Shown here: positions 1 through 64,000 of the stretch, in pieces
Position numbering within the stretch: the stretch's first letter is position 1
Layout: each line of letters begins with the position of its first letter
Origin: Leptospira sp.
GTDB lineage: Bacteria > Spirochaetota > Leptospiria > Leptospirales > Leptospiraceae
Assembly: GCA_034439575.1 (NCBI GenBank)
Contig: JAWXAQ010000007.1
Coordinates: 288,454 to 352,453, forward strand
Direction: 5' to 3'
Length of the DNA: 64,000 nucleotides
The notes under the pieces: generated by a model
The model's database searches: none
What the model was told of the DNA's origin: nothing
What the model saw: the letters and a program-made list of their open reading frames with translations, nothing else
Program-made: the position numbers and the translations under genes

Positions 1-1
1 C

Positions 2-178
2 AAGAACATGTCAAAACGTGCCGCCAACTTACTCAGAGAAGATATGGACTTTATGGGCCCTGTACGCTTAAAGGACGTTGAAGATGCTCAGCAAAAAATT
101 GTAAATATTATACGTAAATTGGAAGAAGCGGGTGAAATCGTCGTGGCACGTGCTGGTGAAGATGAACTTGTTGTTTAA
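2..178 (+). CDS. fliG: Flagellar motor switch protein FliG, C-terminal fragment (5' truncated by window edge)
   Basis: Manual translation of frame 2: KNMSKRAANLLREDMDFMGPVRLKDVEDAQQKIVNIIRKLEEAGEIVVARAGEDELVV*, the typical FliG C-terminus. Confidence 0.95.
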   Translation, partial: KNMSKRAANLLREDMDFMGPVRLKDVEDAQQKIVNIIRKLEEAGEIVVARAGEDELVV

Positions 179-238
179 TTAAAAAAGTCTTTTCATTCAA
201 AACTTCCGAAATGATTATTTACTTAATCGGGAGTCATA

Positions 239-1171
239 ATGAAAAAAATATTCATCTTTCTATCACTTATTTTACTTACAATCAGTTGTAGTTCAACAGA
301 CATCAAAAACCAATCCTTAAGACCTGAATTGGATTTACAGGGTCATCGTGGCGCTAGAGGTCTCAAACCAGAAAACACATGGCCTGCTTTTGAAGAAGCA
401 ATCAAATTTAATATGGTTACTTTGGAACTTGATACCGTACTCACAAAAGATAAACGAATTGTGATACATCATGATTCTGAAACCAACCCTGTCATTTGTC
501 AAAATAACGATGGAACAGAAATTACAAAAACTTCGCTATATCTATTAACACTTTCCGAATTACAATCATTAGATTGTGGTTCCAAGAAAAATCCCGCTTT
601 TCCTAACCAAACTTCTGTTCCTGGAACAAAATTATTATCAATAGAAGAGTTTTTTCAAAAAGTTTCAGAAGCAGAAAAGAAAACAAAACAAAAGTATTTG
701 TTCAATATCGAGACCAAGTTTCCCGATGACGGATCTGCTTCCGATTTGATCGTTGAAGAACATACAAATTTATTAATCGCTGCCATAGAAAAATCCAAAG
801 TTGTAGAACGTAGTACAATTCAATCATTCGATATGCGAACATTACCAATTGTTCAAAAAAAGAATTCGAAAATTAGAACAAGTGCTCTTTTTGCACCCAC
901 ATACTTTCAGGGATTTTTGATGACCATCGGTCTTGGAAATGGTTTTCGTGAAAGCATATTAGAAAAAGCAAAATCACTAAAGGTTAATATTATATCACCT
1001 TACTTTCTTTATGTGAACCAAAAATTTGTTAATGTATCTCATGAAGCAAAAATTGAAGTAATTCCATGGACTGTGAATACAGTGAAGGAAATGAAAAGAC
1101 TTGAATCTTGTGGAGTTGATGGAATCATATCAGATTATCCTGATATGTTAGCTGCTACTTTTAAAAAATAA
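239..1171 (+). CDS. Glycerophosphodiester phosphodiesterase (GDPD family), predicted lipoprotein
   Basis: [45 protein letters not shown] motifs; signal peptide ending LTISC. Confidence 0.92.
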
Positions 1172-1174
1172 AGT

Positions 1175-1495
1175 TTAGCGACCTGTAACAATAGTACATA
1201 AGGAAGAATAAAATAATAATAGATTGTAGGCTTTCTTATCTACTGATTTGATTTTTGTGATTCCAACCGAATGAGCAGCGGCTTCTATGCTGCTGTCCCC
1301 AGTCGTATAAAAGAAAAAAATACGTTTCGTACAGGCCTCACCGATTTTTGTATCTTTTTCTATAAATTCATTTTCTGAGTATCCAATGGTATAATTGCTA
1401 TACAAATACCCGGACGGTCCTATTCCTTGCGGATTTCCTAAATTGATACAAGCGTTAAAAAAAGTAAGTAAGACGAATGCAAAAATCAACTGCAT
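1175..1495 (-). CDS. TRL-like family lipoprotein (start probably ATG 1495, not 1570)
   Basis: Lipobox FNAC; GPSGYLYS, KIGEAC, GDSSIEAAA, C-terminal CTIVTG pattern of TRL-like proteins. Confidence 0.75.
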   Translation of the reverse strand: MQLIFAFVLLTFFNACINLGNPQGIGPSGYLYSNYTIGYSENEFIEKDTKIGEACTKRIFFFYTTGDSSIEAAAHSVGITKIKSVDKKAYNLLLFYSSLCTIVTGR

Positions 1496-1542
1496 TAAAT
1501 TTATAAATTTAAGGTGATTAAATATTTTAGCAATGGAGTAAC

Positions 1543-1848
1543 TCAATTTTTTCCTCCCACCAAAACGCAAAGGGAAGCATAAATACCCAGATAACTTTTA
1601 AGTTCCCAGTTAACGTCTGTTACAATTCGTAAATTACCGAGTTCCTTCGTTTTTGAAATAGATGCATCTCCATAGGCAAATAAACCAAATACTGAATGAA
1701 TACATCTTTTACTAATCGTTGTTGCTTTTTCTCCATTGGAATAGATCGCTAATTTAACATTTGAATAAAGAAATCCATTCGGCCCTACGCCTGGACTTGC
1801 ACAATTGTTTAAGATGCTTACAAAAATAAGAGCTAATAGAAATTTCAT
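1543..1848 (-). CDS. TRL-like family lipoprotein
   Basis: Lipobox LNNC; GPNGFLYS, RCIHSVFGLFAYGDASI, C-terminal CVLVGG. Confidence 0.75.
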   Translation of the reverse strand: MKFLLALIFVSILNNCASPGVGPNGFLYSNVKLAIYSNGEKATTISKRCIHSVFGLFAYGDASISKTKELGNLRIVTDVNWELKSYLGIYASLCVLVGGKN

Positions 1849-1911
1849 TCTGTTGTATAATAGATCAAATGTAATCTGTCGATTTTACTCAATTATGATT
1901 GAATTTTAAAT

Positions 1912-4578
1912 TCACTTTGCATTGTATTCAATTGTTTTTTTTCGCATAACAACGCAGCGACTCTCTAGATCAATTTGTTTTTTTAATGTCTTTTTAATGG
2001 ATGCTGGAAGTTTAGAATGTGAATTTACGAATTTGGTTAGTATCAATCTAGTTTCATCTGTACAAAAATCCGGAGTTAAACTCTTTGCAATCCCATCTAA
2101 ATAATTTTCATCTTCCGTGGAATTAAAATTCGCGAGTTTTTCCAAGTATGGTTTAACATACGGTAGTTGAAGATGCTTTTGATAAATTGGAAATAAAATA
2201 TAAGAAACAATTCTAAGGGTTGATGTAGAATACTCTGATTTTTTGGGTTCAAGGATAATATGAAACCATTTAGATTTAGCGGAATCTTTCGGTGATGATG
2301 CTTCTATAGAATAGGCGGCATTGATACCTCGTGAAGAGGGGTCATTTATTTTTTCTTTTTGAATGAGCGTTTCAAATTCATTGTTTGAAAACCCTAGTGA
2401 AGATAATTTTCCAAGCATAACCCAACGAAGGTCTTGGTCAATTTTTAGACCTGGAATGCTAATTTTTCCATTCAAAACTTCCATAAGTCGTTCTTGATCT
2501 TTAATAACATAAGAGCTATCTACATAAGCAGTAAACCAATACCTTTGTGCATCCGTGGAAGCTTTTTCAGATAATAAACTTTCCCAGAGAAAATTGGAAA
2601 GGGATTCTAAATCCTTAATTTTTTTATCGTCACTTAACCAAAATCGACTTACAAAATAGGAGTAACCTTTATCGGCTGTTATTTGAGAAAGAATCCATTT
2701 TTTTATTTTAGTATTTTCTTCTTTCGGTAAAATATCTTTTGCTACATTATAAAATTCATCAAAACTGACTTTGCCTAGTTCCATTTGATCTGCAAAATTA
2801 CTCCAAAGTATAAGTTTTCTAAATGAATCAGTATCATTTTGAAGTATGTATTTTAATTTATCAATTTTTACATCAGTCCATTTCCACGTAACAAAATCTT
2901 GGTCATCCGCATTTACTAAAACAAAATCAGGACAAAAAGGTACTTTTTCAACAAAGTGAGTTATTCGACCTGCATAGATAAGTGAAAAGGTTTCATAATT
3001 AAATTTAGGTAATGTGGATGCGGATTCTTTTTCAGGGGAATTTATTTTGTATAATCCAATGTTCATTTTATGATCTCGGTATCGGTTCCCTTCCCCATTT
3101 GCAGACTGGATGATTTTCCATTTTAAAAATCCATCAGAGCATTCTGAAAAAAATTCTATTTCATTGGTTCCCTTGGATTCAAGCCAATCTTTTGACCATT
3201 TACGAAGGGAAATACCACCAGCTAATTCGAGTTCAACTAAAAAATCTTTCAAAGTGGAATTTGAAAATGCATATCTTTTTAAATAATTTTGAACTCCTTT
3301 TTGGAAGGTATCATCTCCTATAAAAAACACTAATTGTTTGAGAACGGATGCACCCTTTCCATAAGTTATCCCGTCAAATTGTGTGAAGGCTTCCTCCGTA
3401 TTTGCCACTTTGGTTTCTATCGCATGATTTGTTTGAAACGAATCTTCGCTATATGCCCATTGTTTCATTTTTTCGAAAAAGGATTCCCAAGTTTCAGAAA
3501 ATTGCGATCCCCTTTCTTGTGCTAGGCTCGCCATGTAAGTTGCGAAACTTTCATTTAGCCATAGTCCATTCCACCATTTCATTGTTACAAGGTTACCGAA
3601 CCACATATGTGCCATTTCGTGTAAAATTACATCTGACAAGTTTTCTTTCTGAGCTCTTGTCATAAGGCTTCTGGATACAAATCTTTCCGAAAATGTCACA
3701 GCTCCCACATTTTCCATGGCACCAAAATTAAATTCTGGAACTATGATTTGATCGTACTTCGAAAATGGATAGGGATAAGCAAAATACCCTTCAAAGAATG
3801 AAAATCCTTCCTTCGTATATTGGAACCAATCTGCAAAGTTCACATAACTAGAAAGTGAGCGTCTAACATATAATTTTAAAGGAATATTGTTATATTTGTC
3901 TTCCCAAACATGAAAAGGTCCAGCATGTAAGGAAAATACATAAGGTGAAAATTTTTCCGAAATTGGGAAAGTGTGAATATTGTTTTCAATATTTGTTGGG
4001 GAAGGTAAGATTGATGATTGTAATGTAGAAGAAATTATCTTCCAAGATTTTGGTGCTTCGGTTGTTAGCTGATAGGTGGCTTTTAAATCTGGTTGGTCAA
4101 AACAAGGAAACATTTTATTCGCATGAAATGCTTCAAATTGTGAATAGAGATAAATTTCTTTGTCATCCGGATCTATAAATTTATGTAATCCATTCCCAGT
4201 GCGAGAATAAGGAGTTTTAAAATTAATACTGATTAAATTTTTACCCTTTTTGATAAATTCATCAGGTAAAATGAGATGACCATTGTTATGTGATAGTTTA
4301 TCGAAAACATTTTCATCGTTTAGGATGATAGAATCAATTTTGCCAGAAAAATAGTCCAATCTCAGATCTGCAGATTTCCAAACATCGAATTGAATTTCAA
4401 CTTTTCCTTCGAAAGAATCTTCTTTTCCCAATTTAATATTTAAATTGTAATGGATATTTGAAAGAAGGCTAGCTCGTTTTTCCGCATCTTGCTGAGTTAG
4501 ATGGTATGAATCTTGATAAACTTGACATGATATAAAAAATATAAAAATGGTATATTTGATTTTTGATAGATAATTCAT
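1912..4578 (-). CDS. pepN: Aminopeptidase N (M1 family), probable lipoprotein
   Basis: GAMEN exopeptidase motif, HEMAH-x18-E (LWLNESFA) zinc motif, FPCFDQPDLKA, FDGITYGKG; N-terminal FFISC. Confidence 0.95.
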   Translation of the reverse strand: MNYLSKIKYTIFIFFISCQVYQDSYHLTQQDAEKRASLLSNIHYNLNIKLGKEDSFEGKVEIQFDVWKSADLRLDYFSGKIDSIILNDENVFDKLSHNNGHLILPDEFIKKGKNLISINFKTPYSRTGNGLHKFIDPDDKEIYLYSQFEAFHANKMFPCFDQPDLKATYQLTTEAPKSWKIISSTLQSSILPSPTNIENNIHTFPISEKFSPYVFSLHAGPFHVWEDKYNNIPLKLYVRRSLSSYVNFADWFQYTKEGFSFFEGYFAYPYPFSKYDQIIVPEFNFGAMENVGAVTFSERFVSRSLMTRAQKENLSDVILHEMAHMWFGNLVTMKWWNGLWLNESFATYMASLAQERGSQFSETWESFFEKMKQWAYSEDSFQTNHAIETKVANTEEAFTQFDGITYGKGASVLKQLVFFIGDDTFQKGVQNYLKRYAFSNSTLKDFLVELELAGGISLRKWSKDWLESKGTNEIEFFSECSDGFLKWKIIQSANGEGNRYRDHKMNIGLYKINSPEKESASTLPKFNYETFSLIYAGRITHFVEKVPFCPDFVLVNADDQDFVTWKWTDVKIDKLKYILQNDTDSFRKLILWSNFADQMELGKVSFDEFYNVAKDILPKEENTKIKKWILSQITADKGYSYFVSRFWLSDDKKIKDLESLSNFLWESLLSEKASTDAQRYWFTAYVDSSYVIKDQERLMEVLNGKISIPGLKIDQDLRWVMLGKLSSLGFSNNEFETLIQKEKINDPSSRGINAAYSIEASSPKDSAKSKWFHIILEPKKSEYSTSTLRIVSYILFPIYQKHLQLPYVKPYLEKLANFNSTEDENYLDGIAKSLTPDFCTDETRLILTKFVNSHSKLPASIKKTLKKQIDLESRCVVMRKKTIEYNAK

Positions 4579-4587
4579 AAATGTATC

Positions 4588-5922
4588 CTATGGTTGAAAA
4601 CTCTTGGATAATATGGCCCAATCAAGATTATCTCGATTCTTCCAATTTGCTTCGGGAAAGTATTTCCCTCCAATCGATTTTAGAATCAATTCCATATATT
4701 CTTCTCCTGGATCAAAGTCTTTTGCATTCAAAAATATCGATCCACCCCATTTTTTCTTAGCCTGAGTATGGCTAAAAATGCCTGAATAGGAAGAAATATC
4801 TTCATTAGTTGCAGGTATCCTGTATTTTTTGATGAGTTCTGAAACGAGAATCTTTACTTTTTCAGTTTGGATGGTTTGGGAAATTAATTCAGCTGTATCT
4901 TTGGCTACGATTTCAATTTGAATGCAGTTGTCATTTGTCCCTGTAGCGGCAGCGGCTCTTTCTTCTAATGCATCGACCAATTGGTATATTTTTCCATCTT
5001 TATCAACCATGAGTGTAGCTGTTAGGTTGCGGTTTTCTAAAGTTTTTAGAGACTGAAAATAATCAGGTATGGCTGTGTAATGTAGAACTACACAAGTTGG
5101 ATGAATAATCCCTCTATGCGTATAACGAACTCTATATGATTCTATGGGAAAGTTATTTTCATCTTTTTCGATGGATGTAAGTTCCACCTTTTTTGCTTTG
5201 GAGATACCTCTTCCATTGGTAGGATTAAAACTTTCCTGGAGTTTTTGTTTGTTTTCTTTTTTTAAAACCCAGCCCGATTCAAACCTATCTTTCCAGAAAT
5301 CTTCTTCGAAAAATTTTCCTTTGACATCTCTTAAAATGGAGGCTAATGCTTTTTCCCCACCACAGCTTGAAAAATCCACAAAACCACCAAATCGTCGTTT
5401 GGCTTGGTTGTGAGTAAAAATTCCCTTTCTATCAATTATATTCTCATTTGATTTTTGAATATTCAGGTCTTCAGATAACTGAGATAAGGTTTTGACTAAG
5501 GAATCATATTGTTTAGCATTAGATAATAGATTTTCTTGGCTTCCTTCATAGGATAAATGTACCGCAACCTCATCAATGCCCGGCGCCGCTAAAAGAGTTT
5601 TTTTCAAAAAATTTGAATCTGCATAAACTTCACCAGTCTTATCAACAAATATATGGATCATGAATTGATTTTGAGATGAGAGTTTTAAATACTCATTGGC
5701 ACTTTTTTTATCAGTTGCATGTAAGATGATCGCTGTAACCGTTTCAGGATTTCGCGCCGTAAAAGGAATTTGTTGCCAGTTGATTCCTGTAAGATTCGAA
5801 CTTTGAAACGGCTTCGCTTCTGGAAGAATTACATCGTTCTGTAGATCTTTCTTTCGAAAATTTGGCAAACATTCCAAGAAAATTAAGAAAAATAATGATA
5901 AAATGTGCCATCTATGACACAA
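4588..5922 (-). CDS. N-acetylmuramoyl-L-alanine amidase-like protein with two tandem Amidase_2-type domains (start uncertain, TTG 5922 likely)
   Basis: Two copies of the ILH/VLH-x-T ... VDKxGxxY ... GIFxHxQAK pattern; hydrophobic signal ending FLEC. Confidence 0.75.
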   Translation of the reverse strand: MCHRWHILSLFFLIFLECLPNFRKKDLQNDVILPEAKPFQSSNLTGINWQQIPFTARNPETVTAIILHATDKKSANEYLKLSSQNQFMIHIFVDKTGEVYADSNFLKKTLLAAPGIDEVAVHLSYEGSQENLLSNAKQYDSLVKTLSQLSEDLNIQKSNENIIDRKGIFTHNQAKRRFGGFVDFSSCGGEKALASILRDVKGKFFEEDFWKDRFESGWVLKKENKQKLQESFNPTNGRGISKAKKVELTSIEKDENNFPIESYRVRYTHRGIIHPTCVVLHYTAIPDYFQSLKTLENRNLTATLMVDKDGKIYQLVDALEERAAAATGTNDNCIQIEIVAKDTAELISQTIQTEKVKILVSELIKKYRIPATNEDISSYSGIFSHTQAKKKWGGSIFLNAKDFDPGEEYMELILKSIGGKYFPEANWKNRDNLDWAILSKSFQP

Positions 5923-5947
5923 TAGCCATCTAATCCCAAAGTTAAGG

Positions 5948-6454
5948 ATGAATGAATTGGAACAATTTACTCTTTCTAGGAATCGATTTTTTAAATTTAC
6001 TCTCAAATGTTTTGCCCTGACCGCTATTTCCTTAAAAGGAATCAATTGTGGTCCAGGAATTGTGACTCCAAAACTCCGAGGAATTTCGGAGGAAGCCTAC
6101 CACAATTTCCGTTCCTTACAAGAGATCTTTCTAAAAGATAATCCTATTACTAATTTTGATTTGGGGCTTGCATTAGACAATTACGTTTATGGTCACCCTT
6201 ACCCGATTGAAACAGAGAGTGTATTGCAATTGTTAGTTGATTTACCTTCTTCAGTTCTCGCGGCAGTCGCATTGGATTTTTCATTTACCCCAATGGTAAA
6301 ATTAACCCCAGAAGAAAGATTGCAAAGACTACTTTCATGGAAAAATTCTTCCCTTGGTCTAAAAAGAGGAGCTTACGCTATATTAAGACAAATCTCTTTT
6401 TTCCTTTTAAGTTCTGATAAAGATTACCAACGTTTTGTTGGTTACATAGAGTAA
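5948..6454 (+). CDS. Small partner subunit of adjacent GMC oxidoreductase; Tat-like/lipoprotein signal
   Basis: SRNRFFK twin-arginine-like motif, GINC lipobox; FxxxxxLxxEERxxRLxSWxxS motif like the N-terminus of long-chain alcohol oxidases; 15 bp from GMC gene. Confidence 0.6.
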   Translation: MNELEQFTLSRNRFFKFTLKCFALTAISLKGINCGPGIVTPKLRGISEEAYHNFRSLQEIFLKDNPITNFDLGLALDNYVYGHPYPIETESVLQLLVDLPSSVLAAVALDFSFTPMVKLTPEERLQRLLSWKNSSLGLKRGAYAILRQISFFLLSSDKDYQRFVGYIE

Positions 6455-6469
6455 GGCGGTCATTATTTC

Positions 6470-8077
6470 ATGGGCATCCCACAAGAAAATTCAAAAATTA
6501 TAACTCCAAAGTTACATGAATCCATTATAAAACAAAATTCCATTACTGATGGTAAATGGAAAATGAGTGCTGATGTAGTCATCATCGGATCCGGGGCAGG
6601 TGGCGCAGTTGCCGCCGCAGAACTAGCGAAAGCTGGCTGGAAAGTAGTTCTTATTGAAGAAGGAAGTTATTTTACTCCTGCTCAATTCAATTCAGACGAA
6701 TTTCTGTCCCAAGCAAGGTTGTATCGTGATGCTGGTTTCATTGTATCCGAAGAACAAACCATTTCTATACTCCAAGGAAAAACTATCGGTGGTTCAACGA
6801 CGATCAATTGGCAAACATCTCTTTTTCCTCCCGAATATGTAACTGACGAATGGGAAAAAAGATTTGGTTGGAAAGATGTTTCTCGCACTGCTATGGACCC
6901 TTATGTTTCAGAAGTACATGAACGATTGGGAGTGCACGAAGTTCCAGAAGAACTCATCAATGCCAATAATGATGTAATTCGAAAAGGAAGTAAAAAGTTA
7001 GGCTTAAATCCCCAAGTCTTAAAAAATAATAACAGAGGATGTATAGGACTCGGTAGGTGTGGACTTGGATGTCCGATTAACGCCAAGCAGTCGACATTTT
7101 TGACTTGGATTCCTGATGCCATTGCAAATGGCGCAACCGTGATTTCCAATATGAGAGCAGTGAATATCAAAGAAGGTAAAATCAAAACAGTCATAGCTGA
7201 TTTTGCACCTGATGCGTATGAAAAAGCACCTAATGTGCATTTGAATTCTCTAGAGATAGAAGCACCTGTTGTCATTGTTAGCGCTGGTGCCATTGAAGGT
7301 CCTGCATTATTACTCCGAAGTGGACTTGGAAATAAGTGGGTCGGACGAAATTTAAAAGTTCATCCTACCTCTACAATTTTTGGAAAATTCAATAATGAAA
7401 TCAAAATGTTCCAAGGCCCACCTCAATCCATAGTCGTGAAAGATGGGCACAATCAAAATGGGACTGGATACGGATACTGGTTGGAAGCAGCACCTTACAG
7501 ACCCACACTGGCATCTTCCCTTGTTCCATTCTATGGAAAGGCACAATTTGACGTCATGAAGGATTTCAAAAACTACAATGCAGGCATTGTACTTGTCCGT
7601 GATGGTGCTGACGGAGAGGCAAATGGTAGTGTTGAATGGAGTTTTGGGCGAAGGAAAGTTTACTTTGAACTAACACCAACAGACGGATTGAATATGTTAA
7701 GGGGATTAAAAACTTTAGCAGAGATAACAGTTGCTGCTGGTGCGACAGAACTTATTTTTCCTTTCACAAGATTCACTGAGCCTTATAAAGTTGGATCAAC
7801 TGAAAACTTTGATTGGATATTAAAAGAAAATTTTAAACCAGGATATTTATCTGTAGGGTCAGCTCATCCTCATGGTTCAATCCAATCCGCAAACGATCAA
7901 AATTTAGGCGCAGTGGATTTAAATTTAGAACTTTATGGCCATAAAAACATATTTGTCATGGATGCGTCAATTTATCCAACAGGCTTATCTGTAAATCCGC
8001 AGATTACAACGATGAGTATGGTTCTTCGTGCCGCAAGAGTACTTTCCAAACAAAAAGTGGAGCGAACGAAAGTTTAA
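6470..8077 (+). CDS. GMC family oxidoreductase (long-chain alcohol oxidase-like)
   Basis: VIIGSGAGG FAD motif, GKTIGGSTTIN, CxxLGRCGLGCP, SAHPHGS, DASIYPTGLSVNPQIT. Confidence 0.9.
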   Translation: MGIPQENSKIITPKLHESIIKQNSITDGKWKMSADVVIIGSGAGGAVAAAELAKAGWKVVLIEEGSYFTPAQFNSDEFLSQARLYRDAGFIVSEEQTISILQGKTIGGSTTINWQTSLFPPEYVTDEWEKRFGWKDVSRTAMDPYVSEVHERLGVHEVPEELINANNDVIRKGSKKLGLNPQVLKNNNRGCIGLGRCGLGCPINAKQSTFLTWIPDAIANGATVISNMRAVNIKEGKIKTVIADFAPDAYEKAPNVHLNSLEIEAPVVIVSAGAIEGPALLLRSGLGNKWVGRNLKVHPTSTIFGKFNNEIKMFQGPPQSIVVKDGHNQNGTGYGYWLEAAPYRPTLASSLVPFYGKAQFDVMKDFKNYNAGIVLVRDGADGEANGSVEWSFGRRKVYFELTPTDGLNMLRGLKTLAEITVAAGATELIFPFTRFTEPYKVGSTENFDWILKENFKPGYLSVGSAHPHGSIQSANDQNLGAVDLNLELYGHKNIFVMDASIYPTGLSVNPQITTMSMVLRAARVLSKQKVERTKV

Positions 8078-8121
8078 TTTTTTTCTAAAATTCCCTTTCT
8101 TTCCCATGAGTTTCATGTTTT

Positions 8122-9684
8122 TTGGAACTTGTGGGAAAATTGTTCTCTCTACTATTCATTCTAATCTTATCAGTACCAGTTTTTGCCAATGAAAATGCGA
8201 TTCTTAAAGACGCTAAGAAAGCTTTCTCTCGTAAGGCGTATTCCGAATCCATAAAGAAATTTTCGAAATATTCAGAAACTCATCCTTCTGATGGGGAACC
8301 ATATATGTATTTGGGTTACATATATGAATACAAAAAAGATTATCCAAATTCGATAAACAATTTTCGAAAAGCAGCTGAGCTTAATTTAGAAAAATCACAT
8401 AAGAAAACTGTAATATTGAAATTAGCATTATTTTTTAATTATCATCAAGATTGGAATTTAGCCGCAGCGTACTCTTCTCGTTATTTGAAATATGAACCAA
8501 ACAATGAAGAAATGCAAAAAATTTACAATCGAGCGACGACTAACCGCGGTAATCCAAATTCTAACACTACAAATATTTCTCCACCTAGACATTCGGATAA
8601 CAAAGTAAATGATGAAAAAACCCCTGTAAAAAAACCAGTGGTTGTTGAAAATGATAACGATGATGTTAAGCCAAGTTCTGATTATGAAAAGGGACTAAAA
8701 GAAAATCCCAATGATGAAGAATTGCGCTGGGAATATAGCTTGGCTCTTTTTGAAGAAAAAAAGTATGATCTTGCAGAACAAAATATAAATCAGTTGATTG
8801 AAAAAAATCCAAATCGAACAAGATATCATTATAAATTAGGTATCGTTAAACTAAGAAAGGATGATCCAAAGGGAGCTATCGAATCCTTTGAAAAAGCACG
8901 GAAAAATCCATTTTCAAAAGATACCAATGTATTCCTATATTATGTTTATCTAAATGAAGGTATTGCCTATCAAAAGTTAAAACAATTTGATTTAGCAGAG
9001 TCTTCATTTTTAGGCGCACTAAAACAATTAAACAAAGATACTCCTCACCTTGCTCTTGCTAGACTCTATCATTCTCAATCAAAATGGGGACTTTGTGCAG
9101 AAAAAGCCGAAAGTGCGATCGGGCTTGCGGCACAAGTAGAATCTCATATGTTTCGATTTGTCTGTTTGGCGGAAGATGGAAAATCTGGCTCAAGGTTCGA
9201 AACAAGTTTTGATAAATATTATATTTTTTTAGAATCAAATTATCCAAATGCATCCAAATCTCCAGAAAAATACCAGGTGGGTTTTCTACGGTTGGCAAGA
9301 CATCTAACTGCCATTGGCAAAGAAGCAAATGCTGAAAAGTATTTCTCTATTCTAGAGACAGATCCAGAAGTGAACCAAACTAGAGAGTATTTATTTTATA
9401 GAGGAAAGAATCTTTTTTACTTAAACAAAATTGATTTAGCGATACCACTTCTTCAAAAAGTTTCCAATTCACCGGCATCTAGTTATTTACTCGCGAGAAG
9501 TTTTGCAAAAAAAGGAGATTTAGCGTCTGTTAAATTGAATTTAAAATCAGCGGGTAGTATTAAAGATGAATATTGGGATATGGCAAAAACAGAAAAAGAT
9601 TTTAAAGCCTTTGAATCTGACCTTTCTTTTAAAGAATTTATAAAAAATAAAGGCAAAGAGACAGATCCAAAATCTACTCCGTAA
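8122..9684 (+). CDS. Exported tetratricopeptide-repeat protein
   Basis: Signal peptide (PVFA), multiple TPR-like helices (YLGYIYE, YKLGIV, YLNEGIAY), Asn/Pro-rich linker. Confidence 0.8.
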   Translation: MELVGKLFSLLFILILSVPVFANENAILKDAKKAFSRKAYSESIKKFSKYSETHPSDGEPYMYLGYIYEYKKDYPNSINNFRKAAELNLEKSHKKTVILKLALFFNYHQDWNLAAAYSSRYLKYEPNNEEMQKIYNRATTNRGNPNSNTTNISPPRHSDNKVNDEKTPVKKPVVVENDNDDVKPSSDYEKGLKENPNDEELRWEYSLALFEEKKYDLAEQNINQLIEKNPNRTRYHYKLGIVKLRKDDPKGAIESFEKARKNPFSKDTNVFLYYVYLNEGIAYQKLKQFDLAESSFLGALKQLNKDTPHLALARLYHSQSKWGLCAEKAESAIGLAAQVESHMFRFVCLAEDGKSGSRFETSFDKYYIFLESNYPNASKSPEKYQVGFLRLARHLTAIGKEANAEKYFSILETDPEVNQTREYLFYRGKNLFYLNKIDLAIPLLQKVSNSPASSYLLARSFAKKGDLASVKLNLKSAGSIKDEYWDMAKTEKDFKAFESDLSFKEFIKNKGKETDPKSTP

Positions 9685-9697
9685 GTTCCAATATCTA

Positions 9698-10414
9698 TTA
9701 TTCTTGTTCTTTCTGCTCTTTAGGAATATATCCTTTAAAAAGATCTGATCTTAATTTTCTAAACGTTTCTATCGAAATTTGACCAGGAGCCTTTGGTTCA
9801 CTTAAGGTCATATAAGTGTATGAAGAATTAAAATGATCACCAAATACACGAGAGATGATTCCGGATTCACCCATACAAATGCCTATCATAGTATTTGTTT
9901 TTGCGAGAATTTTTACATCATTCATAAAATCTGCGGTCTCTTCGATGTCTTCAGGGGTGATAGCAAATTTATAAATTGGATTTTTCTTTTTAACAGGCTT
10001 AGAATTTTGAATGAATTCTCTCATTTCTTTAGCGTATATGGATTTTTTAAAAGAATGGTAAGAATAAATAATTCTAAAGTTTAACTGCTCATAGTTGGTA
10101 AAAATAGTATCATCTCTATTTAGTTCTATGTCCAAGTAATTTGAGTTGTCATTAAAATCTTTTAAAATACCTTCCACATCTTCGGGAAATAATTTAACAT
10201 AAGATTTAACACTACTATCTTCTGCTCTGCGGTAAGTAAAAAGAGCAGGGAGACCAAGGGTTTTTATTTTTTTCTTCATCTCTTTTTGGATGTAGTTTCT
10301 GGAAAATAAATCTAATCTTATCTCTAAAACATCCACATCTTTAACATCTTTCTTTTGGAGATTGCGAATGTCATCTTCGCCTAGTGTTGCGATAATTTTA
10401 TAAGAATCTGGCAT
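9698..10414 (-). CDS. aroD: Type I 3-dehydroquinate dehydratase
   Basis: DVLEIRLD, LFTYRR, YLDIEL, SYH (catalytic His), YKFA (Schiff-base Lys), CMGESGIISR, APGQI. Confidence 0.9.
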   Translation of the reverse strand: MPDSYKIIATLGEDDIRNLQKKDVKDVDVLEIRLDLFSRNYIQKEMKKKIKTLGLPALFTYRRAEDSSVKSYVKLFPEDVEGILKDFNDNSNYLDIELNRDDTIFTNYEQLNFRIIYSYHSFKKSIYAKEMREFIQNSKPVKKKNPIYKFAITPEDIEETADFMNDVKILAKTNTMIGICMGESGIISRVFGDHFNSSYTYMTLSEPKAPGQISIETFRKLRSDLFKGYIPKEQKEQE

Positions 10415-10416
10415 AA

Positions 10417-11385
10417 TTATAATCCTTTTTGTAATAGATCGTGAACAGAAACCATTCCTAAGAATTTTTGATCTTTGTCTACGACGGGAGCGACCGAAAT
10501 AGGTCTTTCTCGTTCTTCCATTTGTAATAGAACATCGTAAGCCTTGTCCTCTGGATGAAAAAAACTAGGCTTTGAATTCATCATTTCTTTCGCTATGATT
10601 CCTTCATTTATTTTTTTATTAGAAAGAGCTTTTCTGATATCATAATCGGTAATCAGGCCAATAAGTTTCCCAACATTATCTACAACACCAGTCGCCCCCA
10701 ATCCCTTGCGGGTTATTTCTTTTAAAATATCATCTAAATTTGCATCTTCTGTAACGGTTGCGTTTTTCTCCTCTCTTCGCATAACGTCAGATAAGTGCAG
10801 TGAAAGTCTTTTGCCTAGCCTTCCCGCCGGATGATACAAAGCAAAATCATCAGCTTGAAATTTTTTAAGTTCCATCAATGCCATGGCGATCGCATCGCCT
10901 AACATAAGGGCTATTGTAGTAGAAGATGTTGGTGCTAAAGCCAAAGGGCAAGCTTCTTTTAAAATTGGAGTAACAATGATTATATCTGAAAGTTCTGCTA
11001 ACCTTGATTTGTCATTTGCTGTAATTCCGACTATTTTTGCACCTATTCGTTTCAAGGTAGGCAGAATATAATTGAGTTCTTCGGACTCTCCACTTTTTCC
11101 AATGGCAAGAACCACATCATCCGGACCAACAATACCAGAATCACCATGAGAGGCATCCGTCGGATGTAAAAAATAAGCCGAAGTTCCGGTTGAGGATAGA
11201 GTATGGGAAATTTTTTTGGCAATGTCACCTGACTTGCCTACACCAGTTACAATCACTTTTCCTTTGCTATCTAAAATCAGTTGAATGCACTTAGCGATAT
11301 TCGGGTCTAAAGAATTTCTAAAATGGTTAATGGATGAAATTTCGTCATCTAGTGCTCGTTCAACGATTGATAAAATATGATTCAT
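10417..11385 (-). CDS. kdsD: Arabinose-5-phosphate isomerase (KpsF/GutQ family; SIS plus CBS pair)
   Basis: VTGVGKSG, HGDSG, EACPLALAPTSSTT, HPAGRLG, two CBS domains; ATG 11385 overlaps upstream stop (ATGA). Confidence 0.92.
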   Translation of the reverse strand: MNHILSIVERALDDEISSINHFRNSLDPNIAKCIQLILDSKGKVIVTGVGKSGDIAKKISHTLSSTGTSAYFLHPTDASHGDSGIVGPDDVVLAIGKSGESEELNYILPTLKRIGAKIVGITANDKSRLAELSDIIIVTPILKEACPLALAPTSSTTIALMLGDAIAMALMELKKFQADDFALYHPAGRLGKRLSLHLSDVMRREEKNATVTEDANLDDILKEITRKGLGATGVVDNVGKLIGLITDYDIRKALSNKKINEGIIAKEMMNSKPSFFHPEDKAYDVLLQMEERERPISVAPVVDKDQKFLGMVSVHDLLQKGL

Positions 11386-11921
11386 AATTTTAATTCTTCC
11401 CATTCAATGTCTTCGATTTTCATTTCTGTGATCACAACTTGATTCATTGCTGAAAATCGAAGGAATACTGCGACTTTGTTTTTGCGTTTTTCTATTTCTA
11501 AAATTTTTCCAGCAAGAGGGCCGGAAATTACCTTCACAAACTTTCCTTTTTGTAATGCCTCATTTTCTCTTACTTCTATAGATTCTGTTCGAATTTTCAA
11601 AATATTCCTCAATTCTTCGATTTCTTCTATTGTTACTGTTGCAGGCACGCCCTTATCAAATACAAAATGATGAGAGCCAGGCAATTGCAAAACTTTCATC
11701 CTTTCTTTCCAGAAATCAATATGTACAAATAAATAAGATTTAAAACAAGGAGTATCAATCATACGAAAACGATCACTCCACTTTTTCCTTTCAGTGATAA
11801 GTGGAAGATAACTATCAACTTTGTATTTGCGAAGATGTTGTGCTAATTTTTTTTCAGCGCGCGGAAGGGTATAAACTATATACCAAAACTTTCCTTCGTT
11901 AGTTGGTTCATTCTCTGACAT
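11382..11921 (-). CDS. NusG-paralog transcription antiterminator (UpxY/LoaP-like)
   Basis: WYIVYTLPRAEKK, YLPL...RKKWSDR...PCFKSYLFV NGN domain; KOW GKFVKVISGPLAG. Confidence 0.85.
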   Translation of the reverse strand: MSENEPTNEGKFWYIVYTLPRAEKKLAQHLRKYKVDSYLPLITERKKWSDRFRMIDTPCFKSYLFVHIDFWKERMKVLQLPGSHHFVFDKGVPATVTIEEIEELRNILKIRTESIEVRENEALQKGKFVKVISGPLAGKILEIEKRKNKVAVFLRFSAMNQVVITEMKIEDIEWEELKL

Positions 11922-12402
11922 GAATTCTGAAGCGAATCGGTAGAATTAGATTTTTTCCTTTTGATGAAAGAAATTTCCAGAAACGTAACTGGGTTCTTAT
12001 CTGCGCATCGAAAACATCATACCTACACGGTGCTATGACAGTCAAATTCTCAACTCCACCATTTTCTGCAACAGTTACTCTAAAGGTACATTCGTCCTCT
12101 AAAGCCTGTTCCAAGGCAATTTCTGGGTAAGTTAATGAGTTTCGAAATCGTTCAATTTCTGCTTCATCTGTATTTGTTCCAACCAATTGGTCCATTGCAT
12201 TTTGATTCATTGATACTTGACCAATTCCAGAATTAGGCCTTTGGGAAATGGATTGGAGAGATATTGGCGAACCTTTAGTTAGGTGAAGGATAATTCGTTC
12301 TGAGTCAGAAGGATAGGCAAACAAGAATATCCCTAAAACAAATAGATGAATGCTCAAAGAGAAAATTATAAATGATATAAATGGATTCCTTTTTGGGAAC
12401 AT
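11908..12402 (-). CDS. Energy transducer TonB-like protein (TM plus TonB C-terminal domain)
   Basis: N-terminal TM with SLSIH; LTYPEIALEQALE...VTVAENGGV...FD...WKF...LPIRF. Confidence 0.75.
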   Translation of the reverse strand: MFPKRNPFISFIIFSLSIHLFVLGIFLFAYPSDSERIILHLTKGSPISLQSISQRPNSGIGQVSMNQNAMDQLVGTNTDEAEIERFRNSLTYPEIALEQALEDECTFRVTVAENGGVENLTVIAPCRYDVFDAQIRTQLRFWKFLSSKGKNLILPIRFRIHVRE

Positions 12403-12497
12403 AAACTTTTCTTTTGCCTAAGGTCAAATTCTCAAAACTCTCTATTTTAGAAAAACTTAATTGGATCAATTTCATTCCCATTTTAGATTGGTTGCAT

Positions 12498-13637
12498 ATG
12501 CCTTCAACTTGGGGAAAAATTTTCAAAGTATCCACATATGGCGAATCACACGGAGTTTCTGTCGGTGTGGTTGTCGAGGGAGTTCCCGCCGGATTGCCAT
12601 TTCCATTGGATGAAATTCAAAAAGATCTAACACGCAGAAGACCTGGCCAAAATGACCTGACGACTCCCAGAGACGAAGAAGATTTGGTCATCATAGAATC
12701 TGGCGTTTTTCAGGACAAAACTACAGGAAGCCCAATTCTTTTAAAAGTTAACAATAAAAATACGATAGGTGCAGACTATGATGAGATGGCACATGTTTTT
12801 CGCCCTTCTCATGCAGATTATACCTATTCTGAAAAATATGGGCACAGAGCTCATGTCGGTGGCGGTCGGTCTTCTGTCAGAGAAACGATTGGTCGGGTAG
12901 CAGCTGGTGGTCTCGCGAGAGTGATATTAGGGAGAGAACTCGGGATTCAAACAGTTGCCTGGGTTGATAGCGTTGGTCTTATCGATTCAAAGATAACCGA
13001 AGACCAATTTCCAATTAGCAGAGATTATGTGGACAAATTTCCGACACGATGCCCGAATCAAGTTGTCAATGATGAAATGGAATTGTTAATACGAAAACTG
13101 AGAGACGAAGGTGATTCTGTAGGTGGAGTCGTGAAAGCTGTTGTTCGCAATTTACCACCTGGTCTAGGAGATCCCGTTTATGATAAGTTAGATGCCGATC
13201 TAGCAAAAGCCTTATTATCAATTTCTGCATGTAAAGGTTTTGAAATAGGTTCTGGATTTATGGGAACTCGCCAATTAGGTAGCACACATAATGATGAATT
13301 TTACATCGAACATAGTTCTGGAAAAGTCAAAACAAGAACCAATCATTCCGGCGGAATTCAAGGTGGCATTTCCAATGGTATGGATTTAATTTTACGTGCT
13401 GCATTCAAACCCACATCCACGATCAAAAAAGCGCAAAATACTGTTAATGATAAAAATGAAGAAACGATATTGAAAGCCAAGGGAAGACATGACCCTTGTG
13501 TTTTACCTAGAGCGGTTCCCATTGTAGAAGCAGTAATCAATCTTGTACTTATCGATGCTTATTTTTATCAAAGGGCACTACAGCCTAAATGGTTTTTAAA
13601 GTATGCAAATTTAAAAAGTATTCCAGACCAAGGATAA
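12498..13637 (+). CDS. aroC: Chorismate synthase (start ATG 12498)
   Basis: [51 protein letters not shown]. Confidence 0.97.
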
Positions 13638-13641
13638 CATT

Positions 13642-14367
13642 GTGAAAGTATTCCATGTTTTGTTAGCTGAAGATGATTCGAGCAATGCTGGAATAGTGAT
13701 AAATCTATTGGAGAGATATAATTTTGCAGTTACTCATGCTCAGGATGGAATGCTTGCGTTGTCCAAATTGAGGACCAAAGAATATGATTTAATAATCTGT
13801 GATATAATGATGCCACATATGGATGGATTAACACTTATTGAAAAAGGAAAGGATTATATAAAACATACTCCTGTAATTATGCTAACTTCTGCAGGTGATA
13901 AGGATATGATTGTAAGAGCCGCTCATAGTGGTGTCAGTGCATATCTTTTAAAACCGGTGACTAGTGTCTCTTTGCTCGAAAAAATCCAACCTCTGTTAAA
14001 ATTAACTCCCGAAATGATTTTTGATAAAAAGCTATTTCCTTTAACATTAACATTTAATAGCAAATCAGTCTCAGAAATTGAAATGAAAATTGTGGGATGT
14101 CCTTGGCGAAAGGATAAAGGACAAATCTTTGAGCAGTTCAGCCACTTTTTAGCGGGTAGGGCGACTTTTACTGATTTAAAAATAATTATAGATACAGACT
14201 ATTTCTTAGATGGAAAAGCCCTGATCATTTTGGAAGATTTTTTAAGTTCTGTTGCCAAAAAAACTAACATCAGATCTAAAAATATTCAAATTGAATCGGG
14301 AGTATTGAAGAAAATTAAACCAAGTCTAAAAGAATATGAATGTCTTAAAGACGTTTTTATTATTTAG
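13642..14367 (+). CDS. Response regulator (REC domain plus unassigned C-terminal domain)
   Basis: LLAEDD, CDIMMPHMDG, PVIMLTS, YLLKP. Confidence 0.85.
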   Translation: MKVFHVLLAEDDSSNAGIVINLLERYNFAVTHAQDGMLALSKLRTKEYDLIICDIMMPHMDGLTLIEKGKDYIKHTPVIMLTSAGDKDMIVRAAHSGVSAYLLKPVTSVSLLEKIQPLLKLTPEMIFDKKLFPLTLTFNSKSVSEIEMKIVGCPWRKDKGQIFEQFSHFLAGRATFTDLKIIIDTDYFLDGKALIILEDFLSSVAKKTNIRSKNIQIESGVLKKIKPSLKEYECLKDVFII

Positions 14368-14377
14368 AAAGGAAGGT

Positions 14378-14405
14378 TTGACAGAATTGCACAAAGCATT
14401 CTAAT
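14378..14405 (+). promoter_or_regulatory. Possible sigma70 promoter for nuoG-nuoI
   Basis: TTGACA (14378-14383), 16-bp spacer, TCTAAT (14400-14405). Confidence 0.4.
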
Positions 14406-14426
14406 CATACCAAGGGGGCTCGCTCT

Positions 14427-15881
14427 TTGGTAAAGATAAAGATTGATGGTGTCGAGTTCGAAGTCGACGAAAAGAAAAACTTAATTGATGCCGCAAAAGA
14501 TGTAGGCGTTGAGATCCCTTATTTTTGTTATCATCCCGCTCTCTCGATTGTTGGTATGTGCCGCATGTGTTTGATTGAGATAGAGGGTGTTCCGAGACTA
14601 CAAGCCGCTTGCAATACTCCAGTCAAAGATGGAATGGGTATCATCACAAAATCAGATCGTGTAAAAGAAGCACGGGCTGGTACAATGGAATTTCTACTCG
14701 CAAATCATCCGTTAGATTGTCCGGTTTGTGATAAAGCTGGAGAATGTAAACTCCAAGACAATGCCTTTGGCTCAGGCAAGGGTCATTCTCGATTTGAATT
14801 TGAAAAACGAAATGTTCCCCAAGAAGAAATTGGCACAAATTTAATTATCAATCATAATCGTTGTATTGTTTGTTATCGTTGTGTTCGTTTTGAAGAAGAA
14901 AAAGTAGGCCAATCAAACTTAGGACTATTTGAACGCGGAAATCATTCTTTGATCGGTTTAGCAAATGATGAACCGATTGATCATAACTACCAAGGTGCCT
15001 TGGCGGATATTTGTCCCGTAGGTGCATTGTTAAATAATAAAACTCTTTTTAAATCAAGAGTGTGGTGGTACAAATCACATTCATCCGTATGTCATGGTTG
15101 TTCCACAGGTTGTAACGTAACAACGAATGTGCGAGACAATAAAATGTATCGTTATATGGTAAAAGAAAATTATGAAAAGGGTATGTTTTTCTTATGTGAT
15201 AAAGGCCGATTTGATATTGATTGGATGAATGAAAATCGCTTATTAGCCTATTTAGAAAAAGGAAAACCTTCTACTTCAGTTGATGTGATTCCAAAGATTT
15301 CAGATCTGATTCAAAAGTCCAATGGCATTGCCATCCTTGGTGGTGCCCATGAATCAAATGAAAATTTGGAAAAGATAAAGAAGGCATTGCCTGAAATTTC
15401 TAAGGCTTTTGCAGATAAAACAATAATTATGGAAGTGCGCGTCTCAGATCCTCAGTATAAAGAAACGGAACAAGTTGATTTCCTACTTACAAAAGACAGT
15501 CATCCAAATACAAGGGGTGCTGTTGACTTGGGCCTTACACTTTCGAATGGTTTAAACGACATTGAATCTCTGGTTAATTCTGGTAAGGTGGATGTTGTTT
15601 TTATAATCAAAGAAGAGGTCCCAAACTTTTTAAAAGGTAAAGCGACTTTGGTGGTTCTTGATACAAATCTGACTGTTTCGGCACAGGAAGCAGACTTTGC
15701 AGTTCCTATAAAGATTTTTGCCGAAGAAGCTGGATCTTTTACAAATAAAAACGGATTAAAACAAAATTTTGAAAAGTCAATGGAATCCCCTCAAGGACTG
15801 CCATCGTCTGCAGAATTTTTTCAAAGGCTCTTAACATCTGCTAATGTTAAAAAAGAAGAGGTGCTCCTTGGGAACGGTTAA
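14427..15881 (+). CDS. nuoG: NADH-quinone oxidoreductase subunit G (short form)
   Basis: [17 protein letters not shown], [46 protein letters not shown] Fe-S motifs. Confidence 0.92.
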
Positions 15882-16395
15882 TGTCATCAATGTAGCAAAA
15901 AGGCACCAATTCTCTTGGTATGAAAAGTTTTATTTTTGGTCGATTGGCAAGGGGATGTGGATTACCCTCAAACACTTTTTGAAAGTGGCACTTTTCAACC
16001 GTCAGGTTACAATTGAATACCCCGAAAAAAAGCGCCAGTATTCCACGCGCTTTCGCGGTATGCATTCTATGAAAAGAGATGAACAAGGACGTGAAAGATG
16101 TACGGCTTGTTTTTGTTGTATGTGGATTTGTCCTGCTAACGCAATTTTAATTGAAGCCGCAGAAGTAACGAGCGAAAATCAACACTTACATCCTGAAGAT
16201 AAATTTGCACAAAAATTTGAAATCAACTTACTTCGTTGCATATTCTGTGGGTTATGCGAAGAGGCATGTCCTAAAGGTGCCATTTATTTGGATGGAACAG
16301 GTGAGATGGCAGCAGACAACAGAGAAGATCTGATTCTCACAAAAGAACGTATGATGGAAAAAACGGGCGGTCCACTTATTGGTCAGAGAAATTAA
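15868..16395 (+). CDS. nuoI: NADH-quinone oxidoreductase subunit I (start probably TTG 15868)
   Basis: [42 protein letters not shown]. Confidence 0.93.
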
Positions 16396-16455
16396 CCTCT
16401 GGCCGATAAAATTTTTTTTTACCACTAAACCAATCCCTCATTTTGAATTTCTAAA

Positions 16456-17439
16456 TTGTATTTTTTTACTTTCCTCATTCTAATCACTTCCAGTTCAATA
16501 ATTGCACAAGGGCAATTTATAGAATCAAAGGACGATGAACAAAAGTTAATCGATAATCACGCCATTGAAAAACTTCGATTTGGCCTTGCAAATCACATAC
16601 ATTATTATAAAATCAAAAAAACCAAAAACACTGTCGTTGAACAAAGATCAGGTCGTAAAAGACTGCTTGATCATAACTTGATTTTAAGAGCGTTATTCCA
16701 AGGGAATTTATTTCATACTACTTACGGATCTCTTGCACCATTATTTGAGGGAGCAAGTTTTATAGATTTTGGAAGTGCGATATTGTATGAAGAAGGTGCA
16801 GTGACAGTTCGCGATTTATATGAAGATGAGAATTTAAGACCCCATTTCTATAAAATAGTGGCTACAGATATCAATGACATTGCATTCGATCATACGCGAT
16901 ACATAGAAATTCATATGAATGAAAGAGAACCATTTCCCTTTTCATTCAATGAAATACCATTTTTGTTAGATGATCCAGAATACATACGGACACTCACTCG
17001 TATTTATTCAAAGAATGAATTTTCACCTGTGATCTTTCGTTCCACAAATTCGGGCCCAGATTTATTTTATACTGTGGCGGAAATGAAAGAACATTTTGTT
17101 TCGATCCTTGTCGCGAATCCAAATCGGAATATTTTATATTTTTTTAATCGCTTTGTTTTCTTTCGTTCTGTCTGTTCAGACAAATTTCAATTGATTGGTA
17201 CGATCGACGAAAAAATTGGAGTTAACCATAGTTTCAGTGCATGGAAATATATAGATTGGAATCGACGGACATATGCAGAAGGATTCCACCCCAATCGAAA
17301 TTATATTCGCCTCGGAACAGAAGGCCCCATTGCAATAGCTGACCAATTAGATTCTATGTTTCTAAGCAATTCATGCTTTTGGGGACATAAATTGAGACAT
17401 TTTGGTAACAAAATACGTAAAAGCATATCAAAATCGTGA
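16456..17439 (+). CDS. Hypothetical exported protein, possible Rossmann/methyltransferase-like fold
   Basis: Long ORF with signal-like N-terminus; FIDFGSA and IVATDIND resemble SAM-binding motifs I/II. Confidence 0.55.
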   Translation: MYFFTFLILITSSSIIAQGQFIESKDDEQKLIDNHAIEKLRFGLANHIHYYKIKKTKNTVVEQRSGRKRLLDHNLILRALFQGNLFHTTYGSLAPLFEGASFIDFGSAILYEEGAVTVRDLYEDENLRPHFYKIVATDINDIAFDHTRYIEIHMNEREPFPFSFNEIPFLLDDPEYIRTLTRIYSKNEFSPVIFRSTNSGPDLFYTVAEMKEHFVSILVANPNRNILYFFNRFVFFRSVCSDKFQLIGTIDEKIGVNHSFSAWKYIDWNRRTYAEGFHPNRNYIRLGTEGPIAIADQLDSMFLSNSCFWGHKLRHFGNKIRKSISKS

Positions 17440-17506
17440 TTTTTTGTTTCCCATCTTAAGGAACTGTGTACGTTTTTGAATTATACAACCCACAGAGAGG
17501 TAAATC

Positions 17507-18721
17507 ATGGGGAACTCATATATCGTTGATGCTGTTAGAACACCTCGAGGAAAGGGGAAAAAAAGAGGGACACTTGCCAGTGTTCATCCTCAAGAGCTTT
17601 CCGCCGCTACCCTAAAGGCCATCCAAGAAAGAAATGGAATAGATCCAAAAACTGTAGAAGAAGTCGTTATGGGTTGCGTTTCTCAAGTTGCTGACCAAGC
17701 CGCTTGTATCGCCCGTTATGCTGTTATGGCTGCTCATTGGCCAAAGGAAGTTCCTGGTTATACGGTAAATCGTTTTTGTGGCTCCGGCTTACAAGCGCTA
17801 AACAATGTGGCAAATCATGTTGCTTCAGGTGCTATGGACTTAGCTGTCGGTGGTGGCGTTGAATCTATGAGCCGTGTTAAAATGGGCGATGATATGCTCG
17901 GTCGTGATTTCAATGTTGGAAATGATAAAATTGCTCAAAGTTATAATTTAGTTCCGCAAGGAATTTCTGCTGACCTTATTGCAACAAAGTATGATATCAC
18001 TCGGGAAGAAGCTGATCGTTTTGCTGAATCTTCACAACAAAAAGCCCATAATGCTGTTAAGAATGGTTACTTCAAAAAATCAATCGTTCCTATTAAACTT
18101 GATGATGGAAGTGTAGTGACAGAAGAAGAAAATCCACGAATTGAATCTGATTACGCTTTTCTCTCCGGTCTTGGTGCAGTATTTAAAACTATCGGGGAAC
18201 AAGAATTAGATGCTATAGCTTTAAGATCTTACCCAGAAATTAAAAAAATAAACCACATCCATACTTTAGGAAATTCTTCTGGTATTGTGGATGGTGCCGC
18301 GGCTCTACTTGTGGCAAATGATGATGGTTTGAAAAAATACGGATTAAAACCAAGAGCTAAAATTCTCGCTACTGCGGCAACAGGTGAAGATCCAACGATT
18401 ATGTTAACTGGTCCTGTCTCTGCTTCTCAAAAAGCATTGAAGATGGCTGGTCTAAGTGTGAAAGATATTGATCTTTGGGAAATCAACGAAGCTTTTGCTT
18501 CGGTTGTGCTTTATGTTAAAAAAACATTAGGCATTGATTTGGAAAAAATCAATGTCAATGGTGGTGCCATGGCTCTTGGCCATCCACTCGGTGCAACGGG
18601 TGCAATTCTAACTGGTACTGTGTTAGATGAACTTGAACGTCGTGATCTACGCTACGGATTGATAACACTTTGTATCGGTGGTGGAATGGGTATTGCGACT
18701 ATCATTGAAAGATTAAAATAA
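17507..18721 (+). CDS. Acetyl-CoA C-acyltransferase (thiolase)
   Basis: [52 protein letters not shown]. Confidence 0.95.
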
Positions 18722-18756
18722 ATCTAATAAAGATTATTTTTATTCAACTAAATTAT

Positions 18757-18790
18757 AGCCAGATTGGGAATCCGATCTGGCTTTTTGTTT
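18757..18790 (+). terminator. Rho-independent terminator after thiolase
   Basis: AGCCAGATTGG-GAAT-CCGATCTGGCT hairpin followed by TTTTGTTT. Confidence 0.8.
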
Positions 18791-18860
18791 GTAATGTGTG
18801 AATGGATTCCGATTCTGTGTTTGAGAGAGTTAAATTTTAATTTTCTGAGATGAGGATTTT

Positions 18861-19202
18861 ATGCCCGCAAGTTTAGACTTACAAGGTTATCATTGTAAAG
18901 ATTGTAAATTTACGGTGATAGAAAATTTCAACGATTGTCCATCATGTGGCGGTCATAATTTAGAAACCATCCACGTAAGCCCTAATGGTCATATTTACAC
19001 ATTCACAATTGTGCATGTGGGTTTCGGTCATATGGCAGAAAGAGCTCCATATGCATTGACAATAGTGGAAACAGAAGATAAAATTAAACTAACAACCGTT
19101 TTAGAAGATGTGGAAGATTTTTCTATGATTAAAATTGGCCAGAAAGTTAAGTTAAAACGCTTTGATGAAAAAATAGGTCCAGTTTTTAGATTAGAAAACT
19201 AA
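18861..19202 (+). CDS. Zn-ribbon/OB-fold protein (DUF35-like)
   Basis: CKDC...CPSCG zinc ribbon, GHIYTFTIVH, PYALTIVE, IKIGQKV. Confidence 0.85.
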   Translation: MPASLDLQGYHCKDCKFTVIENFNDCPSCGGHNLETIHVSPNGHIYTFTIVHVGFGHMAERAPYALTIVETEDKIKLTTVLEDVEDFSMIKIGQKVKLKRFDEKIGPVFRLEN

Positions 19203-20134
19203 TCATGTGAATGATTATGTATTGCCGAATGTTCTTCGTTTAACGCATTTAAATCAAAACAATCCTCATCATTCGTCTCAAATTCAATCGTACTATGAGT
19301 GATGTTCAAATGAATTAACTCATGTTTAATTTTTGATTTAATATTTTTTGTATTTTCATTCTGAGCTATTTTTACATGGCATGTGATTGCGTTTTCATCC
19401 GTGCTCAAACTCCAAACATGAATATGGTGAATGTCTACAACACCTTGGATTTTTAATAAATTATTTTTTACTTCGTCTAACTTAATTCCCTGAGGAACCC
19501 CATCCAATAGAGCAATAAAACTATCTTTAAACAGATCCCAAGTGCTATAAATGATGACAAGAGCAATGATGAGGGAAGTGATTCCATCAAGGAAATACCA
19601 ATGCGTGATTTGTATTAGAATTCCTGAGATAACAACACCCATTGAAACCAATGCATCAACCATCAAATGCCAATAAGCAGCTTTGATATTTAAGTCATGT
19701 GAAATTTTTGAACGAAATAAATAAGCAGACCCAAAATTGATCATAATCCCTATTCCAGCAACCCACGATACAACATTACCATTGATAGGTTGTTGGTTTA
19801 TTAATCTTTCAATTCCTTCCCATGTTATTCCTCCGATGGCTATTGCTAAGAATAAGGAATTTAAAAAAGACGCGAGTATCGTTGATTTTTTATAACCATA
19901 AGAAAGAGTTTTACTAGGTTTAATTTTTTGAAGATAAAAAGCAATAAATGCTATAACTAGTCCAGAAACATCACTTAGGTTATGAACTGCGTCTGATAAA
20001 AGAGCTGTCGATTCATAATTCCAACCAAAGTATATTTCAATGCATGTAAAAATTAGATTTAATGATATGCCAATTAGAAAGGAAATACCTATAGCATTGC
20101 GATCAATTTTTACATGTGAATGATCATGATCCAA
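19199..20134 (-). CDS. Cation diffusion facilitator transporter (CzcD/ZitB-like)
   Basis: ALLSDAVHNLSD, DLNIKAAYWHLMVD, HHIHVWSL, HSTIEFE; His-rich termini. Confidence 0.92.
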   Translation of the reverse strand: MDHDHSHVKIDRNAIGISFLIGISLNLIFTCIEIYFGWNYESTALLSDAVHNLSDVSGLVIAFIAFYLQKIKPSKTLSYGYKKSTILASFLNSLFLAIAIGGITWEGIERLINQQPINGNVVSWVAGIGIMINFGSAYLFRSKISHDLNIKAAYWHLMVDALVSMGVVISGILIQITHWYFLDGITSLIIALVIIYSTWDLFKDSFIALLDGVPQGIKLDEVKNNLLKIQGVVDIHHIHVWSLSTDENAITCHVKIAQNENTKNIKSKIKHELIHLNITHSTIEFETNDEDCFDLNALNEEHSAIHNHSHD

Positions 20135-21746
20135 AAATTATCGCCTCATTGGGAAATAGTTGCAAAAATCCATCATCGGACTCTTTTTTCATGAAACTGG
20201 GTCTTGGTGCCGTAGTAAACAGTATGTCTTCCAATTGCCATTTTCTCGAATAAGAGACGTTAACTGTTTCGTTCGAAAAGTTTAAAAAAACAAAAGTCTC
20301 TTCTTTCCCTTCTTTGCGTTTATAATAGATAACATTTTTGTCATGGCTAAGATAGATTTTTAAATTTCCTTTGCGCAGAGATTTTCTATCTTTCCGAAGC
20401 CTAATTAATGTTTTATAAGTATTAAAAAGAGAAGACTTATCCTCTTTTTGGATTTGAACATTTGTATCCATTGCCTTCTCATAAAAAGGCAACCAAGGCA
20501 CTCCCGTAGTAAAACCTGTTTTTTCTGTACCATCCCAGGCCATAGGAATGCGTTCAGGATCACGACCTGGGTGGAATGGCCAATATTTTTTACCTACAGG
20601 GTCTTGTATTTTTTTTAAGGCAACTTTCTGTCTCTCCATACCAATCTCTTCGCCGTAATAAAGAAAGGGTGTTCCTCTTAAGGTTAACATCATAGCGGCA
20701 GCTAATTTCGCTCGAGGAATCGTTTCTTTTCCTTTTGTATAACGAGTGATATGCCTAGGAAAGTCATGATTAGAAAGAGTGTAATTTGGCCAATTATCTT
20801 CACCTAATGCTGATTCGAAATCTTTTATGATCTGAAAAAAACTTTCGGCTTTCCAAGGTGAAAATAAAAACATAAAATTAAAAGCTAAATGCAGTTCATC
20901 ATTTTTACCGCAATAAGTCGCAGGAAGTGTGACATTGCCAGGAAAGTCTTGCATTACCTCACCGACAGAGACTTTACGATCAGGATAAGAATCTAATAAC
21001 TTACGAAGTCTTCTTAATATACCATGCATCTCTGGTCGATCACGATCATAGATATGAACTTGTTTGTCATATGGTCTCGGACCCTTCATAAAATATGAGG
21101 GATTATCTCGAAAGAATTCATCCTTGATATATAAGTTAACAACGTCTAAACGAAATCCGTCTACACCCATATCAAGCCAATACCGAATCATTTTGAAAAT
21201 CGCATCTTCCACTTCTGGATTACGCCAATTTAAATCTGGTTGTTCTTTTAAAAATGAATGAAAGTAAGATTCTTCAGTTCTTTTATCAAATTCCCATCCG
21301 AGTCCACCAAAAGCACCTAGCCAATTGTTTGGTGGGTTTCCGTGGGGAGAGTCTTTCCATATGTACCAATCTCGTTTGGGACTATTTTTTGATGAGCGAG
21401 ATTCTAAAAACCAAGGATGTAAATGTGATGTGTGATTCACAACCAAATCCATAATTATTTTAATATTTCTTTTATGTGCTTCTTTTAATAGTCGCTTAAA
21501 TGTTGTTATATCACCATAGTTTGGATCAATTTCTTCATAGTCAGAAATATCATAACCAAAATCAAACATGGGCGAAGGATAAACTGGTGACAACCAAATA
21601 GCATCAACACCAAGTGAATCACTTGAACCGTTAAGATAGTCTAACCTTTGTATAATTCCTTCAAGATCACCAATGCCATCACCGTTCGAATCTTGAAAAC
21701 TACGAGGGTAAATTTGATATACTACTGCTTCTTTCCACCAATTCAT
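20124..21746 (-). CDS. Alpha-glucosidase / oligo-1,6-glucosidase (GH13), start ATG 21746
   Basis: WWKEAVVYQIYPRSFQDSNGDGIGDL, DLVVNHTS, EQPDLN, GFRLDVVN, VGE, LSNHD, YYGEEIGM. Confidence 0.93.
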   Translation of the reverse strand: MNWWKEAVVYQIYPRSFQDSNGDGIGDLEGIIQRLDYLNGSSDSLGVDAIWLSPVYPSPMFDFGYDISDYEEIDPNYGDITTFKRLLKEAHKRNIKIIMDLVVNHTSHLHPWFLESRSSKNSPKRDWYIWKDSPHGNPPNNWLGAFGGLGWEFDKRTEESYFHSFLKEQPDLNWRNPEVEDAIFKMIRYWLDMGVDGFRLDVVNLYIKDEFFRDNPSYFMKGPRPYDKQVHIYDRDRPEMHGILRRLRKLLDSYPDRKVSVGEVMQDFPGNVTLPATYCGKNDELHLAFNFMFLFSPWKAESFFQIIKDFESALGEDNWPNYTLSNHDFPRHITRYTKGKETIPRAKLAAAMMLTLRGTPFLYYGEEIGMERQKVALKKIQDPVGKKYWPFHPGRDPERIPMAWDGTEKTGFTTGVPWLPFYEKAMDTNVQIQKEDKSSLFNTYKTLIRLRKDRKSLRKGNLKIYLSHDKNVIYYKRKEGKEETFVFLNFSNETVNVSYSRKWQLEDILFTTAPRPSFMKKESDDGFLQLFPNEAIIFGS

Positions 21747-21747
21747 T

Positions 21748-24297
21748 TCAAAAACTAATTTCAAAAATTCCCTGATCACGTTTCATTTGGGCAACTTCTA
21801 AAATTTTCTCCTTTATAGAAAATAACATTTCCGAATTTTCAATTTTTTGACCATCTTTCGATTGAATATGAAATGAGTCATACGCAAAGTCAGCGCTAGT
21901 TGATATTCTAACAAAAATAACATTCAATTCAAAATCCAACAAGGTTTTCAAGATACGATAAACAAGTCCTATCGAATCAGGAACTCTTATTTCAAGAACC
22001 GTATAGATAAGTGATAAATCATTTGAGATTTTTACTAGTTCTTCCACCATACCATCGGGAATTTTTGAAGGTGTTGACCAAATATTACTAGTTGTAGCGA
22101 TTTCTTCAATATTCACTTTACCGTCGATACATTCTGAAATCAATTTTTCCATCGCATCTAGTTGCTCTATCCCGATCGTACCTGAACCATATTGATCTGT
22201 AATTTGGGCTTGTAGGATAAGTTGGGAATTATTGGTTCGAAATAATCTTAATCCTACTAAATTTAAACCCAAAGAAGAAATTGACCCGCTAACAGATAAT
22301 AGTAATTGCATATTATCATTTGAAAAAATTGTGATGGTTACAAAAGCGGGCTCTGCTTCAGAGATAAATTTAAAAGGTGTTTTTGAATCTAACCATTCCT
22401 TGATGCTTACATAATGTTGAAAAATCCGTCTTGGAGTATTATAATTTAAATAAGACTGAGGAGTGACGTCTAATGCATATTTTACGACAGCATTACAAAT
22501 TTCCTCACTTAATCCTTCTTTATCTATCAGATAATTTTCTAAGGTTTGTTCAATTCGCTCTATAGATTTGATTGGATTTGTATTTCTTTCCAATGTATTT
22601 AAAGTTGAAATATATAAATGAAAAAGTATTTCTTTTTTCCAATTTGTAAGCACACCTTTACCGACAGACTTTGTATCTATAATTGTAAGAATATATAACA
22701 AACGCAAGGTGTTTTGATTTGAAAATAACATTGAAAAACTTTGGATTAAACTCGGGTCATGGATATCTCTTTTAGAAGATAATTCGGACATGATGATATG
22801 TTCGGCGACGAGAAAACGAAGTAATTCTGTATCATTTTCTGATAAACGAAATCGTTCTGCAATGATGAGAGCAAGCTCGGCTCCGTATTGGCTATGATCT
22901 CCATCTTTTACTTTACCAGCATCGTGAATAAGTATTGCCAAGATAAGAATGTCAATTTTTTCACATGAATCAAAAACTTCCTGGATTTGAATATCATCCC
23001 ATTTTCTTTCAATGAGTAAATCCAATTCCCTAAGTATCAGTAACGTGTGTTCATCGACAGTGTATTGATGATGAAAACTAAATAATGGAAAATTTGTACA
23101 AGCCCCAAATTCAGGAATCAATTTGCCAAGAATATTACATTCATGCATTAAAGTTAATAAATGACCGATTCTAGTTTTAGAACGAATCAGTTCCAAAAAG
23201 ACATCGATCACAGTTTTGTTATTTTTAAAATCTTCATCTATAAAATTTGAGGCGTATCGGATTTCGTTTAACAAAATGCGCGATGGTTCAGTATTTTCTT
23301 TTTGCGCCGCTAAGAAAAAATAAATCACATCTTCGTATAAAGTGTCCGGATTGGCAAAAGGTTTTATGCCAATTGGTTGTATTGATTGTTTTTTGGAATC
23401 TAAGTACATCCCTAGATAAAAATAAATATCTTTTTGGGACTTATAGAATTTACTCATAAATCTTTCAATCGCATGTAATTCCGTGCGCTCACCAAACCCC
23501 AAAAATTCTGCTACCTCTGGTTGTGAATTGAGATCTAGCCTATCATTCTTCCTGTCAGATAATATGTGCAAGGCGGACCTAGCCAATAATAGAAAATCAT
23601 ATGCGTTTAAAATGGGAAGAGTGTCACCTCTAAGAAAAAATTCAAAGACTCCAGCGCCTTGATGCGAATAATGTAGGTTAGTTTTTTCGATCCAATACAT
23701 AAATTGAACATCTCTTAAACCAAGAGGGTCATTTTTTATGTTTGGTTCTGAGAGTAAAAAAGGATCATACGAATTAATGATTCGATCACTTAAAAATTGA
23801 TATTTCCAATTATTATATTCAACTATTTTCTTTAATGGTAATTTTTCTAAAAAATCAGTTTTGTATTTTTCGAATAAATAATAGGAACCAATAAGAAATC
23901 GAGAATCCAAAATAGCATGATAGGATTGGATGTTATCTATAGAATTGAATGATTCACGGATCGTCCGGCATGCGTGGCCAACTTCTCTGCCATTATTGTA
24001 TAAAAAATTGTTAATACTTGATATAACGTTCGTTAAGACTGATTCAGCAAGTTTTCCATCATGCAAATAGAGTAAATCAATATCTGAATAGGGTGCGATT
24101 TCCATTCTGCCGTATCCGCCTATCGGGATTAAGGCTAAATGACCAGAAAGTGAATACTGAAGATCAAGAGACTGAAATAATGAAATAAGAGAGGAGTCAA
24201 TCAGTCGGCTTAATTGTCTTGTGAACAATCGGCCTGATTGAATAGTTTTCGCTTTTGGAAATGTGCGAAGTAGTTTTGCCTTGAGTTCTAATTTCAT
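21748..24297 (-). CDS. glnD: PII uridylyltransferase/uridylyl-removing enzyme
   Basis: IGGYGRxExAPYSDIDLL NTase, EPNIKxxxxGLRD, HQYTVDEH and LIHDAGK HD domain, C-terminal ACT domains. Confidence 0.92.
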   Translation of the reverse strand: MKLELKAKLLRTFPKAKTIQSGRLFTRQLSRLIDSSLISLFQSLDLQYSLSGHLALIPIGGYGRMEIAPYSDIDLLYLHDGKLAESVLTNVISSINNFLYNNGREVGHACRTIRESFNSIDNIQSYHAILDSRFLIGSYYLFEKYKTDFLEKLPLKKIVEYNNWKYQFLSDRIINSYDPFLLSEPNIKNDPLGLRDVQFMYWIEKTNLHYSHQGAGVFEFFLRGDTLPILNAYDFLLLARSALHILSDRKNDRLDLNSQPEVAEFLGFGERTELHAIERFMSKFYKSQKDIYFYLGMYLDSKKQSIQPIGIKPFANPDTLYEDVIYFFLAAQKENTEPSRILLNEIRYASNFIDEDFKNNKTVIDVFLELIRSKTRIGHLLTLMHECNILGKLIPEFGACTNFPLFSFHHQYTVDEHTLLILRELDLLIERKWDDIQIQEVFDSCEKIDILILAILIHDAGKVKDGDHSQYGAELALIIAERFRLSENDTELLRFLVAEHIIMSELSSKRDIHDPSLIQSFSMLFSNQNTLRLLYILTIIDTKSVGKGVLTNWKKEILFHLYISTLNTLERNTNPIKSIERIEQTLENYLIDKEGLSEEICNAVVKYALDVTPQSYLNYNTPRRIFQHYVSIKEWLDSKTPFKFISEAEPAFVTITIFSNDNMQLLLSVSGSISSLGLNLVGLRLFRTNNSQLILQAQITDQYGSGTIGIEQLDAMEKLISECIDGKVNIEEIATTSNIWSTPSKIPDGMVEELVKISNDLSLIYTVLEIRVPDSIGLVYRILKTLLDFELNVIFVRISTSADFAYDSFHIQSKDGQKIENSEMLFSIKEKILEVAQMKRDQGIFEISF

Positions 24298-24342
24298 ATT
24301 TGGAAGAGTGGGACTAAATAGGAATCATTTATCATAAAGTCC

Positions 24343-24828
24343 ATGAAGACTCATTTAAAGATCGTTGCAAGTTACATTATTTGTCATCTAATTTCTTATT
24401 TTGCTGTGTCGATACCTTATTATCATCTTGTGATGAAAGGGTACTATTCAGGTGTAAATGCACCATTTGCTAAATTTTTAGTAACTGAATCAAACACAGA
24501 ACTTTGGATAAGGGCCATGAGCCTTTTTTTCCCAGTCCAAATTTTATCCGCAGTTTTGTTCTCGGTTTTATTGATTTCACTATATGATTGGATGCTCAGG
24601 CAGTCTTTCCTTAAATCTGTTTTTATCGTTTTTTGGTGCAAGGGAATCATTGGTGGATTAGCATCTGTTCTTCCAAGTCCAGGTACATTAGAAGGGTATT
24701 TATTTATGATACCTGAAATCACAAATCAAATTCATATACTAGTTGCCATAGAAGTAAGCCTTCAGGCTCTTTTGATCGCGATCTTATTTAACTTAATTTT
24801 ATTTCGTCTATGGAAAAGTAAACATTGA
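24343..24828 (+). CDS. Hypothetical membrane protein (about 4 TM)
   Basis: Hydrophobic segments, PSPGTLEG motif; overlaps next gene. Confidence 0.65.
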   Translation: MKTHLKIVASYIICHLISYFAVSIPYYHLVMKGYYSGVNAPFAKFLVTESNTELWIRAMSLFFPVQILSAVLFSVLLISLYDWMLRQSFLKSVFIVFWCKGIIGGLASVLPSPGTLEGYLFMIPEITNQIHILVAIEVSLQALLIAILFNLILFRLWKSKH

Positions 24829-25991
24829 GGATACTTTATTTATTTTTAATTCTTCTTTTTAGTATAACATCAAATACACGAGCCCAATCATGGGAATCTA
24901 CCATTTGGTTACCTAAAGAATATAAATCAGAGAGGATTTCTAGCTACGATATTACCGGTGGTAACAATGATTATATTACTATTGGCAAAGGGGAAAGGAA
25001 GACTATTGCTGATATTAAAGGTTCCGGTGTGATTAAACATATTTGGATCACCCTAAATTCGAAAGATTTAATGGTCAGGAGAAATACTGTTATTAGATTC
25101 TATTGGGATGGGAATGATAAACCAGCCGTAGAAGTTCCATTAGGTGATTTTTTTGGGCAAGGTTGGGGCGAAGAATATAATTTAATCTCTGCACCTCTCG
25201 TCGTTGCTCCCAAAAAAGGAAAAGCGATGAATTCATATTTTCCTATGCCTTTCGAATCATCCGCAAAGATCGAAATTGAAAACGAAGGTGATGTTGAGAT
25301 ACCAAATTTTTATTTTTATGTAGATTATGAAAGATGGAAAAAAGCACCACCAAGTCCCATGCGATTTTATGCACATTGGAATCGAAGCATCACAGAACCA
25401 AATACGAGTGATGGCAAAGAAAATGAATGGGCATTGCTTGGAGAAACTGCGAAAGCACCATTGGAAATAAAAGATCAATTTATAGTTTTAAACACAAAGG
25501 GCAGAGGACATTTTATCGGTCTTAATTTATACATTGATTCACCAAGCCCCATGTGGTATGGAGAAGGAGACGATCAAATATTTATTGACTCAGAGAAATG
25601 GCCACCCCAACTGCATGGGACAGGTACGGAAGATTTATTCAATACAGCTTGGTGTCCAAAGGAAGTATTTATGCATCCCTACTTTGGTTATCCAAGAGTT
25701 AGTGATAGTACTGGTTGGTTGGGGCGGACGCATTTATATAGATTTTGGATAGAATCTCCATTGGCATTTGAGAAAAGTTTTCTTTTTGCTCTTGAACATG
25801 GGCATGCGAATTCTTTGACATTGGATATGGTATCTGTTGCATACTTTTACCAAGTACCTGGAACATTTAATTTGCCTTCTCTCCCGAAAAAAGAGAAAAG
25901 GCAAAATCAACCTGAGATTAATTTTCGTCATCTACATAAGTGGCGAGATGCATATAGAAGTGAAAAAGGAAAAGTTTGGGGCCATGAATGA
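24825..25991 (+). CDS. DUF2961 / glycoside hydrolase family 172 protein, exported
   Basis: SSYDxTGGNND, GSGVIKHIWIT, YWDG, PLGDFF, NSYFPMPF, WYGEGDD, HGTGTED, EHGHAN; signal peptide. Confidence 0.88.
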   Translation: MRILYLFLILLFSITSNTRAQSWESTIWLPKEYKSERISSYDITGGNNDYITIGKGERKTIADIKGSGVIKHIWITLNSKDLMVRRNTVIRFYWDGNDKPAVEVPLGDFFGQGWGEEYNLISAPLVVAPKKGKAMNSYFPMPFESSAKIEIENEGDVEIPNFYFYVDYERWKKAPPSPMRFYAHWNRSITEPNTSDGKENEWALLGETAKAPLEIKDQFIVLNTKGRGHFIGLNLYIDSPSPMWYGEGDDQIFIDSEKWPPQLHGTGTEDLFNTAWCPKEVFMHPYFGYPRVSDSTGWLGRTHLYRFWIESPLAFEKSFLFALEHGHANSLTLDMVSVAYFYQVPGTFNLPSLPKKEKRQNQPEINFRHLHKWRDAYRSEKGKVWGHE

Positions 25992-26916
25992 AAATCAAAT
26001 TTATAAAATTTCTAAAGTAATCGTAGAACGAAGCGTTGACGCTATCATTGTTCTGGATGAAAAAAGTAAAATTACATTAACTAATCCAGCCTTACTTTTG
26101 TTAAGTGGATTTTTAAAAGAAGAACTCATCGGCCAACCGCTAGATTACCTTTTCCCACACGAAATCAATGCTGATCAGTCAAAAGCATTTACTATAGAGA
26201 ATTTCTTAATTGCTGAAGATACAAAATATGTGACTGGATCCCATAGAGAATTAGAGCTCACAACCAAAAAAGGGGAACACATACCCATTGAAATCAGAGT
26301 CTTTGAAATTGATCCAGATGAAAATGGAAGAAAACAATTTACTGGAATTGTTCGAGATATTCGAGAACGCAAAAGATTAGAAGAACAAAAAACACTTCTT
26401 ATCAATAGTCTCAAACGATTGGCCTATATGGATGAACTTACTTTATTACCAAATCGGCGTTCGTTTTATGACTCTCTGCAAAAAAGTATTGCCATTGTTA
26501 AACGTCGAAATCGGGAAGCAGTACTGGCAGTATTGGACATAGATCATTTCAAATCTATTAATGATACTTATGGACATGATATTGGAGATGTTGTGCTTAA
26601 AAACATTGCAAATATCTTTATGGATTGTCTTAGGGAAGAGGATACCATCGGAAGAATAGGAGGTGAGGAATTTGGTTGTATACTACCTGATACGGATACA
26701 ACGGGAGGCGCCGTTGTTTTTGAACGAATTCGTGAATCCGTTCGAGGGCATAGGTTTTTTATTTTTGATAATTTTTATTTGAATGTCACCATCAGCATGG
26801 GTTACACTCGTATCCATCCCACGCAAAAACCGGAAGAAGTGATTAAATTTGCTGACATTGCGCTCTATCAGGCAAAAAATTCTGGCCGGGATCGCATCCA
26901 AGGCTATCCAATTTAG
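25984..26916 (+). CDS. PAS-domain diguanylate cyclase (start ATG 25984)
   Basis: PAS (DAIIVLD...NPA...LIGQ...RDI), DELTLLPNRR, DIDHFKSINDTYGH, REED I-site, GGEEF. Confidence 0.92.
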   Translation: MNENQIYKISKVIVERSVDAIIVLDEKSKITLTNPALLLLSGFLKEELIGQPLDYLFPHEINADQSKAFTIENFLIAEDTKYVTGSHRELELTTKKGEHIPIEIRVFEIDPDENGRKQFTGIVRDIRERKRLEEQKTLLINSLKRLAYMDELTLLPNRRSFYDSLQKSIAIVKRRNREAVLAVLDIDHFKSINDTYGHDIGDVVLKNIANIFMDCLREEDTIGRIGGEEFGCILPDTDTTGGAVVFERIRESVRGHRFFIFDNFYLNVTISMGYTRIHPTQKPEEVIKFADIALYQAKNSGRDRIQGYPI

Positions 26917-26922
26917 GCAAAT

Positions 26923-26949
26923 TTAGCAGTTTTTCGTTACGACTGCTAA
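26923..26949. promoter_or_regulatory. Variant CIRCE-like inverted repeat (second HrcA site)
   Basis: TTAGCAGTT-N9-GACTGCTAA; exact CIRCE geometry with symmetric C>G/G>C changes. Confidence 0.7.
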
Positions 26950-26976
26950 AATCAGGCAGAAAATTTCTGAACTTAC

Positions 26977-27005
26977 TTGACCTGAAATACCCATTTTCAT
27001 AAACT
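26977..27005 (+). promoter_or_regulatory. sigma70-type promoter of hrcA-grpE-dnaK-dnaJ operon
   Basis: TTGACC (26977-26982), 17-bp spacer, TAAACT (27000-27005), immediately upstream of CIRCE. Confidence 0.75.
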
Positions 27006-27016
27006 TTTTAGATAGA

Positions 27017-27043
27017 TTAGCACTCTAATGATTAGAGTGCTAA
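27017..27043. promoter_or_regulatory. CIRCE element (HrcA operator)
   Basis: Perfect TTAGCACTC-TAATGATTA-GAGTGCTAA, 16 bp before hrcA ATG. Confidence 0.97.
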
Positions 27044-27059
27044 AAGTAAAAGAAGAAAC

Positions 27060-28091
27060 ATGAATCTTTCGCCAAGGCATAGAGTCATCCTAAAAGCCCT
27101 CATCGATGAGTTTGTTGCAGATAACAAACCTGTCGGTTCGAAGACGCTTTCAGAAAAATATGACATTGGATTATCGCCTGCGACAATTCGATCTTCTTTG
27201 GCAGAGCTGGAAGAGTTTGGTTATATCGCTGCGAGGCATACATCTGGAGGTCGAGTTCCCACTGAAAGGGGTTACCGCTTCTACGTTGATAGTCTTGTGA
27301 CTTTATTTGATCTCACTTTGAAAGAGAAACAACGCATCCAAGAAGAATACTTGAAGATGCAATTTCGCTTGGACCAAGTCCTTGTGGCAACGTCTAGAGT
27401 CTTGGCTTCTCTTTCACAAAGCGCAAGTGTCGTGTTAGGTCCGGAAGGATCACTTGATACTTTAAAACATTTAGAACTCATACACGTTAATGGTGGTGAG
27501 GTGCTAATGATTTTAGTGATGCGTTCAGGAACTGTGGTAAATCGAAATATTTTTTTTGATCATCACATTTCCCAAGAGTCACTTTATCAGATGTCACGTT
27601 ATTTAAATGAAAACGTGAAGGGATTTGATGTTCATGAAATACAGAACAATTTAATTCCGCAGCTTATGATGAAAAAAGATGGCCCTGAAGGTTTTTCTGC
27701 ATTAGCACCTGCGATCGCAAGATCAATGGCAGCAGAAAGTTTTAATACTGATAATCTTTATATAGATGGTTTAAAAAATCTATATGAGAACTTCCGTGAT
27801 GAAGAGGATAGATTGGAAAATATTTTACATCTTTTTGATGAGAAAAATTTCCTAAGAGACTTTTTTACGGATCATGTGCCTTTAGATGGAGTTTATACAA
27901 TTATAGGAAAAGATGGTGATGAGAAGTTAGGTGGTGTTACCATTATAACAACAAATTATCGGATGGGTGAAAAAAGAATTGGTTCCATGGGAATCATTGG
28001 GCCCCAGAGGATGAATTATAACAAAACATTACCTTTGTTAGAATTCACTTCAAAATTAGTTTCTGAAATGATTACAAAATTAAGTAGATAA
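27060..28091 (+). CDS. hrcA: Heat-inducible transcription repressor HrcA
   Basis: PVGSKTL, LSPATIR, HTSGGRVPTERGYRFYVD, GIIGPQRMNY. Confidence 0.97.
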   Translation: MNLSPRHRVILKALIDEFVADNKPVGSKTLSEKYDIGLSPATIRSSLAELEEFGYIAARHTSGGRVPTERGYRFYVDSLVTLFDLTLKEKQRIQEEYLKMQFRLDQVLVATSRVLASLSQSASVVLGPEGSLDTLKHLELIHVNGGEVLMILVMRSGTVVNRNIFFDHHISQESLYQMSRYLNENVKGFDVHEIQNNLIPQLMMKKDGPEGFSALAPAIARSMAAESFNTDNLYIDGLKNLYENFRDEEDRLENILHLFDEKNFLRDFFTDHVPLDGVYTIIGKDGDEKLGGVTIITTNYRMGEKRIGSMGIIGPQRMNYNKTLPLLEFTSKLVSEMITKLSR

Positions 28092-28103
28092 ATAGGAGGA
28101 AAA

Positions 28104-28679
28104 ATGGCAGAGACCAACGAAACAGTAGAAGATCAAGAGGGGTCAATTCCAACAGAGGAAACGGAAACACTTTCCGATGAAGCCATGAAGTCAGCCATGG
28201 ATGGTGTAGAGCTTGAATTGGATAAAGCAAAGAAAGAGATTGATACCTTAAAAGATTCTTGGTTGAGAGAGAGAGCTGAATTTCAAAATTACAAAAGAAG
28301 AACAGCGAACGATCTCTTAAACGCTAGAAAAGATTCGATCAAAAAATTTGCTGAAGGATTTCTTGGAGCGTTCGATAATTTGGAACGAGTAACAAATGTT
28401 ACCAATGCTTCGGCAGAAGTGCAAGCATTCCTAGATGGCATCAATATGATCCAAAAAGATTTTATGGGAATATTGGAAAAAGAAGGAATCAAACGATTAG
28501 ATCCAAATGGGCAGACGTTTGACCCTATGTTTATGGAAGCGATCGTATCAGAAGAAAGTGCAGATTATACGGAAGAAACGGTGATTGAAACTTATCAAAA
28601 AGGATATTACTTTGAAGATGGGGATTCTAAACAACCAATTCGTCCTGCAAGAGTGAAAGTGGGAAAACCACAAAGTTAA
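28104..28679 (+). CDS. grpE: Nucleotide exchange factor GrpE
   Basis: RERAEFQNYKRR, DNLER, FDPMFMEA, YQKGY, IRPARVKV. Confidence 0.96.
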   Translation: MAETNETVEDQEGSIPTEETETLSDEAMKSAMDGVELELDKAKKEIDTLKDSWLRERAEFQNYKRRTANDLLNARKDSIKKFAEGFLGAFDNLERVTNVTNASAEVQAFLDGINMIQKDFMGILEKEGIKRLDPNGQTFDPMFMEAIVSEESADYTEETVIETYQKGYYFEDGDSKQPIRPARVKVGKPQS

Positions 28680-28706
28680 TTATAAAATATAAGTAGGAGA
28701 TATACC

Positions 28707-30650
28707 ATGTCTAAAGAAAAAATTATAGGAATCGACTTAGGAACAACTAACTCGTGTGTTGCTGTTATGGAAGGCGGGGATCCAGTTGTGATCCAAAACT
28801 CCGAAGGCGCAAGAACAACTCCATCTATCGTAGCATATACTGCGAAAGGTGAGACTATTGTTGGTCAGTTTGCAAAAAACCAAGCAATTACGAATGCTGT
28901 AAACACTATCCGATCTGCAAAAAGATTTATAGGTCGTAGATACAACGAATCACAAGATGAAGCGAAAATGGTTTCATACAAAGTGATTCGTGCTGGAAAT
29001 GACGGCGTTAAATTTGAAACAGTTTCTGGTGAATTTACACCACAAGAAATCGCGGCTCGTGTCCTCATGAAAATGAAGAAAACAGCAGAAGATTTTCTTG
29101 GTTATGAAGTCAAAAAAGCAGTCGTAACAGTTCCTGCCTACTTCAATGACGAACAAAGACAAGCAACAAAAGACGCTGGTCGAATTGCTGGTCTTGAAGT
29201 AGAACGTATCATCAACGAACCAACAGCAGCTGCACTTGCTTATGGTTTTGATAAAAAGAAAACAAATGCAAAGATCGCCGTATACGATTTAGGTGGTGGA
29301 ACATTTGACGTTTCTATTCTAGAACTCGGTGACGGTGTATTTGAAGTAAAATCAACTAACGGTGATACACACTTAGGTGGTGACGACTTTGATAACGTAG
29401 TCATGCAGTGGATGATCGATGAGTTTAAAAAACAAACTGGAATTGATATATCGGCTGATAAAAACACAGTACAAAGATTGAAGGAAGCGGCAGAAAAGGC
29501 AAAAATTGAATTGTCTGGAACTTCTACAACTCAAATCAATTTACCATTTATTACCGCTGATGCTTCAGGTCCAAAACACTTGGATATGACATTAACTCGT
29601 GCTAAATTTGATGATATCACAAAAGCACTTGTTGAAAGAACTCGTATTCCATGCTTGAATGCATTGAAGGATGCTGGACTTAGCCCTAGCGAAATAGATG
29701 AAGTCATTCTTGTTGGTGGCTCTATTAGAATACCTGCAGTTCAATCCCTAGTCAAAGAAATCTTTGGGAAAGAGCCAAACAAATCTGTAAACCCAGATGA
29801 AGTGGTCGCCGTTGGTGCTGCGATTCAAGGTGGCGTACTTGCTGGAGAAGTGACTGATGTATTGTTACTTGATGTAACACCTCTTTCACTCGGTATCGAA
29901 ACTTTGGGTGGAGTGATGACAAAACTCATCGAAAGAAATACTACGATACCTACAAGAAAATCACAAGTATTCTCAACAGCTGCTGATAACCAAACAACCG
30001 TTTCTGTACACGTATTGCAAGGCGAACGTGAAATGGCAGGCCACAACAGAACATTGGGTAGATTTGATTTAGTCGGTATTCCTTCTGCTCCAAGAGGAGT
30101 TCCACAAATCGAAGTTACATTTGACATTGATGCCAATGGTATCGTTCATGTGTCAGCAAAAGATTTAGGAACTGGCAAGGAACAAAAGATTCGTATTGAA
30201 TCATCTTCTGGTTTGTCGGAAGACGAAATCAAAAAAATGGTAAAAGATGCAGAAGCTCATGCGGAAGAAGATAAAAAAGCAAGAGAGTTCGCAGATACCA
30301 AAAACGAGTTAGAATCAATTTGTTACAGCCTTGAAAAAACTGCGACAGAAGCGGCTGATAAGTTGGATGAATCTGAAAAGCAAAGAGTTACTGACGAAGT
30401 GAAACGAGGACGCGAGGCTATGGAGTCTCAAGACCTTGAAAGAATGAAATCAGCCAAAGATTCAATCCAACAAGTTGCAACGCAAATAGCTCAAAAGATT
30501 TACGCTTCAGCAGGTCCTGAAGCAGGGAATCCTGGAGCGGAAGCGGGTGCAGGAGCTGGACAGGGTGCTGGTGCAACTAACGGTGCAAATGGTGCAGGCG
30601 AAAAAGTCGTCGATGCTGATTACACTGTAGTTGATGACGATAAAAAATAA
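28707..30650 (+). CDS. dnaK: Chaperone DnaK (Hsp70)
   Basis: [43 protein letters not shown]. Confidence 0.99.
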
Positions 30651-30674
30651 ATATAAGAAAGCGAAGAAAAGTTT

Positions 30675-31793
30675 ATGAGCGACCGCGGTTACTACGAAGT
30701 ATTGGGCGTTTCGAAAGGTGCCTCTGATGAAGAGATAAAAGGCGCCTATCGTAAGTTAGCCATTAAGTATCACCCTGACAAAAATAAGGGTGATAAGGAA
30801 GCTGAAGAAAAGTTTAAAGAAGCTACCGAAGCCTACGAAGTGTTACGTGAACCGCAAAAACGTGCGGCTTATGACCAATTCGGTAAAGCAGGTGTGGGTG
30901 CAAGTGGTCAAGGATTTGGCCAAGGCGCATACACTGATTTCTCTGATATATTTGGAGACTTCGGTGATATCTTCAGTGAATTTTTTGGAGGCGGCGGCGG
31001 TGGTCGCGGTGGCGCAAGACGGTCGGGTCCTCAACGAGGATCTGACCTTCGCTATAATTTGGAAATCAGTTTAGAGGATGCGGCACTTGGAAAAGAATAT
31101 AAGATTGAAATTCCAAGGGCAGAGACTTGTACCGATTGCAGTGGATCTGGTGCCACTAAAGGTTCATCTCCGACTGTTTGTCCTGACTGTAGTGGGTCTG
31201 GCCAAGTTAGGCGGACGCAAGGTTTCTTTAGTGTCACAACCACTTGTCCACGTTGTAAAGGAAAAGGAAAAATTATTTCCAATCCATGTAAAACTTGTAA
31301 GGGCGAAGGCCTAAATGAAAAACGAAGGACTATCCATATAAAAATTCCACCTGGAGTTGAATCTGGTAGCCGTTTGAAAGTATCAGGCGAAGGGGAAGCT
31401 GGACCTAACAGTGGCCCACATGGTGACCTATACGTTGTTACACATATTAAAAAACACCCTGTTTTTGAAAGACAAGGGAATGATTTAATAGTACAGAAAA
31501 CCATTTCATTAACGCTTGCTTGTCTTGGTGGCGAAATTGAAGTACCTTCCATTGAAGGAAAACAAATTCAGCTCAAAATACCAGAAGGCACAGAAAGTGG
31601 ACAAGTGTTCCGATTGAAAGGACATGGTGTTCCTTACCTCGGCTCCTATGGTAAAGGCGACCAACATGTAGTGATACGAGTCGAAATTCCGAAAAAACTT
31701 TCTAAAAAACAGAAAGAATTATTAGAAGAATTTGCTCGCGAATCTGGTGAAAAGGTGGGCGCAGGTGGAAAATCGAAGTTGTTTTTCCAATAA
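30675..31793 (+). CDS. dnaJ: Chaperone DnaJ
   Basis: J domain HPD, G/F region, four CxxCxGxG repeats. Confidence 0.99.
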
Positions 31794-31818
31794 GTAAAAT
31801 TTGTAATGAGAACTATCT

Positions 31819-32781
31819 ATGGATAAAAAAGTCCGATTGGGCGTAATCGGTACTGGCCATATGGGTCAGTACCATGTCAATGTCGCAAAAATGTTATCAG
31901 ATGCCGAGTTAGTCGGTATTTTTGATGCTAGTAATGAACGTGCGACTCAAATTGCAGAGAAACATAAAACAAAAGCGTTTAACTCTGAAACAGAATTATT
32001 AAATGCAGTGGATGCAGTCGTAATTGCGGCACCAACATTTCTTCATCACAAAATTGCCAAACAAGCTTTAGAAAGTAACAAACATGTGCTAGTTGAGAAA
32101 CCAATCTCTCAAACAGTCGAAGAAGCTAAAGAACTCGTAGCACTTGCAAACAAAAACAAATTGGTATTGCAAGTCGGGCATGTGGAAAGATTTAACGGTG
32201 CCGTGCTTGAGCTTGGAAAAATTGCAGAACATCCACTATTAATTGAGTCAAGACGACTTGCACCATATAACTCACGCATTGCAGATGTGGGTGTCGTTTT
32301 GGATATGATGATCCATGATATAGATATAGTTTTAAATCTTGTGAAATCTGAAGTTGTAGATGTAAAAGCTGTCGGTTCTAGTGTTGTTTCTAAACATGAA
32401 GATGTAGCGAGTGTGGTGATCAGATTTGCTAACGGTTGTGTTGCGAGCCTTAATGCTTCACGTGCTTCACAAGCAAAAATAAGAACTCTCAATATTTCAC
32501 AAAAAGATTCTTATGTATTTCTTGATTTTACAAACCAAGAAATAGAACTTCACAGACAAGCAAGTTCTACCACACAACTTGGATCAGGCGAAATTCGTTA
32601 TAAGCAAGAATCAATCGTAGAGAAAATTTTTGTTCATAAAGACAATCCATTGAAACAAGAACATGAACATTTTATCAATTGCATCAAAGGTGAAGTAGAA
32701 CCAATGGTAAAAGGTGAATCCGATATTCGTACTTTAGAAGTTGCTTATAAGATTTTAAAACAAATTGAGGAACAGCGTTAA
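31819..32781 (+). CDS. Gfo/Idh/MocA family oxidoreductase (GnnA-like candidate)
   Basis: GVIGTGHMG, VLVEKP, QVGHVERFN, DVGVVLDMMIHDID. Confidence 0.85.
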   Translation: MDKKVRLGVIGTGHMGQYHVNVAKMLSDAELVGIFDASNERATQIAEKHKTKAFNSETELLNAVDAVVIAAPTFLHHKIAKQALESNKHVLVEKPISQTVEEAKELVALANKNKLVLQVGHVERFNGAVLELGKIAEHPLLIESRRLAPYNSRIADVGVVLDMMIHDIDIVLNLVKSEVVDVKAVGSSVVSKHEDVASVVIRFANGCVASLNASRASQAKIRTLNISQKDSYVFLDFTNQEIELHRQASSTTQLGSGEIRYKQESIVEKIFVHKDNPLKQEHEHFINCIKGEVEPMVKGESDIRTLEVAYKILKQIEEQR

Positions 32782-33344
32782 TGGTGGATATGCCTGGCTC
32801 TACGCGCGGAAAACTTTTAATTTCAAATTCTAGCGTGATCCAAGATTTTTTTCACAAAACAATTATTCTAATGGTAGATCATGATGAAGATGGAGCCTTT
32901 GGCTTGGTTTTAAACAAACCGACACAAGCGACTCTTGAATCATTGATTAAAAACCTTCCCCTAACAGCACATTCTGATAGACAAGTTTACAATGGTGGTC
33001 CTGTGGACAATATGTTCGTCACCATTGTTCATAACAATGTAAGTTCCAAAGATCCAGGAGTACAAATCATACCTGGAGTTTTTATGGCGAGAAGTTATGA
33101 TACACTTGTCGAAGTTTTACAATCAGATACATTTAAATTCCGAGTATTTCAAGGTTATGCTGGTTGGACTTCTGGGCAATTGGAAACTGAATTTGAAAAA
33201 CTTTCTTGGGTTGTGAGCGATGTCACTTCAGAAGCAATTTTTGAAGAGAATCACGGCGAAGAATTATGGAAAGCCGCATTGAAGAATAAAGGTGGAATCT
33301 ATAAATATTTTGTTGAACATACTAAAGATCCGCTTTTAAATTAG
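32781..33344 (+). CDS. YqgE/AlgH (UPF0301) family protein
   Basis: GAFGLVLNKP, VYNGGPV, FQGYAGWxxGQLExE, SW, C-terminal PLLN. Confidence 0.92.
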   Translation: MVDMPGSTRGKLLISNSSVIQDFFHKTIILMVDHDEDGAFGLVLNKPTQATLESLIKNLPLTAHSDRQVYNGGPVDNMFVTIVHNNVSSKDPGVQIIPGVFMARSYDTLVEVLQSDTFKFRVFQGYAGWTSGQLETEFEKLSWVVSDVTSEAIFEENHGEELWKAALKNKGGIYKYFVEHTKDPLLN

Positions 33345-33360
33345 ATAGCTAACGCTTTCT

Positions 33361-34134
33361 ATGAAACTCGAATCGAAAAAAATTGTTATTACTGGCGCTT
33401 CTTCTGGGATAGGAAAGGAAACTCTCAACTTACTTTTAAAAGAAGGTGCGTTAGTTGTCGTCGGTGATCTAAATCCAGATATCATTCCTGAACATCCAAA
33501 TCTACATAAATTTAAAGTTGATATCAGCAAACCAGGTGAAGTTGATCGTTTGATTGAAAATGCGATTGAAGTTTTGGAAAAGATAGATGTGTTTTTTGCG
33601 AATGCAGGTTTTGGCTATTATGAAAAGATTCAGAAAGCGGATTGGACAAGAATCAAAAGCATATATGCGACAAATGTTTTTTCTCCCATCTATACCATCC
33701 AAAGTTTGACAAACTTACTTCCCAAAGGTGTTCATATTATTGTAACAGCTTCTGCATTGGCATATTTACCATTGCCTGGATTTGCACTTTATGCTTCCAC
33801 GAAAGCAGCCATTCATTCTTTTGCTGATGCCTTTCGATTTGAAATGGGAAAACAATTTCGTTTAACGCTCGTTTATCCAGTCTCCACAAAAACTTATTTT
33901 TTTGAAAAAGCTGGAAATTCAGTTCCAGAACCGTGGCCTACACAAAGTGCAGGGGTGGTCGCAAAAAATGTAGTCTCCGCTATCAAAAAACCTAGAAATT
34001 CCGTTTATCCCTCTTTTTTATTTCGCATGATGATGATTTTAAATCGATATTTTCCAATTTTCTTTCCCATTTACCGATTTTGGCAAAATTTTAACTTCCA
34101 AAATTGGCAAAAAAAGACAGAAACGGAAGATTGA
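33361..34134 (+). CDS. Short-chain dehydrogenase/reductase
   Basis: ITGASSGIG, NAG, YASTK catalytic motif. Confidence 0.9.
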   Translation: MKLESKKIVITGASSGIGKETLNLLLKEGALVVVGDLNPDIIPEHPNLHKFKVDISKPGEVDRLIENAIEVLEKIDVFFANAGFGYYEKIQKADWTRIKSIYATNVFSPIYTIQSLTNLLPKGVHIIVTASALAYLPLPGFALYASTKAAIHSFADAFRFEMGKQFRLTLVYPVSTKTYFFEKAGNSVPEPWPTQSAGVVAKNVVSAIKKPRNSVYPSFLFRMMMILNRYFPIFFPIYRFWQNFNFQNWQKKTETED

Positions 34135-34296
34135 ATTTACACTTCATGCTTTCAAACGTACAAATCGTGCAAATTGTACACAGTATTTATTTTGCTATTT
34201 CAACATTGTACATAATCTAAGCAGATTTTCCATTTTAAGTAATCTCATTATGTCTAGTAAGCTGAAGTTCCTGTGTTTTATACTAATTGTATGCAA

Positions 34297-34312
34297 TGGT
34301 ACGAAAATTGCT
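34297..34312 (+). promoter_or_regulatory. sigma54 (-24/-12) promoter
   Basis: TGGTACGAAAATTGCT vs consensus TGGCAC-N5-TTGCW; GG-N10-GC spacing exact; about 30 bp before ATG 34342. Confidence 0.8.
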
Positions 34313-34341
34313 ACATTAGTCAGCATAAGGAAGTATGCGCC

Positions 34342-35769
34342 ATGTTTATCGCAGACTATGAAACCAAAAACGTATATGATGAAATGTTCTCCAAAGAAGG
34401 GAATGCCCGCAAAAGTTATCATTTTTTAAAAAGTAAAATGGAAAGTTTAGGTGGCCTTGAGCTCGTTAAACGAAGCTCATCTGCTGAAAAAGCCTTATTA
34501 TCTCTCGGAATCACCTTTACTCTGTATGGTGATGGTGAAGAACAAGAACGCATTATGCCTTTTGATGTGATTCCTCGCATCGTCCCAAGTGAAGAATGGG
34601 TGAAGATGGAAAAAGGTCTCAAACAAAGAATAGAGGCATTAAATTTATTTTTACAGGATATATATAGTGAAGGTAAAATTTTAAAAGATAAAATTATACC
34701 AAGAGAAATTATAGAATCAAGCTCTGGTTATTTAAAACAATGTATTGGACTTAAACCTCCTAAAGGAATTTGGATTCATATAACAGGAACAGATTTAGTC
34801 CGAGATGGTGAAGGCACCTTTCACGTATTAGAAGACAATTTGCGATGTCCTTCTGGTGTATCTTATGTACTAGAAAATCGAGAGGTTATGAAAAGAACCT
34901 TTCCTGAGTTATTCGACAAATTGAATATTCGTCAGGTATATGATTACCCGTATCATTTGCGTTCTATGTTAGAAAATCTATCTGATGCGGATGATCCAGT
35001 TATCGCTGTTTGGACTCCTGGCGTATTTAACTCCGCATACTATGAGCATTCGTTTCTTGCCCAAAAAATGGGAGTATTCCTTGTCGAAGGATCAGATCTT
35101 ATCGTTGAAAATGATAAAGTTTATATGAAAACCACAAAGGGTCTTCGTAAAATAGATGTTATCTATAGAAGAATTGATGATACTTTTATGGACCCATTGA
35201 CTTTTAGAGAAGATTCTCTCCTGGGCGTGAAGGGAATTTTCGAAGCTTTTAAAAAAGGAAATTTAGCATTAGCGAATGCACCCGGAACTGGCGTTGCTGA
35301 TGATAAAGTTATTTATTCTTTTGTCCCAAAAATAATTAAATACTACTTAGGTGAAGAGGCAATCATTCCAAATGTTCCAACGTATTTATGTTCGGAAGGG
35401 AAAGAATTGGATTATGTTTTGGATAACATTCATAATCTAGTTGTAAAAGCTGCGAATGGTGCTGGCGGATATGGAATGATTATTGGTCCAAAGGCAACCA
35501 AACAAGAGCAAGAAGATTTCAAAAAATTAATTATCGAAGACCCACGAAATTACATCGCCCAACCAGTATTGAATCTTTCCACTGTACCTACATTAATTGC
35601 GGATAAAATTGAAGCAAGGCATGTAGATTTAAGACCCTTTATACTTTATGGCAAAGAAATATATGTCATGCCAGGTGGTCTAACGCGTGTTGCGTTACGA
35701 AAAGGATCTCTCGTAGTTAATTCATCCCAGGGAGGCGGTTCAAAAGACACCTGGGTTCTCGGTTCATAG
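34342..35769 (+). CDS. Circularly permuted type 2 ATP-grasp protein (start ATG 34342)
   Basis: [81 protein letters not shown]. Confidence 0.93.
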
Positions 35770-35778
35770 GAGAACCAT

Positions 35779-36747
35779 ATGCTAAGCAGGGTTGCTGAAT
35801 CAGTTTTCTGGTTAAATCGTTACATCGAACGTGCCGAGAATTATTCTCGGTTTATTGATGTGAATCATCAATTATCTTTAGATTTGAATGATGAATTTCC
35901 AAATCAATGGATGCCATTAGTTCATACAACGGGCGATGCCGAAGATTTTGATAAAAAATATGAAAAGATTACTCCAGCTAACGTCATTAAGTTTATGACG
36001 TTTGATGAAGAGAATCCAAATTCTATATTTAATTGTCTATCTCGTGCTAGAGAAAATGCGAGAACTATCCGCGAAAATATTTCTACATCAATGTGGGAAG
36101 TTTTGAATGAATTTTATTTGTCTGTAAAAGATTATCGCAAGTCATATATGGAAAATCCAGAGACGCGAGGTGAAGGAATTTCGGCGGATTTGTCTGAATT
36201 TTTATCGCATATCAGAAAAAGTTGCCAAAGTTTTTACGGATGTTCAGATGCTACGATCTCACATGATGAAGTATGGAGTTTTTCCTTACTTGGTCGATTT
36301 TTAGAAAGAGCTGATAAAACGACACGTATTTTAGATATGAAGTATTTTATTTTACTTCCCTCTGTGCAAGATGTAGGTTCCACCTTAGACTTGTTACAAT
36401 GGTTATCATTATTAAAATCCGCGTCTGCTCATGAAATGTTTAATCGCAAATACAAAAAAGTTCATCCTAATGATATTGCTGATTTTTTAATTTTGGATCA
36501 AACATTTCCAAGATCCATAGTGTTCTGTCTTCAAGAGATTGAGGAAAGTTTGGAAAAAGTATCAGGTACTAAAGAAGGACTCCCTCGTAATTTAGCGCAA
36601 GATGCCGCCACAACTTATTTGAATCGATTGAGATCAGAAAATATTGAGTCAATTTTTGATAAAGGCCTGCATGAGTATTTGGATGATATACAAATTGAGT
36701 TGAATCAAATTGGATCAAAAATAGTAGATCGTTTTTTTAAAAGTTAA
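35779..36747 (+). CDS. Alpha-E domain protein (DUF403)
   Basis: MLSRVAESVFWLNRYIERAEN, ARENAR, LGRFLERAD, FPRSI. Confidence 0.93.
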   Translation: MLSRVAESVFWLNRYIERAENYSRFIDVNHQLSLDLNDEFPNQWMPLVHTTGDAEDFDKKYEKITPANVIKFMTFDEENPNSIFNCLSRARENARTIRENISTSMWEVLNEFYLSVKDYRKSYMENPETRGEGISADLSEFLSHIRKSCQSFYGCSDATISHDEVWSFSLLGRFLERADKTTRILDMKYFILLPSVQDVGSTLDLLQWLSLLKSASAHEMFNRKYKKVHPNDIADFLILDQTFPRSIVFCLQEIEESLEKVSGTKEGLPRNLAQDAATTYLNRLRSENIESIFDKGLHEYLDDIQIELNQIGSKIVDRFFKS

Positions 36748-36750
36748 AAT

Positions 36751-39700
36751 ATGAGCATACGAGTAGCACTTTCTCACATAACAACCTATCAGTATGATAA
36801 GAAGATACAATTATTTCCGCATGTGATCCGGCTTCGCCCAGCACCACATACGAAGAATCATATTGTTTCTTATTCATTAAAACTTCAGCCCGAAAATTAT
36901 TTTGTCAATTGGCAACAAGATCCATTTGGAAATTATTTAGCCCGCCTTGTCTTTAACGAAAAATCAAATATTTTTCAAGTGGCTGTAGATTTAGTCATTG
37001 ATATGAAAGTGGTGAATCCATTTGATTTTTTTGTAGAAGAATATGCAGAGATTTCTCCATTTAACTACGATAAGATTTTAAAAAAAGAACTTACACCTTA
37101 TTTAAAGCCCAAAAAACCTCCAAAAATTCTCGCTGATTATATCAAAACTTTAGATTTAACACCAAGGCGTACGATAGAATTTTTGGTCGCACTTAATGCG
37201 AAAGTCTATCAAGATATCGGATACATCATTCGCATGGAACCAGGTGTGCAAGCACCCGAAGTAACTCTAAAAAAACGAATGGGCTCTTGCAGAGATAGCG
37301 CGTATTTGTTGGTGCAAATATTACGAAATCTTGGAATCGCGGCAAGATTTGTATCTGGATATTTAATTCAATTGAAAGCAGATGTTAAGTCCTTGGATGG
37401 ACCATCTGGTGCAGAGAAAGATTTTACGGATTTACATGCGTGGGCAGAAGTATTTCTTCCTGGAGCTGGCTGGGTCGGCCTTGATCCCACCTCAGGGCTA
37501 TTTACAGGGGAAGGTCACATACCTTTAGCCGCCACGCCAGAACCTGAATCTGCAGGACCAATATTCGGATTTACTGAAAAGGCAAAAAGTGAATTTTCAT
37601 TTCACATGGGAGTGGAACGAATTAAAGAAACTCCTCGTGTAACATTACCATATACGGAAGAAGATTGGAACCGCATTCTAGGCTTAGGTGCTAATATCGA
37701 TAAACGAATTAAAAAAAATGATATCCGTTTAACGATCGGAGGTGAACCAACCTTTGTTTCAACTGAAAATAAAGATGCTCCAGAATGGAATTTTGATGCA
37801 TTGGGTTTTGAAAAATATTCAAAATCCGAACAATTATTAAAGAAACTTAAAAAACATTATGCTAACGGCGGTGTGTTGCAATACGGCCAAGGTAAATGGT
37901 ACCCAGGTGAGCCACTCCCTAGGTGGGCAATGATCGCATACTGGAGATTAGATGGGGAAAAAATATGGGACTCAGAACATCTATTGGCAGACGACCGTTA
38001 TGTGGGATCAGCTACAACGGAAGATGCGAGAAAATTTGCAAGTGTACTTGCAGAAAATTTAAAATTATCAAATGATTATATTCATACAGCTTACGAAGAT
38101 AATTTGTATTACCTTTGGCAAGAAGGAAATTTACCTGAGAATGAAGAAGGATTATTTAAAGGTCTCGATCAATACAATCGGATGGAGAGGGAGCGCATTC
38201 TCAAAGTTTTAGATAAGGGCATAAACAATGAAGTTGGTTATGTGATGCCACTTGAATATGATCATTTAAATAAAACTTGGAATAGCCATAAATGGGATTT
38301 TCGTAGAAAAAAATTATACTTAGTTCCAGGTGATTCACCAATTGGTTATCGATTGCCGATTCGATCTTTAACAAACCAAAAGCGATATCCATACCAAGAA
38401 GATTTATCAATTTCCAGACCACCTCTTCCCAAACGAAAAGAATTGGAGCAAATCAGGGGAACGGAAGAGATTGTATCGTATAATATAGAGTATACGAATC
38501 AATCCAGAACTGCCATTTGTGTAGAACCTAGAAATGGTAATATTCGAATTTTTTTACCACCAATTACTACACTTGAAGGTTGGTTGGATTTAGTTTTTCA
38601 AATTGAACGTACGGCGTTAATGACAGATATTCCAATCATTTTGGAAGGTTATGAAGCACCCATTGACCCGAGAATCAATCGTTTTAAAATCACTCCAGAT
38701 CCTGGAGTCATTGAAGTTAATCTTCATCCGTCTGGATCCTTTTCAGAAATTGTTGAAAAGACAAAAACTTTATATGAAGAAGCAGAACTTGTCCGACTAA
38801 CGGCAGAAAAATTTATGATTGATGGCCGTCATTCTGGCACTGGAGGTGGGAATCATATAACATTAGGTGGAATCAATGTTTCTGATAGTCCATTCTTAAG
38901 AAAACCTTCGTTGCTTAGAAGTTTGGTGGCGTATTGGCAAAATCATCCAGGTTTGTCCTATTTATTTTCTGGTATGTTTATCGGACCTACATCTCAATCG
39001 CCGAGAATTGATGAAGCGAGAAATGATTCTTTGCATGAACTTAAAATAGCATTTCAACAAGTTGATTCTAGTCGATTTACACCGCCTTGGTTAATGGACA
39101 GGCTTTTTAGAAATATATTAGTTGATCTAACGGGTAATACGCATAGGACAGAAATTTCAATTGATAAACTCTTTGATCCAGGATCCTTAACTGGGCGTTT
39201 GGGTTTGGTTGAGATGCGAGCATTTGAAATGCCTCCACACTATCAAATGAGTGTAGTTCAAAATGCATTTATGATGGCGATCATATGTATGTTTTGGGAA
39301 TCACCTTATTATGGTCAGCCGATCAATTGGTCTACAGATTTGCATGACAGATATATGTTACCCTATTTTGTATATAGAGATTTTAAAGAAGTGATCAGAG
39401 ATTTACAAAATAAAGGTTTTCATTTTATGGAAAAAGATTTTGATACTTTCTTTGAATTTAGATTTCCTCAATATGGAATTTCTTATCTTGATGGTATGCA
39501 AATTGAACTCAGAATGGCTCTAGAACCCTGGCATGTGTTAGGTGAAGAGAATACTTCGCAAGGAACTTCGAGAGGTGTTGATTCGGCTGTCGAAAGATTG
39601 CAAGTTCGTGTGACTGGATTTCATACCGATAGATACAGTCTTAGTTGCAATGGTTACGAAGTTCCATTACAATCAACAGGAATTGTAAATGAATATGTAG

Positions 39701-40002
39701 CGGGAGTAAGGTTTAAGGCTTGGGCACCAGTATTTACACTGCACCCTCATTTGCCAGCGCAACCATCTTTAGTATTTGATGTTTATGATAAATGGAATGA
39801 TCGTTCACTCGGTGGCTGTACATACCATGTGTCTCATCCTGGTGGATTATCATATTCCAATTTCCCGATCAATAGCTACGAAGCAGAATCTAGACGTATA
39901 TCACGGTTTTGGACTCATGGTCATAAGATAGGAAAGTCGCTACCACCAATCCGATTGGAAAATAAAAGTTTTCCGTCGACACTAGATCTTAGATTGGCAT
40001 AA
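36751..40002 (+). CDS. Transglutaminase-like domain fused to putative COOH-NH2 amidoligase (DUF2126)
   Basis: IRLRPAPH, GSCRDSA/DLHAW/WVGLDPT triad; GGEPTFVS, GKWYPGEPLPRW, DPGVIEVN, TGGGNH, VEMRAFEMPPH. Confidence 0.92.
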   Translation: MSIRVALSHITTYQYDKKIQLFPHVIRLRPAPHTKNHIVSYSLKLQPENYFVNWQQDPFGNYLARLVFNEKSNIFQVAVDLVIDMKVVNPFDFFVEEYAEISPFNYDKILKKELTPYLKPKKPPKILADYIKTLDLTPRRTIEFLVALNAKVYQDIGYIIRMEPGVQAPEVTLKKRMGSCRDSAYLLVQILRNLGIAARFVSGYLIQLKADVKSLDGPSGAEKDFTDLHAWAEVFLPGAGWVGLDPTSGLFTGEGHIPLAATPEPESAGPIFGFTEKAKSEFSFHMGVERIKETPRVTLPYTEEDWNRILGLGANIDKRIKKNDIRLTIGGEPTFVSTENKDAPEWNFDALGFEKYSKSEQLLKKLKKHYANGGVLQYGQGKWYPGEPLPRWAMIAYWRLDGEKIWDSEHLLADDRYVGSATTEDARKFASVLAENLKLSNDYIHTAYEDNLYYLWQEGNLPENEEGLFKGLDQYNRMERERILKVLDKGINNEVGYVMPLEYDHLNKTWNSHKWDFRRKKLYLVPGDSPIGYRLPIRSLTNQKRYPYQEDLSISRPPLPKRKELEQIRGTEEIVSYNIEYTNQSRTAICVEPRNGNIRIFLPPITTLEGWLDLVFQIERTALMTDIPIILEGYEAPIDPRINRFKITPDPGVIEVNLHPSGSFSEIVEKTKTLYEEAELVRLTAEKFMIDGRHSGTGGGNHITLGGINVSDSPFLRKPSLLRSLVAYWQNHPGLSYLFSGMFIGPTSQSPRIDEARNDSLHELKIAFQQVDSSRFTPPWLMDRLFRNILVDLTGNTHRTEISIDKLFDPGSLTGRLGLVEMRAFEMPPHYQMSVVQNAFMMAIICMFWESPYYGQPINWSTDLHDRYMLPYFVYRDFKEVIRDLQNKGFHFMEKDFDTFFEFRFPQYGISYLDGMQIELRMALEPWHVLGEENTSQGTSRGVDSAVERLQVRVTGFHTDRYSLSCNGYEVPLQSTGIVNEYVAGVRFKAWAPVFTLHPHLPAQPSLVFDVYDKWNDRSLGGCTYHVSHPGGLSYSNFPINSYEAESRRISRFWTHGHKIGKSLPPIRLENKSFPSTLDLRLA

Positions 40003-40014
40003 AAGACTTTAGAG

Positions 40015-42549
40015 ATGATGACACAGGATCCCCACGTACTGACAAATAATTACCGCCCACTTCCGGGTGTGTATGATGAGTTGATGGACGAGGAAGGTAA
40101 TGTTCGAAAAAAATATAAGTTTCTCGTTAAATCTTTCCAAGAGCTAGGTCCTGCTGAGCTAATCAATCGGCGAAGAGATGCGGACCGTATCTTACGAGAG
40201 AACGGAGTCACATATAACATATATCAGTCGGATTCTCCCGAAGCCAAAGAAAGACCTTGGAATTTAGATTTATTTCCATTGATCATGGAGAGCGATGAAT
40301 GGCGCGTTTTAGAAAGGGGACTCAACCAAAGAGCTGATTTATTAGATAGTTTATTACGCGATTTATATTCAAAAAGACGCATACTATACGAAAAAAAAAT
40401 CCCACCAGAATTATTATACAATGCATCTTCATTTCTTCGAGCATGTGAAGGAATGTATGATTCAAATCATTTTTTGGCAAAAAATCCCGCCTTATTATTT
40501 TTTGTATGTGATATCATTCGTGCCGCAGATGGCAACTTTTATGTGTTAAATGATAGAGTTCAAGCACCATCTGGTTCTGGTTATTCTTTGGAAAACCGGA
40601 TTGTACTTTCTAGAATTTTTCCATCTATGTATCGTGATGCGATGGTACATAGAGTTGCTATGTACTTTCGTTCCTTGCGAAAAGCGCTGACTCAGCAAGC
40701 AGGCATTACAAGCCGAGAACCAGTAATCGTTTTATTAACACCTGGCCCAAGCAATGAAACTTATTTTGAACATGCCTATTTAGCCGGTTATTTGGGTTAC
40801 ACTCTCGTTCAAGGTGAAGATCTAACTGTACGAAGAAACAAAGTTTTTATGAAAACAGTTGAAGGGTTGCAACAAGTTGATCTTATACTCAGGCGAGTCG
40901 ACGATCTTTTTATGGACCCATTAGAACTTAAAGGCGATTCTTTGTTAGGTGTTCCTGGTTTACTTGAAGCCATTCGATCCGGGAACGTTAAAGTAGCAAA
41001 TCCTATTGGATCATCATTTTTAGAAAATAGGGCATTATTACCTTTTTATTCAGAACTATGCAAATTCTATTTAGGTGAAGATTTAATTCTTCCCATGGCT
41101 CCAACGTATTGGTTAGGAAAAAAGGAAGATTTAAATAGAGTCATGGAGACACCAGAGAAATATGTTTTCAAAACGGTTTCTCGCGATGATGAATTAGAGC
41201 CTGTCACCTTTATGGAGTTAAGTGGCGAGAGAAAAGATACTTTTCTAAAACTTTTGTCAGTGGAGCCAAAAAGATTTATAGCACAGGAGATGATAGCTTC
41301 GGCAACCGTTCCTTTTTTAACTGAAAATGGGTTTAGACCTGGTCGTGCAATTATGCGAACATTCGTTACGTCGTCAGGTAATGGATACCAAACGATGGCG
41401 GGTGGATTAGTGCGCGTTTCACCGACCTTAGATGATTTTTTTGTAACGAGTCAAAGAGGTGCATGGAGTAAGGACCTTTGGGTATTGGCTTCAGAAACAC
41501 AAAAAGAAGAAACACTTCTTGTTCCTAAAGCAGAAAATATATCCATCTCCAGAAAGAGTTCAGGGGTTCCAAGCCGTGTAGCTGATAATTTGTTCTGGCT
41601 TGCGCGTTATATGGAACGAGCAGAAAATCAGGCACGAATTTTTAGAGAAGCAACTTTTAAAGTTTTGCAATTAGAAGATAATTATGAAAAAGAAACAATT
41701 CATAATGTTCTTCGTCTTGTAACGCATGTTACAAATTCATATCCAGGGTTTTTAGGTGATGACGCAGAAGATTTGTTTGCTTATCCATTCAAAGAACTCC
41801 AACGATTAGCCAATGACAAATTTTTAGTTGGTAGTTTAGCATTTAATATTAAAGGTCTTGTACAGGCATCAAAGTCAGTTAGGGATCGTTTATCTGAAGA
41901 TATGAAAAAGAATATGTTGAATATGGAAGATCATTTGAATCTCCCTATTGAATCGTATGATTCTTTGATTGATTTTTTACATAAAATAATTCTCAACTTG
42001 TCTTCACTCACTGGACTTTCATTTGAAAATATGAGTAGGGAAGCTGGTTGGTATTTCTTGGAACTAGGTAGAAGAATGGAGCGTGCCTTAGGCTTGATTT
42101 TCATTCTGCAAGGATTATTTAGATGGGAATCACTCCAAGATAAATCATCCTTCGAAAATCTATTAAGTATCAATGATGTAAGGATTACATATAATAGACG
42201 TTATCGGGGAAGAATTGATAAGGAGTCAGTGCTCGATATTCTATTATTTGATAATTCAAATCCAAGATCGCTCGCTTACCAATTGGAAAGAATCAATGAA
42301 TGTTTGAAATTTCTTCCTGGAAAAGAAGAGAAAACAACGTACGCAGAAGATAGAGCTGCATTACAATTATACACAACATTTAAAATGAAAGATATTCCTA
42401 TTTTATTTAGTGAACCAGAGCCAAATGTTGTAATCGCTGCTTGGTTAGACGAATTGCACAGCTTATTACGAGCGTTATCTGAAACAATTTCACTTAGATA
42501 TTTTAATTATGCTGAAGAACAAACTCGTATCGGTGATGTTAATGGCTGA
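40015..42549 (+). CDS. Circularly permuted ATP-grasp fused to alpha-E domain
   Basis: YDEL, ENGVTYN, QAPSGSGYSLENR, TPGPxNETYFEH, ILRRVDD, GGLVR, SKDLWV; then PSRVADNLFWLARYMERAE, LGRRMERA, NPRS. Confidence 0.92.
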   Translation: MMTQDPHVLTNNYRPLPGVYDELMDEEGNVRKKYKFLVKSFQELGPAELINRRRDADRILRENGVTYNIYQSDSPEAKERPWNLDLFPLIMESDEWRVLERGLNQRADLLDSLLRDLYSKRRILYEKKIPPELLYNASSFLRACEGMYDSNHFLAKNPALLFFVCDIIRAADGNFYVLNDRVQAPSGSGYSLENRIVLSRIFPSMYRDAMVHRVAMYFRSLRKALTQQAGITSREPVIVLLTPGPSNETYFEHAYLAGYLGYTLVQGEDLTVRRNKVFMKTVEGLQQVDLILRRVDDLFMDPLELKGDSLLGVPGLLEAIRSGNVKVANPIGSSFLENRALLPFYSELCKFYLGEDLILPMAPTYWLGKKEDLNRVMETPEKYVFKTVSRDDELEPVTFMELSGERKDTFLKLLSVEPKRFIAQEMIASATVPFLTENGFRPGRAIMRTFVTSSGNGYQTMAGGLVRVSPTLDDFFVTSQRGAWSKDLWVLASETQKEETLLVPKAENISISRKSSGVPSRVADNLFWLARYMERAENQARIFREATFKVLQLEDNYEKETIHNVLRLVTHVTNSYPGFLGDDAEDLFAYPFKELQRLANDKFLVGSLAFNIKGLVQASKSVRDRLSEDMKKNMLNMEDHLNLPIESYDSLIDFLHKIILNLSSLTGLSFENMSREAGWYFLELGRRMERALGLIFILQGLFRWESLQDKSSFENLLSINDVRITYNRRYRGRIDKESVLDILLFDNSNPRSLAYQLERINECLKFLPGKEEKTTYAEDRAALQLYTTFKMKDIPILFSEPEPNVVIAAWLDELHSLLRALSETISLRYFNYAEEQTRIGDVNG

Positions 42550-43435
42550 TTACAAAGTTCTTCACAAGACAAAATATTTTTACGAGGATCTTGTTGCTTA
42601 TTGTCACAATATGGCTCACATGTATCCATTAACATCTCGGCATCAAGATTGTTTTAGGACGCATGTTACAGTCAATCCAAAACCAGTTGTTTCTTCTTTT
42701 CGAAGAGACTACTTTGGAAATCAGGTTTTTTTATTTTCGGTTGAAGATCCACACAAGTCATTGGAAGTAATCGTTGAGTCCACAATTCGAACTCATGAAT
42801 CTAGTTTAGGCTACGACCTAGCGCGATCAAAACCTTGGGAAGAAATTTTAGATATAATTTCTGAATCTGCTTTGGAACAAGACATTACAGCATTAGAATA
42901 TACTTTTGCATCACCTTTCATATTGAAGAAAGCAGAATATGCAAATTTTGCTAAACCATTTTTTCCGATGGGAAAACCGGTATTTCAAGGCACTCTTGAA
43001 TTAATTCAAGCGCTTCAAAAAACATTCAAATATGATGTTAAGGCGACTACCATCAATACACCGCTTGAACAAGTATTAGTCGAGAAGAAAGGTGTATGTC
43101 AAGATTTTAGTCATCTTTGTATAGCGGCACTACGTTCTTTGGGAATTCCTTCCAGGTATGTGAGCGGGTATATCGAAACCCAGCCACCACCTGGACAAAC
43201 AAAATTGAGAGGCAGTGACGCTACTCATGCTTGGATTTCTGTTTATTGTCCTGATATGGGTTGGCATGATTTTGATCCGACGAATGGTAAGATGATCACT
43301 GGAGAATATATCATCACAGCAATTGGCAGAGATTATTCCGATGTATCACCATTGAAAGGTATCATCTTTGGTGGCGGCAAACATAAATTAATCGTTGAAG
43401 TCGATGTATTTCGAGAAGCGATTACAGAAAACTGA
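42542..43435 (+). CDS. Transglutaminase family protein (start ATG 42542)
   Basis: HxTxY, DYFGN, GVCQDFSH, RYVSGY, THAW, FDPTN, GRDYSDVSP. Confidence 0.93.
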   Translation: MADYKVLHKTKYFYEDLVAYCHNMAHMYPLTSRHQDCFRTHVTVNPKPVVSSFRRDYFGNQVFLFSVEDPHKSLEVIVESTIRTHESSLGYDLARSKPWEEILDIISESALEQDITALEYTFASPFILKKAEYANFAKPFFPMGKPVFQGTLELIQALQKTFKYDVKATTINTPLEQVLVEKKGVCQDFSHLCIAALRSLGIPSRYVSGYIETQPPPGQTKLRGSDATHAWISVYCPDMGWHDFDPTNGKMITGEYIITAIGRDYSDVSPLKGIIFGGGKHKLIVEVDVFREAITEN

Positions 43436-43440
43436 TTTGA

Positions 43441-43803
43441 TTATTTGAAAATTAATTTCCATTCTTCTTCTTTGAAACCAACAAGAAACCCTTCTTTTAG
43501 AACAACAAATGGCCTTTTGACGAGATTTCCGTTAGCTGAGAGTGCCTTAAGTGCTTCCTCTTCTGAGATTTTCTGAATTTTTTCTTTCCAATTTCCTTCC
43601 CGATAATCGTTTCCAGAGACATTAAATAATATTTTAAGTTCACCTAAATATCGTTTTGCTTTTTTCAATTCTGATATGTTAGGTGGATTTTCCCTAATGG
43701 CTATCGCTTCGAATTCAATTTTTTTGGAATTAAGGAATTGAATAGCTTTTCGGCAGGTGCTACAGCCCGAATAATGATAAACTTTAATGTTTGTATTTTT
43801 CAC
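43441..43803 (-). CDS. ArsC/Spx/YffB family reductase
   Basis: CSTCRKA, LFNVSGxxYRE, LVKRP, VGFKEEEW. Confidence 0.9.
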   Translation of the reverse strand: MKNTNIKVYHYSGCSTCRKAIQFLNSKKIEFEAIAIRENPPNISELKKAKRYLGELKILFNVSGNDYREGNWKEKIQKISEEEALKALSANGNLVKRPFVVLKEGFLVGFKEEEWKLIFK

Positions 43804-43851
43804 TGTTCCAAAATTATTACTTACGATAAAAACTAAATCTTTTTATTGGAA

Positions 43852-44925
43852 ATGGTGGAGATTCTATACGACATTCCTTTGGCACCTTTCACGACCTTAA
43901 ATTTAGGTGGCAAGGCAGCTTATTTGGCGCGATGTCATAATGAACAGGAAGTGCTTGAAAGCTTACAATTTGCAAAGCTAAAAGGATTACCAGTCTGGAT
44001 TTTAGGCGGTGGTTCAAATACGATCGTTAGTGATTCAGGATTCAAGGGAATAGTGATCAAAATTGAAATCATGGGAATGGAAAATCTTACGAAAGAAAAT
44101 TCGGATGTATCGACTATGTCTATTGGGGCTGGAGTCAATTGGGATACATTTGTTTTAAAATCAATTGAAGAGGGATTGGCGGGTATCGAGTGTTTGTCGG
44201 GCATTCCAGGTACTATCGGAGCGAGTCCGATCCAAAACATTGGTGCCTATGGGCAAGAAGTAGCAAATAGTATTGAGTCTGTTCGAATGATTACACCTGA
44301 CTTTGAATTGGTGGAAGTAAAGGCTATAGATTGCCATTTTAGTTATAGAAACAGTAAATTTAAATCAGGCGAATGGAAAAATCATATAATTACAAGTGTT
44401 AAATTTAATTTATCAAAAACTAAATCGCCATGTACTAATTATCCCGAAGTAAACAAAAATTGGCAATCTCTTGCGTTATTAGTTGGAAGAAAATTTGACC
44501 GACTAACTGAGTTCTTAGAATTTAGAAATTTGATTTTATCTTTGCGAAAAAGCAAATCAATGGTATTGGATAAAGAAGATCCCAATTCGAAATCGGTTGG
44601 ATCATTTTTTACAAATCCTTTATTATCACAGGAAGAAACGAAAATTTTCTTAAATAGAGTTATCGAACTTGGACTGGAAAAACCATCTCTATATCCAGAT
44701 TCAGATAACAAAAACAAAGTATCTGCCGCTTGGCTTATTGAGAAAAGTGGAATTGAAAAAGGTCTAAAATACAAAGGTGTAGGAATATCGAGTGCTCATT
44801 GTTTAGCTCTGGTGAATCACAACGGGACATCCTCTGAATTATTAGAATTATCGGATTTAGTAAGACTAAAGGTTTTTGAAAAATTTCAGATAAATTTAAT
44901 AAGGGAACCTGTATTCCTTAGTTAA
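43852..44925 (+). CDS. murB: UDP-N-acetylmuramate dehydrogenase
   Basis: ILGGGSN, LSGIPGTIGASPIQNIGAYG, FSYRNSKFK, SVGSFFTNP, AAWLIE, HCLALVN, REP. Confidence 0.95.
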   Translation: MVEILYDIPLAPFTTLNLGGKAAYLARCHNEQEVLESLQFAKLKGLPVWILGGGSNTIVSDSGFKGIVIKIEIMGMENLTKENSDVSTMSIGAGVNWDTFVLKSIEEGLAGIECLSGIPGTIGASPIQNIGAYGQEVANSIESVRMITPDFELVEVKAIDCHFSYRNSKFKSGEWKNHIITSVKFNLSKTKSPCTNYPEVNKNWQSLALLVGRKFDRLTEFLEFRNLILSLRKSKSMVLDKEDPNSKSVGSFFTNPLLSQEETKIFLNRVIELGLEKPSLYPDSDNKNKVSAAWLIEKSGIEKGLKYKGVGISSAHCLALVNHNGTSSELLELSDLVRLKVFEKFQINLIREPVFLS

Positions 44926-44977
44926 AAAGAATTTGAATTTATGAATATAGAGATAGAGGATGTTACAGATAGTCATC

Positions 44978-46003
44978 ATGAAAAAACTTAATGTCAAAAA
45001 ATTTATTACCATAATTTTTCTTGCGATCGTATTCATTTCCATAGTCGGACTCCTTGTTTTTTTTGTCCTAGATGAAAAGAAGGGCGGTGCGGTTGGCGAT
45101 GGTCAAAATAGTTTTGAATTGATCATCGAGCCTGGAGAATCTTCATCAACCGTTGTTAAAGAATTATCTAGTGCTGGGATGATCAAATCATCAGTGTATT
45201 TTAATTATCTTATTAAATTTACGCGAGCCGGAAATAAAATCAAACAAGGTGTATATGATATTAACGATGGGATGAGTTCTAGAAAAATTCTTGATGTGAT
45301 TATTTCTGGAAAAGTAAAGTTAGTAACCTTTACAATTCCCGAAGGTTACAATAACAGACAAATTGGTGACTTGTTAGTTGCAAAGAAATTAAGTCTGACT
45401 CGTGAAGCATTTCTCGCTGCGGCCTCAAACAAAGCTCTCATTGAAAAGTATAAAATACCCGCACCCACAACAGAAGGGTATTTATTTCCTGAAACGTATT
45501 CAGTTCCACTAAATTACCCAGCAGATCGCATAGCAGATATGATGATCAAAAGATTTTTTAAAAAATTAGAATCGATCCCAGAAGCTAAAAATATTTCACC
45601 TAAAGATTTGCATGCTAAAGTTGTATTGGCATCCATCGTAGAACGAGAAGCAGTGCGTAAAGAAGAAAGACCTATGATGGCTGGAGTTTTTTTGACAAGG
45701 ATTGAAAAAAATATTAATTTAGAATCCTGTGCTACCATTCAATATTTATTTGATAAACCAAAAAAGAGACTTTTTGAAACTGACTTGAAAATAATTTCAC
45801 CTTACAATACGTATATGAATGGTGGTTGGCCACCTGGACCTATTTCGAATCCAGGCTTACCAGCATTAGCTGCAGCCTTTAAACCTGAAAAATCTGACAA
45901 ATTATTTTTCTTATTAAAACCCGATGGTTCACATTATTTTTCCGCTACATTCAAAGAACACTTGGAAGCAAAGAAAAAATTTATCGATGTGCTTTATCAA
46001 TAA
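44978..46003 (+). CDS. mltG: Endolytic transglycosylase MltG (YceG)
   Basis: N-terminal TM, TIPEG, EGYLFPETY, LASIVEREA, SPYNTY, PPGPISNPG. Confidence 0.94.
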   Translation: MKKLNVKKFITIIFLAIVFISIVGLLVFFVLDEKKGGAVGDGQNSFELIIEPGESSSTVVKELSSAGMIKSSVYFNYLIKFTRAGNKIKQGVYDINDGMSSRKILDVIISGKVKLVTFTIPEGYNNRQIGDLLVAKKLSLTREAFLAAASNKALIEKYKIPAPTTEGYLFPETYSVPLNYPADRIADMMIKRFFKKLESIPEAKNISPKDLHAKVVLASIVEREAVRKEERPMMAGVFLTRIEKNINLESCATIQYLFDKPKKRLFETDLKIISPYNTYMNGGWPPGPISNPGLPALAAAFKPEKSDKLFFLLKPDGSHYFSATFKEHLEAKKKFIDVLYQ

Positions 46004-46257
46004 TGAATGAAGATATTATCAATTTAAATGTTACTATTGGATCAATATCGAAAGAGCTTCTAGATGTTCAAAAATCTTTGGATATTTACCGTGAAAAGCA
46101 GGCTAAAAAAGAAGCACTAGACGATGCGGCGTTTGCATTTGTGCAGAAAGCAGAGTTAGTGATTGAAAAAGCTGAAGCAGGCGAAATTTTACTTACCGAG
46201 GATCAAAAAAGAAGGATTCAAAGTAATTTAGTTAAAATATTGAAGAAAATTGGTTAG
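46003..46257 (+). CDS. Small hypothetical helical protein
   Basis: 84-aa ORF coupled to mltG (TAATG overlap). Confidence 0.65.
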   Translation: MNEDIINLNVTIGSISKELLDVQKSLDIYREKQAKKEALDDAAFAFVQKAELVIEKAEAGEILLTEDQKRRIQSNLVKILKKIG

Positions 46258-46345
46258 GTGGGGAGAAGGATTTTTGTAATCCCCGCCCTTTTTGGGTGGG
46301 GAACTAGACCCGCCGCCCAATGCTTTCCGTCTATCATACTCCCAC
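46249..46345. repeat. GC-rich palindromic intergenic element (REP/MITE-like candidate)
   Basis: Hairpin TCCCCGCCC-TTTTT-GGGTGGGGA (46280-46302) followed by ACTAGACCCGCCGCCCAATG; much higher GC than surroundings. Confidence 0.45.
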
Positions 46346-46400
46346 AATTCCGACAAATCAAAACGCATTCCCTTAAAAAATTACAAAAATATGTCCGCCT

Positions 46401-46456
46401 TTTTTACCATTCCTTCATACGTCTGTCACTCAAATGTAACGAACCAATGTCATATT
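46401..46456 (+). promoter_or_regulatory. Pho-box-like tandem direct repeats plus extended -10
   Basis: TTTTTAC/CCTTCAT/CTGTCAC/ATGTAAC at 46401/46412/46423/46434 (11-bp period), then 10 bp and TGt-CATATT. Confidence 0.6.
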
Positions 46457-46544
46457 TAACTCAGTTGGAGGGAGATAATTTCTTTTTCCCGACTGGGAAA
46501 TCCCGCCAACTAACAAATTCGATAATATCGAAAGAGGAAACGAA

Positions 46545-48320
46545 ATGAATCAAATTTTAAAAAAAGGATTGGTGATTGTTAGTTTAATCATTTTTTCCTT
46601 AACAACAATAAATTGTAAGAAAGACAAAGATGATAATACAGGTTTATTACTTGCGGCTTTGTATTTATTAAATCAGACTGAATATACAGTAACAATGTCA
46701 GCAACATTATTAGATAGTTCTGATCTGGCAATACGTGATGGTAAAGTGACTTTGACTGCTGGAGCAAATGATATCTTAGTAGCCAACCAAGCAACTATAT
46801 CTGACTTTACTGCTTGTCAAACAAATGCTCCGCTAACAACAGCAAACCAAAAAACGACAACTGGCTTAGATGGTGAGTTCAATTTAAATTTTAAAGTAAA
46901 TTCAACTTCAGGAACATTTACTTTAACAACTGTTGGGTCTACAGGAGCTAGTGCGACATCAGGAACTTGTGATCAAATCTCTGCTCTGGATGCTTCAACT
47001 TTCACTGATAGTATTGGAACTGCCACCATGGCACTCAACATCAATGAGAGTGATCTTACGAATACGAACCAAGTTGTCATTACTGCATCTGGTTTTAAAA
47101 TAAATGTAAAAACCATATCTATTGTTAAACGAGGAACATACAATTTAGTATCTCCAACTGTTGGCGAAAATATTTGTGATGGGAAAAGTGTGACTGGAAG
47201 TCCGATCACTAAGTCTGGAACTATTTCTGGATCAGAGACTTGGTCAGACGCCGTCCTTCTTACTGGAACGATTCTTGTAGAAAGTGGTGCGACCATCACA
47301 TTATCTCCTGGAACCGTTGTTTTTGGACAAAGAGGTTCTTCTATTTTCTTCAAACCAGGATCAAAGCTTGTTTCAAAAGGAAGCGCTTCATCGCCAATTT
47401 GTTGGACATCAGCAAATACACCAGGTTCAAGATTTCCAGGCGATTGGGGTGGTATTGTAATGATTGGAAATTCTGGTGCATCCAGATCTTCAAACACAGA
47501 AGGAACCACTCCGCAATCTTATGGTGGAGCTGCTGGTGCAAATGCAAACAATCTCGAAATGGAATATACTATCGTCGAGTTTGGTGGCAATGAAGTAGCA
47601 CCTGGTGATGAGTTAAATAATTTAAGTATGTATGCATCTAATACAACACTTAACAATGTTCAAGTGCACCGTGGTCTTGACGATGGATTTGAAGCTTGGG
47701 GTGGATCAGGAACTTGGACAAATTTACTTGCGACAGGGGGATTGGATGACGATTTTGATTTAGATGAAGGATTCTCAGGAACTCTTACCAATTTAATTTC
47801 TCACAAATATCCAACAACATGTGGCGGGTCCTTATCAACAGATCCTCATGCCTTTGAGATGGATGGTGTTCATAGTGGTAATGGTACAAATTGTAGCTCT
47901 AGTTCAATTGGTAGATGTACAACTCCTACGATTTCAGGCTTTACTTTGATCGGACAAAGCAATACTGGAGGAGAAGGTATGAGATTGAGAGAAGGTCTTG
48001 CTGGATCTATGAGCAATGGTCTTGTATATAACTTTGTTACTTACAATATTAGAGCAACTGCATCTGGTTCCTTTCCTACAAATTCAACAACTATCAATAA
48101 CACAGTGTTAGTTCAAACAGGAAAGACTGCAGAGAACAATGGTATCACAAACAACGCTACTATCTCTCTTACTGCTCTTCCGATCTCAAGTGAAGGAAAC
48201 GTAGCGGGAACAGATTGTGGTTTCGCTGCGACAAAACCAAACTATACTTCAACGGCAGCGCAAACTGGTGGTGGAGCAGGCTCTTGGTATTCGAATTGGA
48301 CAGTTTATAGAGCGCGTTAA
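46545..48320 (+). CDS. Surface lipoprotein with predicted parallel beta-helix C-terminal domain
   Basis: Lipobox TINC; Ser/Thr/Gly-rich; PGDWGGIVMIG, GDELNNL, DDGFEAWGG, DDDFDLDEGFSG, AFEMDG motifs. Confidence 0.8.
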   Translation: MNQILKKGLVIVSLIIFSLTTINCKKDKDDNTGLLLAALYLLNQTEYTVTMSATLLDSSDLAIRDGKVTLTAGANDILVANQATISDFTACQTNAPLTTANQKTTTGLDGEFNLNFKVNSTSGTFTLTTVGSTGASATSGTCDQISALDASTFTDSIGTATMALNINESDLTNTNQVVITASGFKINVKTISIVKRGTYNLVSPTVGENICDGKSVTGSPITKSGTISGSETWSDAVLLTGTILVESGATITLSPGTVVFGQRGSSIFFKPGSKLVSKGSASSPICWTSANTPGSRFPGDWGGIVMIGNSGASRSSNTEGTTPQSYGGAAGANANNLEMEYTIVEFGGNEVAPGDELNNLSMYASNTTLNNVQVHRGLDDGFEAWGGSGTWTNLLATGGLDDDFDLDEGFSGTLTNLISHKYPTTCGGSLSTDPHAFEMDGVHSGNGTNCSSSSIGRCTTPTISGFTLIGQSNTGGEGMRLREGLAGSMSNGLVYNFVTYNIRATASGSFPTNSTTINNTVLVQTGKTAENNGITNNATISLTALPISSEGNVAGTDCGFAATKPNYTSTAAQTGGGAGSWYSNWTVYRAR

Positions 48321-48343
48321 TCAAACGTAATATTTTAAAATTG

Positions 48344-48376
48344 AAAATGCCTCGTTAATAACGGGGCATTTTTTTT
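48344..48376 (+). terminator. Rho-independent terminator after beta-helix lipoprotein
   Basis: AAAATGCCTCGTT-AAT-AACGGGGCATTTT plus T run. Confidence 0.85.
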
Positions 48377-48385
48377 AGTACAAAT

Positions 48386-48964
48386 ATGAAATCAATTTAT
48401 TACATAATCATTTCACTTCTAATTTTCATTCAATGTGATTCCAATAAATCGTTTCAAGAAGAAATGGAAAAACAAAACCAGGAATTGCTAAAGCAAATGA
48501 AATTGCAGCAAACATCGATTAGGAATAATAAACGTGACAATTGTTTCTTCGCACCAAAGTTTTCATCGAAAGAAGAAGCAATATTAGAATTTTTAAAAGA
48601 CCTTCAAAAAACATCTAAGGAAGAAGTTCTATCTATGACTTCTATTGATGAAAATCTCTATTGTATATATCCAAATATTATAGGCTATGGCACCTCACTT
48701 GATAATACCCTACTTGCAGATTACGTAAAATTAATGAAGGAGCGGACAAATATTGGTTTAAGTTCTATACGTAAGAAAATCAAATCATCCGCATTCAAAA
48801 TCAAAACTCTCACTTGGGAAAAAGCGCGTCGATATGAAGGAATCTCAGGGTATAAACCTTTATCTATTATCATTGAGAACCAAGGTAAAGAATATGAAAT
48901 CACTGAAATCAAGATGGTCTATAGTATGAACGGAACATTCAAAGTCGGAGTGATTGGATTCTAA
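48386..48964 (+). CDS. Hypothetical lipoprotein
   Basis: Signal ending FIQC; 192-aa ORF. Confidence 0.7.
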   Translation: MKSIYYIIISLLIFIQCDSNKSFQEEMEKQNQELLKQMKLQQTSIRNNKRDNCFFAPKFSSKEEAILEFLKDLQKTSKEEVLSMTSIDENLYCIYPNIIGYGTSLDNTLLADYVKLMKERTNIGLSSIRKKIKSSAFKIKTLTWEKARRYEGISGYKPLSIIIENQGKEYEITEIKMVYSMNGTFKVGVIGF

Positions 48965-48965
48965 T

Positions 48966-49008
48966 TTATTACATTTTCATTACAGCAAATTAATACTGCT
49001 GTAATGAA
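48966..49008. promoter_or_regulatory. Inverted repeat with 11-bp phased Pho-box-like half-sites upstream of the TonB-dependent receptor
   Basis: TTCATTACAGCA-N9-TGCTGTAATGAA (48976-49008); heptamers TTATTAC/TCATTAC/AATTAAT/CTGTAAT at 11-bp period. Confidence 0.5.
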
Positions 49009-49078
49009 TGTTTAGGTCAAAGTCTTTTCCGTTTACCCTACCGACGATTCCCTGGAAAAAAACCAATTGTTGGTCTAT

Positions 49079-52060
49079 ATGAAAAAACTCATCACATTTG
49101 CATCGCTTACGATCTCTCTTTTACTTCCTTTTGCTATTTGGTCGCAGGCTACCGGTTCGATCAAAGGTACTATCATTGATTCCGAAAATGGAGAAGCCGT
49201 ATTTGGCGCGACGATAGTCGTTCGTTCCGAAAAGAAATTCGCAAAAACAGACTTTGACGGAAAATATTCCTTAGATCTTGCTCCAGGCAATTACCAAGTT
49301 GAATTCCAAATGTACGGTTATGGTCCGCAGACAAGATCCATCACAGTTTCGCCTGGAAAATCAGTAACACAAAATGTTACCTTCGGTGCGCAAACTTTAG
49401 AAACTGTGGAAGTAAAGGATCGAGCTATAAATGAATCCGATTCTGCACTCCTTAATCTCCAAAGAAAATCTGCCACTGTATCTGATGGAATTGGATCCGA
49501 GTCGATCAAAAAGTCTCCCGATTCATCTGCTAGTGAAGTAGTTCGTCGGGTCACAGGAATTACGTTAGTTGGTGGTAAATTTGTATTTGTTCGAGGACTT
49601 GGAGAAAGATATTCTTCGACATATCTAAATGATGCTTATATTCCTTCTACGGAACCTGACAAACGTGTGGTGCCGTTGGATTTGTTTCCAGCGTCTTTGA
49701 TTAAAAATATTCGAATTATTAAATCGTTTGTTCCTGAAGAGTCTGGTGAGTTTTCAGGCGGACTTGTTAAAATTGAAACCAAAGACTATCCTGATCAATT
49801 TTTTATGAATGTCGGTGTAGGCATCGGGATGAATGCAAACACAACACGAAATAAATGGCTGACTTTTAATGGTGGAGATTTTTTCGGAAGACCAACAGCT
49901 AGCCAGGAATTGCCAAGTATTGTAAAATCCGTACCGGATGTACTTCCTTTTGAACCAGGAAATAGATTCGGTGGAATCCCTTCGCAATTAGTTGGGATTG
50001 GAGCTGCAACATTTCCTAGCAATTGGAGTTCAGAAGAGACGAAGGCACCTTATGATCGGAACTTTAATTTCTCAACTGGAAATACATTTAAACTAACAGA
50101 AACAGGACAAAGACTAGGCATTATTTTCGGAACGACACATTCTGTTGATTATCGTTTTAGAAGACAAAAAGATGTTAGATACATTCCTGGAAATCCTATT
50201 GCCACTACATTTACTGACCTAACAACGATTTCTCCATTACAATCACAAAATGCTGATATTTACGTAGAAGAGCGGTTATTCGGTAACAATTTAAATTTAA
50301 ATTATGAGCCAATGACGGGACAACAGTTCTTTTTAAAGAACTTTTATTCTGTGTCTTCGGAAAAAACCGTTAGAGAAGCACAAGGTTTTAACAATATTGA
50401 CACTTTTGAATTTTTTTCACAGACTCATGATTTTATAAGTCGTCAACTATTTAACAGTTCGTTAGGTGGAAAACATGCAATTAATCTGTTCGGTGCAAAT
50501 CGTCCTCATACATTAGATTGGCAGGCAAATTTAGGGGAAGCAAAACGTGACGAACCAAATTTGACTCAACAAGTTTGGCGAAGACCACAAGGTGCCAATC
50601 CAACTACCATTCCTACTCGTCTCGGAAACAACCCAGATGGATCAAGATTTTATTCAAACGCGACGGATACCGTTAGAAGTGCCTCTGTAGCATATGAAAT
50701 TCCATTTGACCAATGGAATGGATTAAAATCCACATTTAAGTTTGGTGGTAGTGCTTTAGATCGTTTTAAATCTTTTAAGTTTCGTGAATTTGGATCAAAA
50801 TCAAACACTGGAGTTGGTACAGCCGATTCATATTTAGTACCTGGTGAAATTGTCTACAATCCTGCAGAATATCTTCGTAGCAATTCTAATGGCCTACCTA
50901 ACAAAACATTTTCTGAACGTCAGGTGGAACCAAACGCTTATGATGCGTTTCAAAAATTACATAGTTTTTTTGGTCAGGTCGATATTCCCATAGTTTCAAA
51001 AGTTCGATTTATCGGTGGTGTTCGTTACGAAGATTCCTATCAGTATGTTAAGACATTCGTTTTAAAAGATCAGTGGAATGGAGCAAAGCCAACTTACGGA
51101 TGTGATACGAAAAGTGAATATGAAAGATTGGCATTAGTAAATAGCAGAGCTTGTGCCGCTGACAATAATGGTATTGGTGAACTCAGAACAAGAGACAAAT
51201 TACCTAGTGCTAACTTCGTTTATGAATTTTTAAAAGATCAAAATTTACGCTTTGGGTATTCTGAAACTGTAACAAGACCGGATTTTAGAGAATTATCTCC
51301 ATTCGCATTTACTCCGTTCTTCGGGGCAGATAGGATACGCGGAAATTCTGACTTAAACCGAACCTACATCCATAACTATGACTTTCGTTGGGAATGGTAT
51401 ATGGGAGCTACAAATTATGTAGGTGCTGGTGCGTTTATGAAGGACATGTCAAATCCTATCGAAACAATCGGTCAACCAGTGGCCGGCCAAGTATCACCTT
51501 TCTTTACTTATGCGAATGCAGGCAAAGCAACGATTCGCGGTGTTGAGATTGATTTCAGAAGAGAATTTTTTGATAAAATCCGTTTTGAAACAAACTTTTA
51601 CTTTATCAAATCACTCGTAAACGTAGTTTCTTGGGAACAATTTACCATTGGACGAGCTGGACTTTTAGATCGAAATGATCGAAGTTTTTCTTATGATCCA
51701 ACTAACATTAGACGATCATTGCAAGGTCAATCAGACTTCGTGGCAAACCTTAAATTCGATGTCTTTATCACAAAAGCCAAAGATATGACGATCGGTTTAT
51801 ACTATAATTATTTTGGTGATAGGATCTATGTGGTGGGTGCTAATGGTACACCAGACTCTTACGAAAAAGGCGTGGGTATTACAGATTTAGTTTATTCAGC
51901 AAAGAAAGACGACAAATTAGATTTTAAATTTGCCGCACGTAATATCTTTGATCAGAGATTTAGAATATATGTGAGAGACGAACTATTGAACGAAGAAAAA
52001 CTTTTCCGTTCCTATCGGGAAGGTGTTTCGTTTTCAATGTCTGCAACGTATAAATTCTAA
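49079..52060 (+). CDS. TonB-dependent receptor with N-terminal carboxypeptidase-regulatory-like domain
   Basis: Signal peptide, [17 protein letters not shown], plug VRGLGERYS...PLDLFP...[16 protein letters not shown], barrel ending YKF. Confidence 0.93.
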
Positions 52061-52070
52061 AAGGAACTTT

Positions 52071-52880
52071 CTATTTTACTGAATCTGCATTTAACATAAT
52101 TGGCATTCCGTCCTTGCCACTTGGCATGATGATCAATTTGTTATTTGGATTCTCTACAGCTTTTAGTTGGATGTATTTTTGTGTAATGGATTCAGCTAAA
52201 AGTTTTTGTGCCTTTGCTTGTGCTTCTGCTTCGATGAGGATCGCTTTTGCTTTTCCTTCAGATGTTATAATTTGAATTTCTGCATCACGTTTAGCGATGT
52301 TAATTTCAAATTTCATTTGTTCCTGTTCTTGTTGTTTTGTTAATTTTGTTTCTATGGCTCTTAAAATGGAAGGGCTATACTCTACATCATCAATGATCAC
52401 ATCATCAATATCGACGTGTTTGTTGGAAAGTTTTTCGACAAGATTCTTTTTAATTTGAATCGATACGTTAGGTGTCTCCTTGGAGATAGAAACCATGTTG
52501 TATGCAGATAATATATTTCGGATAGATGTTCGAAATTGTGGGCGGACTACTTTTTCGTAATAGTCAGTTCCGATCTCCATTTGTAATTCATAAAGTTCAT
52601 TTTCTTTCGCTCGCGCTATCAATTGAGCCGTCACGACAATCGTTAAATCATCTCGAGTTAAAACTTCAACTTTTTCTTGGTAAGATCTCCATTGAATCGA
52701 ATACGTATAAACACTGTTCCACGGGAGATAAAATTGCACTTTGGAATCAAGTGGCTTTTGTCCAAGACCACTGCTATAAGGTTTCCACATCAATCCGACT
52801 TCACCTGGATCAATGATAGTGATACAATTGGAAAGAAGGAAGGAGACAAGCGAGATAGCAAAAAATAGTCGACGGTTCAT
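52071..52880 (-). CDS. SPFH/prohibitin (band 7) family protein
   Basis: IIDPGEVG, VLTRDDL, AIETK...EQE, AEAQAKA coiled coil, YIQLKA; LSNC lipobox-like. Confidence 0.9.
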   Translation of the reverse strand: MNRRLFFAISLVSFLLSNCITIIDPGEVGLMWKPYSSGLGQKPLDSKVQFYLPWNSVYTYSIQWRSYQEKVEVLTRDDLTIVVTAQLIARAKENELYELQMEIGTDYYEKVVRPQFRTSIRNILSAYNMVSISKETPNVSIQIKKNLVEKLSNKHVDIDDVIIDDVEYSPSILRAIETKLTKQQEQEQMKFEINIAKRDAEIQIITSEGKAKAILIEAEAQAKAQKLLAESITQKYIQLKAVENPNNKLIIMPSGKDGMPIMLNADSVK

Positions 52881-52905
52881 AATAATAACCTACACTTAAT
52901 GGAGA

Positions 52906-53400
52906 ATGTTTTCAATACCTTTGTTAGACCGAAGTTCAGGGAAATTAACTTTTATTCTCCTTTGTCTGGTGTTTTGTCTCCCGAATTGCCAAAATGATGA
53001 AACAGTCAAAAAGGATCTCCCGAAGCAGGAGATTGTTTTTTTTCAAGCCATTGACCAAGGCGATTATGAAAAAGTTCAAAAAATGCTAAACGAAGGATTT
53101 CCGATCAATAAAAAAGATACGTATGGAAATTCCGCGCTGATTCGAGCTGTTGACCAAGAAGAAACCAAAATAGTTCAATTATTACTTGATAAAGGTGCCA
53201 ATCCGAATCTGAGAAACACGGTGGGCGAAACGGCACTATACAGGGCTGTTTTTCGGGGTAATTTTTCTCTCGTGAAGTATTTGGTGGAGAAAGGAGCAGA
53301 GACAAAAATAAAAAATATTGAAGGAGTCAGTCCTGTGCAACTCGCAGATGATAGAGGCGAAGATGCCATCCAAAAATATCTGGAAAGCCTTAACAAGTAG
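52906..53400 (+). CDS. Ankyrin-repeat lipoprotein
   Basis: GNSALIRA, LLLDKGANPN, GETALYRA, YLVEKGA; LPNC lipobox. Confidence 0.88.
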   Translation: MFSIPLLDRSSGKLTFILLCLVFCLPNCQNDETVKKDLPKQEIVFFQAIDQGDYEKVQKMLNEGFPINKKDTYGNSALIRAVDQEETKIVQLLLDKGANPNLRNTVGETALYRAVFRGNFSLVKYLVEKGAETKIKNIEGVSPVQLADDRGEDAIQKYLESLNK

Positions 53401-53488
53401 TACGCCCAAAAGATTTCATAAATAATACTCGATTTTTTAAAACATTCCTAAATACTTTTGAGTTTTACAGAACTCAAGGAATTCTTTT

Positions 53489-53734
53489 ATGCCAGCATCT
53501 CCTTTAAAGAATTTAGCACTTAGTGAAAATGGATTTGTTTTTGATCCATCCAGTGGCAATACGTTTATTTTAAATGAAACTGCCCTAAGTATTGTTAAAC
53601 TATTAATTCAAGAAAAAACTAAAGAAGAAATATTAACTCACCTTATTAAAGAGTATGATACAAATTCGGAAGAATTGGAGCGAGATTATTCTGATCTAAC
53701 GATACAATTACGAGAATTAGGCTTAATTGAATGA
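53489..53734 (+). CDS. PqqD family / RiPP recognition element (RRE) protein
   Basis: 81 aa; FVFDPSSGNTFILNETALSIVKLL...EEI...LIKEYD...LERD...LRELGLIE (three strands plus three helices, PqqD pattern). Confidence 0.85.
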   Translation: MPASPLKNLALSENGFVFDPSSGNTFILNETALSIVKLLIQEKTKEEILTHLIKEYDTNSEELERDYSDLTIQLRELGLIE

Positions 53735-54777
53735 ATAGACCCGTGGTTGCTGTCTCTGGAATGAGTGCAGTAGATAGTCCAGCACCTGGCGTACCCGTAT
53801 TGCGCTCGTTAAAGGAATCTAAGCTAGACCCTGTACTCATTGGACTATCTTATGGAACTTTGGAACCGGGCAATTTCATGACAGAATTATTGGAAAATTC
53901 TTATATTATGCCTTATCCCAATTCTGGGCCTCAAGTATTGCTAGAAAGAATAAAAAATATTCACAGTAAACAAAAGTTAGATGTTATTATACCGACTCTA
54001 GATTCAGAATTGGAAAATTATATTTCTATTCAGTCCGAATTATCTCAAATGGGAATTCGAATGACCTTACCTGGTAAAAAGGAATTACATACTAGAGATA
54101 AAACTTTTTTGAATGAAACTTTTAAACAAAGCGAAGTTCTTCTACCTGAAACAATTGCTATCAATGATATAACAGCACTTCGGCAAGTTGCAGATGAAAT
54201 CGGATATCCTGTGCTAATAAAAGGAATCTTTTATGAAGCATATCTTGCACGAACATATGAAGAAGCAGTTGGATTTTTTTATATGTTAGCTTCAAAATGG
54301 GGAATGCCAATTATCATTCAGAAATTTATTTCGGGAGAAGAGTGTAACGTTTGTGCATTGGCCAATCAGGGAACATTGACTGGTGCTGTGGTGATGAAAA
54401 AATTGTTTCTGACAGATAAAGGAAAAGCTTGGGCTGGTGTTACAATTAATAACCAAGAAGCACTCAAAACATCGGAAAAAATTTTAGAACAGATAGGATG
54501 GAATGGTGGTTGTGAATTGGAATTTATTGTGGAGAGTAGAACAAATAAAATGTATCTACTAGAAATCAATCCAAGATTGCCAGCTTGGGTATATCTTGCC
54601 ACTGCGGCTGGTCAAAATTTACCTGACGCTATTCTTAGAATGTCGTTAGGCGAAAACGTATTACCTTACAAAGATTATAAAATAGGTATGGTTTTTGTGC
54701 GTCATAGTTGGGATGAAATCATTCCCATGGATGCACTCGAATCTTTATCAATATACGGACAATTAAAAGAGAATTAG
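53731..54777 (+). CDS. ATP-grasp amidoligase (carbamoyl-phosphate-synthase-like)
   Basis: DVIIPTLDSEL, RDK, GYPVLIKG, IIQKFISGEE, ELEF, LLEINPR. Confidence 0.88.
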   Translation: MNRPVVAVSGMSAVDSPAPGVPVLRSLKESKLDPVLIGLSYGTLEPGNFMTELLENSYIMPYPNSGPQVLLERIKNIHSKQKLDVIIPTLDSELENYISIQSELSQMGIRMTLPGKKELHTRDKTFLNETFKQSEVLLPETIAINDITALRQVADEIGYPVLIKGIFYEAYLARTYEEAVGFFYMLASKWGMPIIIQKFISGEECNVCALANQGTLTGAVVMKKLFLTDKGKAWAGVTINNQEALKTSEKILEQIGWNGGCELEFIVESRTNKMYLLEINPRLPAWVYLATAAGQNLPDAILRMSLGENVLPYKDYKIGMVFVRHSWDEIIPMDALESLSIYGQLKEN

Positions 54778-54787
54778 AAAATATTTT

Positions 54788-56119
54788 ATGGAAAAAAAAA
54801 CTTATATCCGACCACAGATCCGAAAACAATACTTAGGTGCTTCAAATAAATTTGGAGGGTATACTCCTCCAGAAACTTTGTCTTCTATTGATGGAGTTTC
54901 GATTGAATCCCTTATAAAGGAATACGGATCTCCTTTATTTATATTTTCTGAATCCACGATCAAAAAGAAGGCACAAAGCTACAAACAAGCGTTTGAGTCT
55001 CGGTATCCACTTTTTCAACCTACTTGGTCGTACAAAACTAATTATCTCAATGCGATATGTAAAGTTTTTCATAAAGAAGGATTTTGGGCGGAAGTGGTTT
55101 CCTCTTTCGAATACCAAAAGGCCCGAAAGAACGGCATTCCTGGGAACAAAATCATATTCAACGGTCCTTATAAACCCTACCAAGCCTTGAAATTGGCGGT
55201 TTCTGAAGGAGCTAGAATTCATATAGATCATTTAGATGAAATTAAAGATTTACTTCAAATATCAGATGAACTCGGTAAAAAAATCGATGTAAGTTTGAGA
55301 ATTTCCATCGATACAGGAACCTATCCAACTTGGAGTAGATTTGGTTTTAATCTGGAATCAGGTCATGCTTTAGAAGCGGCAAGAAAAATAGCACATAGCA
55401 ATGGCAAATTGGCATTAGTTGGTGTTCATACTCATATCGGCACATTTATGTTAGATCCAAATTCATATAAACGTGCGGCTATAAAAGTCTCTGCTTTTTA
55501 TAAAACTTTGCGTGATGAACTCAGACAACCTATGACATACATTGACTTAGGTGGCGGTTTTGTATCGGCGAGTAAATTAAAAGGTTCTTATCTTTCAAAT
55601 GCCTCCCTTTTGCCAAATTTTGATCAATATGCAGAAGTTATATGTGCAGCTCTTTATGATTCTTTTTCACCAGAGCAACCGCCAGCTTTATTTTTAGAAT
55701 CAGGTAGAGCTCTTATTGACGAAGCCGGATACCTTGCAAGTACAGTCGTCGGTATCAAAACATTACCGACAGGTAAACGAGCGATGGTCATTGATGCAGG
55801 TGTAAATCTTCTTTATACGAGTACTTGGTATGATTATAATATATCACCAATCAAAGAGTATACGAAAGTATATGAAGATGTGATTCTCTATGGACCATTA
55901 TGTATGAATATTGATGTCGTTAGAGAAAGTTGTCTATTACCTAACATAACTCGAGGAGAAAGTATCGTTATACATCCAGTAGGTGCTTATAATGTAACAC
56001 AATGGATGCAGTTTATAGAAATGAGACCGGCAATTGTAATGATTTTATCAAATGGCGAAATTAAACAAATACGAAAAAGAGAAAATGTAGATGATATCAA
56101 TCATATGGAGTTAGAATGA
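54788..56119 (+). CDS. PLP-dependent fold-III (diaminopimelate/ornithine decarboxylase-like) enzyme with N-terminal extension
   Basis: YGSPLFI, WSYKTN (PLP Lys), EVVS, IIFNGPYK, SRFG, HTHIG, DLGGGF, ESGR, GPLC, GAY. Confidence 0.88.
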   Translation: MEKKTYIRPQIRKQYLGASNKFGGYTPPETLSSIDGVSIESLIKEYGSPLFIFSESTIKKKAQSYKQAFESRYPLFQPTWSYKTNYLNAICKVFHKEGFWAEVVSSFEYQKARKNGIPGNKIIFNGPYKPYQALKLAVSEGARIHIDHLDEIKDLLQISDELGKKIDVSLRISIDTGTYPTWSRFGFNLESGHALEAARKIAHSNGKLALVGVHTHIGTFMLDPNSYKRAAIKVSAFYKTLRDELRQPMTYIDLGGGFVSASKLKGSYLSNASLLPNFDQYAEVICAALYDSFSPEQPPALFLESGRALIDEAGYLASTVVGIKTLPTGKRAMVIDAGVNLLYTSTWYDYNISPIKEYTKVYEDVILYGPLCMNIDVVRESCLLPNITRGESIVIHPVGAYNVTQWMQFIEMRPAIVMILSNGEIKQIRKRENVDDINHMELE

Positions 56120-58221
56120 AAAATTCCCTTAAGACAGTTGGGATTTCGACACTTTCTGCCTATTCTACAGTATTGTTTAGCGGTAGTCCGATTTTAGGAT
56201 TTTTAATTTTTTGTGCTACACTTTTTAATCCACCTGCTGCATTGACTGGATTGCTTGGCATATTATTTTCAAATTTTCTGGCCTTATTTTTAGGCGTTTA
56301 TGAAGAACGAATTCGAAAAGGCCTATATGGCTTTAATGGTTTGTTAGTCGGACTTTCTGTTAGTATTTATCATCAAGTAGATTTAAATTTGATAATAATA
56401 TTACTAGCGGCGATAATTTTATTAGTATTTGTCACTCTTTCTCTTGAGTATATACTGTCCTATTTTTTTGGTTTGCCTGTGTTATCACTTCCATTTGTGA
56501 TCGTGAGCATCATTTTATACTTGTCTTTTTATGACTATAAAGGATTAACCAACAAACAAGCATATGTCTTTCCATATGACAATTTGTTTCCTGAAATACC
56601 TTACTATATACTTTATTATTTAAAAAGTTTGGGAGGTATATTTTTTCAATCAAGTCCATGGTCTGGATTATGTATCGCCATCATACTTTTAATATCGAGT
56701 CGCATAGTTTTTTTATTATCTGTGTTAGGTTTTGGCTTGGGTTTGACATTCCATATTTTTTTAAATGGAAATTTGGATGGTATCGCGATAGGAAATGTTG
56801 GATTTAATTATATCCTTACATCCATCGGCGTTGGTGGTTATTTTTTAATCCCAAGTCCATATACTTTTATATTGGCAGGCTTTTCTGCGATTGCAAGCGC
56901 ACTCGTATCTTCTTTCACAAAAGTATTTTTAGTCCAATTTAATGTTCCCGTTTTTGCTCTACCATTTGCAACTGTTACACTTTTGTTTATTTATGTAGCA
57001 AGACTTCTCAGAAATCCAAAATTTATTTTTGTCGATTTTCCTCCAGGATCCCCGGAAAGAAATTTAGATTATTTTAAAACTAGATTGAAACGATTCGGAG
57101 ACAATGGCGCCTATATTCGTCTTCCTTTTTCTGGAAAATGGCAAGTTAGCCAAGGTTATAATGGTAAGTATACTCATAAGGATTCATGGAAAGAAAGTTT
57201 GGACTTTATGGCTGTTGGACCTGATGGCAAACTTCGTAAAGGAAATGAGAATGCGATGGGCGATTTTTATACTTACGGACTGAATGTTCTTTCACCATCC
57301 TATGGTCGAGTGATCAAAGTGATTAATCATATCGAAGACAATCCGATCGGAAGTGTGGATACAAAAAATAATTGGGGAAATTTGGTTTTAATAGAACATG
57401 CCCCTTATTTCTATTCTCAAATTTCTCACCTCCAAAAAAATAGCATTGTTGTCAAGGAGGGAGATATAATCCAAGCAGGGACCAAAATTGGTTTGGCCGG
57501 AAACTCTGGTAGAAGTTTGGAACCGCACATTCATCTTCATTTCCAATCTACACCAGAAGTGGGGAGTTCAACAATCCCGATTACCTTTACTCAGTACCAA
57601 GATGAATCAGAAAGCAAAATTCAAATTAAATTTAATTCAATCCCTAAAGAAAGAGAAATTGTTAATAATTTATCACCTGATTTTAATTTAAAAAATTTCT
57701 TTTTGCTTTCGCCCGGAGAAACGTTTAAGATAAAATTTGAAATGGTAGGTAAGAGTATCTATGAGGATGTTTGGAAAGTGAATTTGGATTTAATGGGAAA
57801 TCGCTACATTGAAGATGATAGAAACAATCGACTTTATTTCATTTCTTCCTTAGATTATTTTGCTTGTTTAGATTATATTGGAAAAAAGAAAACCAGTCTG
57901 TTTTTCTTTTTTTTAGCAGCATATAGAATTCCTTATGTAAGAAATCAAAGTTTTTTCGAAGATCAAATTTCTTATAAACCATTTTCAAATATTTTTATTA
58001 GATTTTTAAAAGATTTAATTCATCCTTTTAGCGAAACTGTAGGCTTTCAATGGAAAAGTAAACTTAAAGAAATTGATAATACGATTAAAATTGAATCTGA
58101 AGTTATCGGTAGGTCAAATAAACCGATATATGAAATTTCACTTGATCCAAGTAAGCTGATGCCTGGTGAAATCAATGCTCGTGATTTATTCGGCAATGAA
58201 TGGATTCTTAGCAAAATATGA
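56116..58221 (+). CDS. Urea-transporter-family membrane domain fused to M23 peptidase-like domain
   Basis: About 10 TM with GLYGFNGLLVG, PVLSLPFV, VGFNYIL, PVFALPF duplicated UT signatures; then LPFSGKWQVSQG, WGNLVLIEH, SHL, VKEGD, GNSGRSLEPHIH. Confidence 0.85.
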   Translation: MKNSLKTVGISTLSAYSTVLFSGSPILGFLIFCATLFNPPAALTGLLGILFSNFLALFLGVYEERIRKGLYGFNGLLVGLSVSIYHQVDLNLIIILLAAIILLVFVTLSLEYILSYFFGLPVLSLPFVIVSIILYLSFYDYKGLTNKQAYVFPYDNLFPEIPYYILYYLKSLGGIFFQSSPWSGLCIAIILLISSRIVFLLSVLGFGLGLTFHIFLNGNLDGIAIGNVGFNYILTSIGVGGYFLIPSPYTFILAGFSAIASALVSSFTKVFLVQFNVPVFALPFATVTLLFIYVARLLRNPKFIFVDFPPGSPERNLDYFKTRLKRFGDNGAYIRLPFSGKWQVSQGYNGKYTHKDSWKESLDFMAVGPDGKLRKGNENAMGDFYTYGLNVLSPSYGRVIKVINHIEDNPIGSVDTKNNWGNLVLIEHAPYFYSQISHLQKNSIVVKEGDIIQAGTKIGLAGNSGRSLEPHIHLHFQSTPEVGSSTIPITFTQYQDESESKIQIKFNSIPKEREIVNNLSPDFNLKNFFLLSPGETFKIKFEMVGKSIYEDVWKVNLDLMGNRYIEDDRNNRLYFISSLDYFACLDYIGKKKTSLFFFFLAAYRIPYVRNQSFFEDQISYKPFSNIFIRFLKDLIHPFSETVGFQWKSKLKEIDNTIKIESEVIGRSNKPIYEISLDPSKLMPGEINARDLFGNEWILSKI

Positions 58222-59738
58222 AAAAGTACATTCTAATATTATTAATGCTGAATGTTGTTTCAGTCTTCGCCCAAGAAAAATCAAATATACAGTTAGACAA
58301 AAAAAAATATTATGAAACGATTCAAAATTTGGACAAAGCTATCACAATCGAACCAAATTCTGGCATTTTATATTTGAATCGTGCTTATGCACTCATGATG
58401 ATAGGTTCTTATGAAAAGGCTCTATTGGATTACAATGTAGCTTATGAAAAGACTTTGGCCTTTGATGCCTTGGTGGGAATTCAATGGGCAGAATTTTCAT
58501 TAGAACATTATGAAAAATCCATTTTAATCGGAGAACAAATCTTAGACCAAGTGCCTAATCATTATTATGTGCTTTATCGCATGGCTGAAGCATATTTTTT
58601 TCTAAAAGATTATTCTAAAGCCTACCAATTTTACGGTGAACTCATAGACTCTCATGGAGAAACGGGATATTTAGTTTGGAAAAAAGGTTTATCAGCGTAT
58701 TACTTAGAAAATTATATCAAGGCGGATGCTTTATTTAAACGAGCCTATGCCTTAGAACCAAGTCATCCAGGTATTGAATATTCATATAACAATTCAAAGG
58801 TGTATCCATATTTTGTGATCAATCCTGAAATAACATCATTCCAATTTAAAGGTTCTGATTTTTTAGGTAAAGGGGAACGAGCAGGTATTAATATCGGAAT
58901 TGGTTTAGATTCGGATTGGTCATTTCGTGTTGGTGCTTCTCGCGATGTGACACAAAATCTAAATTCGTCAAAAGGTGTAGAAAATTATTTTTTTGACCCA
59001 TTGGCATTTGTGTATTATAATTATTATAGATATACACCAGCTAACATAGGTACTTATATTACTCAGCCTATTAATTTGTACAACGTCAATAACCTATTAT
59101 CAGAAGAAAACTATGTGACAAACAAAGGATCACTTGGTATCACATATCGCCTTTCAGAGAAATATTCTTTGTCTACTTCTGGAAATTATTTGAGTTCAAA
59201 TTCAAAATATCTGCATGGAGGAGGGACAGGTCAAATCGGAATAGTCTATACTAACTTCTATTCAATGGGATTTAATCTAAGTGCGATTTCTCATCCGCAA
59301 AGTAAAGGTGGGCAAGGATCTTACTTTTTCTCGATTCCATTTTTTGAATATTTTTATTCTACTTCCACAATTACAGGTCAATCAATGAAAGTTGATAGCA
59401 GTGAAATACAATTTTATTCACTATCCCCACCATCAACGTATACTGAAAATATAACTAGAAGTAGAAATTATGGTTTTTTCCAACAGGAATTTGGTTTTAA
59501 TTCTAAATACTTTTTTACAAGTCTTGGTGGGCGAGTGGGCAAAGCTAGAAACCCACTTTTTGGTGAATCTTGGATTTATCCAGGGTTTGACTTGTTAAAT
59601 GGTGGTTACGGAAGGATTGGTGTAAGATATTCTAGTTTTACATTGCAAGTTGATGTAAGTCGTGATTTTTGGCTAGATTCACGTAATGATCGTCCAGTTT
59701 CAGATACAATAAAACTTAGTTTAGTAGGTGCATTTTGA
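58218..59738 (+). CDS. Exported TPR protein with aromatic beta-rich C-terminus (possible outer-membrane barrel)
   Basis: Signal peptide (VFA-Q), TPR helices, alternating beta pattern, terminal Phe (LSLVGAF). Confidence 0.7.
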   Translation: MKKYILILLMLNVVSVFAQEKSNIQLDKKKYYETIQNLDKAITIEPNSGILYLNRAYALMMIGSYEKALLDYNVAYEKTLAFDALVGIQWAEFSLEHYEKSILIGEQILDQVPNHYYVLYRMAEAYFFLKDYSKAYQFYGELIDSHGETGYLVWKKGLSAYYLENYIKADALFKRAYALEPSHPGIEYSYNNSKVYPYFVINPEITSFQFKGSDFLGKGERAGINIGIGLDSDWSFRVGASRDVTQNLNSSKGVENYFFDPLAFVYYNYYRYTPANIGTYITQPINLYNVNNLLSEENYVTNKGSLGITYRLSEKYSLSTSGNYLSSNSKYLHGGGTGQIGIVYTNFYSMGFNLSAISHPQSKGGQGSYFFSIPFFEYFYSTSTITGQSMKVDSSEIQFYSLSPPSTYTENITRSRNYGFFQQEFGFNSKYFFTSLGGRVGKARNPLFGESWIYPGFDLLNGGYGRIGVRYSSFTLQVDVSRDFWLDSRNDRPVSDTIKLSLVGAF

Positions 59739-60688
59739 GTTTATCAGATCAAACCGATTGGGGCAAATTACAGTCGTTACAGAAGGTATGTCGTCCAGGC
59801 TTAGAAATAATCATTCAAGGTGAATATCCCAAAAGTCTTTTTATCTTGTTAAGCGGTCGGTTGAGTGTTTATAGACATGGCATAAAGATATCCGAAATTC
59901 GTAAACGCGGCGATTATATAGGGGACATTGCGATGTTACTTAAATCGCCAGCAAGTGCTACCGCAAAAACTGAAACTGATATCGTTGTGATAGAGATAGA
60001 CTCATCCAATGTTCAAAAACTTCTACAACATAGCCCTGGAGTGATCATCGCTATGGCAAGAAAGATGGCAGAGCGCCTCGCTGATTTAAATAATAATTTT
60101 TCTCAGTTAGTTGATAAATCTTTCCGACCAGATTTAGTAAAAAGACTCCAAGAACACCAAAAAAGTATAACTGCACAAACTTCAGTGGTATTGAATTTAG
60201 ATGACTTAAAATCATATGCAAAAGATGTAAAAGACGGAACAAAAATTCTCACTCAAGGACAGGATCCGAGTGCGCTTTATATTTTAGTGAAAGGAACTGT
60301 CGAAATCTATAAAAATTCTAAAATGATCGCTGTTGAAGATGAACCTGGGTATTATTTAGGTGATGTGGCTATTTTGCGGGGGAAGCCATCTAATGCGAGT
60401 GTGGTTTCTCGCGGCAATGTGACTTTAATAGAGATTCCTCTGGAGAAAATTGAATCCTTTTTAAATCATTCACCACAAATTGCGCTATCGATCGCCGAAA
60501 AATTAGCTTTAAGAACATTAGCTATTAATGAATTATTTCTAGATTTGAAAGCAGAATTTATTAAAGAAACACAACATACTTCTAAAACATCTGCGAAAAA
60601 TCCAGAAGATGTTGCGAGTGAAAGAATGAAACATTTTGATCAAGTGGGAAAAGATATTATGGAACTTCTCAATATAGATTTGCACTAA
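59735..60688 (+). CDS. Tandem cyclic-nucleotide-binding domain protein without HTH
   Basis: Two repeats: QGE...LFILLSGRLSV...GDYIGDIAML...ASATA and QGQ...LYILVKGTVEI...YYLGDVAIL...SNASV. Confidence 0.82.
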   Translation: MSLSDQTDWGKLQSLQKVCRPGLEIIIQGEYPKSLFILLSGRLSVYRHGIKISEIRKRGDYIGDIAMLLKSPASATAKTETDIVVIEIDSSNVQKLLQHSPGVIIAMARKMAERLADLNNNFSQLVDKSFRPDLVKRLQEHQKSITAQTSVVLNLDDLKSYAKDVKDGTKILTQGQDPSALYILVKGTVEIYKNSKMIAVEDEPGYYLGDVAILRGKPSNASVVSRGNVTLIEIPLEKIESFLNHSPQIALSIAEKLALRTLAINELFLDLKAEFIKETQHTSKTSAKNPEDVASERMKHFDQVGKDIMELLNIDLH

Positions 60689-63600
60689 TCACTTTCCTAA
60701 CATTTCAAAGATACCATCCCAATCTTTCGCTACACCATCCGTTAGGTGCTTCTGGATACGCTCTATATAGAGTTCAAGCAACCTATCGTCTGGAAATTTT
60801 GTTAACATATTCTGAAAATCAAATAGAGCAGATTTAAAATCAGCATTTAGATATTTTTTGATCGCTATCTCTAGTTCTACTTTTGAGTCCAATTTTTGTT
60901 TGTAAGTTTCTTCGCTATCGGCGTCAAAAATTTCATATATTTCTATTGCAGCTTTTCTACCTTTGACTCTTACTTTATCCAAATATCGAATCGAATAATT
61001 TTCTGGATTTTGAATCTTCGAAAGAACTGCAGAACTAATGATCAGTGAAACTCCATAAAATTTTGTAAGTCCTTCTAGTCTTGCCGCCAAATTAACGTTA
61101 TCTGAAAATGCATCGCCTTGCATTCTATTGGATTCACCGATCATACCGACCATCATAAAGCCAGTATGGATTCCAAATCCTGATTTGATCGGCAAATAAC
61201 CTTTAATAATTCTCTTACTATTATAATTATTTAATTCTTTTAATTGGGCAATCGCTGAGTCTATAGCACTTTCCACATCTTTTTTATATACCGCCATGAT
61301 AGCATCACCCACATATTTTATGATGATACCGTCGTATTCTCTGACCTTAGGGCTAATCCTTTTAAAGTAAGCATTGACAAAATTAAAATTTTCTTGTGGT
61401 GTCATCGTTTCAGAAAGAGTCGTAAATGATCGAATGTCTGAAAATACAACAGCCATTTCTGTCGCAACGTTATCACCTAATAGTACATCAATGATACTTT
61501 CTTTGGATAACAATTTCAAATAATCACTCGGAACGAATCGAGCATAAGATTTATTTAAGTTTGAAATTACAAGGTGTGTTTTAATGCGAGTCAGCAATTC
61601 TTCCTTTTGAAAAGGTTTTGTTAAATAATCATTTGCCCCGCATTCAAAACCATAAACCAGATCACTGATAATATTTTTTGCCGTAAGTAGAATGATCGGC
61701 AAGGTTCCATGTGATTTAGTTTCTCGAATGATTTTACATACATCATAGCCAGACAATTTTGGCATCATAATATCCAACAGAACCAAATTAATTTCTGACT
61801 CTTTTAATATTTTGAGCGCCTCTTCCCCATTATATGCTTTGATAATATTATATCCAACAAGTGTTAAATGATTTTCTAATACTTGAATATTTATTTGTTC
61901 ATCATCAACTATTAATATAGTTTGATTTTTATTTATATCATTGGATATAGTTGGTACAATATCGGAATCATTGAAAAGGTTAGGAACTATATTGTTATTT
62001 ATAATTTGATTTGATTCTAAGGGTGATATTGGTAATTCAGATGATATGGGAATCGTAAAATAAAATTCACTTCCTTTTCCTAATTCAGACTCTAGCCAAA
62101 TTTTTCCTCCATGCAATTCGATTAATTTTTTTGAGATACTTAATCCAAGTCCTGTTCCTCCATAGTTTCTAGAAATGGATGCATCCACTTGTTCGAAAGA
62201 ATGAAAAATATTCTGAAATTGATCCTTAGGAATACCGATTCCTGTATCTGAAATTTTAATTTGTATAAATTGATTTGATATAGATTCTGATTCTATGATG
62301 ATATGACCTTGTTCAGTGAACTTTATCGCATTCCCGATTAAATTTAATAAAATCTGTTGTAAACGGTTTTCATCACCGAACACTATTGGCGAGGGTTCTG
62401 GAATCTTATTTACTAAAGATATTTTTTTTCCTGATATTAAATGTTCCGATAAGAGTAATACCATACTTACCAAAGAGCGAATATCAATAGGTTTTTGAGA
62501 AAGTATTAATTCTTTATTTTTCAACTTTGAAAAATCCAATATATCATTCACTAAATTGGATAATCTTTTACCGCTGATAGAAACTAATTTTAAATTACTT
62601 GTTGCAATATGATTTAAAGGTCCCGTTGCTCCGTCTAACATTGAATCTGCTATTCCTATGATTCCATTCAAAGGTGTTTTTAATTCGTGAGAAGTATTCG
62701 ATAAGAATTCATCTTTTAATTTGTCATTTCTTTCCAGATCATCAGCCATTCTATTAAAAGAATTTCCTAATTCACCAATTTCATCTTTTGAATCAACTTT
62801 CACTCTGACTTTCAGATTTCCTCGACCAAATTCTAAGGTGGCTAACTTAAGTTTGAGAATAGGTTTTATGGTTTTATTAGTTAGATAGTTAATTAATATT
62901 AATGTAAAAAGAATAATTGCAAATCCTAGCAGGAGAATATTATTTCTCAAATTTTTAATTGGCAGAAATGCAACTTCTTTCGGGAAATTTAGATAAAGAA
63001 TCCATCTATTTCCAGAATAATCTAAAAAGCCTTCTTCTTCCTTTTTAGAATTTATGTAATCGTCTGGATTTTTGATAATTTGATCAGATGTTATGTTTAA
63101 AAAATCAGTTTCAGAATTAGTAAGATGATTTGAATCCAATAATAGATTATTTTGTGTGACTAGATCAAAAAGAATGAATTTATTATCATCCAAAGTGCTA
63201 TACAGAATTTGACGCAAATTTCCCATCGAAATAAAACCCACAATAGCTCCATTTACGTTACCCTGCTTACTGAGTATGGGTGTGGCAAAGACGATGACTT
63301 TCTGTTTTAGATCTTCATCAAAATAAATATCATTTCCAGAAGAAGCATTCAAATATGAATAAACTTCCTGACTCCAAATTTGTGACTGACATTTTTTTCC
63401 AATACCAAGTCCAATTGTATCAACTAACTTAATGCAGTTTTTATCATAATATGATAATGAAATATATACTTTTTTTTGATTTCTAAAGGTGATTAATTTT
63501 TGAGTTATTTCTTCTATATTGGAAGGATTTTGAAAATTTGGATCACTGCTGAGAGTTGCTAAATCAGAAAATCGTTCGAACAAAACTCTATCGGTTTTAT

Positions 63601-63751
63601 CAAAGACATGGTTAGAAGTATCATCCAAAGAAATTTGAATTTGTTCTTCAACTTGGTTTACTGCAGAAATATAAACAAATGATGCTACAGTTATCAAAAT
63701 CATTAATGATAAGCTTAAAAAAGCTAAAAATAGTTTTGTTCTGAGTTTCAA
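60689..63751 (-). CDS. Hybrid sensor: Cache-like/HAMP/histidine kinase/receiver/class III nucleotidyl cyclase
   Basis: Two [82 protein letters not shown]. Confidence 0.93.
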
Positions 63752-64000
63752 TTGATTTTCTCTTCGATTAAAAATTCATTATCAAGAATCTTTTGAAGAT
63801 TTGGGTTTCGATAAAGCTGGCCTCTTTCACGCAAAAACTGTACGATAGTTTCTGCGGCGATAAATAATGCTCCTCGGCTAGTTTTATTCATAGCATTATT
63901 TTTTACCAAAGTATTTTCGTTCGCCAACATAACATTAAACGATGAATTAAGGGTTTGTATATTTTCTTCTTTGGATAGAAATCGTATCGAACCTAATTCT
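63748..64000 (-). CDS. C-terminal part of a gene continuing beyond the window (possibly a periplasmic binding protein for the sensor)
   Basis: Frame stays open to the window edge; stop overlaps the sensor start codon; product assignment is weak. Confidence 0.55.

Follow-up and report, generated by a model that had tools for sequence, protein, structure and literature searches.

A conserved gene cassette associating PqqD/RRE, ATP-grasp and PLP decarboxylase proteins with a UT-M23 membrane fusion and TPR envelope proteins in Leptospira and distant phyla

The LysW/LysX and pearlin pathways attach an amino acid to a carrier or scaffold peptide, modify it there and finally free it with a hydrolase, and in butirosin synthesis the BtrI-BtrJ-BtrK proteins carry out a ligation followed by decarboxylation of the tethered amino acid. 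On the export side, TPR-barrels with periplasmic TPR domains are found in the polymer-secretion systems PgaA, BcsC, PelB and AlgK/E, and such pairs typically export polymers or proteins, not small molecules. In the rhizoferrin and staphyloferrin B siderophore pathways, according to the sections of PMC7857480 that deal with them, FigC/FslC and SbnH decarboxylate an amino acid only after its ligation to a carboxylate partner, FigC/FslC acting on N-citrylornithine previously made by a ligase, and these enzymes constitute one subfamily outside polyamine synthesis. The combination of a urea-transporter (UT) fold with an M23 peptidase is already listed in Biol Direct 2026 (PMC12998343), where the passages concerned give neither function nor gene context.

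We analysed a stretch of 64,000 nucleotides from a Leptospira sp. contig (hereafter the window). Six + strand open reading frames at 53489..60688, previously singled out in a sequence-only reading, were recovered from the ORF list with identical coordinates, with four 4-base overlaps and one 10-base gap at their junctions, and with the same domain calls, the Pfam matches exceeding the curated cut-off in all six. These genes and the two that follow them are:

53489..53734, + strand: stand-alone PqqD/RRE-type peptide-binding protein, 81 aa (Pfam PqqD, 48.2 bits)
53731..54777, + strand: ATP-grasp ligase, 348 aa, with a 4-base overlap with the PqqD stop codon (Pfam ATPgrasp_Ter 44.7, CPSase_L_D2 40.3, ATP-grasp_3)
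54788..56119, + strand: fold-III (alanine-racemase fold) PLP decarboxylase, FigC/FslC-like, 443 aa (Orn_Arg_deC_N 112.3, Orn_DAP_Arg_deC 46.5)
56116..58221, + strand: inner-membrane UT-fold channel with M23 and beta-rich domains, 701 aa (Pfam UT 193.3, cut-off 25; Peptidase_M23 47.5, cut-off 28.7)
58218..59738, + strand: secreted TPR domain (about residues 20-195) and probable outer-membrane beta-barrel (about 195-506), 506 aa (TPR Pfam; structure match)
59735..60688, + strand: protein of two cNMP-binding domains, 317 aa, TTG start (Pfam cNMP_binding, 103 bits, two stretches)
60689..63751, - strand: hybrid of HAMP, histidine kinase, receiver and class III nucleotide cyclase (Pfam HAMP, HisKA, HATPase_c, Response_reg, Guanylate_cyc)
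63748..64000, - strand: C-terminal end of an NMT1/THI5-like solute-binding protein (c27), cut by the contig end (tblastn; Pfam NMT1)

The PqqD, ATP-grasp and PLP decarboxylase genes are collinear and directly upstream of the UT-M23 gene in 89 of the 97 related loci that have at least 3.2 kb of upstream flank, so this arrangement is far beyond chance. The ATP-grasp gene is present in 90/97 loci, and UT-M23 lacks the nearby enzyme trio in six (L053, L063, L104, L115, L143 and L162). The loci originate from Leptospiraceae (22 of 114 genomes contain the ATP-grasp), Turneriella, Bacteroidota, Chlorobiota and metagenome contigs, the latter showing 55-81% identity to a Desulfurobacterium protein. The window carries one copy of this widely conserved cassette, whose PqqD, ATP-grasp and decarboxylase proteins are cytoplasmic, whose UT-M23 protein resides in the inner membrane and whose two TPR proteins are secreted. 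The genes are thus co-conserved across distant phyla, in agreement with the earlier proposal of one functional unit in which cytoplasmic enzymes for amide formation and decarboxylation are combined with envelope proteins. The membership of that unit had to be revised. The trio, UT-M23 and the TPR gene are retained, whereas the cNMP gene, originally counted as the sixth member, is a neighbour of the cassette in Leptospiraceae loci alone (L015, L016, L017, L019 and L020) and lies upstream on the opposite strand in three of them. Two conserved parts had been missed: the TPR protein has a probable barrel half, and a small secreted TPR protein (c2) also belongs to the unit. The universal core therefore consists of PqqD, ATP-grasp, decarboxylase, UT-M23, the TPR/barrel protein and the small secreted TPR protein, and the cNMP-binding protein, the histidine-kinase/cyclase and the solute-binding protein are extras confined to Leptospiraceae.

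The cNMP protein and the kinase/cyclase hybrid, the latter linked to the cassette in L015, L016, L019 and L020, are lineage-specific regulatory additions. Control of the cassette itself appears to be lineage-specific: Leptospiraceae would use cyclic-nucleotide signalling, and many Bacteroidota a metal-binding AraC regulator. In Bacteroidota the cassette is also often found beside genes for an ECF sigma/anti-sigma pair and for Metal_resist (Spy/CpxP-like) proteins. A Pycsar anti-phage system was considered and rejected: PADLOC matched only the cNMP-binding and cyclase domains and none of the five core proteins, and the cNMP protein has no further domain, whereas a Pycsar effector adds a TIR or membrane domain. 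At the window end, a tblastn search with the L015 homologue of c27 matched residues 260-338 to the window and residues 18-281 to the end of contig G000:C35, and the last 80 bases of the window are found again at that contig end, on its opposite strand. The c2 gene follows there (G000:C35:193290-193886), just beyond the window; its product matches Pfam TPR and is 80% identical to the L. ognonensis copy.

The PqqD protein also exceeds the cut-off of NCBIfam TIGR04353 (40.2 against 35). Its gene overlaps that of the ATP-grasp by four bases and the two are fused in frame in one database protein (P0153, 414 aa, 6 member sequences), indicating that the RRE works with the ligase; an RRE/PqqD-fold domain coupled to a tailoring enzyme is a feature of RiPP clusters. 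The ATP-grasp has no close characterised relative in NCBIfam or among solved structures. It reached the cut-off of no NCBIfam model, the top one being of the PRK12767 type (76 of 390 bits), and its closest solved structure is carbamoyl-phosphate synthase, with an E-value of only 4e-6. Weak matches included LysX and RimK (LysX_arch, 20.4 bits, cut-off 275.6), and cyanophycin synthetase was matched at only about 5e-3. No graspetide maturase was among the 25 NCBIfam families listed, the presence of graspetide models in the library being unconfirmed. We searched for a precursor or scaffold peptide among ATG-start ORFs of 12-75 aa on the cassette strand, in the loci having PqqD or c2 genes. Within 800 bases upstream of PqqD or downstream of c2, none of the 583 small ORFs was conserved in any lineage; the clusters they form join close relatives alone and reflect frame shadows of adjacent genes. 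The RiPP-cluster hallmark of an adjacent precursor gene was thus not found in these flanks. The gap before PqqD in the window is only 88 bases, and the operon leaves no room for a precursor ORF. The peptide substrate of the cassette is therefore hypothetical; a precursor encoded elsewhere in the genome is possible.

Regarding the decarboxylase, its top PDB match was the N-citrylornithine decarboxylase FigC (7kh2, E 1.2e-57), ahead of the best LysA (7e-42), and BtrK was matched as well (4e-20). The PLP lysine, the HxHxG motif, the GGG loop and the catalytic Cys align with those of FigC, its closest solved relative, and both enzymes share the Cys-Met that starts the catalytic Cys loop. This loop reads GPLCMNID in 66/66 cassette decarboxylases. 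The sequence-only reading had raised the possibility that this enzyme is simply the only housekeeping LysA. This identity was rejected: the protein scores below the cut-off of the LysA model TIGR01048 (218.2 against 297.9 bits) and lacks the CESGD loop, whose Glu has a known role in LysA, whereas a paralogue with that motif and a higher score (264.8 bits) is encoded on another contig (G000:C20:53703-54929). An FslC/FigC enzyme proper was likewise rejected, as the FslC model NF041039 was missed (225.8 bits, cut-off 500) and no NIS synthetase was present among the annotated conserved neighbour families. The earlier suggestion that the pathway makes an amine and then ligates it holds for amide formation and decarboxylation but probably not for their order. 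By analogy, ligation followed by decarboxylation is the likelier sequence, because the nearest characterised decarboxylases act once the amide bond has been formed.

The UT-M23 protein comprises a UT domain (residues 1-300), an M23 zinc-peptidase (about 330-500) and a beta-rich C-terminal domain (about 526-701). In an AlphaFold2 model (pLDDT 84.7), residues 1-326 align to residues 51-383 of human UT-B (Z 36.6, rmsd 2.3, 312 residues), and the pore motifs P121, L123, S124, P126 and F127 are conserved in at least 185 of 188 distinct sequences. The M23 domain is the best-conserved part of the protein in this set, and its best structural matches are the peptidoglycan hydrolases EnpA (Z 14.9) and LytM (Z 14.4). 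It looks active, because its five catalytic or zinc residues (H354, D363, H438, H471 and H473) are invariant in 188/188 sequences; His and Asp of the first motif are spaced by 9 residues, and this motif is HxxxD in LytM-type M23 enzymes. Judged by UT-B homology and charge, the M23 domain probably faces the cytoplasm, since the UT fold has its C-terminus inside the cell and M23 comes after it; no hydrophobic segment occurs past residue 295 and the next 35 residues hold about 8 Lys/Arg. Such a location would argue against peptidoglycan as the M23 substrate. To our knowledge, all M23 enzymes described so far are extracytoplasmic.

The TPR/barrel protein has a signal-peptide-like N-terminus, TPR Pfam matches confined to residues 38-192, and a C-terminus ending in LVGAF. 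Like the YaiO family, Slam and BcsC/PgaA-type proteins, it thus combines a signal peptide, TPR repeats and a C-terminal part ending in Phe. In the Atlas, residues 195-506 fall among barrels of the YaiO, Slam and BcsC types (feature score 0.94), a BcsC-related cluster is also among the look-alikes, and a YaiO barrel model is matched with TM 0.65/0.77 (query/row). The C-terminal ~300 residues are a probable outer-membrane beta-barrel on these structural comparisons, although the protein matches no Pfam barrel family even at E 1. In 100 of 108 loci an ORF of at least 250 aa lies here, between UT-M23 and c2 (83 of these 100 end in F), and c2 lies downstream in 93/100 loci. Unlike known TPR-barrel exporters, the cassette contains neither a glycosyltransferase nor a lipoprotein cargo gene; synthase-dependent exopolymer secretion of the PgaA/BcsC/PelB type, in which such a barrel works with an inner-membrane glycosyltransferase synthase, was rejected, the TPR-barrel being likely but glycosyltransferases absent among the annotated conserved neighbour families.

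We tentatively favour, with somewhat less than even confidence, a pathway in which an amino acid is ligated to a scaffold peptide by the ATP-grasp and then decarboxylated by the PLP enzyme, after which the M23 domain sets the product free for export through the UT pore and the barrel. The RRE would present part of a peptide or protein to the ATP-grasp, which would link the amino acid to it by a side-chain amide, so that the alpha-amino and alpha-carboxyl groups stay unreacted. The alpha-carboxylate could then be stripped by the PLP enzyme to give a tethered amine. At the cytoplasmic mouth of the channel, M23 would cleave off the scaffold a small amine or amide product, or a short peptide bearing it. 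The product would exit via the UT pore and cross the outer membrane through the TPR-barrel, the small TPR protein being the periplasmic partner. The LysW, butirosin BtrI/J/K and pearlin pathways follow a similar logic, building small molecules on a carrier or scaffold peptide, with differences in each case. The order of small protein (carrier), ATP-grasp and fold-III decarboxylase is that of BtrI-BtrJ-BtrK, but the small protein has a PqqD/RRE fold and is not an acyl carrier protein, and the other btr genes are absent. A LysW/LysX carrier system was rejected: the PqqD C-terminus is unconserved (E, K, Q, R or extended tails) and lacks the conserved Glu, and the LysX-type ligase score is far under its cut-off. 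Unlike pearlin clusters, the cassette has no LanB-like PEARL enzyme and no scaffold peptide gene in the searched flanks. Compared with FslC/SbnH pathways, its ligase is an ATP-grasp with an RRE instead of an NIS synthetase, and its exporter is UT-M23 instead of an MFS pump.

Other readings account for part of these observations. The genes could encode a conventional RiPP pathway, which we regard as unlikely: the RRE would bind a ribosomal precursor encoded elsewhere, the ATP-grasp and decarboxylase would tailor it, for example with a diamine cap, and M23 would remove the leader from a peptide product, the UT part serving mainly as a membrane anchor or regulator. The stand-alone PqqD/RRE coupled to, and once fused with, a tailoring enzyme, the conserved, active-looking peptidase and a dedicated outer-membrane TPR-barrel suited to peptide or protein export are consistent with it. 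However, the searched flanks held no conserved precursor-like ORF, the ATP-grasp matches include no graspetide/microviridin-type model, and the strong conservation of the pore motifs argues that the pore is in use; from known UT structures, this pore is too narrow for a peptide. Remodelling of the cell wall or envelope appears still less probable. A periplasmic M23 would then act on peptidoglycan, the Ddl-like ATP-grasp and the LysA-like decarboxylase would alter a peptidoglycan precursor or recycled muropeptide, and the TPR proteins would tie the system to the outer membrane. Each of the three enzyme families includes members linked to peptidoglycan (weak matches to D-Ala-D-Ala ligase, LysA and MepM/ShyA were seen), the M23 structural matches are peptidoglycan hydrolases and the Bacteroidota cassettes often lie near envelope-stress genes, but homology and charge place M23 in the cytoplasm, the decarboxylase without a CESGD loop is nearer to FigC, and the PqqD protein is left without a role.

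It is also conceivable, at a low probability, that the cassette secretes a linear polyamide. Repeated cycles on a PqqD-held primer would add a dicarboxylic or diamino acid and decarboxylate it to a new amine, giving a nylon-like chain, for example poly-gamma-aminobutyrate or an epsilon-polylysine-like chain from diaminopimelate, which a cytoplasmic M23 would trim and which would be threaded through the slot-like UT pore and the TPR-barrel. The TPR-barrel and its periplasmic partner are the outer-membrane half of polymer-secretion systems, and in butirosin synthesis BtrJ and BtrK, the latter a match of the decarboxylase, alternate ligation with decarboxylation. However, the ATP-grasp matches cyanophycin synthetase only weakly, and we know of no polymer that traverses a UT channel. 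If true, this reading would mean a ribosome- and NRPS-independent polymer pathway, the amide counterpart of synthase-dependent exopolysaccharide secretion, and would put the UT fold to a new use. Least probable of all is a true urea or small-amide channel gated or regulated by cytoplasmic M23 and beta domains, its neighbours serving urea-linked nitrogen or polyamine metabolism. The UT score, the fit to the urea channels dvUT, UT-A and UT-B (Z 36 over 312 residues) and the retained LPxxSxPF-type motifs speak for it. Against it, the protein carries additional peptidase and beta domains and falls below the urea-transporter equivalog TIGR03441 (127.8, cut-off 274.6), and the RRE, the invariant peptidase site and the outer-membrane partners are left unexplained. 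A role in urea nutrition was rejected, as neither a urease alpha subunit nor an above-cut-off urea carboxylase was found in the genome, rated 99.98% complete.

The sequence-only reading knew of no characterised pathway with this composition, and our literature searches found no description of such a pathway or of this cassette. The cassette has been kept across distant phyla and has apparently never been studied.

Listing of the open reading frames (ORFs) of the window reproduced exactly the coordinates and junctions of the six co-directional ORFs placed by the sequence-only reading, and each of its domain assignments scored above the curated Pfam cut-off. These genes, and the one that faces them, are as follows:

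53489-53734, + strand, PqqD (cassette ORF 1)
53731-54777, + strand, ATP-grasp (cassette ORF 2)
54788-56119, + strand, both halves of a fold-III PLP decarboxylase (cassette ORF 3)
56116-58221, + strand, a 701-aa protein, UT-M23, with urea transporter (UT) and Peptidase_M23 domains (cassette ORF 4)
58218-59738, + strand, TPR (cassette ORF 5)
59735-60688, + strand, two cNMP-binding domains (ORF 6)
60689-63751, opposite strand, convergent with the cNMP gene and meeting it end to end, a hybrid of HAMP, histidine kinase, receiver and nucleotide cyclase domains (Pfam)

The ORF listing gives a 4-base overlap at four of the + strand junctions, including that of PqqD with ATP-grasp, and a 10-base gap at one. 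Neither promoter-like sites (36, against 33.6 +/- 5.2 in shuffles) nor terminator-like sites (7, against 4.4 +/- 2.0) exceeded chance, and both are uninformative on the operon. The contig (C7) stops at base 64000, the end of the window, and its last 80 bases are found again, in reverse complement, at the end of a second contig of the same genome, C35; a gene for an NMT1-like solute-binding protein is divided between the two contig ends. The gene for c2, a small secreted TPR protein of about 205 aa, lies just past the window (G000:C35:193290-193886). The order is the same in Leptospira ognonensis and L. ilyithenensis, where the cNMP gene is followed, on the other strand, by the kinase-cyclase hybrid, the binding protein and c2.

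Upstream of the cassette are found genes for a TonB-dependent receptor that begins with a CarboxypepD_reg domain (49067-52060, + strand) and an SPFH/Band 7 protein (52071-52880, - strand), which do not accompany the cassette in other lineages. At the L. ognonensis locus (L015) the Band 7 gene is 89% identical, and a 997-aa ORF occupies the position that corresponds to the receptor. A 164-aa ankyrin-repeat protein with a signal- or lipoprotein-like N-terminus is encoded at 52906-53400 (+ strand), 88 bases upstream of PqqD; its gene is syntenic in L. ognonensis, is found at a different position in the locus of L. ilyithenensis (L019) and is not a cassette member outside the genus.

The UT-M23 fusion (about 700 aa) was used to follow the cassette across phyla. 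Its best 120 database matches all carry both Pfam domains, and their sources include L. ognonensis, L. ilyithenensis, Turneriella, Chlorobi, Draconibacterium, Desulfurobacterium atlanticum, Phorcysia thermohydrogeniphila and a Proteobacteria MAG. A UT-M23 relative is encoded at 518 loci in a collection of 185,579 species represented by one genome each, and searching metagenomes with two Aquificota-named proteins and the one from the Proteobacteria MAG added 67 loci. Synteny was assessed by tblastn with the window proteins over 147 loci, namely 80 of the 518 genome loci and the 67 metagenome loci, requiring a query coverage of at least 35%, E <=1e-4, the same strand and set distances. UT-M23 was matched in 139 of the 147. 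The decarboxylase lies directly upstream of it in 99/106 loci with at least 1.5 kb of upstream flank; where this flank reaches at least 3.2 kb (97 loci), decarboxylase and ATP-grasp are both upstream in 90 and the full trio of PqqD, ATP-grasp and decarboxylase in 89. No trio was found near UT-M23 in L053, L063, L104, L115, L143 and L162; in L064 an oppositely oriented gene of 1114 aa stands between the trio and UT-M23, and L135 is without a PqqD match. These results establish the cassette as real, with strong co-conservation of its genes, as expected from the proposal that they form one unit.

Within the Leptospiraceae, the cassette ATP-grasp occurs in 22/114 genomes and 8/14 genera, including 4/40 other genomes of the window's own genus, and is absent from two large genera (0/22 and 0/24); the cassette is therefore a patchily distributed accessory trait. 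In 40 close relatives (24 of the same genus, 16 of the same order) the UT part of the fusion has no match, and M23 domains alone are matched.

Clustering every ORF in these 80 genome loci revealed additional members. c2 is encoded on the same strand, 3' of UT-M23, in 93/100 loci whose downstream flank is 2.5 kb or longer. In 100/108 loci an ORF of 250 aa or more stands between UT-M23 and c2; it has a signal-peptide-like start, and its last residue is Phe in 83 of the 100. The TPR protein of the window is this middle ORF: its TPR matches span residues 38-192 only and its C-terminus reads ...LVGAF. Residues 195-506 resemble outer-membrane barrels of the YaiO, Slam and BcsC type (ESM Atlas, feature score 0.94; TM 0.65/0.77, query/row, against a YaiO barrel model). 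This half has no PDB sequence match and no Pfam family even at E 1, so that its assignment as an outer-membrane barrel should be taken as a lead and not as proved. We take the cNMP protein, the kinase-cyclase hybrid and the binding protein, which adjoin the cassette only in Leptospiraceae loci and at varying positions, to form a regulatory module particular to that lineage. Hence, of the unit delimited by the sequence-only reading, the five core genes stand, the cNMP gene belongs to Leptospiraceae loci alone, and c2 and the probable barrel half had been missed.

Other lineages show neighbours of their own. In Bacteroidota, a regulator with heavy-metal-associated (HMA) and AraC DNA-binding domains is often upstream of PqqD; counted over both locus sets, it is present in 28 of the 89 loci where the flank 5' of PqqD is 1.2 kb or longer. 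In addition, genes for DUF2202, Metal_resist (Spy/CpxP-like), an ECF sigma/anti-sigma pair, DUF4405 and cation-diffusion facilitators recur nearby. A DUF4405 membrane-protein gene sits between PqqD and ATP-grasp in L035, L039 and L042, and downstream in L052 and L067, clustered with ECF sigma, anti-sigma, Metal_resist and DUF2202 genes. Three Bacteroidota MAGs and one Chlorobiota MAG (L029, L030, L031, L038) carry a 276-aa IF-2B-family (methylthioribose-1-phosphate isomerase-like) gene between decarboxylase and UT-M23 and a peptidase M64 gene upstream of PqqD. In 18 Bacteroidota loci a protein of about 265 aa is encoded 3' of c2 (e.g. L086:4743-5540), in which a type IX secretion C-terminal sorting domain is all that is recognised; an Acyl_transf_3 membrane acyltransferase gene comes next in about 10 loci. 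In seven metagenome loci of GC 0.56-0.62 (L121, L137, L150-L152, L154, L155), c2 is directly 3' of UT-M23, with no barrel-sized ORF between. Split genes, either decaying copies or MAG assembly errors, were seen for the decarboxylase (two ORFs in L043 and L082) and for UT-M23 (204 + 530 aa in L028).

The sequence-only reading had cautioned that the decarboxylase might simply be the sole housekeeping LysA. The window genome (37 contigs, 4.1 Mb in total, completeness rated at 99.98%) encodes a second LysA-like protein on contig C20, which scores 264.8 bits with the LysA model against 217.9 for the cassette enzyme in the same comparison. The Cys loop of the C20 paralogue is CESGD, replaced by GPLCMNID in 66/66 full-length cassette decarboxylases, and a housekeeping LysA role of the cassette enzyme was accordingly rejected. 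Its closest solved structure is the N-citrylornithine decarboxylase FigC/FslC (7kh2, E 1.2e-57), ahead of the best LysA (7e-42) and BtrK (E 4e-20), and the PLP lysine, the PLP-stacking His, the Gly loop and the catalytic Cys align with those of FigC. Since its NCBIfam scores are below both cut-offs (FslC, 225.8 of 500; LysA, 218.2 of 297.9), the enzyme falls, by these sequence models, outside both families.

An AlphaFold2 model of UT-M23, built from 13 sequences (mean pLDDT 84.7), superposes on human UT-B over residues 1-326 (Z 36.6, rmsd 2.3, 312 residues) and on M23 domains over residues ~330-508 (EnpA, Z 14.9; LytM, Z 14.4). The beta-rich domain 526-701 of the model has no convincing structural match: vitellogenin (Z 8.0), lipovitellin (7.8) and designed or autotransporter barrels (7.3-7.5) are within the noise range, and its Atlas feature scores (0.77, 0.75) are under the lead level. 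Among 188 distinct family members conservation is highest in the M23 part, with H354, D363, H438, H471 and H473 invariant in all 188, and the UT pore motifs P121, L123, S124, P126 and F127 are kept in at least 185. The first M23 motif spans nine residues from His to Asp; that of LytM-type enzymes is HxxxD. PMC12998343 places the N-terminal tail of UT-B, and the C-terminal loop aligned here, inside the cell. As no hydrophobic segment was seen after residue 295 and the following 35 residues contain about 8 Lys/Arg, the M23 and beta domains probably face the cytoplasm. To our knowledge, such a location would be unusual for the M23 family.

Other roles were weighed for these proteins. The UT fold recalls urea nutrition, which is unlikely in the window organism because no urease alpha subunit was found in its genome, nor any urea carboxylase above cut-off. 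Anti-phage defence would find a basis in the cNMP-binding protein and the cyclase hybrid (59735-63751), which give domain-level PADLOC matches to Pycsar effector and cyclase models; this role was rejected, as the five core proteins have no PADLOC match, and a TIR or membrane effector domain is present in neither of the two proteins. PqqD as a LysW-like carrier was likewise rejected, its C-terminus not being conserved. A database protein of 414 aa (P0153; 6 member sequences in its cluster), 59% identical to the window ligase, appears to join an N-terminally truncated PqqD domain in frame to a cassette-type ATP-grasp, and is either a genuine fusion or the product of an assembly error or frameshift.

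PLP decarboxylases require a free alpha-amino acid head group, and BtrK, among the nearest characterised relatives of the cassette enzyme, acts on an amino acid already joined by a ligase through its side chain. The same is reported for two others, FigC and SbnH (PMC7857480). For these reasons, ligation before decarboxylation is the likelier order, and the earlier mechanism, in which an amine was made, then ligated and exported through the UT-like channel, needs revising, as do its boundaries, the unit being larger and partly different. The likeliest alternative, which we propose tentatively, is as follows. The RRE (PqqD), linked to the ATP-grasp by the overlap of their genes and by P0153, implies a peptide or protein ligand; an amino acid would be ligated to the RRE-held peptide and then decarboxylated, M23 at the channel mouth would cut the product off, and the latter would leave via the UT pore and then the outer-membrane barrel. 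This mechanism has weak points: neither the 800 bases before PqqD nor the 800 bases after c2 contain a conserved ORF for a precursor or scaffold, the characterised proteins matched by the ATP-grasp among NCBIfam models and solved structures are all distant, the topology of UT-M23 is itself deduced, and TPR-barrels usually serve polymers or proteins. The logic of this proposal resembles that of the LysW, butirosin and pearlin pathways, yet by their membership criteria the cassette belongs to none of these families.

The earlier statement that no characterised pathway has this composition agrees with our full-text literature searches, which found no description of the gene combination (PqqD/RRE, ATP-grasp, urea transporter or PLP decarboxylase); broader searches, judged by titles and the openings of abstracts, likewise showed nothing apparently relevant. 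The UT-M23 domain combination is listed, in the accessible part of a 2026 Biol Direct article (PMC12998343), with neither function nor gene context, and the available sections of a 2025 RRE survey (PMC12710340) use the PF02222 ATP-grasp as a neighbourhood marker and do not mention 'decarboxylase'. The HMA-AraC regulator and the metal and envelope-stress genes adjoining the cassette in Bacteroidota, together with the proximity of the decarboxylase to siderophore-pathway enzymes, are a hint that the product may be metal-related. The cassette is carried by cultured bacteria (Mariniphaga anaerophila DSM 26910, L. ognonensis, L. ilyithenensis, D. atlanticum and P. thermohydrogeniphila), so that the question is open to direct test. 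If the proposed mechanism is true, the cassette would be a widespread, so far unstudied route to make and export an amine-bearing metabolite, unusual in that an RRE would serve an ATP-grasp ligase, an M23 metallopeptidase would work inside the cell, and a urea-channel fold would have been adapted to let a biosynthetic product out across the inner membrane.

Follow-up and report, generated by a model that had tools for sequence, protein, structure and literature searches.

The question raised by this locus is why a full-size enzyme should begin with a sequence resembling the leader of a lasso peptide precursor. Within the analysed stretch of 64,000 nucleotides from Leptospira sp. (hereafter the window), positions 54788-54859 of the forward strand correspond to MEKKTYIRPQIRKQYLGASNKFGG, the first 24 residues of a 443-aa open reading frame (54788-56119, +) encoding a decarboxylase. 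The block Y6-I-R-P9-Q-I11 (54803-54820, +) matches the pattern [Y/W]xxPx[L/V/I/F/A], which is recognised by lasso-B1-type RREs according to the accessible parts of PMC13381572 and PMC12710340.

All genes of the surrounding cassette lie on the forward strand. The first encodes a discrete, lasso-B1-like RRE of the PqqD family (81 aa; 53489-53734, +; PF05402). It is followed by genes for an ATP-grasp ligase (348 aa; 53731-54777, +; PF15632, PF02655), for the decarboxylase itself, a fold-III PLP enzyme of the FigC/DAPDC clade (PF02784, PF00278), for a fusion of a urea-transporter-family channel with an M23 metallopeptidase (701 aa; 56116-58221, +; PF03253, PF01551), and for a protein assigned to TPR families, the C-terminal part of which has no known family (506 aa; 58218-59738, +). 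The preliminary description had placed a PqqD gene two genes upstream of the decarboxylase, and such a gene was indeed found there (48.2 bits to PF05402 against a cut-off of 23.4, residues 17-80), the ATP-grasp gene being the single gene between the two. The starts of the ATP-grasp and fusion genes overlap the stops of the PqqD and decarboxylase genes, respectively, by 4 nt. A scan for promoters and terminators gave nothing beyond shuffled expectation.

The ATP-grasp protein matched PF15632 with 44.7 bits (cut-off 29.1) and PF02655 with 29.8 bits (cut-off 23.2), and it reached no NCBIfam equivalog cut-off. Its Mg/ATP motif E-x-N-P-R occupies residues 278-282 and reads E-I-N-P-R in at least 95% of 161 sequences. 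The fusion protein contains the channel domain (PF03253, 6.8e-57), the peptidase domain (PF01551, 2.1e-12) and a C-terminal domain without known family. Residues H353, D362 and H438 and the motif PH472xH474 are conserved, and no hydrophobic segment was detected beyond residue 298; since no membrane segment follows the channel, the M23 domain probably faces the cytoplasm. An atlas look-up of the ATP-grasp protein, and another of the M23 part, gave nothing beyond family names. The relatives of the TPR protein are a 439-aa protein (59 loci) and a 207-aa TPR protein (67 loci), the TPR protein being divided into two genes in Bacteroidota.

The body of the decarboxylase is that of a fold-III enzyme, with matches to PF02784 (3.1e-32, 112.3 bits) and PF00278 (4.7e-12, 46.5 bits) and a monomeric AF2 model of mean pLDDT 86.7. 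The Schiff-base lysine K83 in WSYKTNY and the cysteine C372 in GPLCMNID were invariant in 73 sequences; they align with the lysine of SVKTQ and the cysteine of PSCMQHD in FigC, respectively. The closest solved relative is N-citrylornithine decarboxylase (7kh2, 2e-89). The protein scored below the equivalog cut-offs of both LysA (TIGR01048, 218.2 bits against 297.9) and FslC (NF041039, 225.8 bits against 500). It belongs to a distinct subfamily, and the names under which databases list it, diaminopimelate decarboxylase and alanine racemase, are therefore probably wrong. The nearest characterised relatives all decarboxylate amino-acid moieties on larger scaffolds. A housekeeping LysA-like paralogue of the same genome (25% identity) has neither such a tail nor PqqD or ATP-grasp neighbours.

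Ahead of this body lies a tail of 33 residues (54788-54886, +), conserved and predicted to be flexible. Matches to the NCBIfam LysA and FslC models begin only at residues 33 and 36, and PDB relatives could be aligned only from profile positions 28-41 onward; from this, it follows that residues 1 to ~30 are an extension, as the preliminary description had it in placing the motif before the LysA core. In a lone sequence the motif is weak evidence, as [YW]xxPx[ILV] occurred within the first 16 residues of 17 of the 2601 ORFs of at least 200 aa in this genome (~0.65%). An alignment of 73 homologues, the most distant at 51% identity, has P9 and K21 in every sequence, Y6 in 70 (W in the remaining 3) and I11 in 66. 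A second conserved block, G17-x-x-N20-K21-F22-G23 with an invariant Lys21 (54836-54856, +), was represented in the same set by G17 (68/73), N20 (72/73), F22 (70/73) and G23 (71/73), the overall pattern thus being [Y/F/W]xxPx[I/L/V] followed by G..NKFG. Tryptophan is found in three Leptospiraceae-like proteins and one other; their loci were not recovered, as identity to the relatives found did not exceed 64% in the metagenome scan or 65% in the Spirochaetota sample.

In the 60 tails read directly from genomic loci, M1, P9, K21 and G23 were present without exception, the methionine always five residues ahead of the aromatic residue, which settles the start codon and shows that the tail is translated. 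Hence, neither of the two sequence findings that the preliminary description had named as contrary to its reading, an unconserved YxxP or a start codon downstream of it, was observed. Mean column information was 2.96 bits for tail residues 5-23 and 3.11 bits for the decarboxylase body; within the tail, conservation was lowest in the linker of residues 24-33. Residue 24 was G in 33, T in 21 and S in 9 of the 73 homologues, Leptospiraceae reading NKFGG. In the AF2 monomer, residues 1-30 are coil with block means of pLDDT of 61, 55 and 67, and residues 31-80 score at least 94. Strong conservation of a stretch predicted to be disordered is what marks segments that become ordered upon binding a partner.

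As for the partner, the PqqD protein has its closest counterparts, in sequence as well as in fold, in TbiB1 and TfuB1, two discrete lasso RREs. Compared with the PDB, the profile of its family found TbiB1 (5v1u/5v1v, 1.5e-12), TfuB1 (6jx3, 7.7e-9) and PbaB1 (5e-5), and reached PqqD itself (3g2b) only at 0.012 and the LppB chain (9x8z) at E = 0.029. The six best Foldseek matches of its AF2 model (pLDDT 68.9) were B1-leader complexes of TfuB1 and TbiB1, with E-values of 2e-3 to 8e-3, TM scores of 0.76-0.81 and rmsd of 2.0-2.7 Å. The model has the winged-helix RRE fold of three β-strands (DSSP: residues 10-11, a strand of two residues, 16-19 and 24-27) and then three α-helices (30-40, 45-56 and 60-77). 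Cleft residues were mapped through an ungapped alignment to PbaB1 (26 bits) together with the published residue numbers, and were counted in 57 family members. They are well kept: N29 (57/57) is the equivalent of LppB N33 and D66 (51/57) that of LppB D70, and Y56 (53/57), F/L/Y70 (57/57), L74 (56/57), I35 (51/57) and L79 (50/57) complete the set. In LppB, N33 holds the kink at the proline and D70 hydrogen-bonds the tyrosine hydroxyl, as described in the available portion of PMC13381572. The protein did not reach the cut-off of the NCBIfam model lasso_PqqD_Strm (NF033530; 39.0 bits against 70). It exceeded that of the HPr-rel-A PqqD chaperone (TIGR04353; 40.2 against 35), but none of the seven proteins scanned in and beside the cassette matched HPr-kinase families, and this assignment was rejected. 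HprK-related kinases define the HPr-rel-A system.

The cassette is widespread and its order is stable. Of 195 decarboxylase loci, 146 offered at least 1500 nt of upstream flank; a PqqD gene was present in 143 and an ATP-grasp gene in 145 of these. The usual order (PqqD, ATP-grasp, decarboxylase, urea-transporter/M23 fusion, in some cases followed by a TPR/outer-membrane protein) was identical in the loci for which it was tabulated (the first 81), and the fusion was found in 78 of these 81. A single locus (L031) kept the tail with no PqqD or ATP-grasp gene within 6.7 kb upstream. The cassette occurs in Spirochaetota, Bacteroidota, Ignavibacteriota and Myxococcota. In samples of 401 genomes each, it was detected in 31 of the Bacteroidota and 7 of the Spirochaetota, and relatives of the decarboxylase are encoded by more than 590 species representatives. 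Closer to the host, orthologues at E <= 1e-40 were absent from 24 genomes of the same genus and 16 of the same order, and a sample of 30 same-genus genomes contained none. Cultured carriers are Pedobacter paludis, Pedobacter sp. GSP4 and Leptospira ognonensis.

RREs are regarded as markers of RiPP pathways, and small ORFs are where one looks for their ligands; we searched for a ligand other than the tail. The region upstream of PqqD contained no conserved small ORF in 72 loci, and none emerged among ORFs of at least 40 aa in 81 loci. A word search with residues 1-45 among proteins of 30-242 aa, a method of low sensitivity, returned no standalone motif peptide. Translated in all six frames, the 4.1-Mb genome contained the composite tail motif a single time, and PF05402 was represented by a single gene, with no second PqqD. 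A profile of the tail compared with 1.84 billion representatives gave 144 matches, of which 78 extended into the decarboxylase core, 6 matched the body and the other 60 had no common remainder, so that the matches read as decarboxylase N-termini only. PqqD was found fused in one 177-aa protein and was joined in no case to ATP-grasp or decarboxylase, which is weak evidence. As for lasso machinery, a search of the whole genome (99.98% complete) for the B2 leader protease (transglutaminase core, PF13471) gave nothing at E <= 0.01, no asparagine-synthetase-like lasso cyclase was present among the eight proteins scanned (52071-60688), and the tail contains neither Thr at -2 nor a core peptide. A lasso peptide gene cluster was rejected on this account, there being no B2 protease, no short precursor and no cyclase in the cassette. 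The preliminary description likewise reported no small precursor ORF nearby and no B2 protease, cyclase or penultimate threonine. Its expectation that the tail would not be cleaved left out of account the M23 metallopeptidase domain that the operon encodes.

Covariation across loci connects the tail with the PqqD cleft. In 161 locus pairs, some of whose metagenome loci may duplicate genome loci, Tyr at tail residue 6 was accompanied by Asp at PqqD residue 66 in 150 pairs and Phe by S, Y, F or H in 11, with zero exceptions. These two positions are the homologues of the hydrogen bond between the tyrosine hydroxyl and aspartate in solved RRE-leader complexes. Column 66 was the only one of 81 PqqD columns to separate the Tyr and Phe groups (in the next best, 56 sequences overlap), and column 6 was the only one of 443 decarboxylase columns to follow this split. 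Of 35,883 pairs of decarboxylase and PqqD columns, (15,24), (4,55) and (6,66) held ranks 1, 2 and 4 in corrected mutual information. The latter two remained among the top 3 after thinning at 90, 80 and 70% identity; at 70%, (15,24) had fallen to rank 935. Each of the three pairs coincides with a contact predicted from the PbaB1-leader structure or is displaced from one by a single residue, (6,66) being the only exact match. Among the top 12 tail-PqqD pairs, 5 were near predicted contacts against 0.65 expected, a result matched by 0.07% of 2672 shifted masks, with a tolerance of ±1 residue that was picked post hoc, once the top pairs had been seen.

Behind the perfect covariation (161/161) stand no more than one or two evolutionary events. 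A tree of 101 decarboxylases requires only two changes from Y to F, and well-supported branches force only one; with 1-2 informative pairs, a sign test on independent pairs has no power. Prediction of the complex from the PqqD alignment and tail residues 1-36 scored 0.50, 0.51 and 0.50, and controls with a replaced tail 0.02 and 0.02, but replacing PqqD by an unrelated 92-residue protein still gave 0.43, short of the required margin.

Taking the sequence evidence together, we consider it likely that the first ~15 residues of the decarboxylase are a built-in RRE recognition sequence. Binding of the tail by PqqD, which the preliminary description had proposed, is supported by the B1-like RRE, the kept cleft and the Tyr6/Asp66 covariation, and it is from these that we infer it. 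According to this model, the β3/α3 cleft of PqqD would bind the tail in the way lasso B1 proteins bind YxxPxL leaders: Tyr6 would be lodged in the first hydrophobic pocket, its hydroxyl forming a hydrogen bond with Asp66, Asn29 would hold the kink at Pro9, Ile11 would occupy the second pocket and residues 12-15 would lengthen the RRE β-sheet. RREs deliver the peptides they bind to a partner enzyme, and translational coupling links the genes for PqqD and ATP-grasp; docking would therefore be expected to bring the decarboxylase to the ATP-grasp ligase and to present it with the G17..N20-K21-F22-G23 block. The minimal outcome would be an assembly of ligase and decarboxylase in which the ATP-grasp product is handed straight to the decarboxylase. 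Docking may in this way scaffold the enzyme with ATP-grasp, or ATP-grasp may go on to acylate Lys21.

The latter possibility, which we regard as rather unlikely, would make the enzyme its own carrier. The RRE would hold the tail and ATP-grasp would acylate Lys21, the ε-amine of which would take a carboxylate, for example that of a Glu/Asp side chain or one end of a diamino-dicarboxylate. The tethered residue would then be decarboxylated by the enzyme body or by its dimer mate, clipped off by the cytoplasm-facing M23 domain and exported through the urea-transporter-type channel. Leader, carrier and tailoring enzyme would be combined in a single polypeptide, in a RiPP-style pathway to a small molecule. 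Loading of BtrI is carried out by an ATP-grasp enzyme, BtrJ, and acylation of a lysine ε-amine by PylC; the match to a PylC-like N-domain, detected in a homologue, stays below its cut-off (21.7 against 27 bits). K21 is invariant in both sets of tails and lies 10 residues past the recognition block, where RiPP enzymes act on an RRE-held peptide. As the tail has no conserved acidic residue, only a version with lysine as the nucleophile is possible. The pair of tail residue 19 and ATP-grasp residue 283, directly after E-x-N-P-R, came out at the top of ~154,000 pairs of decarboxylase and ATP-grasp columns, but its mutual information (0.56) is barely above that of pairs from the body (0.50, 0.48). 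The probably cytoplasmic position of the M23 domain, a topology deduced from the sequence, would suit such a release, and without recycling by the peptidase a stoichiometric carrier with a single turnover per enzyme would be wasteful. There are precedents in that BtrK acts on glutamate held as a thioester on the carrier protein BtrI and MccE on a peptide-nucleotide (PMC7857480, in part), and in that small molecules are built with RRE help on ribosomal scaffold peptides, as described for fosfazinomycin in the accessible part of PMC13622209.

Docking alone does not account for the NKFG block, which might just as well belong to the active site of the enzyme dimer. Extended to the whole tail, this would mean an active-site lid or a dimer-swapped arm, with the likeness to a lasso leader coincidental and PqqD serving a peptide encoded elsewhere or having a non-peptide role with ATP-grasp. 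The block is conserved like catalytic residues, the active sites of this fold sit at the dimer interface (PMC7857480, in its accessible part) and our model is a monomer. The tail of L031, which has no neighbouring PqqD, and the chance frequency of the short motif in one sequence also point this way. However, three observations would be left unexplained: i) the sole PqqD column that tracks Tyr/Phe6 is the homologue of the Tyr-binding Asp, ii) the strongest couplings to PqqD of the whole decarboxylase fall in the tail, and iii) a complete Y-type cleft is kept with no other ligand found. We judge this explanation improbable.

Least probable is a pro-sequence, cut after RRE-guided processing (for example by the M23 peptidase) so as to activate the enzyme or to free a small modified peptide (residues ~12-30) as the real product. 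In its favour, the next gene, which overlaps by 4 nt, encodes a metallopeptidase domain (conserved in 78 of 81 loci), cleavage at glycines is known for M23 enzymes and the block reads NKFGG in Leptospiraceae. Against it, Gly24 is unconserved, the genome has no lasso B2 protease, the poor conservation of linker residues 24-33 leaves no conserved cleavage site, and making a 443-aa protein for each peptide would be very expensive.

We return to the preferred reading, a recognition sequence built into the decarboxylase. From the sequences, a B1-type RRE appears to read a motif on a full-size enzyme. If this is confirmed, recognition of leaders by RREs would also serve to assemble enzymes or to let an enzyme act as the carrier of its substrate, 'orphan' RREs that lack a precursor would as a class be explained, and a ready-made, genetically encoded docking pair would become available. 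In addition, a widespread decarboxylase subfamily that now goes by the names diaminopimelate decarboxylase or alanine racemase is marked out as a different enzyme, and since carriers have been cultured, a direct search for what the cassette makes is feasible. The literature searched contained no account of the cassette; the accessible part of a Bacteroidales RiPP-mining study (PMC10352776) contains nothing relevant.

Among known systems, the closest to the PqqD protein are the lasso B1 proteins (TbiB1, TfuB1/FusB1, PbaB1), which are likewise stand-alone winged-helix proteins of the PqqD family of ~80-90 aa. They share with it the motif [Y/W]xxPx[L/V/I] on the ligand, their own leaders reading YxxPxL or WxxPxL, and the same cleft residues, including the Tyr-binding Asp and the hydrophobic pockets (PMC13381572, in part). 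Unlike in lasso systems, the candidate ligand here is the N-terminus of a 443-aa enzyme instead of a precursor of 30-50 aa, and the partner is an ATP-grasp ligase, with no B2, cassette cyclase, Thr -2 or core peptide. The LPP system (LppB/LppA) provides another non-lasso reuse of a B1-like RRE with an N-terminal YxxPxV; N33 and D70 of LppB correspond to N29 and D66 here, and the LppA precursors can be protein-sized (35-200 aa), all according to the accessible part of PMC13381572. As far as that part goes, LppA is a dedicated, polyphosphorylated precursor, whereas here the bearer of the motif is a catalytic enzyme of the same operon.

As for the chemistry, the arrangement resembles the FigA/FigC (FslA/FslC) pair of rhizoferrin synthesis, in which a ligase is followed by a fold-III PLP decarboxylase acting on the conjugate. 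FigC and the decarboxylase described here have C-M-N/Q-x-D in the active-site loop, in contrast to C-E-S-x-D of DAP decarboxylase. The ligase of that pair is an NIS synthetase without an RRE, whereas an ATP-grasp enzyme with an RRE is found here, and FigC has ~7 native residues before the aligned region and no tail, assuming a 19-residue tag offset deduced from the catalytic lysine, K63 in the accessible part of PMC7857480 and K82 in the deposited chain. Butirosin biosynthesis (BtrI/BtrJ/BtrK) also employs a fold-III decarboxylase on a carrier-held amino acid, BtrK matching the profile of our enzyme's family at E ~1e-40 (PMC7857480, in part), and scaffold-peptide pathways such as that of fosfazinomycin (FzmZ) reuse RiPP-type recognition so that a small molecule is assembled on a peptide (PMC13622209, in part). 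Both of these rely on a free-standing protein or peptide as carrier, joined by a thioester or a C-terminal linkage, whereas the candidate carrier here would be fused to the decarboxylase and linked through a lysine side chain. Set beside these systems, a device for peptide recognition seems to have been turned to the holding of a whole enzyme.

The first 24 residues of the decarboxylase encoded at 54788–56119 (+), MEKKTYIRPQIRKQYLGASNKFGG, are translated from 54788–54859 (+). The product (443 aa) is a fold-III PLP decarboxylase (PF02784, PF00278), scoring below the cut-offs of both LysA (218 versus 298 bits) and FslC (226 versus 500 bits). The first 30 or so residues constitute an extension, because alignment of the protein to the curated LysA and FslC models, and to all solved relatives, begins only at about residue 28–41; the YxxPxI motif thus precedes the normal LysA core, as the preliminary description stated. 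Pattern [YW]xxPx[ILV] occurs within the first 16 residues of 17 of the 2601 long ORFs of the host genome, and its presence in a single sequence is therefore not above chance. Conservation alters that verdict. The tail was kept in all of the best 120 homologues among 8000 candidates, from Leptospira ognonensis (88% identity) down to Bacteroidota (51–54%). In an alignment of 73 sequences, P9 and K21 were invariant and position 6 was Tyr in 70 and Trp in the remaining three, followed by I11 (66/73), G17 (68/73), N20 (72/73), F22 (70/73) and G23 (71/73). The initiator Met always stood five residues ahead of the aromatic residue in the 60 tails read from genomic loci, so the annotated start is right and the motif does lie at the extreme N-terminus. 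A terminator-like scan placed a 9-bp-stem inverted repeat at 54851–54873, inside the tail-coding region (codons 22–29), of a kind no more frequent than in shuffled sequence.

Mean column information was 2.96 bits for residues 5–23 and 3.11 bits for the catalytic body, the linker (residues 24–33) being the least conserved part. In an AlphaFold2 monomer (mean pLDDT 86.7), residues 1–30 were modelled as coil (pLDDT 55–67) and the fold started at about residue 33. High conservation combined with a predicted lack of structure in isolation is most simply read as a tail that folds on a partner.

The decarboxylase gene is the third of a tightly packed plus-strand operon. The gene of an 81-aa PqqD-family protein (53489–53734) overlaps by 4 nt that of an ATP-grasp ligase (53731–54777), and a gap of 10 nt separates the latter from the decarboxylase gene. 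Successive 4-nt overlaps then join the genes for a channel of the urea-transporter family with a fused M23 peptidase domain (56116–58221), a TPR protein (58218–59738) and a protein with two cNMP-binding domains (59735–60688). When one genome of each species was scanned, 597 stretches proved to encode decarboxylase relatives. The best 80 of these and our own made up 81 loci, of which 72 had PqqD, 77 had ATP-grasp and 78 had the channel-M23 fusion, in constant order. The double cNMP-binding protein gene (3/81 loci) and an upstream ankyrin-repeat lipoprotein-like gene (52906–53400; 1/81) accompanied the cassette only in Leptospiraceae. Further out, proteins resembling a TonB-dependent receptor (997 aa; 49067–52060, +) and a hybrid of sensor domain, histidine kinase, receiver and cyclase-like C-terminus (1020 aa; 60689–63751, −) were recognized from sequence only.

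Addition of 30 Bacteroidota, 6 Spirochaetota and 80 metagenome loci gave 195 loci with the decarboxylase. Where at least 1500 nt of upstream sequence was available (146 loci), PqqD was found in 143 and ATP-grasp in 145; two of the three PqqD-less loci have exactly the minimum upstream flank. At one locus (L031) the tail was kept though PqqD and ATP-grasp were both absent from 6.7 kb upstream, which may mean a cassette in two parts or a join made in assembly. This tailed decarboxylase (L031:6717–8075) lies on a Cytophagales MAG contig, preceded by a 486-aa same-strand ORF and two large opposite-strand ORFs. In Bacteroidota two more genes follow the fusion where Leptospira has one (L029:13483–14799; L073:15955–16575): the counterparts of the 506-aa Leptospira TPR protein (58218–59738) are a protein of 439 aa without Pfam match, seen in 59 loci, and a TPR protein of 207 aa, seen in 67. 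The former starts in a signal-peptide-like manner and may be an outer-membrane protein.

The cassette (53489–59738) was not found in 24 genomes of the same genus, nor in a sample of 30 same-genus genomes. Its distribution is patchy (7/401 Spirochaetota and 31/401 Bacteroidota genomes sampled, with further occurrences in Ignavibacteriota and Myxococcota), and it behaves like a mobile accessory module. Leptospiraceae rows of the decarboxylase tree adjoin those of Myxococcota and other Spirochaetota, which suggests horizontal spread.

As for the putative partner, the PqqD-family protein appears to be an RRE of the lasso B1 type. A profile of 57 family members matched TbiB1 (5v1u/5v1v) at 1.5e-12, TfuB1 (6jx3) at 7.7e-9 and PbaB1 (9x90) at 5e-5, with a far weaker match to PqqD itself (3g2b, 0.012). 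Its model has the strand-strand-strand-helix-helix-helix order, and the six best structural matches were B1 proteins crystallised with leaders (TM 0.76–0.81). Two reports (PMC13381572; PMC12710340) give [Y/W]xxPx[L/V/I/F/A] as the motif read by discrete lasso RREs, whose cleft has two hydrophobic pockets and takes up the leader as a beta-strand. Both in LppB and in actinobacterial B1 proteins, the Tyr hydroxyl is hydrogen-bonded to an Asp (D70 in LppB) and the Pro kink is fixed by an Asn (N33 in LppB). An ungapped alignment to PbaB1 transfers these residues to D66 and N29 of our protein, conserved in 51 and 57 of the 57 family members, respectively. Pocket positions likewise hold conserved hydrophobics (Y56 53/57, I35 51/57, F/L/Y70 57/57, L74 56/57).

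The six family RREs lacking Asp66 are all partnered by tails with Phe, not Tyr, at position 6. Among 161 locus pairs, 150 combined Tyr6 with Asp66 and 11 combined Phe6 with Ser, Tyr, Phe or His; no off-diagonal pair occurred. This split is not a general clade signature, because the two groups are separated by column 66 alone among the 81 of the RRE (at the runner-up, 56 sequences still overlap) and by column 6 alone among the 443 of the decarboxylase. Position 66 drifts when the Tyr hydroxyl is missing, as loss of a hydrogen-bond partner predicts. On a tree of 101 decarboxylases from which the tail columns were left out, two changes suffice for the Tyr/Phe state and well-supported branches force only one, so that an independent-pairs test of the covariation has no power. 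Trp replaces Tyr at position 6 (TWVRP, TWQSP) in the homologues P0033, P0043, P0044 and P0114; two RRE residues tell W-type from Y-type leaders in lasso systems.

Corrected mutual information was calculated over all 35,883 decarboxylase-RRE column pairs. Projected onto the PbaB1-leader structure, the first-ranked pair (tail 15, RRE 24) is the rung next after the described strand pairing, the second (4, 55) lies beside the backbone anchor of leader residue −18 on D68, and the fourth (6, 66) coincides exactly with a predicted contact. Of the 12 best tail-RRE pairs, five fell at most one residue from such a contact (0.65 expected; matched by 0.07% of 2672 shifted contact masks), with the tolerance picked after the pairs were seen and the contact list taken from the text of the paper through a 26-bit alignment. 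Pairs (6, 66) and (4, 55) stayed in the top three on thinning to 90, 80 and 70% identity; (15, 24) was lost at 70%. Were the tail an intrinsic lid or dimer-swapped arm and the RRE devoted to another peptide, this column-specific covariation would be left unexplained, and we regard such an arrangement as improbable. A cleaved pro-sequence is more doubtful still, given that a conserved cleavage site is absent and that the linker is the poorly conserved stretch.

Searches for another ligand of the RRE gave none. In 72 loci, the 700 nt preceding PqqD contained no conserved small ORF, in line with the earlier remark that no small precursor is visible, and ORFs of at least 40 aa in the 81 loci included no conserved candidate peptide. 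A six-frame translation of the host genome contains the composite motif a single time, and the RRE gene is the only PF05402 gene of that genome; the lasso B2 protease, already reported missing, was not found there either. A word search returned no short proteins sharing residues 1–45. When a profile of 60 tails was run against 1.84 billion representatives, 78 of the 144 matches went on into the core motif of the decarboxylase and another 6 matched its body; the other 60 were short or chimeric fragments whose remainders were not shared. The LysA-like paralogue of the host (25% identity) lacks both the tail and PqqD/ATP-grasp neighbours.

Taken together, covariation, cleft and synteny favour the proposal of the preliminary description that the PqqD protein binds the tail, and we consider it likely that the tail is a built-in recognition sequence for the RRE. 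As RREs do, the protein would deliver the bound peptide to a partner enzyme; since its gene overlaps that of the ATP-grasp ligase, docking would probably bring the decarboxylase to this ligase. A second block of conserved residues (G17, N20-K21-F22-G23), 6–12 residues past the recognition block, would be placed where an RRE-bound peptide meets the active site of the partner. The clade of the decarboxylase also includes FigC/FslC, SbnH, AcsE, MccE, BtrK and DAP decarboxylase, with FigC as the best solved match (7kh2, 2e-89; BtrK about 1e-40). According to PMC7857480, the non-DAP members decarboxylate amino-acid moieties on citrate, peptide-nucleotide or carrier protein. The alternative already drawn between scaffold and self-modification is kept as two versions: ATP-grasp might conjugate an amino acid and pass the conjugate to the docked decarboxylase, or might acylate the invariant Lys21, the enzyme then decarboxylating its own tethered substrate. 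The top of about 154,000 decarboxylase-ATP-grasp column pairs (corrected mutual information) links tail 19 (54842–54844) with position 283 of ATP-grasp (53731–54777), directly after its conserved E-x-N-P-R motif, and tail 15 with position 297 ranks fourth. The former pair hints at the self-carrier version, by a small margin over background (0.56 versus 0.50).

The fusion protein (56116–58221) comprises a PF03253 channel, the M23 metallopeptidase domain and a C-terminal domain of about 220 aa of no known family. Candidate metal-binding or catalytic residues are kept (H353, D362, H438, H472/H474), the first metal motif being TH...W..A.DF (H353...D362) and not the canonical HxxxD spacing. No hydrophobic segment follows residue 298; because no membrane segment thus follows the channel, the M23 domain probably faces the cytoplasm, given the topology that we take urea transporters to have. 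We can only speculate that the fusion acts in product release and export.

The recognition device itself, an RRE of the B1 type paired with a motif of the YxxPxL type, is already known. A description of the cassette was not found in full-text literature; this RRE group may be listed among precursor-less RREs in the supplement to the RRE-Finder update (PMC12710340). What appears to be new is the location of the device: a catalytic enzyme bears the motif at its N-terminus, in a cassette that has no precursor, protease or cyclase and is conserved in at least four phyla. If true, leader-RRE recognition would apply to enzymes and not to substrates alone, and precursor-less RREs would gain a concrete explanation that can be tested. 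Among protein-sized RRE ligands, the LPP family offers the nearest precedent. Its precursors are described in PMC13381572 as 35–200 aa long with YxxPxV; these are still dedicated substrates, whereas the bearer of the motif here is a catalytic enzyme.
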